Positions 1-33,593 of a stretch of 33,593 nucleotides of DNA are shown piece by piece. Positions within the stretch are counted from its first letter, which is position 1, and each line of letters starts with the position of its first letter. A program made the position numbers and the translations under genes. This DNA is from Candidatus Woesearchaeota archaeon (GTDB taxonomy: Archaea; Nanobdellota; Nanobdellia; Pacearchaeales; GW2011-AR1): the NCBI GenBank assembly GCA_964466855.1, contig CAYXOE010000002.1, positions 1 through 33,593 on the forward strand, in the 5' to 3' direction. The notes beneath the pieces were generated by a model. The model was given only the letters and a program-made list of their open reading frames with translations, did no database searches and was not told the origin of the DNA.

Positions 1-66
1 ATTTTAATCACACGACCCGCATTTGTTGATATAATAAATAAGATTGAAAAAGATTAGACTTCACAA

Positions 67-74
67 TTAATAAA
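67..74 (+). promoter_or_regulatory. Candidate TATA box (TTAATAAA) for the flippase gene
   Basis: A/T octamer with 23 nt between it and ATG 98, the same spacing class as the other first cistrons in this window. Weak on its own in AT-rich DNA. Confidence 0.3.
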
Positions 75-97
75 AACACAAAAAACTCTATCCTGAT

Positions 98-1471
98 ATG
101 AACCTTTTTGCAAAAAATAATATCTCTTCACAAAAAGACGAAATAAAAGATATCTGGAATAGAATAAAAAATAGAGATTTTTCAGGAAATACGGGGCAAA
201 TAATAAAGAATTCTATTTTTCAATTTTCAACGCAAATAACACAAAGAATTGGTTCTTTAGTATTAACAATAATTCTTGCGAGAATTTTAATGCCAGAACT
301 TTTTGGGCTATATAACCTTGCTTTATCTACCATAATAATTTTTGCAACCCTCTCCGAATTGGGCGTAGGGCAAACTTTAATTCGATTTGTTTCCCATTAT
401 CTTGGAAGGAATAATGAGAAAGAAGCAAAATCATATTTGTATTATCTTGGGAAGATAAAATTTCTGCTTGTTTTTATATCTGCTATAGTCTTAGTAGCAT
501 CTGCAAAATTTATAGCAAATAATTATTTTCAGAAACCAATTTTTCTTGCTTTAATTGCAGGCTCTTTTTATATTATATTTTCGGGCATAGTAAGTTTTTT
601 TCAGTCAGCTTTGCAAGCATTCAATTATTTTAGGGGAATTTTTTATACTGAAATTATTTTTGAAATATCCCGAGTTATATTAATTTCACTTGCAGCAATC
701 ATTTCATTAAAATATTTTCTATTAAATGAAAATGTCTTGTTTTATATTTTTATTGCTTTTAGTATGTCTTATTTAATTGCTGCACTATTCCTAAGATTTT
801 TTTCATATAGAAAAGTCAATCCCCTATCAAAAGAAAAATCAAAATTGAATAGCGAACAAAAAAAAGAAACAATTAAATTCTTTTTATCCGCTTCGACACT
901 TGTTCTATCTGGAATATTTTTCGGTTATATAGATAAAGTTATCTTAGGACGGTTTGTAAACGCAGAATTCGTAGGATACTATTCGGCAGCATTTAACTTA
1001 GTTGGTTCTTTGTCAACCATTATAGGATTTAGTACAGTTTTGTTGCCGACTTTTAGCAGATTAAAAAAAGAACAACTTGAAAAAGGAATGGGAAAATCAA
1101 TAAGACTTACAATGCTAATAAGTTTTTTCGCATTCATAGGCATTTTATCTCTTGCTTATCCTGTTATTTGGATTATTTATGGTCCCGCATATTCCTTATC
1201 TGTAGGTATGTTAAGATTATTCTCTGTTACGCTTTTGATATTACCTTCAGTCGGAGTTTATAGTGTTTATTTTATATCAAAAGGAAAACCGCAGTTTTTA
1301 GCAATATTATTAGTAATATCAACGCTGATTAATATTGGCTTAAATTATTTTTTAATAACATATCTTCTTAGATTCGGGCAGCTTACAGCAACATATGGCG
1401 CTATTATATCTATGATTGCAAGTAATTTATTGTATCTTATCGGAATGATGATTTGGAGAAAAATAAAATAA
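98..1471 (+). CDS. Wzx/MOP-family polysaccharide (oligosaccharide) flippase
   Basis: 457-aa ORF starting at ATG 98. It has many hydrophobic helices separated by short basic loops, the size and layout of 'polysaccharide biosynthesis protein' flippases. It sits at the edge of a glycosyltransferase cluster. Confidence 0.75.
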   Translation: MNLFAKNNISSQKDEIKDIWNRIKNRDFSGNTGQIIKNSIFQFSTQITQRIGSLVLTIILARILMPELFGLYNLALSTIIIFATLSELGVGQTLIRFVSHYLGRNNEKEAKSYLYYLGKIKFLLVFISAIVLVASAKFIANNYFQKPIFLALIAGSFYIIFSGIVSFFQSALQAFNYFRGIFYTEIIFEISRVILISLAAIISLKYFLLNENVLFYIFIAFSMSYLIAALFLRFFSYRKVNPLSKEKSKLNSEQKKETIKFFLSASTLVLSGIFFGYIDKVILGRFVNAEFVGYYSAAFNLVGSLSTIIGFSTVLLPTFSRLKKEQLEKGMGKSIRLTMLISFFAFIGILSLAYPVIWIIYGPAYSLSVGMLRLFSVTLLILPSVGVYSVYFISKGKPQFLAILLVISTLINIGLNYFLITYLLRFGQLTATYGAIISMIASNLLYLIGMMIWRKIK

Positions 1472-2482
1472 TTTTCTGCTATTAACTCTCTTAAAAAGTT
1501 TAAATAATCTGTCTTTTATTAATTTCATATTAAAATAAGTTATCTTAGTGTTAGTTATCTTGCAAACTTCACTATCACTAATTTTTGCTTCGCTTTTTTC
1601 ATCTTTTCGCCTTTTTATTATTTCCGGAAGTAATTTTAATGCACTAAAAAAAGAGAAAAGGAAAATAGGGCCTCTTGTTATAGTTCCTAAAATTAATACA
1701 AAAGGCAAGGTTATTATATGACTAAAAAATAATTTAGGCTCTGTAACATATATCCAAATGAAGATAAAACGATTTTTATTCTGCATCCATGAACGTTTTT
1801 GTCTTTTAAATATATCATTGATTGTTGCATGTTCTTCATGATGCATCATACTCTTTGGTTCAAATAAAACTTCCCACCCTCTTTTTCTTGCCTTATAACC
1901 TAATGCAATATCTTCAAAATAAGCTGGCAGATATATTTCATCAAATCCCCCCAATTCTAAATACTTTTTTCTATCAAACGCTCCCGATCCCGTCCCCAAA
2001 ACTCTAATAGAATCTTTTACTTTAATATTGGGATTTCCGTAATCTGTTGATCCAACAGTTCTAAAAAAGCCAAAAATAAATTCGCTTATAGGATAAGTTG
2101 GGCCTATCCCCCCCTTTTTCCAATCGCAAAAAGGTGCGACAGCAAAAACATTCTTATCTTCAAAATGCGGAATAAGATAATCTATAAAATCTTCTTTAGC
2201 TTCCATATCATTATTTAGTAAGATTACAATATCATTTTTTGCTAATTTTACACCTTCATTAAAGCCTGCACATACTTTATTTTTTTTTAATGCTAGTATT
2301 TTTACAATTGGGAAGTTTTCTTTAACATATTGTATACTATCATCTTTGGAATTATTATCAACTAAGATAATTTCATTTTTTTTGTTATTATGTTGCGCTG
2401 CTTTTATAATAGAGGGCAAATATTTTTCTAAAATAGATTTGCCATTATAATTTAAAACAATTAAACTAACTTCTTTAGACAT
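1427..2482 (-). CDS. Family-2 glycosyltransferase (GT-A fold) with C-terminal membrane helices
   Basis: N-terminal 'SLIVLNYNGKS...IILVDNNSKDDS...VILLNNDME' is a GT2 signature. The C-terminal third is hydrophobic. ATG 2482 overlaps the upstream stop by 8 nt, and the 3' end overlaps the convergent flippase by 45 nt. Confidence 0.8.
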   Translation of the reverse strand: MSKEVSLIVLNYNGKSILEKYLPSIIKAAQHNNKKNEIILVDNNSKDDSIQYVKENFPIVKILALKKNKVCAGFNEGVKLAKNDIVILLNNDMEAKEDFIDYLIPHFEDKNVFAVAPFCDWKKGGIGPTYPISEFIFGFFRTVGSTDYGNPNIKVKDSIRVLGTGSGAFDRKKYLELGGFDEIYLPAYFEDIALGYKARKRGWEVLFEPKSMMHHEEHATINDIFKRQKRSWMQNKNRFIFIWIYVTEPKLFFSHIITLPFVLILGTITRGPIFLFSFFSALKLLPEIIKRRKDEKSEAKISDSEVCKITNTKITYFNMKLIKDRLFKLFKRVNSRKLFYFSPNHHSDKIQ

Positions 2483-3725
2483 GAATATCTTCCTTTGTAA
2501 GACTAATTACTTCAGGAAAAGGGATAATAATACAACCCCCCCTTTCCCAAAACCATCTTTCCTTTTTGAGTATTTCATCTTTATATGTCCATGCTAACAG
2601 GACCATTACATCAGTTTTATTATTTCTAAAATGTTCCGCTTCCATTATATCAACATGTGTCCCCGGCATTAATCTTCCATATCTCTCTGGAGATGAGTCA
2701 ACAATATATTCAAAGATATTTTTTCCTATATTACAATAATTAGTGAGTATAACAGATCGACCCGATGCTCCATATCCACTAATTGTTTTTCCTTCAGATT
2801 TCAGTTTTATTAAAGTCTCATAAAGTTTATTTCTATGTTCCATAACTTTCTGAGAAAAATCTGAGAGACCAGCAAATGTATGAATTCCCATTTTATATTC
2901 TTTCTCTAAAAATTCTTCTACAGAATTTGATAGAGGATATAAATTATTAGATTCTCTTGTGATATATACCCTTATTGAGCCTCCATGAATTGGAATATTT
3001 TTTATATCAAATATCTTCATACCATGTTTTTTGAAGAATTTGAGAAGAGGTTTTATAGTATAGTAAGACATATGTTCATGATATATAAAATCATATTGGA
3101 GACTTTTAACAAGTTCCAGAAAATATTGGACTTCAAAAATTAAAACCCCTTTTTCATTAAGAAGTATTTTAACCCCCCTTATAATCTCGTTCATATTATC
3201 TATATGGGCAAGGACATTATTTGCCAGAATTGCATCGGCCCTTCCATATTTTTTGACAATCTCTTTTGCAGTTTCAATATTAAAGAAATTATTTAAAACA
3301 CTAAGTCCCTTTGAAATTGCTATTGATGCTATATTTGAAGCAGGTTCAACGCCTATTGCATTAATTCCTAAACTCCTTAGCGGATCAAGTAGAACTCCAT
3401 CATTGGAACCAATTTCAACAACAAAAGAATTCTTATTTAAAAACTCTTCGGAGATTTCTTTGGCATAATCTCTAAAATGATCACTCAAGGTTTTTGTAGT
3501 TGAAGAAGTATATCTATAATCTTTGAAAAGGATCTCTTGAGGTATTATTTCACCAACCTGGACAAGTCCACATTCTTCGCAAAAAAAGAGTTGCAAAGCA
3601 AATTTTTTTTCTTTAGAAATATCTTCTTTTTTTATAAAACCCCCTGCAAGGGGCATTTGGCCTAAATCAAGGATAAGTTTTAGATTGTGATTATCACACA
3701 ACCTACATGAATCTCTTGCACTCAT
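2475..3725 (-). CDS. Zinc-ribbon NDP-hexose C-methyltransferase-like SAM methyltransferase (paralog A)
   Basis: N-terminal CRLC...CEEC zinc ribbon and SAM motif 'VVEIGSNDG'. The C-terminal 'ISGYGASGRS...VDSSPERYG' domain completes the TylCIII/TcaB9-type architecture (Methyltransf_13 + Methyltransf_14, from memory). Confidence 0.8.
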   Translation of the reverse strand: MSARDSCRLCDNHNLKLILDLGQMPLAGGFIKKEDISKEKKFALQLFFCEECGLVQVGEIIPQEILFKDYRYTSSTTKTLSDHFRDYAKEISEEFLNKNSFVVEIGSNDGVLLDPLRSLGINAIGVEPASNIASIAISKGLSVLNNFFNIETAKEIVKKYGRADAILANNVLAHIDNMNEIIRGVKILLNEKGVLIFEVQYFLELVKSLQYDFIYHEHMSYYTIKPLLKFFKKHGMKIFDIKNIPIHGGSIRVYITRESNNLYPLSNSVEEFLEKEYKMGIHTFAGLSDFSQKVMEHRNKLYETLIKLKSEGKTISGYGASGRSVILTNYCNIGKNIFEYIVDSSPERYGRLMPGTHVDIMEAEHFRNNKTDVMVLLAWTYKDEILKKERWFWERGGCIIIPFPEVISLTKEDIHV

Positions 3726-4575
3726 ATAACTCCTCCTTCATTTTACTTATCATATCTTTAATATTAGGAGGATTTATCTTTAATCTTTCTATCATCTTAG
3801 TTGGATTTAAGCTTCTATCAGTCTTTTCATTATAAGATTTAACTATATCCTTTTTGTATGAGTAGATATCATTTAATACAGTCAAAAATTCATATTTGCT
3901 AATTTTATCTGAGCAAATATTTATGATTCCAGATACATTTAATTTAATTAAGTCTATCAATATTTTTGAAAGAAAATTAGTAGAAATTCCTGAAAAATAA
4001 TAATTAGAAAACCCTTTTACCTCCCGATTTGTATTATTAAGAAACCACTCAACAAGACCCGATTTTTTGTCAGATATCTCGTGCCCAAAAATAGAAGCCC
4101 TTATTGTAAGATTATTTCCATAGGCAACTTCTCCGAATAGTTTAGACTCAGCATATATGCCTATAGGGTCTGGTTTATCTGTTTCAGAATAATCTCCCTT
4201 ATTTCCAGAAAATATTCCATCCGTACTTATCTGTATTAATTTAGATTTTTTAGAAATTATTCTTGCAATAAAATGGGGAAGAAACGAATTTATTAAAAGA
4301 AATTCTTTTTTATTATCACTTTTTTTGATAACTATACAATTAATTACAACATCCGGTTTATATTCATTAATGATATTATAAAGCCGTTCAAATCCATCAG
4401 AATCAAAATCAATATTATCATAAATATCATTTACATCAAAAAAATAATATTTTTTAATTGACTCCTTGCTTTGTCGAATAGTCCCCCTCACAGATGAAAA
4501 TATTTTAGATTTTTTAAATTTTATATAAACCTGGTATCCAAGCATCCCCATTATCCCTAAAATTAAGATCTTCAT
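3703..4575 (-). CDS. RmlD-like NAD(P)H-dependent 4-ketosugar reductase (SDR)
   Basis: 290 aa. Has an N-terminal 'KILILGIMGMLG' Rossmann motif and the 'YAESKLFGE' YxxxK catalytic motif, as in dTDP-4-dehydrorhamnose reductases. ATGA overlap with the upstream dehydratase gene. Confidence 0.75.
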   Translation of the reverse strand: MKILILGIMGMLGYQVYIKFKKSKIFSSVRGTIRQSKESIKKYYFFDVNDIYDNIDFDSDGFERLYNIINEYKPDVVINCIVIKKSDNKKEFLLINSFLPHFIARIISKKSKLIQISTDGIFSGNKGDYSETDKPDPIGIYAESKLFGEVAYGNNLTIRASIFGHEISDKKSGLVEWFLNNTNREVKGFSNYYFSGISTNFLSKILIDLIKLNVSGIINICSDKISKYEFLTVLNDIYSYKKDIVKSYNEKTDRSLNPTKMIERLKINPPNIKDMISKMKEELYECKRFM

Positions 4576-5570
4576 TTAACCCAGCCAGTAGATTTTAACA
4601 TTTCTATTATTTGTTGCCTATTTAGTTGATTGGTATTATTTGAGCCATATTCAAAAATATTTTTATTTATGATTTTTGATTCTTTGTTTTTTCCATGTTC
4701 ATAAATAATATATTTATCTTCTAATTCAATAACCCTGCCCATTTCTTCTTCAGATACTAATAGTTCATGTATTTTCTCTCCGGGCCTTATTCCTACAATT
4801 TCAATTGGATAATCTTTATTTCCGCTTATAGCTTCCCCAACAGATTTTGCAATATCCACTATATTTGCTGCAGGAATTTTTTTAACAAATATCTCCCCCC
4901 CCCTACCTTCCGAAATTGCATAAAATATCAAGTCAATTGCATCATTCAATGAAAGAAGAAATCTGGTCATAGTCGGAATTGTTATAGGCAATACTTCTCC
5001 CATTTTTGCTTTTTCTATAAAAAAAGGAATTACGCTCCCTCTGCTTCCAATTACATTCCCATACCTTACCCCCATAAATTTTGTCACTTGTTGATTATTA
5101 TTTGCTGAAATTATAATTTTTTCTTGTAGCGCCTTTGTTATGCCATAAGTATTAATCGGTTTTACCGATTTATCGGTTCCTATTTCAATGACTATTGATA
5201 CCTTATTTACAAGTGCTGCTTTTACAACATTCCTAGCACCAAGTACATTTGTCTTAACAAATTCCATAGGATTCTTTTCTGCAGGAGGCACATGTTTTAG
5301 GGCGGCAGCATGAATTATAATATCAATATCCCTTGTAGCTTCAGTCAATCTTGAGAGATCTCTAATATCCCCCAATTCAAATTCTAAGAACGGATATTTA
5401 TACTTATTTTGCATATGATATTGCTTATTTTCATCCCTAGAATAAATTATAATCTTCTTGGGATCGTATTTAGCAATATGTTCTATTAAATCATTTCCGA
5501 GGCTGCCTGTTCCTCCCGTTATTAAAATTTTCTTGCCTTTGATACATTTCTCTATATTTATTTGATCCAT
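4572..5570 (-). CDS. UDP-GlcNAc 4,6-dehydratase family protein (PseB/FlaA1/CapE-like short CapD-type SDR)
   Basis: 332 aa. Motifs seen: 'KKILITGGTGSLGN', 'IIIYSRDENKQ', 'HAAALKHVPPAEKNP', 'GTDKSVKPINTYGITKALQEK' and 'GGEIFVKKIP'. Tyr is retained in the YxxxK motif. Confidence 0.8.
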   Translation of the reverse strand: MDQINIEKCIKGKKILITGGTGSLGNDLIEHIAKYDPKKIIIYSRDENKQYHMQNKYKYPFLEFELGDIRDLSRLTEATRDIDIIIHAAALKHVPPAEKNPMEFVKTNVLGARNVVKAALVNKVSIVIEIGTDKSVKPINTYGITKALQEKIIISANNNQQVTKFMGVRYGNVIGSRGSVIPFFIEKAKMGEVLPITIPTMTRFLLSLNDAIDLIFYAISEGRGGEIFVKKIPAANIVDIAKSVGEAISGNKDYPIEIVGIRPGEKIHELLVSEEEMGRVIELEDKYIIYEHGKNKESKIINKNIFEYGSNNTNQLNRQQIIEMLKSTGWVK

Positions 5571-5653
5571 TCTAATTCTAGATTTTTATGCTTTGTACAA
5601 AAAATTTTAATTTATAAGCTTTTATACATTTTCTTATAAAATATTCTGATTAA

Positions 5654-6460
5654 TTATACGGCAATATAATTTTCATTTGTAATCTTTTCAATTTTGTATC
5701 TTAGAGGTAATATAATTTCTTTTATATGCTCCAGAAAATCTTCATTCCATGCTTCAAAAATAATTTTAGGATGAAATTTTTTAAGGGTTTTAATTGCACC
5801 CTTTAATACCTCTGCCTCTGCCCCCTCAACATCAATTTTTATTAAATCAATGCGATTTAATTTTAAATCTTTGATAATTTTATCTAAGGTTTCAGCATCT
5901 ACTTTTATGGATTTGCTTCTCTTTTTAATAGTTGAATTTCCCCCCGTTCCAATTTCATCCAAATAAAATTCGATAGATCCCGATTTTGAAAAGCACGCTT
6001 TTTTTATTGGAATTATATTTGTTAAACCATTGATTTTTATATTCTCTTTTAATAAATTAAAATTTTCTTCCTCTGGTTCAATAGCTATCACCTGACCTTT
6101 GTTCAATAGCCTTTTTCCAAGGGGAATTGAGTACATCCCCCCATTAGCTCCAACGTCTATCGCAATACCTTCATCCAAAATCAGTCTTTTTCTGAGTACC
6201 TCTTCGCTATTAGAACTGAATCCTATTATAGAATAAAAATCATTTGCAGTATGGAAAGTTCCATATTCATTTTGTATAATAATTCCTCTATACAATTTTG
6301 CATTATTTTTGCTGCCCCGCAGATAATTAATAAAACGTATTGGTGTTTTTAGATAATATAAAATCAATATAATTCTATCATAAGGATTTTTGACTTCAAA
6401 AAATAAAATTCGAGCTGTTTTAAAATAATCTTTCATAACTTTAAATATTTGAATTTTCAT
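5654..6460 (-). CDS. FkbM-family SAM-dependent methyltransferase
   Basis: 268 aa. 'IAIDVGANGGMYSIPL' and 'IDLIKIDVEGAEAEVLKG' are the hallmark FkbM motifs. Confidence 0.8.
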   Translation of the reverse strand: MKIQIFKVMKDYFKTARILFFEVKNPYDRIILILYYLKTPIRFINYLRGSKNNAKLYRGIIIQNEYGTFHTANDFYSIIGFSSNSEEVLRKRLILDEGIAIDVGANGGMYSIPLGKRLLNKGQVIAIEPEEENFNLLKENIKINGLTNIIPIKKACFSKSGSIEFYLDEIGTGGNSTIKKRSKSIKVDAETLDKIIKDLKLNRIDLIKIDVEGAEAEVLKGAIKTLKKFHPKIIFEAWNEDFLEHIKEIILPLRYKIEKITNENYIAV

Positions 6461-6481
6461 TAGTTTATGTTTTCAATATAA

Positions 6482-6489
6482 TTTATAAA
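6482..6489. promoter_or_regulatory. Palindromic TATA box TTTATAAA shared by divergent genes
   Basis: The only TATA-like octamer in the 50-nt spacer 6461-6510. It is exactly centred, with 21 nt to ATG 6460 (minus) and 21 nt to ATG 6511 (plus). Confidence 0.5.
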
Positions 6490-6510
6490 GGTTAACTCTT
6501 TTCGGCTTTT

Positions 6511-7644
6511 ATGAAAATTGCTATGGTTACTGCAGATGTAAGAACAGAAAAAGGGAAAGGAATAGCCAATTATACTAAAGATTTGTCAGACGGACTTAGA
6601 GAATCTAGAATGGATATAACTCAATTATTTTATAATAAAGGCTCTCTGATATCAATGATAGATCTGATACCCAAATTAAAAAAATTTGATATAATTCATA
6701 TACAACACGAATATAATCTTTTTGGGAAATTTACAGGAATAAAATTTATTCCGTTTATCTTTCTTGTGAAAATTTTGACCGGAAAAAAGATAGTCATTAC
6801 AATGCATACTGTTTTATCAAAAAAAGAAAAACTTTTTCCAGATATAAAGTGGTGGACTTGGATAAAAAGAAATTTACTGTATCCTTTAGACAATAAGATA
6901 ATCTCGCATTTTTCAGATTATATAATAGTCCATACTGAATTATTGTCTGATAAATTATCTGAAGACTACCATATATCAAAGAAAAAATTAGTCATAATCC
7001 CGCAGGGTTTAAGGGATAATCTAGTTCATTTAAATAAGAATATCGAGAAGAAAAAATTAGGAATTAAAGGAAATTTATATTTAATGATTGGTAATATCGC
7101 CCCCCTAAAAGGATTTGATATTATCCTAAAGCAAGCTGACAAAATAGGAAAAACCATAATTCTCGCAGCGGATAGAAATTCAACACCAGAAGAGGGATAT
7201 ATCTTGTATCTTAGAGATATAGTAAAAAAGAATAAATTCCAAAATATTGTGAGATTTGATATTAAAGAAAACTTAAATGCAAATAATCCTCTATGGTCTT
7301 CATATTTTTCTGCTGCAGATATAGTTTTATTACCTTATAAAAATATGACCACGAGCGCGATTTTTATTAATGCTATGGAATTTTGCAAACCTGTCGTAGG
7401 ATGCAATTCAGATTATTTTAAAGAAATATTGAAAAAATATGGATGTATAAATATTGCCGACGGTGAAAAAGAATATCCTTTAATTATAAAACAAAGCATG
7501 AAAAATTTAAAATCTATGGGGCAAGAAGCAAAAAGATTTGTTAAAGAAAATAATTTCAAAATTATGGGAGATAAATATAGGAATCTCTATGAATCTTTAA
7601 AGTTTAACACTGCTTCGGTTGGCCATTACAGAATTATATCTTGA
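6511..7644 (+). CDS. Family-4 (GT-B, GT1-like) glycosyltransferase
   Basis: 377 aa with two-Rossmann GT-B layout. The C-terminal half carries the typical 'PYKNMTTSAIFINAMEFCKPVVG' (E-x7-E-like) region. The 3' end overlaps the convergent gene by 48 nt. Confidence 0.7.
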   Translation: MKIAMVTADVRTEKGKGIANYTKDLSDGLRESRMDITQLFYNKGSLISMIDLIPKLKKFDIIHIQHEYNLFGKFTGIKFIPFIFLVKILTGKKIVITMHTVLSKKEKLFPDIKWWTWIKRNLLYPLDNKIISHFSDYIIVHTELLSDKLSEDYHISKKKLVIIPQGLRDNLVHLNKNIEKKKLGIKGNLYLMIGNIAPLKGFDIILKQADKIGKTIILAADRNSTPEEGYILYLRDIVKKNKFQNIVRFDIKENLNANNPLWSSYFSAADIVLLPYKNMTTSAIFINAMEFCKPVVGCNSDYFKEILKKYGCINIADGEKEYPLIIKQSMKNLKSMGQEAKRFVKENNFKIMGDKYRNLYESLKFNTASVGHYRIIS

Positions 7645-8328
7645 AAGATAATCTTCAGCTTTTCTTAATTCTTTTTTATCATTTATAGTTAACCACACAC
7701 CATCGTAATAAAATGAGCGTATTTTACCGTCTTTAACTAATCTTCTGAAAGCATTTTCTTCAATATTACCCTCATTGAGATAGCCTCTTATTCCTTGATT
7801 AAAAACATAAATCCCCGAATTTATTAAAACATCTGGGATAGTATCTTTTTCTTGAAATCTAGTTATCCTATTTTCATTATCTATTTCAATAATACCAAAA
7901 TTTGTTCTTAATTTTACTGTAACAATTGTTGCAATTGTTCCAGACATCAAATGAGAATTTGTTAGACCATCTAACTGCAAATCAGTTATTTGGTCGCTGT
8001 TCATAGCGTAAAAATTATCACTCGGGATATTTGCCTGTTCTAATGCTGCCCTGAAAGCATCTTCTGTACCTCCTTCAGCATCATGATAAGTGTAACGAAC
8101 ATCTATCCCAAATTCTTTACCATCCTTGAGGTAATCAGTTATTTTTTCTTTTTTATATGCGACACTAATATAAACTCTTTTAACTCCATTTTTCCCAAGC
8201 CAACGAATTACTCTTTCAATTAAAGGTATCCCCCCAACAGGAACCATTGGTTTTGGAAGGGATTCTGTTTTCTCTTCTAATCTAGCCCCCTTTCCTCCAG
8301 CAATTATTACTGCATTTTCTAATATCAT
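7597..8328 (-). CDS. Sugar-1-phosphate nucleotidyltransferase (NTP_transferase family)
   Basis: 'AVIIAGGKGARLEEKTESLPKPMVPVGGIPLIERVI' is the G-x-G-x-R-L pyrophosphorylase loop. The tracked ORF begins at a TTG (8379). I prefer ATG 8328 (MILENAVIIAGG) because it puts the loop at the N-terminus and leaves a TATA-like element 22 nt upstream. Confidence 0.8.
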   Translation of the reverse strand: MILENAVIIAGGKGARLEEKTESLPKPMVPVGGIPLIERVIRWLGKNGVKRVYISVAYKKEKITDYLKDGKEFGIDVRYTYHDAEGGTEDAFRAALEQANIPSDNFYAMNSDQITDLQLDGLTNSHLMSGTIATIVTVKLRTNFGIIEIDNENRITRFQEKDTIPDVLINSGIYVFNQGIRGYLNEGNIEENAFRRLVKDGKIRSFYYDGVWLTINDKKELRKAEDYLSRYNSVMANRSSVKL

Positions 8329-8350
8329 TTCTCTTAATTTGTAAAATGTA

Positions 8351-8358
8351 TTTAAAAA
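8351..8358 (-). promoter_or_regulatory. Candidate TATA box for the nucleotidyltransferase gene
   Basis: A/T octamer (tttaaaaa on the plus strand) 22 nt upstream of ATG 8328. Confidence 0.35.
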
Positions 8359-8384
8359 TTTATATGAAATTTTTGACAATAAAT

Positions 8385-8392
8385 TTTATAAA
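8385..8392 (+). promoter_or_regulatory. Candidate TATA box TTTATAAA(GG) for the SDR gene
   Basis: 21 nt separate it from ATG 8414. The identical decamer TTTATAAAGG sits at the same distance from ATG 6511. Confidence 0.5.
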
Positions 8393-8413
8393 GGCTATAA
8401 TTTAATAAAAATC

Positions 8414-9373
8414 ATGAAGACATTGGTTACAGGAATAACAGGTTTCATAGGCAGTAATCTAGCTAGAAAACTTTTAGAAAATGGGCATGAAGTTTTTGGT
8501 TTTGTGCAGCCTGTTATTAGTAGAGATTTTAAAGCAATTGAAAATATAAGAAATAGATTATATTTAACAACTTGTGATATAAGAGATTATTCTTCAGTAA
8601 GAGAATCTCTAAGAAGAATTGAGCCCGAAGTAGTATTTAATTTAGCAGCTTTATCTCCCGTAAGGCTAAGTTTTGAACACCCTCTTGAAGTACAGAATTC
8701 TAATTATTTGGGTACAATTAATATTGCAGAATCATTAAGGGATATTTATGGGCCCGATAAAGTAAGATTAATATCCGCATCAACTGCAGAAGTCTATGGA
8801 ATTCAAGAGGAGAGCGAACCATTTACTGAAGATTTAAGATTAGAACCATCAAGTCCTTACGCAGTAAGTAAGGCTGCTATGGATATGTACCTTAGAATGT
8901 TAAGTAAAGTTTATGGTTTTAATACTGTGATATTGAGAAATTCAAATACTTTTGGAAGAAAATATGACAAAGGATTTTTTACAGAATATTTAATTTCAGA
9001 GATGCTTGCAAATAAAGATATTTACATAGGCGCACCGGATTCTGTAAGAGATTATATGTATGTAGATGATCATGTTAAATCTTATTTGCTTGTAATGGAC
9101 AGTCCCGATGCAAAAGGAAATGTATTCAATATTGGCGGGAATAAGGGATACACTAATAAAGAATGGGCAGGGAAAATCGCTGATTTATTAGATTTTCCAG
9201 AGAGTAGAATCCATTTTGGTCAGTATCCTCCCGGATATCCAAAGCGGCCTCTTAGTTCTGATCAGCCTTATTTGGTATTGGATACTTCCAAGGCTAGAAG
9301 AATTTTAGGTTGGGAACCATCTGTTTCTTTAGAGGAGGGTTTGCAAAGAACCATAGAATATTGGAAACATTGA
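8414..9373 (+). CDS. NAD-dependent NDP-sugar epimerase/dehydratase (extended SDR)
   Basis: 319 aa with 'LVTGITGFIGSNL', 'STAEVYG' and 'SPYAVSKAAMDMY' (S...YxxxK triad). Dehydratase and epimerase cannot be distinguished from sequence alone. Confidence 0.8.
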   Translation: MKTLVTGITGFIGSNLARKLLENGHEVFGFVQPVISRDFKAIENIRNRLYLTTCDIRDYSSVRESLRRIEPEVVFNLAALSPVRLSFEHPLEVQNSNYLGTINIAESLRDIYGPDKVRLISASTAEVYGIQEESEPFTEDLRLEPSSPYAVSKAAMDMYLRMLSKVYGFNTVILRNSNTFGRKYDKGFFTEYLISEMLANKDIYIGAPDSVRDYMYVDDHVKSYLLVMDSPDAKGNVFNIGGNKGYTNKEWAGKIADLLDFPESRIHFGQYPPGYPKRPLSSDQPYLVLDTSKARRILGWEPSVSLEEGLQRTIEYWKH

Positions 9374-9375
9374 AA

Positions 9376-10620
9376 TTATATAACTCTGAATTGAGGGAGG
9401 GCAGTTATAAATCTCCCACCAGAATTATAATAATCCCTTTCTTGCGCTCTTATTTCATCAAAAAAGTGCCATGTATTTACTAATAAATAATCTGGATGTC
9501 TTTCTCTCATTTTTTTTGGGGGTATTATAGGAATTAAGGAACCCACAGTCATTTTTCCCCATTTATCTGGGTTCATATCTGTTGCAAAATCTACCCAATT
9601 GGGAGTAAGTTCAAAATATTGGAGAGCAACATTACCTCTTGTGGATGCGCCATAGATAGCAACTCTTTTTCCTTTACTTTTTGCATCAATTAAAAATGCT
9701 CTTAATTGTTCTTTTATTTTTTGTATTCTTGTTGCAAATTCCTGATAAGGCATTAATGTGTCTAAACCTTCATTAGCCTCTCTCTCATGAATTTCTTGTA
9801 ATCTTCCTTCAGAACCTTGAAGTCCAATCAATCCTTTATTATCCCTGAATTTAATATATGTTCTTATGCTACCTCCATTTATATCATTTTGCTCTACATC
9901 GAATATCTCCAATCCATGCTGTTGAAGTAATCTTTCTAATGCTATTAAAGAATAATATTCTCTATGTTCATGGCAAATATTATCAAAAGCGTTATTTGCA
10001 AGCATTGTCCCGAGATAATTTTGTTGTATTACAAGTAATCCATTTTCATCTAAAGTAGATACAATGTCAGCTAAAAATTTATTAGGATCTTCAAGATCAT
10101 AAAACATAGAGATTGCTGTAATTACTTTTGCTTTTTTATCTCCAAGAGTTTCTTGATAAGCTTTAGCACTGAAAAAATCATTTACAACTCTAATCCCTTT
10201 AGAAGCGGCTTCCCTGGCAACATTTCCTGAGGGTTCAAATCCAGCTACATCAATGCCCGAACCTTTATAAAATTCGAGCAAAGTTCCATCATTGCATCCT
10301 ATATCTACAACTAAATCTCCATTTTCTAAACTTTTTATGGTGCGAGATTTATCAACAATATCCTTTAAATCTCTTATTATTGTAGAGCTAATAGCCGATT
10401 TGTACCAATATTGTTCGTTCCACATTGCCTCTGGAGGAGCATTATGCCTTAGTTGTAATACTTTACAATCGCCACATAGAACTAACTCAAGTGGAATTCT
10501 TGTAATTTTTTCTTGTTCTTTTTCTGATTCAACAAAATTTGTAACATATTGATTCCCTAATGATAGAACAGAGGACAATTTATCAGACTTACAAGTTCTG
10601 CAGTTTTTTATCTCTATCAT
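9376..10620 (-). CDS. Zinc-ribbon NDP-hexose C-methyltransferase-like SAM methyltransferase (paralog B)
   Basis: CRTC...CGDC zinc ribbon, 'VVDIGCNDG' SAM motif and C-terminal 'VAIYGASTRGN...TDMNPDKWGK' domain. Same three-domain architecture as 2475-3725 but clearly diverged. Confidence 0.8.
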   Translation of the reverse strand: MIEIKNCRTCKSDKLSSVLSLGNQYVTNFVESEKEQEKITRIPLELVLCGDCKVLQLRHNAPPEAMWNEQYWYKSAISSTIIRDLKDIVDKSRTIKSLENGDLVVDIGCNDGTLLEFYKGSGIDVAGFEPSGNVAREAASKGIRVVNDFFSAKAYQETLGDKKAKVITAISMFYDLEDPNKFLADIVSTLDENGLLVIQQNYLGTMLANNAFDNICHEHREYYSLIALERLLQQHGLEIFDVEQNDINGGSIRTYIKFRDNKGLIGLQGSEGRLQEIHEREANEGLDTLMPYQEFATRIQKIKEQLRAFLIDAKSKGKRVAIYGASTRGNVALQYFELTPNWVDFATDMNPDKWGKMTVGSLIPIIPPKKMRERHPDYLLVNTWHFFDEIRAQERDYYNSGGRFITALPQFRVI

Positions 10621-10644
10621 ATTAGATTTAAGCTAAAATTTTAA

Positions 10645-10652
10645 TTTATAAA
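10645..10652 (-). promoter_or_regulatory. Candidate TATA box TTTATAAA for C-methyltransferase B
   Basis: Palindromic octamer 24 nt upstream of ATG 10620. It is part of a 17-nt A/T motif repeated at 5601-5617. Confidence 0.4.
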
Positions 10653-10663
10653 TTTTTATATGA

Positions 10664-11476
10664 TTAAATATTATCTTTTGTTAATCCTGTCCAAAATCCA
10701 TTTAGGTAAGCAAATCTTCTTACGAAAACTATTTTAGTTGATAATGAGAATTTTGATAAAAATAAAAATAAGGGATAAAGAGGGAATAATAAAGTTAAGC
10801 CCAATACTGCTATTTTATGATTTATTGGCAAAATTCTATATTTTTTATAAGCAATTCCATCCCAATAACCATATTTATAAAATTGTTTTTTTAACTCTTC
10901 TATATTATGCCTCATTTCCCAATAACCAATTGCTTTTGGAATAACAGCAATTTTAAATCCAGCTTTTTTTATTCTTTCATTAAAAACAGTATCTTCTGCG
11001 ATGTCTAAATCTTCAGGGTACCCCCCAACTTTTTTCCAAATTTCTTTTCTAAATATTATATTTCTTGAGGAACCAAATCTCTGTTTCATTTTTTTAGCAA
11101 GAATTTTTTGAAATTCGGTTTCAATTAAGGGCAGTGTTTGTCCAAAGCCAACATATCCATTAAAACCGTTGATTAATTCTTCAATCCAATTTTCTTCATA
11201 TTTTGTTCCAGCATCTGCCCCAATTATTATTTCATTTTTGGCTTTTTCAATGGCTATATTTCTTCCCTCGGATATATTAGAATCTTTTTTTTGGAAAATT
11301 TTTATCCATTTGTATTTTTTTGCATAATTTTTTAATATCTTGAATGTATTGTCATTAGAACCTCCATCAACTATTGTAAGTTCATCTGGTTTTTTTGTTT
11401 GATTTATAATTGAATCAACAAATTTCCCTATATTTTCTTGTTCATTTAAAACAGTAGAAATAAGAGAGATTTTCAT
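10664..11476 (-). CDS. Family-2 glycosyltransferase
   Basis: 'KISLISTVLNEQENIGKFVDSI...LTIVDGGSNDNT...IIIGADAGT' is a GT2/GT-A signature. The C-terminal tail is hydrophobic. ATGA overlap with the upstream GT4 gene. Confidence 0.8.
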   Translation of the reverse strand: MKISLISTVLNEQENIGKFVDSIINQTKKPDELTIVDGGSNDNTFKILKNYAKKYKWIKIFQKKDSNISEGRNIAIEKAKNEIIIGADAGTKYEENWIEELINGFNGYVGFGQTLPLIETEFQKILAKKMKQRFGSSRNIIFRKEIWKKVGGYPEDLDIAEDTVFNERIKKAGFKIAVIPKAIGYWEMRHNIEELKKQFYKYGYWDGIAYKKYRILPINHKIAVLGLTLLFPLYPLFLFLSKFSLSTKIVFVRRFAYLNGFWTGLTKDNI

Positions 11477-12561
11477 TTTAATGCTTCCTCATAAAATTTT
11501 TTTAGTTTGGAATTTCTTTCTGCTACTGAGAACTTGCCATTTTTAATGATTTCCACACAGTTTCTTGACATTTTATTTCTTAATTTTCCATTTTCTATTA
11601 ACTTAGAAGTTTTCTCAGCAAGTTCTTTTTCTATTTCAGGATTCGGCAACTTTATAAATTTATTAAATTTTTCTATTTCAGGTTTTTCAATCACGAATCC
11701 CGTTTTCCCATTTTCAACTATTTCTTCCCTTGCAAAGCCATCTACTGTAATTATGGGAATGCCAAAGCTCATTGCCTCAAGGTATGCAAATCCAAAGCTG
11801 TCAGAGTATCCTGGGTAGATCAGAATATGAGACTTTTTATATAACTCAAATAATTCTTCTTGCGGGATTAATCCATAAAAAATGATCTTTTTATTATCAA
11901 GGTATTTTATTTTGGCTTTTTCTGGAACTTCTGAATTAATTATCCCCCATACATTAGAATATTTCTTTGTAAGCCTATCAATAGCTTCTAACGCATGCAA
12001 ACCCCCCTTCCAATAAAAATATCTACCAGAAAATATAAGATTAATATTATTTTCTTTTTTCTTCCTCCATCTTAGGGGGATGGCAGGATAAACAACTTCG
12101 ACCTTGTCTCCAATCTCAGGAAATTCTTTTATTATTTCTCTCCTTGTCCACTCTGTCCACGGCAATATCTTTCTGCAATTTGGATTTTCTAATATTCTTC
12201 TTACTTCTTCTTTTGCCCTTTTTGTCTTTTCACCTACATACATCTGCCACACTCCTTCAAAATCAGCTACCCAAGGTTTGCTGTTTTTTGAGAGACAATG
12301 TGCGCAATGAATTAAATCATAATCTCCTTCAGGTGATAAATGTGCGTTTGGTATCGAGAACTTGAAAAAATTTGCGAATTTTCTAATATTTTTCTTTAAA
12401 AAATTTGAAATCCAAAAAAATTTTTTATTTGTTATAACCCCCCTTTGTTTTTCAATATTAAAATATTCAATTCCTTCAGGAGGATTTTTAATAAGATATT
12501 TGTAATATGGAGAATCTGGAAATTTCCAAGGATATTGAAGATAGACTTTTATAGGATTCAT
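11473..12561 (-). CDS. Family-4 (GT-B) glycosyltransferase
   Basis: 'GFAYLEAMSFGIPIITVDGFAREEIVENGKTGFVI' is the GT4/GT1 E-x7-E region. The tracked ORF starts at a GTG (12585). ATG 12561 (MNPIKV...) gives a classic ATGA overlap with the upstream stop. Confidence 0.8.
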   Translation of the reverse strand: MNPIKVYLQYPWKFPDSPYYKYLIKNPPEGIEYFNIEKQRGVITNKKFFWISNFLKKNIRKFANFFKFSIPNAHLSPEGDYDLIHCAHCLSKNSKPWVADFEGVWQMYVGEKTKRAKEEVRRILENPNCRKILPWTEWTRREIIKEFPEIGDKVEVVYPAIPLRWRKKKENNINLIFSGRYFYWKGGLHALEAIDRLTKKYSNVWGIINSEVPEKAKIKYLDNKKIIFYGLIPQEELFELYKKSHILIYPGYSDSFGFAYLEAMSFGIPIITVDGFAREEIVENGKTGFVIEKPEIEKFNKFIKLPNPEIEKELAEKTSKLIENGKLRNKMSRNCVEIIKNGKFSVAERNSKLKKFYEEALK

Positions 12562-13184
12562 TTTATTTTCCTCGCAATGATGCACAAATCAAAAAAGCCA
12601 TCCTGATTTTTTATTCCTAAACTTTTATTTATCTTTAAAACATATTTTAAAAAAATATTTATCCACCTTTTCCATATGAAATCTGGTCCCCACCCGATTG
12701 CATAATCTTCAATTTTCAGATTATTTATTAGCATCTTTTTTTCTATTTTTTTAATAGAATAATGCCTATGAATAGGCCCAATTCTTATTTTCCATCTAAT
12801 CCATGCAGGATCCCAGAATTCAAAGTACCTGATGCTGTGGGGAGTGGATAATATCAATCTGCCATCTTTTTTTAAACTATGACTTATATTCTTTAATGCT
12901 TTTTCATCATCATTTACATGTTCTATTACTTCTAATAATAATATATAATCAAACTTTTTTTTGAATGGGATATTTTTTGTTACATCTCCTAATTTTATTC
13001 TGTCTTTTATTATTAAATTTGCTTTTTTTATTTTTTCTTTGTCTATATCCATTCCGAAAACATGGCACCTATTGTATAATCCAAGAATGTTATCACCGGA
13101 CCAGCATCCGATATCCAGCAAAAAATCTTCCGGCTTTATCTTATCTTTCCATCTTAGAAAATTGGGGTAAGATATTCTATTCAT
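12558..13184 (-). CDS. Class I SAM-dependent methyltransferase
   Basis: 208 aa with 'LLDIGCWSGDN' (motif I), 'VFGMDID' and 'ILLLEVIEHV...DGRLILSTP' (motifs II/III). Confidence 0.75.
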   Translation of the reverse strand: MNRISYPNFLRWKDKIKPEDFLLDIGCWSGDNILGLYNRCHVFGMDIDKEKIKKANLIIKDRIKLGDVTKNIPFKKKFDYILLLEVIEHVNDDEKALKNISHSLKKDGRLILSTPHSIRYFEFWDPAWIRWKIRIGPIHRHYSIKKIEKKMLINNLKIEDYAIGWGPDFIWKRWINIFLKYVLKINKSLGIKNQDGFFDLCIIARKIK

Positions 13185-14292
13185 TTAATATCCCAAAAAT
13201 TTTTTTACTTACACCAAATTCCCCGTAAGGATTCTTGAAATCTTTTAATTCTATTTTATTTTCTTCTATATTTGTTATTAAATTTTTTATATAATTAATA
13301 TCTATATCAAATTTTATAAGAAAATTTATATTGGTTTTCAATCCTTCTTGCCTTTCTGTTTTTTCTCTAAGGATTAGACAGGGTTTTTTGAAAATTAAAC
13401 TTTCTTCCTGTATGCTTCCGCCATCTGTGATAAGATACTTGCAATTTGCTATTAGGAAAATAAATTCAAAATAATCAACTAAAGGGGTTATTTCAATATT
13501 TTTCATGTTTTCAATTTCTTTCATTAATCCGTATCTTTCAAGATATTGTCTCGTATTCTCGTGAAGGGGCCATATAACTTGTGTTTTTACAAGTTTTAAT
13601 ATATCAATGATTCTCTGCATTCTCTTTTTATTAACAAGATTTTCATGCCTGTGTATATTCATTAATGCATATTCCTCTGGACGCGTTTTGTATTTTGTTT
13701 TTGCTTTATTATATGTTATTTGAGCTGCATCAATTATAGTATTACCAACTTTTATTATCTGTCCTTTCTTTCTTTCTTTTATTAGATTGTCAGCAGAAAA
13801 ATCAGATACTGCGAGGAGAATATCTGAAAACTTGTCGCAAATCTTTCTTGAAATCTCTTCTGGGAATGGTTCTTTTAGAGAACCGGATCTTAATCCTGCC
13901 TCTAAGTGAACATTTTTCCATGACTTTTGCCAGTTTGATAATTTGCTTGATGCAATAGCAGCTGTGGCACTGCTCATCGTATCACCATGATATATAACAT
14001 ATTTTGGTTTTAATTCCCTAATCTTTTTCCTTACCCTAAAGATTGTCCCAATAAGCCAAAAAAATGAATTATGATTTATCTTGGACCAGAATTTGGTACT
14101 TTTTTCTGGTTCCTTACTTAGTACAAAGTCAGAATTTTTTATACCAAAAGCTTCACATGCATTTTTAAGCGGATGCTGTCCCGTATGAATAAACCAATAA
14201 TCTTGACTTTCTCTTTTTAATTCTAACATGAGAGGCATGCATTTAATAAGTTCTGCTTTGGTTCCGATTACGAATGCTATTTTATTTTCCAT
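13177..14292 (-). CDS. UDP-N-acetylglucosamine 2-epimerase family protein (WecB/FnlC-like)
   Basis: 371 aa with 'IAFVIGTKAELIKCMPL', 'HTGQH', 'VIYHGDT' and 'ITDGGSIQEE', typical of non-hydrolysing UDP-HexNAc 2-epimerases. Confidence 0.8.
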   Translation of the reverse strand: MENKIAFVIGTKAELIKCMPLMLELKRESQDYWFIHTGQHPLKNACEAFGIKNSDFVLSKEPEKSTKFWSKINHNSFFWLIGTIFRVRKKIRELKPKYVIYHGDTMSSATAAIASSKLSNWQKSWKNVHLEAGLRSGSLKEPFPEEISRKICDKFSDILLAVSDFSADNLIKERKKGQIIKVGNTIIDAAQITYNKAKTKYKTRPEEYALMNIHRHENLVNKKRMQRIIDILKLVKTQVIWPLHENTRQYLERYGLMKEIENMKNIEITPLVDYFEFIFLIANCKYLITDGGSIQEESLIFKKPCLILREKTERQEGLKTNINFLIKFDIDINYIKNLITNIEENKIELKDFKNPYGEFGVSKKIFGILNE

Positions 14293-14293
14293 A

Positions 14294-15295
14294 TTATAGA
14301 TAAGTAGTCAATACTAATACAAATATTATAATTAAAAGTTGGAAAGCATTTATCAGATTGACGACATCTTTTTCATAAACCTTGTGGCTTCGTTTCATTT
14401 TTTTCAAAATTTTTATTGCAAGATGCTCCAAGCCATAAATTTTGTCATATGCTAAATCCAAACTTCCGTCAGGATTTGGTTTTCCGAAGCTGTATTTCTT
14501 TAATCTTCCTCTTGATTTTAATATTGTCTCAATAATATAAGGAATGAATAAAATTATTGCAATTAGCTCCATGTTCCCCAATATTGCAACAGAAACAATC
14601 ATCATTCCAATGGAATATGTCATTACATTGCCCGGGAAAACTTTTGCAGGATATTTGTTGAAAATATAAAATGCAACTAATGAAGCAACCATGATTAATG
14701 CAATCAAAGTTAACCAGCTTTGTCCGTGAATGTAAGTGATAAGAGCAAGGGTAGATAAAATTAAAATTCCCTGTCTTGCTTCAAGTCCGTTATATCCCGC
14801 TAAAAAATTGTATGTAGTTGTCGCGCCCACAACTCCAATTGGAATTATTAGGAGGGGATAAAGAATTCCTAGATTTATTCCCAAAACGACGGAATTTCCA
14901 GCATTAATCACCATTAGAGGAACCGCCGAGAATAAAATAAGAATTAATCTTGAACGGATTGACAATCCGCCTTTTTTCCAGCCAAATAAATCATCGATTA
15001 AACCAATTCCTGTAACGAGAAAAAGAGAACTTATAATTGCAAAAATATCTATCAAATTTCCATCAGGGGATTTGAAGTAGAATGTCTGTATTGCTATATA
15101 AATAAAAATACCGACGAGAGTCCCAAGAATAACTACAACGCCACCTGAGCCAGCAACATCTTTCCCGCTGTTAAATTTATTCATGTCTTCCCAAAGCAGC
15201 CCTATTTGCTTTGCCTTTCTAATCCAAAGAGGCATTGTTACAAGAGTTGCAAGAAAGCTAATTAAAATTGCCCCAAATAATAACGGCTGAACCAT
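14294..15295 (-). CDS. aglH: Polyprenyl(dolichyl)-phosphate HexNAc-1-phosphate transferase (MraY/WecA/AglH family)
   Basis: 333 aa with about 10 TM helices. Motifs 'LIDDLFGW', 'NFLAGYNGLEARQG' and 'FPGNVMTYSIG' match the archaeal/eukaryal GPT family. It is the first gene of a 5-gene overlapping operon. Confidence 0.8.
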   Translation of the reverse strand: MVQPLLFGAILISFLATLVTMPLWIRKAKQIGLLWEDMNKFNSGKDVAGSGGVVVILGTLVGIFIYIAIQTFYFKSPDGNLIDIFAIISSLFLVTGIGLIDDLFGWKKGGLSIRSRLILILFSAVPLMVINAGNSVVLGINLGILYPLLIIPIGVVGATTTYNFLAGYNGLEARQGILILSTLALITYIHGQSWLTLIALIMVASLVAFYIFNKYPAKVFPGNVMTYSIGMMIVSVAILGNMELIAIILFIPYIIETILKSRGRLKKYSFGKPNPDGSLDLAYDKIYGLEHLAIKILKKMKRSHKVYEKDVVNLINAFQLLIIIFVLVLTTYL

Positions 15296-15315
15296 GATTT
15301 TTCATTATTTTTTTG

Positions 15316-15323
15316 CTTTTAAA
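15316..15323 (-). promoter_or_regulatory. Candidate TATA box TTTAAAAG for the aglH-led operon
   Basis: Reads TTTAAAAG on the minus strand, with 20 nt between it and ATG 15295. Confidence 0.5.
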
Positions 15324-15407
15324 CTTAATGAAATGTAATATTATCTAATCTAAAATAATATATTAATTGAGATTCAAATTTTGCATAATTCTTTATGTTT
15401 TTACTAA

Positions 15408-16262
15408 TTATCTGAATAGAAGAGGAGTAAGATAAGTTTCCATCAAGCCAGCAATAACAAGAAGAAGTATGGAAATTAATATTAGCATTGCCACATGCTG
15501 TGCAACTTTCAAAAACATTCTGTTTTTTACGCCATGCCTTGCAATTCCAACGCCGAAAATTCCTCCAGCCAAGGCAGCAATGAAATAAGCGGCTATTTCC
15601 GGAAATCCATGAATCATATACCTTGCTATGCCGAGAGGGATATCAACTAGACTGTACTTTGTAAAAATTCCAATGCTTGCAGATATGACACTCGCGTTCC
15701 ATGCCAGGATGAAAATTGCGCCCGCTCCAAAAACTAATGAGAATAGCAAAGTAAAAATCATGACGAGCATATTATTTTCAAAAATTGCAAGAAATTGAAG
15801 TGGGCTTGAAAGTCCTGCCGCCCCGCTAAGTTTGTTTCCAGGAATGTATTGTGTAACGCATTCATTAACGCTGTTCGGGCTGTTTATCAAGCAATATGTC
15901 CCGACCTGCGCATTAAATAAATTGCCATTTTGCAAAAGTATATACCAAAATGAAAAAGCAATAACGAATCCTATAAAAAGCCACATCAACGCATAAATTG
16001 CATCTTTGTGAATTTTCCAAATACTTCCTTCTTCAATTTCGTCTTCTTTTTCTTCCCTTCTAATTATGAAATACATGAATGGCAGGGAAAACATAACGGA
16101 AAAGGTCACAACCAAAACTCCTGAATATTGAGATAAAATTGCATCAGATGAAAAAAACCAATAAACAAGAAGAATTGAAAGACTCGCATAAATCAATCCG
16201 ATGAAAAACATTTCCCAGGGTTTTCTCTCTGCTTTCTTTGGATTGATTAATGATTCAAGCAT
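15408..16262 (-). CDS. SpoIIM/DUF95-family integral membrane protein
   Basis: 284 aa, polytopic. 'FENNMLVMIF...FGAGAIFILAWNASV', 'MIHGFPEIAAYFIAALAGG' and 'LMETYLTP' match family hallmarks. Confidence 0.65.
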   Translation of the reverse strand: MLESLINPKKAERKPWEMFFIGLIYASLSILLVYWFFSSDAILSQYSGVLVVTFSVMFSLPFMYFIIRREEKEDEIEEGSIWKIHKDAIYALMWLFIGFVIAFSFWYILLQNGNLFNAQVGTYCLINSPNSVNECVTQYIPGNKLSGAAGLSSPLQFLAIFENNMLVMIFTLLFSLVFGAGAIFILAWNASVISASIGIFTKYSLVDIPLGIARYMIHGFPEIAAYFIAALAGGIFGVGIARHGVKNRMFLKVAQHVAMLILISILLLVIAGLMETYLTPLLFR

Positions 16263-16283
16263 ATAAAAGAAAAAGTAACAGAA

Positions 16284-16291
16284 TTTTTAAA
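16284..16291 (-). promoter_or_regulatory. Candidate TATA box TTTAAAAA for the SpoIIM-like gene
   Basis: 21 nt upstream of ATG 16262. It abuts the pfdA stop codon. Confidence 0.45.
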
Positions 16292-16690
16292 TTATTCCTC
16301 TGATTTTTCTTGTTTTTGATATTCCTGGACTATTTCAACAAATTCATTATTTGTCAATTCTGTATTTTTTTCAAGTTCAATTCCAGCTTCTTTCAACTTT
16401 CTTATTTGCTCTTGGATTAATTTTTTTGTTTCAAAAACATCTTTTGTAACAAAATTATTTCCCCCAACATCTACTGTTAATTTGTCAGAAATAATTTTAG
16501 CTTTCATATAAATTCCTTTTCCAATCCGCGCAAAAATTTCTTTGCCCATTGAATCTTGAATTTCATCTAACCCAAGATTCAAAGATTCTAATTCATTGAT
16601 TCCTCTTTCAACAGCCTGCATTTGTTGCTGAAGCTGCTGCAATTGCTGCTCCAAAATTCCAAGCCTGAAAATAATTTCTTGTTTTTCCAT
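16292..16690 (-). CDS. pfdA: Prefoldin alpha subunit
   Basis: 132 aa. N- and C-terminal heptad-rich coiled coils flank a roughly 45-aa double beta-hairpin core ('IFARIGKGIYMKAKIISDKLTVDVGGNNFVTKD'). Confidence 0.8.
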   Translation of the reverse strand: MEKQEIIFRLGILEQQLQQLQQQMQAVERGINELESLNLGLDEIQDSMGKEIFARIGKGIYMKAKIISDKLTVDVGGNNFVTKDVFETKKLIQEQIRKLKEAGIELEKNTELTNNEFVEIVQEYQKQEKSEE

Positions 16691-16710
16691 CTCATTAAGA
16701 AATTAATCCA

Positions 16711-16718
16711 CTTTTAAA
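16711..16718 (-). promoter_or_regulatory. Candidate TATA box TTTAAAAG for pfdA
   Basis: 20 nt upstream of ATG 16690. Confidence 0.5.
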
Positions 16719-16778
16719 CTTTAGTCTTAATAGTCTCTCAAGGGAAAATATGGTAAAGAAAACCGTAGGTTGTCTTCA

Positions 16779-17312
16779 TTAGACAACATCCAAAACCTTT
16801 CGTAGGATAGCTGTGAATATCAATGTGAAAATCAAATAAAACCAAAACCAGGGAAGAAATCCGAGAAAGTTGAAAGAATTTGCAAGGAAATAATCATTGA
16901 ACCATCTGAATAATAAAATAAATGGCACGCCCGTGAATAAAATTGCTCTCGTGCTGAGCTTCATTGTCTTCGGAAGAAATTCCATTTGCTTTTTCTGAAG
17001 TTCCATCAATTTAGCAGGATCTTCCCTGAATTTTTTCATTTCTTCTTGCAAAAGTTTTTGTTCTTTTCGCAATTCTTTGAGTTGCTTTTGGTCTGTTGCG
17101 AATTTCTGGACAATTATTGAAAGAAGGGAAATTATGAAGACAATTGCAAACATTCCTATTGTCTTATTCCAATTAAGAAGCCAACCAGCCGTCGGATTCA
17201 AAATGTATTCTATAGACGATTTCAAAAATGGAATCTGGTCCCAAAAACTGACTATTAAAATGGACAGAGCCATTATAATGAAAATCGGTGCATAACTTCC
17301 TTCTTTGTTCAT
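16779..17312 (-). CDS. DUF106 membrane protein (archaeal YidC/Oxa1/EMC3-like insertase, Mj0480 type)
   Basis: 177 aa. TM1 is followed by a K/E-rich coiled coil ('KQLKELRKEQKLLQEEMKKFREDPAKLMELQKKQ') and two further TM helices. It occupies the conserved position next to secY. Confidence 0.75.
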   Translation of the reverse strand: MNKEGSYAPIFIIMALSILIVSFWDQIPFLKSSIEYILNPTAGWLLNWNKTIGMFAIVFIISLLSIIVQKFATDQKQLKELRKEQKLLQEEMKKFREDPAKLMELQKKQMEFLPKTMKLSTRAILFTGVPFILLFRWFNDYFLANSFNFLGFLPWFWFYLIFTLIFTAILRKVLDVV

Positions 17313-17333
17313 GTTAGATAAATATTGAAATGG

Positions 17334-17341
17334 TTTTTAAA
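17334..17341 (-). promoter_or_regulatory. Candidate TATA box TTTAAAAA for the DUF106 gene
   Basis: 21 nt upstream of ATG 17312, immediately after the secY stop. Confidence 0.45.
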
Positions 17342-17342
17342 G

Positions 17343-18779
17343 TCATCCTTTAATAAATTTCCCCAATGCTGGATTTATAATTTCAGGATGCTGCTGTGCA
17401 ATGCTCTGATAAAATTGGTTTGTAATCATGATGACTAACAGGATAGATGTTCCTGAAACCAGTGCCCCCATTAAATCAGTTATTGAAGCTAAAAGTCCGA
17501 TGGCCAAACCCCCCATAACCGTCAAAGGCATAATATATCTGTCAAGAATTGTTTCCAAAACTCTTTCATCTTGCCTGAAACCCGCAATCTGCAATCCAGA
17601 TGCAGCAATTTTATGCGCCTGTGATTTTGCATCCATGCCGGATGTTTTAACCCAGAATACAGCGAACAGCGTCGAGAAAGTCATGAAGAATAATGCATGG
17701 ATGATTCCCTGCAAAATATATCGCGGCAAAAATCCCCCCCTAATCAGCAAATCAAGAATGTCTGTCGAGCCAATCCAAAATGCAAAACCAGAGACAGCTT
17801 GTCCCTGTACAAACTGCCCCAGGAATGTGAAACGCGAAGCAAATTTTGCAAGCCCTGTGCAAACTCCGCCTGACAGACATGATGATGCCGCATTTTCAAA
17901 AATCCCCCCGAATAACTGTATGTTTGCAACCAACGCTGCTGTTAAAATAACAGGAATAACAGATGCATAAAAAAATTGCAATGGCTGCTTGACAGTATAT
18001 CCTCTTATTTTCCCGAATGACAAGGGAATCTCAACCCTTAAACTTTGGGCCCAGACAACCAACAAAAATATTCCAACAGTAACTGCTATTGTAACAAGTG
18101 CGGAGATTAATTCAATATTTTGCTTTGTAATGAGCGATTGAATTATAACGAGAACTTTTCCGGAGCAGGGTGTTGTTGAGAAATTAAGAAGGCAATTTCT
18201 TCCTTGCTGGTCTATGAATTGCAATGTGCTTGTTATCAGTCTCCATGAAACGCCGGCTGCGATAAATAAACTTATTCCTTGCCCAAATCCCCATTTTCCC
18301 ACCAATTCATCCATGTAATAAATTGCGAGGCCGCCAAGAATAAGCTGGAAAATTACAAGCCATGCAAATCCGGGCGCTGCCTGGAGCCCCTGCATTAGAA
18401 CGTAAATCACAGCTTCAAAAATTATGAAGAAAAAGGTCAGCAATTTTTGAAGTCCCTGAAAAAATCTCCTTCCTTCTGCGTTTGTCGTATCAATATTCAG
18501 GATTCCGGAACCTACAAGCAGTTGCAAAATAACAGATGCTGTTACAATTGGCCCGATACCAAGAGAGATTATGCTTCCAAAATTAGTCCCCAAAATTATC
18601 GCAAGATATTGGAATCTTGAAAGTGCATTCTGTGTCAGACCAAAAAGCGGAACATTAGTAAGGATAAAAAATGCAAGCAAAACAATAATAGTCCATTTGG
18701 CTTTCTCACCAAAGCTAAGTTTTTTCTCTTCGGGAGATTTAATCTCTGGAATAAACTTTAGAATTCCTCTAAAATCCAT
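17343..18779 (-). CDS. secY: Preprotein translocase subunit SecY
   Basis: 478 aa with 10 TM helices. Archaeal SecY/Sec61alpha N-terminus ('PEIKSPEEKKLSFGEKAKWT') and canonical position after uL15. Confidence 0.95.
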   Translation of the reverse strand: MDFRGILKFIPEIKSPEEKKLSFGEKAKWTIIVLLAFFILTNVPLFGLTQNALSRFQYLAIILGTNFGSIISLGIGPIVTASVILQLLVGSGILNIDTTNAEGRRFFQGLQKLLTFFFIIFEAVIYVLMQGLQAAPGFAWLVIFQLILGGLAIYYMDELVGKWGFGQGISLFIAAGVSWRLITSTLQFIDQQGRNCLLNFSTTPCSGKVLVIIQSLITKQNIELISALVTIAVTVGIFLLVVWAQSLRVEIPLSFGKIRGYTVKQPLQFFYASVIPVILTAALVANIQLFGGIFENAASSCLSGGVCTGLAKFASRFTFLGQFVQGQAVSGFAFWIGSTDILDLLIRGGFLPRYILQGIIHALFFMTFSTLFAVFWVKTSGMDAKSQAHKIAASGLQIAGFRQDERVLETILDRYIMPLTVMGGLAIGLLASITDLMGALVSGTSILLVIMITNQFYQSIAQQHPEIINPALGKFIKG

Positions 18780-18786
18780 ATTATTT

Positions 18787-19263
18787 TTATTCTTTATTTT
18801 CAGCAGGATTCTGCTTTAAAATAATCTCTCCACCACTTTTTTTAATTTTCTCCTGTGTGTTTTCAGAAGCGCTTCTTGCCTTTATGAATAATTTATTTTT
18901 TATTTCGCCATCTCCAAGAATTTTATAAGAATCTAAATTAATTTCAAATCCTTCATTAGTTTTTTTTGCAATCCCCTTTTTTATGAAATTATCAAGATTC
19001 ATTTCAATGTTTGCCAAATTTATTCTCAAAGATTTATCTTTCCGCGTTTTTCTGCTTGTTATTCCTTGCTTTCCGAAATATTTGTTCCCGTATAATTTTG
19101 TAACGAGAGTTTTTTTCTGGTCAGCTCTTTTTCCGGTTCCAGCCATACCCTTTCCGCCCCTGTGTCCGCTTTTCTTATGTTTTTTTCTCGCGCCCCAACC
19201 ATAAGTTCCTGCTCTTTTTCCTCGATATTTCTGTGTTTTCCTTTTTCTGTGTGTTTTTATCAT
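18787..19263 (-). CDS. rpl15: 50S ribosomal protein uL15
   Basis: 'RKRKTQKYRGKRAGTYGWGARKKHKKSGHRGGKGMAGTGKR' is the uL15 N-terminal signature. ATGA overlap with uL30. Confidence 0.95.
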   Translation of the reverse strand: MIKTHRKRKTQKYRGKRAGTYGWGARKKHKKSGHRGGKGMAGTGKRADQKKTLVTKLYGNKYFGKQGITSRKTRKDKSLRINLANIEMNLDNFIKKGIAKKTNEGFEINLDSYKILGDGEIKNKLFIKARSASENTQEKIKKSGGEIILKQNPAENKE

Positions 19264-19685
19264 AGCATCCTCTCCAGCAACTCATTTATTTTTTCTTTGT
19301 GATTTCCCAAAACCCCGCGCGCAACTCCAAAATGCTTTTTGCTGTCAATTCCTCCTCGCGGCGGATGCAATCTGAAAAAAGGCTTCAAATTAAATTCCTC
19401 ATACTTTTTTCCTTTTTCAATTTCTTTTGCAGCTTCCTTCGCATTAATCTTTTTAGATTTATCAAGCAAATTTCCGCGTTTTTCAATTAATTTTTCAAAC
19501 ATGTTTTCATTTATTTCTCCATAAGCGACAAAATCCTTTACTTTTTTAATCATGCCTAATTTTTCCTTTGTTGCATGAGGAATTACGACGCAGGAATATT
19601 TTTTCTTTAGCCTCAACCTGCTGAGAGTTTCCTCAATATTTTTTTGAATTCCAACTTCTCCTCGGATTCTGATTATTGCTATCAT
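19260..19685 (-). CDS. rpl30: 50S ribosomal protein uL30
   Basis: 'MIAIIRIRGEVGIQKNIEETLSRLRLKKKYSCVVIP'. Start set at ATG 19685, which makes an ATGA overlap with the uS5 stop. The tracked ORF extends 11 codons further. Confidence 0.93.
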   Translation of the reverse strand: MIAIIRIRGEVGIQKNIEETLSRLRLKKKYSCVVIPHATKEKLGMIKKVKDFVAYGEINENMFEKLIEKRGNLLDKSKKINAKEAAKEIEKGKKYEEFNLKPFFRLHPPRGGIDSKKHFGVARGVLGNHKEKINELLERML

Positions 19686-20488
19686 CTTATGTTTGTTTTC
19701 TCCAATGCATTTATGCATGCTTTAGCTAAGTTAAATGTTGTTTGTTTTTTCCCGAATGTTTTTGTATAGATATCTTTTATACCCGCTAGCTTCAAAACTT
19801 TTTTCAATTCATCAGCTGCAACAAGCCCTGTTCCTTGAGGAGCAGGTATCAAAGTTATCCTGACACTTCCGGACTGTCCCGTCACTTTCATTGGAATTGA
19901 ATGCGGGTCTGCATCTGAACAATCAAAACTCCCGCACCCTCTTCTTATTTTTATCAAAGACAATTTTGCTTTTCTTACTGCCTTGTCTCTTGCAGGAAGG
20001 GTTTCTTTCGCTTTACCTTCACCAACTCCCACATGCCCATTTTCATCGCCAACAATAGCGAATGCTGAAAAGTTGGGGATATTTCCTTCTTTTGTTTTTT
20101 TCTGAGTTTGTCTCCACGCCCGCCTTTTCCCGCCGCCGAACTTTCCTTTTGATTGCCCCACCGAACTCAAATCAACTTTCAAATTTATTAGAGAATCAAC
20201 TATCTTGTCTTCCAAAATTTTCAAATGATTATCAAGAATATAGTCAATGTCTTTTATTTTCCCTTCCTTTACTTCTTTTCCTAATTTTGTTTTCGGATTC
20301 CATGATATATATTCTGTTTTTGTTTCAATAACTTTGGGAATTTTCTGAAGCTCTTTGTCGATTTCTTTTTCCAGTTCTTCTTCTCCGGCATTCACATCAC
20401 TTTCAATTATTTTTTCAGCGGCATCGGCTATCGGAGATTCATAATATTCTTTTTTGATTTCTATTTTTTTGCTTTCTTTTTCAGCCAT
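19682..20488 (-). CDS. rps5: 30S ribosomal protein uS5 with a long acidic N-terminal extension
   Basis: The 'WNPKTKLGKEVKEGKIKDIDYIL' core begins at residue 63. The dsRBD-like and C-terminal uS5 domains follow. Confidence 0.95.
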   Translation of the reverse strand: MAEKESKKIEIKKEYYESPIADAAEKIIESDVNAGEEELEKEIDKELQKIPKVIETKTEYISWNPKTKLGKEVKEGKIKDIDYILDNHLKILEDKIVDSLINLKVDLSSVGQSKGKFGGGKRRAWRQTQKKTKEGNIPNFSAFAIVGDENGHVGVGEGKAKETLPARDKAVRKAKLSLIKIRRGCGSFDCSDADPHSIPMKVTGQSGSVRITLIPAPQGTGLVAADELKKVLKLAGIKDIYTKTFGKKQTTFNLAKACINALEKTNIR

Positions 20489-20489
20489 T

Positions 20490-20990
20490 TTATTTAAACT
20501 CCCTATTGATGCTGTCTTTTATTTTATCAAAAGTGTCTGAAAAATCTTCTTTTAGGTTTTTTCCTTTGATTCTTCCTTCTTCAGGAAATATTTTTTTATC
20601 ATGATTAATTTTTAATCCGGAATCAACAAGCCCCCTCAAGAATGCATATGGCGCTGTTTTGTGAATTGGAGAAGTCATTCCAATATCCAATATTGGTATT
20701 TGCTTTTTATCCTTTAAAATTTTTTTTCCGATTAAATATCCTGTTAAATATGAGGCAGAGATTGAGCGCAAACTTCCGTCAAATACTTTTGGCCATCCGT
20801 ATTTTTTAAGTTCTCTGGAAGTAATGCCAATCTCAATTTTCTCTTTTGCTTCTTTTGTCACAATATATTGTGCAATAATGTACTTGTTTGTTTTTCTGAA
20901 TACAATTCTTGGAGATCTGCCTCTGAGTAATTTTATCCTCCTGGAATAATCTGTCTTCCCCTCCCGTCTTCTGTTAAAAATCCGTTTCAT
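20490..20990 (-). CDS. rpl18: 50S ribosomal protein uL18
   Basis: 'RRREGKTDYSRRIKLLRGRSPRIVFRKTNKYIIAQ' is the archaeal uL18 signature. Confidence 0.95.
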   Translation of the reverse strand: MKRIFNRRREGKTDYSRRIKLLRGRSPRIVFRKTNKYIIAQYIVTKEAKEKIEIGITSRELKKYGWPKVFDGSLRSISASYLTGYLIGKKILKDKKQIPILDIGMTSPIHKTAPYAFLRGLVDSGLKINHDKKIFPEEGRIKGKNLKEDFSDTFDKIKDSINREFK

Positions 20991-21394
20991 TTTTTGAGCG
21001 TTGAAAGATATTCCTTCAGCTGAAATTTACTTTTGAAATATCTGTTTCTGATTTTTTTTCTTATATCAAATATCTGCTTTTTGGTTATTAGATTTTTATT
21101 TTTTAATTCCTGGATGTGATTTCTTAATTTTCTTGTCAAGATTATATATTCTTTTTTTTTGTTTTTAGCATGTTTCTTAATATTTCCGGCGCCTTTTTTG
21201 GCCTTTCTTCTTTTCATAGCCCTCTTTGCTTTAATCGGTTTTATTATTATCGCTCCATCTGCTCTCAAGTTTCTTATGTCTTCTTTTGTGATCGCTTCTT
21301 TGATTTCATCAAGCCTTGGTTCTATAAACAAAATTCTTGATTTGCTCACATTAAAAATTCGTGCAGCCAATGCTTTTTTCTTATCTAGTTTCAT
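20987..21394 (-). CDS. rpl19e: 50S ribosomal protein eL19
   Basis: 'KKALAARIFNVSKSRILFIEPRLDEIKEAITKEDIRNL' is the eL19 N-terminal domain. ATGA overlaps on both sides. Confidence 0.93.
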   Translation of the reverse strand: MKLDKKKALAARIFNVSKSRILFIEPRLDEIKEAITKEDIRNLRADGAIIIKPIKAKRAMKRRKAKKGAGNIKKHAKNKKKEYIILTRKLRNHIQELKNKNLITKKQIFDIRKKIRNRYFKSKFQLKEYLSTLKK

Positions 21395-21765
21395 TTTTTA
21401 TCTTTGCCTTTTTTTAGGAAATTTTCCAGATTTAAATTGTAAATTTGTATGTTGTTTTCTTTTGCCTTTTTTGCAATTTCAATTTTCTTCTTATTTCCTA
21501 TTTTTCCCAAAATTGCAATCTGCCCTTTTCTGACTCTTGAAAGTTCATTAAGATTGTTTACTCTCATCAATTCTTTGCCCCCGATTTTTTCACGGGAATT
21601 TTTTTCTTTTCTGTATCCGATGCTGACAACAGGGCCATAACCGCTTCTCTTCTCCCTCATTTTATTGTCTCTTCCATGAGGACGCCTCCAAACCTGCTTT
21701 TTCTTCCTTCTCTTTCCGGTCTTGGAATATCTTTCCCAGCCTCGTCTCAAAAATTTTGCAGTCAT
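21391..21765 (-). CDS. rpl32e: 50S ribosomal protein eL32
   Basis: 'WRRPHGRDNKMREKRSGYGPVVSIGYR' is the eL32 core. Confidence 0.93.
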   Translation of the reverse strand: MTAKFLRRGWERYSKTGKRRKKKQVWRRPHGRDNKMREKRSGYGPVVSIGYRKEKNSREKIGGKELMRVNNLNELSRVRKGQIAILGKIGNKKKIEIAKKAKENNIQIYNLNLENFLKKGKDKK

Positions 21766-22304
21766 ATTTCTTTTCCCGCTTTATTTATTATGTAAATGCC
21801 GTCCTGAAAAACTCTTAAATCTCTCTTCTTGATTTTCGTCGCTGTTTCTATATTTGCCGCCGCCTGCCCTGCAATTTCTTTATTTGCAGAACTTACAGCA
21901 ATTATGTCTTTTTCGATTTTCACTTCGGCGCCTTTTGGAATTTTCGCTTTCCTGTTTTCTTTTTCTCCGAGGAAATTTTTTATTATCAATTCATCACTTT
22001 TTACTTCCGCTGTGATTGGAAAATGCGAGAAAACAATTTTCAATTGATATTCAAATTTCTTTGAAATGCCTTTAATCATATTATTGATATGCGCTCTCAT
22101 CGTGTTTATTCTTTTCTTTTCCTTTTTTGTTGCTTTTTTGCAGTCAATAATAAAATGATTATTTTCTTTTTTAATTTCTAAATTTCTCATATCAAATTTT
22201 CTTTTTATTTCGCCCTCAGGCCCCTTTGCCAGAATCGTGTTTCCTTCTGTGATAATCTCGACATTTTCTGGAATTTCTATCTTTTGTGTTATCTCCCGTT
22301 TCAT
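21762..22304 (-). CDS. rpl6: 50S ribosomal protein uL6
   Basis: 'IEIPENVEIITEGNTILAKGPEGEIKRKF' and a two-domain uL6 layout, in the canonical position. Confidence 0.95.
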   Translation of the reverse strand: MKREITQKIEIPENVEIITEGNTILAKGPEGEIKRKFDMRNLEIKKENNHFIIDCKKATKKEKKRINTMRAHINNMIKGISKKFEYQLKIVFSHFPITAEVKSDELIIKNFLGEKENRKAKIPKGAEVKIEKDIIAVSSANKEIAGQAAANIETATKIKKRDLRVFQDGIYIINKAGKEI

Positions 22305-22306
22305 TT

Positions 22307-22687
22307 TTAGTAAAAGTAAGAAATCAATATTCCTCCTGTTCCTTTTTCTATTGCCTCTTCATGAGCCATTAATCCCCTATTTGTTGAAATTATTATTGTT
22401 CCAATGTTTCTTGCAGGCAAATATCTTCTTCTGTATTTTTCTATTTGTTCTTTGTTTGCAGTAAATCTTGGTTTTATTGCTCTGCATTCAATAAAATCGC
22501 CGAATACGACCTCAACACTTCTGTTTTTGCTGTCTATTTTGTATCTTTTGATTGCCTCTTTTTGCTTCATGATTTTCAGAATTTCAATTAAAAGATCTGA
22601 AATTCTGTTTATTCTGATGTTTTCGCGTCCTGCTCTCTTTGCATTTCTTATCATATTCAAACTATCTGAAACAATATCTTGTGACAT
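22307..22687 (-). CDS. rps8: 30S ribosomal protein uS8
   Basis: 'MSQDIVSDSLNMIRNAKRAGRENI'. Start set at ATG 22687, giving a TAATG 1-nt overlap with the uS14 stop. The 37 upstream codons of the tracked ORF are read-through of the uS14 coding region in another frame. Confidence 0.93.
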   Translation of the reverse strand: MSQDIVSDSLNMIRNAKRAGRENIRINRISDLLIEILKIMKQKEAIKRYKIDSKNRSVEVVFGDFIECRAIKPRFTANKEQIEKYRRRYLPARNIGTIIISTNRGLMAHEEAIEKGTGGILISYFY

Positions 22688-22917
22688 TATGAGTATTTTT
22701 TGAAACCGATTTCCTCCGCAATTTCTCTGAAACATTGTCTGCATAAATTTAATCCATATGAGCCTATGTGTGCACCAAATCTGCCGCATCTCTCGCATTT
22801 GTTCATCGATATTCCATATTTCCTTTCTTTTGGCTTGTTGTGCCTTATGAACTTGTCTAATTTAACGGGCTTATTCTTAAGCTGCTTTGTTATTTTTTTC
22901 CAATCGCTTGCTGTCAT
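22687..22917 (-). CDS. rps14: 30S ribosomal protein uS14 (zinc-binding type)
   Basis: 'KCERCGRFGAHIGSYGLNLCRQCFREIAEEIGFKKYS' is the CxxC...CxxC uS14 core. A GGAGG sits 8 nt upstream of ATG 22917. The N-terminus is about 20 aa longer than typical. Confidence 0.93.
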   Translation of the reverse strand: MTASDWKKITKQLKNKPVKLDKFIRHNKPKERKYGISMNKCERCGRFGAHIGSYGLNLCRQCFREIAEEIGFKKYS

Positions 22918-22918
22918 T

Positions 22919-23140
22919 TTATTTGCCTCCTAAAAATTCTGTCAAATTTTTTGTATATTTACTAACGTCTTTTCCAAATGAAATAGCAACTTCTCGAGCT
23001 GTTAAATAATCCCTATAAAGAGTCCCTTCTGATACTACTCCCCCTTCTATTAAAACACCACTCGCCATACTTCTGAATGTCTCCATTGCATTTATTGCTT
23101 CTTCCCCATTGCGATAAAATCTATTAACTATCGGCTTCAT
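22919..23140 (-). CDS. Hypothetical 73-aa protein inserted between uL5 and uS14
   Basis: An open frame that exactly fills the uL5-uS14 spacer, with 1-nt gaps on both sides. Near-neutral composition (10 K/R, 9 D/E). I recognise no r-protein motif in it. Confidence 0.6.
   Translation of the reverse strand: MKPIVNRFYRNGEEAINAMETFRSMASGVLIEGGVVSEGTLYRDYLTAREVAISFGKDVSKYTKNLTEFLGGK
22926..22930 (-). promoter_or_regulatory. Shine-Dalgarno GGAGG for uS14
   Basis: cctcc on the plus strand reads GGAGG on the minus strand, 8 nt before ATG 22917. It is embedded in the last codons of the 73-aa ORF. Confidence 0.7.
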
Positions 23141-23141
23141 T

Positions 23142-23645
23142 TTATACGAATCTCGTCTGGAAATTCTCTTCCATGTATTTAATTATTTCTTCTTCGCTAA
23201 CTCTTTGCTTTTTTGGAAGATGACTTTTTTTTATTTTTCTTAGTTGTATCCTTTTTCCGGCCCTTGCAAAAGTTATTGTAACATCGAATCCTGTAATCCC
23301 GATATCTCTCTGATATTCCAGTCCAGGAATTTCAATGTACTCTTTTATTCCGAATGAAAATGTGTTTTCGCTTACTTGTTTTTTTCTTATTTTATTGTCG
23401 ACAGCTGCGAATAATCTTTTCAGCAGCGGTTCGAAATTTCGTCTGATGGTTATTACAGCGCCAACATTTAATTTCGGTCTTACTCCAAGAGTCGGGATTC
23501 TTTTTCGAGTTTTCATTTTTGCAGCTTTTCGTCCTGTAAGTAACTCAATCAGTTTCGCGTTTTTCTCAAGTTTGTCTTCGCTTCCGCCGACACTGATTAC
23601 AACTTTTTCTATTTTTACCTGCCTCATTGAATTTTCTTTTATCAT
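23142..23645 (-). CDS. rpl5: 50S ribosomal protein uL5
   Basis: 'VKIEKVVISVGG...' and 'GITGFDVTITF' match the uL5 core. ATGA overlap with the eS4 stop. Confidence 0.95.
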   Translation of the reverse strand: MIKENSMRQVKIEKVVISVGGSEDKLEKNAKLIELLTGRKAAKMKTRKRIPTLGVRPKLNVGAVITIRRNFEPLLKRLFAAVDNKIRKKQVSENTFSFGIKEYIEIPGLEYQRDIGITGFDVTITFARAGKRIQLRKIKKSHLPKKQRVSEEEIIKYMEENFQTRFV

Positions 23646-24307
23646 TCTAATACCATAATTTGTTTAATTAGGATGTTTATTATTTCATTATTGCTTTCAA
23701 ATTTTGCAATGCCTTTTTTCTCATCAATTTCTTTAATTTTTCCTTCTTCTCCGGCATGTTTTCCGGAAATAACAATCGCCATGGAATCTTTTTTTAATGG
23801 GATACATTTCTCAATTCTTTTTCCTTTCAAATTAATCAGGACAGAATCATTTGTTTTGCATTTCATATCAGAGATGAAATTTTTTCCATCGCTGAGATTT
23901 ATCTGAACTTTCTTTTCCTTCAAAGTTGTTTTGTTGATGACCTTTGATATTTTATGTTCTGCTTCCTGGCCGTGGATTTCTTTCAATTCAAATTTTTTGT
24001 TTTTTCCTATTATCATTTTGTAATTTTTCTCATGAAGATTGCTGTTCTTTGGAGGCAAAATAGTAAGGATATCAAACAACTGGATATTATCCCTATCGTC
24101 GAAAACATTTCTATGATTCAATAAAATCTGTCTGGAATTAAGAGCTTTTTTGACTTCTCTTCTGTCTTTCGCAAAACTCAGCATGTCCCTCAACGCTATC
24201 AAAATCGGGACGCCTTTTTCAATGCTGTAATTGGATCTGACCAAATAAGCCGTTCCTTTCCTTTCAATAGGCCAATTTTTTGGACTTTGCTGCCTTTTTA
24301 AGTGCAT
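23642..24307 (-). CDS. rps4e: 30S ribosomal protein eS4
   Basis: 'HLKRQQSPKNWPIERKGTAYLVRS...PILIALRDML' is the eS4 N-terminal/S4 domain. An AGGAG SD lies upstream. Confidence 0.93.
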   Translation of the reverse strand: MHLKRQQSPKNWPIERKGTAYLVRSNYSIEKGVPILIALRDMLSFAKDRREVKKALNSRQILLNHRNVFDDRDNIQLFDILTILPPKNSNLHEKNYKMIIGKNKKFELKEIHGQEAEHKISKVINKTTLKEKKVQINLSDGKNFISDMKCKTNDSVLINLKGKRIEKCIPLKKDSMAIVISGKHAGEEGKIKEIDEKKGIAKFESNNEIINILIKQIMVLE

Positions 24308-24308
24308 T

Positions 24309-24698
24309 TTATTTCTCCTTTGGTTCTACCTGATTTTTAATTCTTTTCTTGTCATCGAGATTTAGTTCCAATATTTGCAAATTTGATGGTTCTATTTTTA
24401 CATCAACTTTTGAACCGTCTTTTTTCTTTATCTGGATTCCCTCGACGATAATTTTTGAAATTTTTAATAAGACTTTTGTAACTTTCCCTTCTTTTCCATA
24501 AAATTTTCCCCTCATTATCTTAATTTTATCCCCTTTTCTTAAGGGAAAATTTCTCCTTCTATATTTCTTTCTTAATTCTTTTGAAAGATTTGCATTTATG
24601 AAATTCTTTTTGAGATGAAGCGGAGTGTTTGCCGTATATTTCCTCTGTTTCCGAGGTTGTTTGCTTGATTTCCAGTTTTTTTTGAATTTTTGTTTCAT
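24309..24698 (-). CDS. rpl24: 50S ribosomal protein uL24
   Basis: 'SKQPRKQRKYTANTPLHLKKNFINANLSKELRKKY...KGDKIKIMRGKFYGKEGKV' contains the KOW motif. Start set at ATG 24698, 1 nt after the uL14 stop. The tracked ORF extends into uL14. Confidence 0.93.
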   Translation of the reverse strand: MKQKFKKNWKSSKQPRKQRKYTANTPLHLKKNFINANLSKELRKKYRRRNFPLRKGDKIKIMRGKFYGKEGKVTKVLLKISKIIVEGIQIKKKDGSKVDVKIEPSNLQILELNLDDKKRIKNQVEPKEK

Positions 24699-24699
24699 T

Positions 24700-25101
24700 T
24701 TAATATACCATTGCCGCAATTTTCGCCACTTGGGGCCATCTTTCCATGACTTCCCTTGCAACAGGGCCTTTAATTTGCGTCCCTTTTGGATTTCCTTTTT
24801 CATCCTTCAAGAGCGCGACAGCATTATCTTCAAATGCGATTCTTTCTCCATTCAATCTTCTGTAAGATTTTTTCTGCCTTATAACAACAGCATCAAAAAC
24901 TTTCCCCCTCATATCAGGCAGTCCTTTTCGCACGCTGACCTTTACCCAATCTGCAATTTTTGCAGTTGCTTGTCTTCCTTTCTTTGCTTTCCATCTTTTT
25001 ACAGATATGATTTTCACAACTCTTGCCCCGCTATTATCAGATGCGATTACTAATGCACCAAGATTCAATCCCCGTGTTGCTTTTGCTCCTATTGCTTTCA
25101 T
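24700..25101 (-). CDS. rpl14: 50S ribosomal protein uL14
   Basis: 'GLNLGALVIASDNSGARVVKIISV' and 'GERIAFEDNAVALL' match the uL14 core. Confidence 0.95.
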   Translation of the reverse strand: MKAIGAKATRGLNLGALVIASDNSGARVVKIISVKRWKAKKGRQATAKIADWVKVSVRKGLPDMRGKVFDAVVIRQKKSYRRLNGERIAFEDNAVALLKDEKGNPKGTQIKGPVAREVMERWPQVAKIAAMVY

Positions 25102-25457
25102 TTTCTATTCTCTCCGGAATTTATTTTTTCCACGACTACAAAATGTATCAATTTGCTCAATGGGCGGCATTCTTCAATTCTTACATAATCTCCAAAATTA
25201 ATGTTTTTTTCAATGCAAATTGGCAACCTTGCATGAATTCTTGTCTTTAATTTTGCAAATCTTTCGTACTTCTTCACATAGATTGTTCTTTCAAATTCAA
25301 TTACAACTCTCTTATGGAATTTTCTGACCACTTTTCCTTGGAATCCTCTTCCGCGGGTGCTCAATGTCCCATGGAATGGGCAATTAATATCATCACAGTC
25401 AGCTCCGACTATCTTAGGAGTTTTCATTTTGTTTATTTCTTTCATTTCTGTTTTCAT
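25098..25457 (-). CDS. rps17: 30S ribosomal protein uS17
   Basis: 'CDDINCPFHGTLSTRGRGFQGKVV' is the archaeal uS17 N-terminus, followed by an OB fold. The start could instead be one of two downstream in-frame ATGs. Confidence 0.9.
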   Translation of the reverse strand: MKTEMKEINKMKTPKIVGADCDDINCPFHGTLSTRGRGFQGKVVRKFHKRVVIEFERTIYVKKYERFAKLKTRIHARLPICIEKNINFGDYVRIEECRPLSKLIHFVVVEKINSGENRK

Positions 25458-25499
25458 TTTGTCTTGTGCGAATTTTTTCAGGGCAAACCTTGGTTCTTG

Positions 25500-25787
25500 T
25501 TACTCGATTGAAAAGCCCATTCTTTCAAGAACTGGCTTGATTCTCTTAAAGTGGTCTCCTTGAAGCTCTACGGAATTTCCATGGTAAGTTCCGCCGCAGG
25601 CAAGTTCATTCTTCAGGTCTTTTGCAACCTTTTTGATGTCTACGCCCTTGTCGAAACCGGATACAACGGTGACTACTTTTCCGTACTTCTTCTTGTCAAG
25701 AGCCACCCGGATTTTTTGTCCGGCCTTAACAATCTGTTCACAAACGCATGCCTCTAAAGGCAATCCGCATTTTGGACATATATTCAT
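25500..25787 (-). CDS. sui1: Translation initiation factor aSUI1 (eIF1 homolog)
   Basis: 95 aa with 'ICPKCGLPLEACVCE' and '...ACGGTYHGNSVELQGDH'. It occupies the typical slot after uL29. Confidence 0.9.
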   Translation of the reverse strand: MNICPKCGLPLEACVCEQIVKAGQKIRVALDKKKYGKVVTVVSGFDKGVDIKKVAKDLKNELACGGTYHGNSVELQGDHFKRIKPVLERMGFSIE

Positions 25788-25788
25788 T

Positions 25789-25956
25789 TTATTTGTTGAG
25801 TGTGAGTATTTGGGCTATTGCTTTCCTGATATTTTTAATTTTTGAGTTCCCGCCCTTTGAAGTGCTGATCTTTGCCTTAACTAATTCTAATTTTAATTCT
25901 TTAAGTTTCATTTCCTTCTCTTCTTTGCTCATATTTTTTAATTTTCCAGTTTTCAT
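25789..25956 (-). CDS. rpl29: 50S ribosomal protein uL29
   Basis: Not in the ORF track because it is under 60 aa. My hand translation gives MKTGKLKNMSKEEKEMKLKELKLELVKAKISTSKGGNSKIKNIRKAIAQILTLNK. ATGA overlap with the uS3 stop, and its TAA lies 1 nt before the sui1 ATG. Confidence 0.85.
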   Translation of the reverse strand: MKTGKLKNMSKEEKEMKLKELKLELVKAKISTSKGGNSKIKNIRKAIAQILTLNK

Positions 25957-26627
25957 TTTTTATTCCTTTTGACTTTTACTTTTGGTTTTTCCGTTTCTTT
26001 AAATTGCGCATTTGTTTTTAATTTTTCAATTAATTCATTGTTGATTATGATTTTATCAGTAAGTTTAGCATCAGGGGCGAGAATTGCAACTTTTACTCCA
26101 ACAGTTCCCGGCCTTGTCTCTGCACGCGATTGTGCTCTATCAACAACTTTCGCGCTGTCTCCTGTTTTTTTCAAATAACCCTGTGCGAATCTCCAAGGAC
26201 GTGCCCTTGCACCGGGAAGTTTTCCGCTCAGTCTGATTTCAGCTCCGAGAGCTTTTGCATCAATTATTTTTTGCAAGGTTCTGTATGCAATCACCTTGAA
26301 TCTCAATGGCCCGAATTTTTCCAATCCCAACGCAATATCATCAGCTGTAATCTGCGCATCAAATTCAGGATGTTTTATTTCTTCAATTTCAAGATGTGGA
26401 TTTTCAAGCTTGAATCTTGTTTTTAATATTCTCGTTAATTCATCTATTCTTTCCCCGCCCCTTCCGATTACCAATCCTGTTTTATGTGTTGATATTATTA
26501 TTTTTTCGCCGACAGGGGTATATTCTATTTTGACTTTGCTGACTTTTCCGCGTCCAACTGATTCTTTTATAAATTCTCTTATAGCAAATTCATCTTTCTT
26601 GAATTTTACAACATTTTTTTCTTCCAT
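25953..26627 (-). CDS. rps3: 30S ribosomal protein uS3
   Basis: A KH domain ('IIISTHKTGLVIGRGGERIDELT') plus the uS3 C-terminal domain. A GAGGTGAT SD lies 8 nt upstream. Confidence 0.95.
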   Translation of the reverse strand: MEEKNVVKFKKDEFAIREFIKESVGRGKVSKVKIEYTPVGEKIIISTHKTGLVIGRGGERIDELTRILKTRFKLENPHLEIEEIKHPEFDAQITADDIALGLEKFGPLRFKVIAYRTLQKIIDAKALGAEIRLSGKLPGARARPWRFAQGYLKKTGDSAKVVDRAQSRAETRPGTVGVKVAILAPDAKLTDKIIINNELIEKLKTNAQFKETEKPKVKVKRNKK

Positions 26628-26628
26628 T

Positions 26629-27252
26629 TTATGCTATCACCTCTTTTTTCGTCATTAATTTATCGCGATAATCATGGCGCGCATGAGATTTAAGTTCTTT
26701 CTCATTATTAATTTCCTTTTCTTTGATTTCTTTTTTTGCCTTGCTCTTGGATATTATTTTTATATGTGTTCTTTTTCTTTTTATAGCTCCAAGTTGCCCA
26801 TAAGGCCTTTCACCAATATTTGCAATTGCACGAACAATAATCGGTTCTTCAATTCCATTGACATTTGAATTCCCCGCCAAGGTTTTTAATAATTTAATGA
26901 AATGCTCCGCCGCATTTTTTGGATATCTCCCTGCCATCATATTTTTACCTTTTCTGTGAGGAATCTCTCCTTTCATTGGGACTGCTTTTTTCTGTGCAAT
27001 AACGTCTTCCAAATCTTCTATTGCTTTGTCGATGTTTTTGTTTTTTATGAATCTGCATACAGCAGCACTTGTTTTTGCTGAAAGATGAGCATTGAAAGAG
27101 TTTACAACAGCTTCGCTCTTCGGCTTCTTTTTAATTTCTTTTTTGATTTTCTCTTCTTTAACTTCTTTATCTTTCTCTGTTTCATGATGTTCATGATTTT
27201 CATGGGCATCACTACGAACTTCTTCTTTTTTCTCTTCTGTTTTTTCTTCCAT
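26629..27252 (-). CDS. rpl22: 50S ribosomal protein uL22 with N- and C-terminal extensions
   Basis: The core 'AHLSAKTSAAVCRFIKNKNIDKAIEDLEDVI...PMK' begins near residue 48. It is preceded by a Glu/Lys/His-rich tail. A GAGGTGAT SD lies 9 nt upstream of ATG 27252. Confidence 0.92.
   Translation of the reverse strand: MEEKTEEKKEEVRSDAHENHEHHETEKDKEVKEEKIKKEIKKKPKSEAVVNSFNAHLSAKTSAAVCRFIKNKNIDKAIEDLEDVIAQKKAVPMKGEIPHRKGKNMMAGRYPKNAAEHFIKLLKTLAGNSNVNGIEEPIIVRAIANIGERPYGQLGAIKRKRTHIKIISKSKAKKEIKEKEINNEKELKSHARHDYRDKLMTKKEVIA
26636..26643 (-). promoter_or_regulatory. Shine-Dalgarno GAGGTGAT for uS3
   Basis: atcacctc on the plus strand gives an 8-nt complement to the canonical 16S 3' end, 8 nt before ATG 26627. 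Confidence 0.7.
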
Positions 27253-27261
27253 TATTATGAT

Positions 27262-27269
27262 ATCACCTC
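27262..27269 (-). promoter_or_regulatory. Shine-Dalgarno GAGGTGAT for uL22
   Basis: atcacctc on the plus strand, 9 nt before ATG 27252. It supports the long N-terminal extension being translated. Confidence 0.7.
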
Positions 27270-27366
27270 TTTTTCTTTTAGATTATAACGTTCGCAATAA
27301 TCGGGACGCGAATTATGCCTTATTTTTTCATTATTTCTCGCAGTATCCGCAAATTTATTTTTCATT

Positions 27367-27777
27367 TTACTTCTTAGCCTGGAATTTGCTTCCTTTGGTT
27401 GCTCCAACTCCCGCGGTTCCGTGTTTAACTTTTTGTCTTGTTAATGCAAATTCGCCTAATCTGTGCCCCAGCATATTCCAGGTAATGTCAATAGGAACAA
27501 AATTTTTTCCATCATGAATATGAATTTTCATTCCCACCATCTTTGGGACAATTACTAAATTTCTGCTGTGAGTTCTTACAGATTTATTTTTTTTAATTTT
27601 CTTGTTGGCTCTTGCAATAAATTTATCAATTTCATTAAATTGTCTTAAAACAGCCCGCCTTTGTCGCGCTTTCAAGAACTTTGCAAATTCTCTTATTTCC
27701 AAATTATTCAATTCGTCGGGAGTTTTGCCTCTGAACAAAAATTCTTTTTTCTTAATATCCGTTTTTTGTTCTGCCAT
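27367..27777 (-). CDS. rps19: 30S ribosomal protein uS19
   Basis: 'IVPKMVGMKIHIHDGKNFVPIDITWNMLGHRLGEFALTR' is the uS19 core. Confidence 0.95.
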   Translation of the reverse strand: MAEQKTDIKKKEFLFRGKTPDELNNLEIREFAKFLKARQRRAVLRQFNEIDKFIARANKKIKKNKSVRTHSRNLVIVPKMVGMKIHIHDGKNFVPIDITWNMLGHRLGEFALTRQKVKHGTAGVGATKGSKFQAKK

Positions 27778-28479
27778 TTATTTTTTCCTCCCCGTCCGTT
27801 TGGGTCTCAATGTACCAACTTTTCTTCCAGGAGGAGCATTTCTCTTTGCAATTTTGCTTTTTGGATTCTTTCCCCTTCCCGAACCGAAGTAGTGATCGAC
27901 TGCATTTACTTTAAGGGCAGAAGTTTTAGGCCAGATTCGCCCGCCTTTTGATTTTTTAATATAAAATTGTTTTCCTGCTTTGACAATTGGTTTTTCCAAC
28001 CGTCCTGCCCCAGCAATAATGCCGATGATTGCTCTGCAATTACCATCAAATTCTTTTTCTTCTTTGGAAGGCATTAGTACAAAAACCCTCTTGCCAATTA
28101 CTTTGCTTATTGTTCCGTGGCTGCCCGCTGTTTTTATAAAAATTCCTCCGTCGCCAGGACAAGACTCAATTGCATAGATTTGAGTCTTTACAGGAATGTC
28201 TTTTAATTTTAAAATATTTCCTGGATTGTTTTCCATCTTGTCAAAATAGATTTTTTGCCCTTCAATCATTCCGTTGAATGCAGGAATATAAAATATTCCT
28301 TTTTCATATTTTATTTTTGCAAGCGGCGCAGAATGTGCAAGTGAATTTAATAATTTCAGGACAATTCCTTCACCTTTAAGTTGGCTCGGATATTGCAATC
28401 TATATCTGAACGCCTGCCTTCTGACTCTGTATGAAAGGCTTCCATGTCCCCGCGCCTGTTGAATTATTCGTTTTCCCAT
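27778..28479 (-). CDS. rpl2: 50S ribosomal protein uL2
   Basis: 'GKRIIQQARGHGS' and 'NAVDHYFGSGRGK' match the uL2 signatures. Confidence 0.95.
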   Translation of the reverse strand: MGKRIIQQARGHGSLSYRVRRQAFRYRLQYPSQLKGEGIVLKLLNSLAHSAPLAKIKYEKGIFYIPAFNGMIEGQKIYFDKMENNPGNILKLKDIPVKTQIYAIESCPGDGGIFIKTAGSHGTISKVIGKRVFVLMPSKEEKEFDGNCRAIIGIIAGAGRLEKPIVKAGKQFYIKKSKGGRIWPKTSALKVNAVDHYFGSGRGKNPKSKIAKRNAPPGRKVGTLRPKRTGRKK

Positions 28480-28483
28480 ATCA

Positions 28484-28747
28484 TTATATTAATCCGAGCT
28501 TCGTTGCAACGTCGATTGCAGGATATTTTGGATTTAATTTAACATAAGCATATTTTTTGCTGTCTCGGTTCATGACTCTTATTTTTTCGACTTTTACATC
28601 GAAAAGTTCTTCAATCTCTTTCTTAATTTGTTTCTTGCTTGTTCCCAATTCCATTTTGAAAGTCAAAACATTCTGGGATTCAATAAGCATGACTGCTTTT
28701 TCAGTAACGAGTGGTTTCAATTGTATTATTTTTATTTTATTTTTCAT
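28484..28747 (-). CDS. rpl23: 50S ribosomal protein uL23
   Basis: 87 aa with 'KPLVTEKAVMLIESQNVLTFKMELGTSKKQIKKEIEELFDVKVEKI', the uL23 fold. Confidence 0.93.
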   Translation of the reverse strand: MKNKIKIIQLKPLVTEKAVMLIESQNVLTFKMELGTSKKQIKKEIEELFDVKVEKIRVMNRDSKKYAYVKLNPKYPAIDVATKLGLI

Positions 28748-29540
28748 TCAATCTTTCCTCCAAATCTTTAATTGCCTTTTCGGTGTAAAGAGTCAATCTT
28801 CCAAAGCCCCCGCCTGCCAAATCATTAATACTTAATTCATTAGAATGTTTTACATCAAATATTCTTAAGTTAAGAACTTCATTTTTTCCAAGGACAATAA
28901 GCAAGCCAGCATTTTTTCTGTATTTTCTTCCTCTTAATTTTCCTCTTCCGCTTCTGACTTTTTTCTGGGGTATGGCAATCTTGAAAAGTTTTGCACCGAG
29001 AATATTCTTAATACCAGAAATTAACTCTTTTGTTTTTTTGAATTTTAATTCAGATACAATTATTGGTAAATGATTTTCAATTTTTTCATCGCTGAGATTT
29101 GCATATTTCTTTTTCAATTCCTGAACATTCGCTGTTGAGCTTAATGCAGAAACAAATGCTATTTTCATTTCTTTTTTGTTTATTTTTGGGAGTTCAATCA
29201 TTGACAAAATTTTTGGGGGATGCGCTCGCATTCCGCCTCTTGCGCTTGGAATTTCAGCAGCCTCCCAATTGAATCGTTCACCTCTTCGCGACATGATTTT
29301 TCTTGGAACACGGGATATTCCTTTTCCATAACCGCTTCTCCAAACTTTCCTTCTGTGAACAACTTTTCCACGAGCAGCATGCTGCTTTCCTGCAACAGGT
29401 GAAGGTTCATATGGTTGTTTCTTTTTTCTTGCTTCCAAAACTTTTGAAATTATATCATCTCTAATTTGTGCAGAAAAGAAATGAGGCAATTCGATTTCCT
29501 TTATTTTTTCTCCGTTATGATTTAATACTGGGGTTTTCAT
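28737..29540 (-). CDS. rpl4: 50S ribosomal protein uL4
   Basis: 267 aa with 'AGKQHAARGKVVHRRKVWRSGYGKGISRVPR', the archaeal uL4 loop region. Confidence 0.95.
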   Translation of the reverse strand: MKTPVLNHNGEKIKEIELPHFFSAQIRDDIISKVLEARKKKQPYEPSPVAGKQHAARGKVVHRRKVWRSGYGKGISRVPRKIMSRRGERFNWEAAEIPSARGGMRAHPPKILSMIELPKINKKEMKIAFVSALSSTANVQELKKKYANLSDEKIENHLPIIVSELKFKKTKELISGIKNILGAKLFKIAIPQKKVRSGRGKLRGRKYRKNAGLLIVLGKNEVLNLRIFDVKHSNELSINDLAGGGFGRLTLYTEKAIKDLEERLNEK

Positions 29541-29541
29541 T

Positions 29542-30510
29542 TTATCTCAACTCCAAAAGCTGGAAATCTTTTTTCGCTTGTTTTTTAGTTTCTCTGAACG
29601 AAGGCGTGATTAGCAATTGCCTTTTTGCAGGACCAGGAACAGAACCTCTAACTAATACGTAATCGGTTTTCACGTTGCCAAAATTTTTTATATTTTTAAG
29701 AGAAGTTGTAGAATTCAGGTTTTGTTTTTCAGAATTTCCTAAATCAACTATTTTACTGTTGTAAACAACACGTGTGAACATTCCCATTTGTCCTGCCATT
29801 GGCGCTCTGAATGTAACTCGTGCAGGATGCCACGGGCCCAGACTTCCCGGTCTTCTTTGTCCTTTTTCAGATTTGTGTGATTTGAGTGTTATTCCAAATC
29901 TTTTGACAGGGCCTTGCAAACCCTTGCCTTTTGTCAACCCTCTGACATCAATTAATTTCCCCTTTTCAAAAATATCCGAAACAGAAATTTCTTTGTGCAA
30001 ATTGGCTTTTATGAAATCCAATTTTTCATCAATGTTTCCGACAAGGGAAACCTCAATCATATCCGGAGTTTTTTTTATTCCTGTTTTTTTCACAAGAGAA
30101 TAAATCACAACCCGCAAATCATCATATTCGTGTGCTTTTTCGAGATGCTCATGCCCGATTTCTTTCTTTGGGATTCTTATAATCTTCTTCAATTCCTTGT
30201 CTAAGTTTTTTGCAAGGACTTCTTTTGCAACTTTTCCATCTTTATAAAATCGGACTGAAAATATTTTTGCTTTTGGGCATTCAAGTATTGTCAATGGGAC
30301 AATTATTTTTTTTCCTTTTGTCATGGAATCAGGAGTATTGTCAACTGCAAAACCGGAAACCATTCCTGCCTTGTAGACAATAAAACCCCTCAAGCCTTTT
30401 GTAGAATCCTTTTTTATTGCGCTCCAGTTCACACTAGGCAAAAATTTACTGGCTCGCTTTCGCGGCCAAAACTGCAAACTTCCACTTCGTGGTGTTTTCG
30501 GTGCGGTCAT
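29542..30510 (-). CDS. rpl3: 50S ribosomal protein uL3
   Basis: 322 aa with 'PRSGSLQFWPRKRA', 'FIVYKAGM' and 'TKGKGLQGPVKRFG'. It is the first cistron of the superoperon. Confidence 0.95.
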   Translation of the reverse strand: MTAPKTPRSGSLQFWPRKRASKFLPSVNWSAIKKDSTKGLRGFIVYKAGMVSGFAVDNTPDSMTKGKKIIVPLTILECPKAKIFSVRFYKDGKVAKEVLAKNLDKELKKIIRIPKKEIGHEHLEKAHEYDDLRVVIYSLVKKTGIKKTPDMIEVSLVGNIDEKLDFIKANLHKEISVSDIFEKGKLIDVRGLTKGKGLQGPVKRFGITLKSHKSEKGQRRPGSLGPWHPARVTFRAPMAGQMGMFTRVVYNSKIVDLGNSEKQNLNSTTSLKNIKNFGNVKTDYVLVRGSVPGPAKRQLLITPSFRETKKQAKKDFQLLELR

Positions 30511-30533
30511 TTCTCATTAAATTAGCAGAGAAC

Positions 30534-30541
30534 ATTTTAAA
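30534..30541 (-). promoter_or_regulatory. Candidate TATA box TTTAAAAT for the uL3-led superoperon
   Basis: 23 nt upstream of ATG 30510 with no SD in between, which fits a leaderless first cistron. Confidence 0.5.
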
Positions 30542-30586
30542 CCCTGGAATATATTTTAAGAGAAAACCGGCTTTTTAAAGGTTTTT

Positions 30587-31294
30587 CTAGGCTTCAAACT
30601 CAACTTCCTTCCTTATTTTTTCCCCGTCAATTTCAGCCTCTCGGATTATTTTTCCTTTCCTTTTTGATTCTTCTCTTATTAACAAGAAATCATCTGTTTT
30701 TTTCAAATGCTCTGGAATTTCTATCGAATCAATAACAAAAATATGCGCTATGTCTGCTTTTTTGAAATTCTGTTTTTCAAAAATAAAATCCTTTCCTAGA
30801 TTTTCATCGGTTGTAATCAGCTTGCAAAAATCAGCTTTCGGTTTTTCATCAGTCTTATTTTTCGGCTTAGCGGATTTTGGGGCTTTTGCCTTTATTTTCA
30901 GCTCTGTCTCATCTGTTTTGAAACTTAATCCGAAAAAAGCTTTTGGGAATTCTTCGACTAATTTAATTATTTCATGTCCGCTCATTTCTTTATCAATTGA
31001 ATAATTTTTGACTCCTTGGAATTGTTTTTTGCTGCTGAAATCTAATTTCCCTGTCAAATCTGCCGTTGAAATTATCCCCCCCGTAACTTTTGTTTTTCTC
31101 TCACCCAATTTTTTTGCAACTTCAAGAACAAGTTCATTTGCAAATTCAGGACTTGTTGAAATTGTATATTTATTTCCTGTTTTTTTTGCACTGATTAATG
31201 CCCTGTCTTTGAAAATCCCTCGTGAGAATTTTTGAAATTGGAGATGAACAAGATTGTCTGTTTTGTGTTCAAAAATTTTTTCAATGAAATTCAT
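30587..31294 (-). CDS. Hypothetical two-domain protein (235 aa) with a Lys/Pro-rich linker
   Basis: Long clean ORF with its own TATA-like element. The linker is 'KAKAPKSAKPKNKTDEKPKADF'. I recognise no family motif. Confidence 0.6.
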   Translation of the reverse strand: MNFIEKIFEHKTDNLVHLQFQKFSRGIFKDRALISAKKTGNKYTISTSPEFANELVLEVAKKLGERKTKVTGGIISTADLTGKLDFSSKKQFQGVKNYSIDKEMSGHEIIKLVEEFPKAFFGLSFKTDETELKIKAKAPKSAKPKNKTDEKPKADFCKLITTDENLGKDFIFEKQNFKKADIAHIFVIDSIEIPEHLKKTDDFLLIREESKRKGKIIREAEIDGEKIRKEVEFEA

Positions 31295-31315
31295 ATTGTT
31301 AAATACAAAACTATT

Positions 31316-31323
31316 CTTTTAAA
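31316..31323 (-). promoter_or_regulatory. Candidate TATA box TTTAAAAG for the 235-aa gene
   Basis: 21 nt upstream of ATG 31294. Confidence 0.45.
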
Positions 31324-31330
31324 TTTAATT

Positions 31331-31346
31331 CCCCGAAAAATCGGGG
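31331..31346. other. GC-rich stem-loop CCCCGA-AAAA-TCGGGG followed by a T-tract
   Basis: A perfect 6-bp stem with a 4-nt loop. It is the only GC-rich element in the 148-nt divergent intergenic region and is followed by tttcttttt. Confidence 0.5.
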
Positions 31347-31366
31347 TTTCTTTTTAGGAAGCCTAA

Positions 31367-31389
31367 TTTTTTCTTTAGAAAAGAAAAAA
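31367..31389. repeat. Perfect 10-bp inverted repeat TTTTTTCTTT-aga-AAAGAAAAAA
   Basis: The arms at 31367-31376 and 31380-31389 are fully complementary, including the single C:G pair. Confidence 0.45.
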
Positions 31390-31405
31390 ATGGCATCTAT
31401 AAAAC

Positions 31406-31413
31406 TTTATAAA
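31406..31413 (+). promoter_or_regulatory. Candidate TATA box TTTATAAA for the AI-2E permease gene
   Basis: 29 nt upstream of ATG 31443, slightly longer spacing than the other candidates. Confidence 0.35.
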
Positions 31414-31442
31414 TTTGTATCGTCTCTTAAAAATACACAAAG

Positions 31443-32474
31443 ATGGAAAAAAGTTATCTTAATGAAATTATTACCGTCGCTGTTCTTGTAGTTCTCTCAA
31501 TACTTGCATTTCTTTTATTAAAACCAATTTTAATGTCAATCATTTTTGGCTTTGTTTTAGTTTTTATTTTCGCACCTGTGTATAATTTTCTTTACAAAAA
31601 GATCAAATCAAAAAATTTGACAGCAATGCTGATGACTATTTTATTGATTATCATAATTGTTGCCCCATTGATTTTTGCAATCCCTTTTCTTGTAGATCAG
31701 ACAGTAAAAATTTTTACCTTTGCACAACAAATAGATTTTATAAAAATTTTTGATGTAATCTTTCCTTCTTTAAAAGGTTCTGGTGCATTGGCTGCACAAA
31801 TTGATTTGGTTCTCCGTTCTTTTATAACAAACCTTACGTCGGGCATGATTAATTCTGTCTCAAATTTCATAATTAATCTTCCTGTTACTTTATTGCAGCT
31901 TACCGTCGTTGTCTTTACATTCTTTTTTGTTATCAGAGATAAGAGTGATTTTATAGAATATTTGAAAACTATTCTTCCATTTTCAAAAGAAGTGCAGGAT
32001 AGATTATTGAAAGCAACGAAAGATGTGACTATCTCTGTTCTTTACGGGCAGATTATAATTGGATTTGTTCAAGGCCTGGTTGCTGGTTTGGGATTTTTCC
32101 TCTTTGGCGCTCCAAGTGCATTGTTGTTTATGATTTTGGCAATCCTGGCGGGGGTATTGCCTATTGTCGGCCCATCTATAGTTTGGATACCGATGGCTAT
32201 TTATCTTCTTGCAACAGGAAACAGTATTTCAGCACTGGGGGTAATAATTTTCGGAATCGCATCAATTATTGTTGATAACATTTTAAGACCTGTTGTTGTC
32301 GCAAAACGGGCAATGATGAATTCCCTTCTTGCATTGCTTGGAACAATCGGCGGTTTAATCTTTTTTGGTGTTATTGGATTGATTCTAGGCCCTCTCATAA
32401 TTGCTTATTTAATTATTTTCATAGAAGTCTACAGAAATAAAAGATTGTCGGGATTATTGATAAAACCAGAATAA
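31443..32474 (+). CDS. AI-2E (PerM/UPF0118) family transporter
   Basis: 343 aa with about 8 TM helices. The C-terminal 'VDNILRPVVVAKRAMMNSLLALLGTIGGLIFFGVIGLILGPLI' matches the family signature. Confidence 0.75.
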   Translation: MEKSYLNEIITVAVLVVLSILAFLLLKPILMSIIFGFVLVFIFAPVYNFLYKKIKSKNLTAMLMTILLIIIIVAPLIFAIPFLVDQTVKIFTFAQQIDFIKIFDVIFPSLKGSGALAAQIDLVLRSFITNLTSGMINSVSNFIINLPVTLLQLTVVVFTFFFVIRDKSDFIEYLKTILPFSKEVQDRLLKATKDVTISVLYGQIIIGFVQGLVAGLGFFLFGAPSALLFMILAILAGVLPIVGPSIVWIPMAIYLLATGNSISALGVIIFGIASIIVDNILRPVVVAKRAMMNSLLALLGTIGGLIFFGVIGLILGPLIIAYLIIFIEVYRNKRLSGLLIKPE

Positions 32475-32479
32475 AATAA

Positions 32480-32487
32480 TTTTTAAA
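32480..32487 (+). promoter_or_regulatory. Candidate TATA box TTTTTAAA for the 90-aa gene
   Basis: 21 nt upstream of ATG 32509. Confidence 0.4.
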
Positions 32488-32508
32488 GTTCTGATATATG
32501 GCTTTTTT

Positions 32509-32781
32509 ATGGCGGAAGGTCGAAGGGATCTGATTGAACATTTAAAGCGTGCTCTTGCAAAAGGATACAAAGAAGATTCGTTAAGATGGGCTTTGCTTGG
32601 ACAAGGATATTCTGATGCAATTATTGATAGAGCAATGAAGCAGGCAATAAATGAATTATCCGCAGAAGAAAAAGCCCGATTCGAAAAAGAGCGGCCGAAA
32701 ATAACATATAAAATATATGACGAGAATAACAGGCAAGTAAACAAAGAATCTTTCTGGAAAAAGTGGTTCGGGAAATATTGA
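32509..32781 (+). CDS. Hypothetical small helical protein (90 aa)
   Basis: Balanced soluble-protein composition ('KGYKEDSLRWALLGQGYSDAIIDRAMKQAI') and a correctly spaced TATA-like element. Preferred over the overlapping antisense 116-aa ORF. Confidence 0.5.
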   Translation: MAEGRRDLIEHLKRALAKGYKEDSLRWALLGQGYSDAIIDRAMKQAINELSAEEKARFEKERPKITYKIYDENNRQVNKESFWKKWFGKY

Positions 32782-32782
32782 A

Positions 32783-33427
32783 TTATCCAAATAAAGGGCC
32801 GCAATAATGTGCATCACACCCCTTCGTTAAAACCTCGTTTAACAGGTCTCTGTTCTTTTTTGCTAGAGGAGAAATCTTGGCACGTCTGTTATTATCAAAT
32901 GCGGCATAACTTGCTAAATCATACTTTTGGGGTTCAAGCCCAAATCCTTCAACAGCTGCTTTTAGAATCTGAGGATTAGTCCTGTTTACTCTTGAAACAT
33001 ACTCGTTAATGAGGCGATTTTCAAATGCATGGACTGCCCAAGTTGCATCATCCAAACATCTCTGCCCGAACCCGTATGGAATGACTTTGAATCTGCCGTA
33101 CCAGGCATGATTTAATTCGTGCATCAAAGCTAAATCTCTCTCATAAAAATCGCAAATGTGCCCCTGTCGGACTAATTCACCTTGGATATTAATTATTTTG
33201 TTTTCATAACTGCAATTTGATTCAAAATGGCCTGAGTCTTCTAATTTCCATCCCTCCTTCAATAAAAAACTGACTGTTTTTTCATCGAATGGATTATCCC
33301 TCAATATCTCGAAAGTCTGGGAGATAAAAAAATGAACATTCGCCTCTTCTCTGTATTTTCTTTCTATCTCTTTTTTTATTTCTTCCAAAGAAGCCTGAAA
33401 AATTAATTTGGATTCTCTACCGTTCAT
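32783..33427 (-). CDS. Hypothetical protein with an HExxH motif (putative zinc metallopeptidase)
   Basis: 214 aa. It has a single 'LMHELNHAW' HExxH motif followed by conserved-looking 'HAFENRLINEY'. I recognise no other family signature. Confidence 0.55.
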   Translation of the reverse strand: MNGRESKLIFQASLEEIKKEIERKYREEANVHFFISQTFEILRDNPFDEKTVSFLLKEGWKLEDSGHFESNCSYENKIINIQGELVRQGHICDFYERDLALMHELNHAWYGRFKVIPYGFGQRCLDDATWAVHAFENRLINEYVSRVNRTNPQILKAAVEGFGLEPQKYDLASYAAFDNNRRAKISPLAKKNRDLLNEVLTKGCDAHYCGPLFG

Positions 33428-33448
33428 AAAATTCCAAATTTCAATATG

Positions 33449-33456
33449 TTTTTAAG
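33449..33456 (-). promoter_or_regulatory. Candidate TATA box CTTAAAAA for the HExxH gene
   Basis: 21 nt upstream of ATG 33427. Confidence 0.4.
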
Positions 33457-33470
33457 AATTTATAGAAAAA

Positions 33471-33591
33471 CGCCCCCGCCAGGAATCGAACCTGGAGGCC
33501 CATAGGGCCCGGTTCTCTTGTTGATTTTTCTCGACAAGTGTTAGGCTTGTCCTAACTCAAGACCGGTGCAATACCATTATGCGACGGAGGC
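33471..33591 (-). tRNA. trnS: tRNA-Ser(UGA) with a 41-nt intron at the canonical 37/38 position
   Basis: Folded by hand:
- acceptor stem GCCTCCG/CGGGGGC with one G-U pair
- T-arm CCAGG-TTCGATT-CCTGG
- anticodon stem CCGGT/ACCGG, loop CUUGAG|A, anticodon at 33557-33559
- 13-nt variable arm (GCCC-TAT-GGGC)
- discriminator G, no encoded CCA, T5 run downstream
- intron about 33515-33555. Confidence 0.85.
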
Positions 33592-33593
33592 TT

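Follow-up and report, generated by a model that had tools for sequence, protein, structure and literature searches.

We have found a 73-codon open reading frame, designated ORF73, lodged between the genes for ribosomal proteins uL5 and uS14 of a DPANN archaeon. With codon usage like that of its host, ORF73 is a coding sequence and neither an accidental frame nor an RNA element. It is also a strict ORFan, restricted to a single species-level lineage. The best overall explanation, to which we attach moderate confidence, is that ORF73 is a genuine and very young passenger gene that uses the transcription and the translational coupling of the operon into which it was inserted. It is a new, family-less example of a process already known, which in this clade, by its scale and precision, seems to take a new form. 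Few gene orders are as fixed as uL5-uS14-uS8, and DPANN genomes are regarded as stripped down.

Methods

The DNA analyzed was a single stretch of 33,593 nucleotides, referred to here as the window. Codon usage was scored with a log-odds model for which the other 45 genes of the window served as the training set. Related loci were collected by means of uL5 scans, yielding 80 genome and 80 metagenome loci, all of which belong to Pacearchaeota, Woesearchaeota or Nanoarchaeota-type DPANN archaea. An inserted ORF was defined as a gap of at least 150 nt between consecutive conserved genes, at least 80% of which is filled by a sense-strand ORF of at least 30 codons.

Operon layout and junctions of ORF73

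The window is archaeal and low in GC (32.6%), and carries an S10-spc-type cluster on its minus strand in the order L3-L4-L23-L2-S19-L22-S3-L29-SUI1-S17-L14-L24-S4e-L5-[ORF73]-S14-S8-L6-L32e-L19e-L18-S5-L30-L15-SecY. EMC3-like, prefoldin and SpoIIM-like genes lie downstream of SecY. ORF73 is on the same strand as uL5 and uS14, from which it is separated by 1 nt on each side (Table 1). Both junctions and the translation are exactly as given in a first-pass annotation of the window, with TAAAATG at either end. Since uL5 and uS14 align end to end with their orthologues (residues 1-76 of uS14 with all relatives, at 70-87% identity), ORF73 is not a piece split off from either of them.

Table 1. Positions of ORF73, its junctions and the adjoining genes in the window
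Feature	Position	Strand	Description
ORF73	22919..23140	-	73 codons; ATG 23140-23138, TAA 22921-22919; fills the entire uL5-uS14 spacer
Upstream junction TAAAATG	23138..23144	-	uL5 TAA 23144-23142, A 23141, ORF73 ATG 23140-23138
Downstream junction TAAAATG	22915..22921	-	ORF73 TAA 22921-22919, A 22918, uS14 ATG 22917-22915
GGAGG Shine-Dalgarno for uS14	22926..22930	-	within ORF73 codons 71-72; 8 nt 5' of the uS14 ATG
uL5	23142..23645	-	167 aa, intact, full length; Pfam L5 and L5_C; relatives align to residue 167
uS14	22687..22917	-	76 aa, zinc-ribbon type, intact from residue 1; Pfam S14

The operon had been described as otherwise gap-free. However, two real gaps are present, between S19 and L22 (114 nt) and between SUI1 and S17 (42 nt). 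The proposal that the tail of ORF73 supplies the Shine-Dalgarno (SD) sequence of uS14 was borne out by the position of the GGAGG. ORF73 itself indeed has no SD, although this does not set it apart, as a recognizable SD is likewise missing in approximately half of the operon's genes (L5, L6, L18, L30, SUI1, S17 and SecY). Termination-reinitiation, which the first-pass annotation had derived from the missing SD, is plausible from the TAAAATG junction, but the missing SD is no specific basis for it.

TAAAATG is the generic stop/start junction in the ribosomal protein (r-protein) operons of this clade. The two junctions flanking ORF73 give a 9-nt direct repeat, ATAAAATGA, consisting of TAAAATG and flanking bases. 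Its length is unremarkable because the core is generic, and it is not beyond chance among unrelated junction pairs (P(>=9) = 0.11). No promoter or terminator of its own was seen for ORF73. An internal terminator at the T5 tract at 22936 was considered and dropped; this tract is one of 27 in the operon, and T5 tracts, being found throughout, are uninformative on termination.

Coding character of ORF73

On the sense strand a codon is a stop with a probability of 0.081 (1 in 12.3), at which 73 open codons are expected by chance with P = 0.002. The codon-usage score of ORF73 is 0.387 bits/codon, placing it at the 64th percentile of 72-codon windows drawn from real genes (mean 0.349). Random codon strings drawn without stops at the same base composition had a mean score of 0.05, and 0.05% of them reached 0.387 bits/codon. 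The 112 spurious open frames of at least 60 codons in the window averaged -0.02, and the remaining five frames of ORF73 itself scored from -0.37 to -1.0. The GC content of ORF73 is 35%, versus 32.6% for the window. The low chance probability and the gene-like codon usage together support the earlier claim of a real coding frame, expected by chance well under 1% of the time. A structured regulatory RNA of the r-protein leader type was rejected, as the region folds with a z-score of +1.04 (172 of 200 shuffles folded at least as well) and has no match in Rfam.

The ORF73 product and its homology

The product of ORF73 has a predicted mass of 8.1 kDa and a pI of 8.0, with 10 K/R against 9 D/E, whereas the pI values of all 24 neighboring operon products lie between 9.2 and 11.0. 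The first-pass description of a near-neutral product unlike its r-protein neighbors is therefore accurate. The protein contains no His or Cys, and no RNA-binding or zinc motif was found in it. Its predicted tryptic peptides include NGEEAINAMETFR and EVAISFGK. A single-sequence AF2 model (pLDDT 77, pTM 0.67) is mostly alpha-helical, with helices at residues 12-27, 38-54 and 66-69. A Foldseek search of the PDB and BFVD with this model returned no match at E below 1.

Sequence searches were similarly empty. There was no match in Pfam at E<=1, in NCBIfam at E<=10, or in PHROGs or PADLOC, and the best match among PDB sequences (E=0.75) was to an unrelated protein. The statement that ORF73 matches no r-protein family accordingly holds across Pfam, NCBIfam and PDB sequences, and the profile-HMM and structure-based searches suggested alongside it gave no family, homologue or fold. 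A word-indexed, clustered search of 5.8 billion proteins returned one cluster of three proteins, namely the window's own and its A26V and G33E variants, and an exhaustive HMMER phmmer scan of 1.84 billion representatives added no further homologue. Two distant phmmer matches (P0004 and P0005) were rejected as translations of tandem repeats, in which repetition inflates E-values. A viral origin of ORF73 gained no support from IMG/VR viral contigs, among which there was no match. A helix-turn-helix (HTH) had been suspected because of LTAREVAISFGKDVSKYTKNL and because blastp showed a weak resemblance of ORF73 to the winged-HTH ORFs inserted in relatives. It was rejected in the absence of a Pfam HTH match and with a probability of 0.3% in hhalign against the winged-HTH inserted family. 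Overall, the product is predicted to be a small, near-neutral, mostly helical soluble protein, to which any particular biochemical role could be assigned only with low confidence.

Strain copies and closest relatives

Variant copies of ORF73 were found in sequencing runs SRR5161795 and SRR5161805, from one copper-mine tailings dam site in Brazil. The two variant contigs are 99.7-99.9% identical to the window and encode ORF73 proteins that are at least 99% identical; the frame is intact in the window's own contig as well as in both Logan assemblies. Strain variation amounts to 5 SNPs in ~3.1 kb. Two of these fall in ORF73 and are both nonsynonymous (A26V and G33E), a number too small for dN/dS and compatible with weak or no constraint.

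Beyond these copies, tblastn with ORF73 at E<=10 drew a blank in all 160 related loci and matched only the same-strain contigs L001 and L082. No second copy turned up in the window or among the fetched loci. In the eight closest loci (L002-L006, L083, L084 and L089), with uL5 78-84% identical, the uL5-uS14 gap is 3-7 nt, as in the example junction ...GTA TAATAAA ATGACAGCA. Because the site is empty in these eight relatives, ORF73 is a recent insertion and not a conserved ribosomal component. The term "recent" is loosely bounded here, as the closest relatives are ~20% diverged in uL5. No source of the 225 nt was found with blastn-short and tblastx against the window and all loci, and duplication of neighboring sequence and overprinting were rejected on this basis. 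Viral contigs likewise offered no source.

The relatives also differ in how uS14 is provided with its SD. In L002, L004 and L005 the SD is a GAGG formed by the penultimate Arg codon of uL5, AGG (ACGAGGTT), and this codon is AGA in the window. ORF73, which now occupies the downstream position, is therefore probably initiated weakly, a reading drawn from this single AGA/AGG difference, which may have arisen in either direction.

Small inserted ORFs in related operons

ORF73 is not an isolated case. We counted 124 inserted ORFs in 63 of the 160 Pacearchaeota/Woesearchaeota loci (~40%), which form 84 blastp clusters, 60 of them singletons; ORF73 has no detectable similarity to the others in this clustering. 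The most heavily occupied junctions, in inserted ORFs per gene pair, are S17-L14 (23/117), L14-L24 (20/123), S14-S8 (18/149), L19e-L18 (17/122), S8-L6 (15/140) and L5-S14 (9/157). No inserted ORF was observed among the surveyed loci at L29-SUI1, SUI1-S17, S19-L22 or L18-S5. The uL5-uS14 junction has received eight mutually unrelated ORFs, ORF73 included, and in contig L064 eight small ORFs, two of them paralogues, are interleaved between S3 and L6.

The inserted ORFs encode proteins of 52-208 aa (median 100). Most are acidic, with a median pI of 6.6 and a pI above 10 in 3 of 124. Pfam matches were obtained for only ~10 of 88 representatives, and comprise MazG (two), HD, NT5C, nucleoside 2-deoxyribosyltransferase, M23 peptidase, DUF5680 and winged HTH. 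In many of the ORFs, as in ORF73, the terminal codons hold a GGAG(G) that lies 8-12 nt ahead of the following gene, and a TAAAATG-type junction is retained. For families present in at least two genomes, NG86 dN/dS ranges from 0.14 to 0.9 and is mostly below 0.5 (0.18-0.43 in the less saturated pairs), indicating that the inserted ORFs, as a class, are real, fast-evolving genes. Our search of the literature yielded no description of widespread small-ORF colonization of DPANN r-protein operons, an absence that is no proof of novelty. That such insertions are lacking in other archaeal clades is taken from the literature (PMC10833476).

The clade also possesses a short, conserved junction cassette of 52-58 nt with a mini-ORF of 17-19 codons (MKANxKFSFIR), which sits at uL5-uS14 in 19 relatives. 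Gaps in the relatives fall into long ones filled by ORFs and short ones filled by this cassette.

Discussion

On balance, we favor ORF73 being a real passenger gene. Approximately 225 nt would have been inserted exactly between the uL5 stop and the uS14 start once the lineage had separated from relatives with ~80% identical uL5. Transcription of ORF73 would occur by read-through from the operon promoter, with no signals of its own, and ribosomes terminating on uL5 would restart 1 nt further on at TAAAATG. The GGAGG in the tail and the stop codon that rebuilds TAAAATG would keep uS14 expressed, which is probably why the insertion was tolerated. This arrangement fits the first-pass alternative in which ORF73 is a passenger, regulatory or selfish, whose expression keeps pace with that of the r-proteins. 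The role of ORF73 is most likely accessory and dispensable, or near neutral, and not that of a ribosomal protein.

ORF73 would be one example of a process that runs through the clade, in which unrelated small genes accumulate in r-protein operons as sense-strand, junction-exact insertions because only such insertions would leave the operon working. Insertions elsewhere in the operon, in antisense orientation or with terminators would be lethal, and only sense-strand ones that lie exactly at junctions and restore an SD would survive, to be trimmed to zero spacer by the deletion bias of the genome. Such a selection filter is the simplest explanation of the clade pattern. Targeted mobility may also contribute at the level of the clade, as suggested by the families found at several junctions and by the modest excess of flanking repeats of at least 11 nt described below; nothing points to it for ORF73 itself.

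The foremost competing explanation is a selfish or virus-derived cassette, that is, a small mobile unit resembling a moron or homing gene that targets, or is captured at, r-protein junctions and may serve in virus/host conflict. We regard this as unlikely for ORF73, even though its relatives offer several observations in its favor. Eight small-ORF families occur at two or more types of junction, paralogues sit at two junctions of one contig, and flanking repeats of at least 11 nt accompany 10 of the 124 inserted ORFs versus 2.8% in the null, a modest excess. Furthermore, the few inserted ORFs that could be annotated (MazG, HD, NT5C, nucleoside deoxyribosyltransferase and M23 peptidase) are of types that phages commonly carry as auxiliary genes, and a probable phage source for ORFans in new operons has been argued by Price et al. 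(PMC1480536). ORF73, however, has a flanking repeat at chance level, fully host-like codon usage and a product with no nuclease, integrase or transposase motif and neither His nor Cys. It matches nothing in PHROGs, PADLOC or viral contigs, and it exists as a single copy in the window with none in the relatives. In a bolder reading, the junctions would be dedicated landing sites for a previously undescribed kind of small gene cassette that moves via TAAAATG(A) microhomology or via the conserved 52-58 nt element, and at least some products, possibly including that of ORF73, would be strain-specific ribosome-associated accessory proteins. We give this reading little credence; if true, closely related DPANN archaea would differ slightly in their ribosomes or in the translation-linked conflict factors that they use.

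It is also improbable that ORF73 is a non-functional open frame, whether in an inserted or expanded spacer or in a decayed remnant, that is open by chance and yields a peptide as a by-product. The lack of homologues, the missing SD and the nonsynonymous nature of both strain SNPs would all agree with this, and AT-rich genomes hold many spurious frames of at least 60 codons, including the 112 in the window. Against it stand the chance probability of the open frame (P = 0.002), the fact that the frame spans exactly from junction to junction, and a codon-usage score like that of real genes and much higher than those of random and spurious frames. Moreover, non-coding spacers of this length were not seen in the relatives, in which comparable inserted ORFs are under purifying selection.

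The first-pass annotation had alternatively offered a lineage-specific ribosomal or translation-associated protein, one that binds the ribosome or aids its assembly and is made in step with the r-proteins. The tight coupling of ORF73, its position in the most conserved part of the operon and the SUI1 gene embedded in the same operon are what one would expect of such a factor. At least one inserted family in the relatives, of 76 aa, is known solely from r-protein operons; it has six homologues among 5.8 billion proteins and was located at L14-L24 in 4 of 4 contigs looked up, covering three of the six homologues. S4e, L32e and L19e set a precedent, having reportedly been ORFs of unknown nature in the spc operon when it was studied in Methanococcus. 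These points are outweighed by the absence of ORF73 from all eight closest relatives, whose S4e-L5-S14-S8 order is otherwise identical, as well as from the 160 related loci as a whole. No homologue is found beyond the near-identical strain copies, and the product has no Pfam, NCBIfam or PDB match and no RNA-binding or zinc motif. In addition, its pI of 8.0 falls outside the 9.2-11.0 of its neighbors, acidic products predominate among the inserted ORFs, and both strain SNPs are nonsynonymous. A ribosomal role for ORF73 is thus very improbable, and the syntenic comparison with the closest relatives turned out against it.

Growth of ORF73 in place, through extension by indel of the 17-19-codon junction mini-ORF to 73 codons, is barely credible: the cassette does occupy uL5-uS14 in many relatives and, by eye, shares AGATTTT, TCGCAAT, GGGGAAG and TAAATG with the first 50 nt of ORF73, but origin from it was rejected when an nhmmer cassette profile (--max, filters off, E<=100) found no match at 23090-23140 and nothing significant elsewhere in the window, the closest relatives are without the cassette at uL5-uS14, and the mature codon usage of ORF73 speaks against a recent non-coding origin.

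ORF73 and the unrelated small genes inserted in ~40% of its relatives, up to eight of them in one operon, show that even the core r-protein operon can take in new genes. Its translationally coupled junctions would serve as permissive entry points at which a new gene gains expression for free. Such operons could constitute a natural catalogue of very young genes, the age of which is readable from otherwise invariant synteny. A caution for annotation follows, in that location within an r-protein operon is no evidence for ribosomal function. The clade-wide pattern and the junction cassette are of more interest than ORF73 alone, which is modest by itself.

Comparison with known systems

The closest described process is the formation of native-ORFan operon pairs by insertion, as set out by Price, Arkin & Alm in "The Life-Cycle of Operons" (2006; PMC1480536). 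In both cases a gene of narrow lineage is inserted beside native genes and closely spaced with them, it is served by the native promoter, presumably so for ORF73, and the age of the gene equals the age of the new adjacency (PMC1480536). Like a native-operon ORFan, ORF73 has no homologues beyond very close relatives, lies on the same strand with 1-nt spacers and occupies a site that is empty in relatives. Work on E. coli and B. subtilis showed that new genes join an existing operon far more often at its ends than in its interior (PMC1480536). Unlike those pairs, ORF73 was inserted internally, into the most conserved stretch of the universal r-protein cluster. Its host is a DPANN archaeon with a reduced genome, and insertions of this type recur in relatives.

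The archaeal S10-spc cluster is described as a conserved core, one of the occasional exceptions being the Hsp20 gene of Thor- and Odinarchaeota, which has been described as a horizontal transfer (PMC10833476). ORF73 resembles the non-universal genes embedded in this cluster (S4e, L32e, L19e, SUI1, the RNase P protein and Hsp20; PMC10833476) in being co-oriented between universal r-protein genes. Those genes, however, belong to known families conserved across phyla or clades, whereas ORF73 is without a family and occurs in one species-level lineage.

Phage morons and free-standing homing-endonuclease genes are likewise small genes wedged between conserved syntenic genes and patchily distributed in relatives, and the phage-accessory-type MazG, NT5C and HD genes among the relatives' inserted ORFs recall morons. 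ORF73 differs from both in having no nuclease domain, no target-site duplication beyond chance, no viral homologue and no second copy.

The nearest counterparts of ORF73 are the junction-filling ORFs of its relatives. Several of these are kept in at least two genomes with dN/dS values of 0.14-0.9, mostly below 0.5, whereas ORF73 is known from one species-level lineage. In other respects ORF73 is like them: they are mostly without a Pfam match and non-basic, they lie on the same strand as the operon and fill their gaps exactly, and they carry TAAAATG-type junctions and a GGAG(G) in their tails.

Small ORFs at ribosomal protein gene junctions

Junctions between ribosomal protein genes were filled exactly by small sense-strand ORFs in 63 of the 160 Pacearchaeota/Woesearchaeota loci. 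The products of these 124 ORFs range from 52 to 208 aa, with a median pI of 6.6, and fall into 84 unrelated families; the uL5-uS14 junction, occupied in the window by the orphan gene ORF73, carries eight mutually unrelated ORFs. dN/dS in the measurable families ranged from 0.14 to 0.9 and was mostly below 0.5. On a single contig, JBAZOZ010000020.1 (locus L064), the ribosomal protein genes from S3 to L6 are interleaved with eight small ORFs. Two of the eight, one located at L14-L24 and the other at S4e-L5, share 59% identity and are paralogous (dN/dS 0.43), a relationship that points to a duplication between junctions.

A 76-aa protein encoded at loci L018, L056 and L109 matches no known family and has only six homologues among 5.8 billion proteins. 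The family lies at the L14-L24 junction in all four contigs looked up, which cover three of the six homologues. It is the best candidate of the set for a genuine lineage-specific, ribosome-linked protein.

Short conserved elements at junctions

A conserved cassette of 52-58 nt was found 56 times in 44 loci, in every case on the sense strand and at a junction, including 26 occurrences at S17-L14 and 19 at L5-S14. It translates to a mini-ORF of 16-19 codons (MKANxKFSFIRxK...FK), the TGA of which overlaps the following ATG, and GGAG precedes that ATG. Since third codon positions (entropy 0.61) are no more variable than first (0.67) and second (0.81) positions, the cassette seems to be conserved at the DNA or RNA level and not as a peptide. 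No copy was found in the window. A second short element has a consensus of approximately AAATGAAAAATAAATTTTCCAAAATAAAAAACAGGAGTTTTTCATA; the 13 spacers that contain it belong to several different junctions, and it forms tandem arrays of up to three copies.

The uL5-uS14 boundary and other features of the window

In three of the closest relatives (L002, L004 and L005), the end of uL5, ACGAGGTT, provides the GAGG Shine-Dalgarno (SD) sequence of uS14. An Arg codon close to the uL5 C-terminus (within codons 164-166, window 23148-23156) is AGA in the window versus AGG in these three relatives, and the SD at this upstream site, directly before ORF73, is weaker in the window. Two contigs of relatives bear bacterial titles, 'Candidatus Omnitrophota bacterium' for L002 (DATJPO010000005.1) and 'bacterium' for L039 (DAITPU010000002.1). 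The S4e-L5-S14-S8 operon is typically archaeal in both, and the titles probably reflect mis-binning or a wrong label.

Elsewhere in the window, an Rfam tRNA match has 71 model positions spread over 121 nt, so that the tRNA probably contains an intron of ~50 nt; ARAGORN detected no tRNA anywhere in the window. Several ribosomal proteins of the window carry a long N-terminal extension before the Pfam domain. The true start of L24 is uncertain because its longest frame shares 104 nt with the end of L14.

Positions of features in the window and of examples at other loci (L001-L162, fetched uL5 loci; junction-filling ORF examples are on the sense strand and from loci L009-L162)
Feature	Position	Remarks
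Junction-filling ORFs	L064:194-5941	Interleaved array
Junction-filling ORF	L018:4494-4799	Annotatable
Junction-filling ORF	L031:4500-4820	
Junction-filling ORF	L055:4485-4736	
Inserted ORF	L080:2966-3319	Annotatable
Inserted ORFs	L078:173-721 and 2278-2904	Annotatable
Inserted ORF	L015:5892-6302	Annotatable
76-aa family homologue	L163:3001-3231	
76-aa family homologue	L164:878-1108	
76-aa family homologue	L165:1456-1686	
76-aa family homologue	L166:1068-1298	
52-58 nt cassette	L061:4505-4562	
52-58 nt cassette	L109:3493-3549	
52-58 nt cassette	L010:2491-2542	
52-58 nt cassette	L011:4505-4606	Two copies
Second element	L034:4496-4617	
Second element	L034:6194-6292	
Second element	L051:1811-1856	
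Second element	L092:4218-4268	
S5	window 19682-20488	N-terminal extension ~125 aa
L24	window 24309-24803	Longest frame; N-terminal extension ~46 aa
L22	window 26629-27252	N-terminal extension ~52 aa, acidic, Lys- and His-rich
235-aa ORF	window 30587-31294 (-)	Directly upstream of L3; no Pfam family
214-aa ORF	window 32783-33427 (-)	Close to window end; no Pfam family
tRNA	window 33471-33591 (-)	Rfam, 41.5 bits

Annotatable inserted ORFs

Few of the inserted ORFs of relatives could be annotated, an M23 peptidase among them. The majority of these encode nucleotide-pool enzymes, and the functions concerned (MazG, HD, NT5C deoxyribonucleotidase and nucleoside 2-deoxyribosyltransferase) are typical of phage auxiliary genes.
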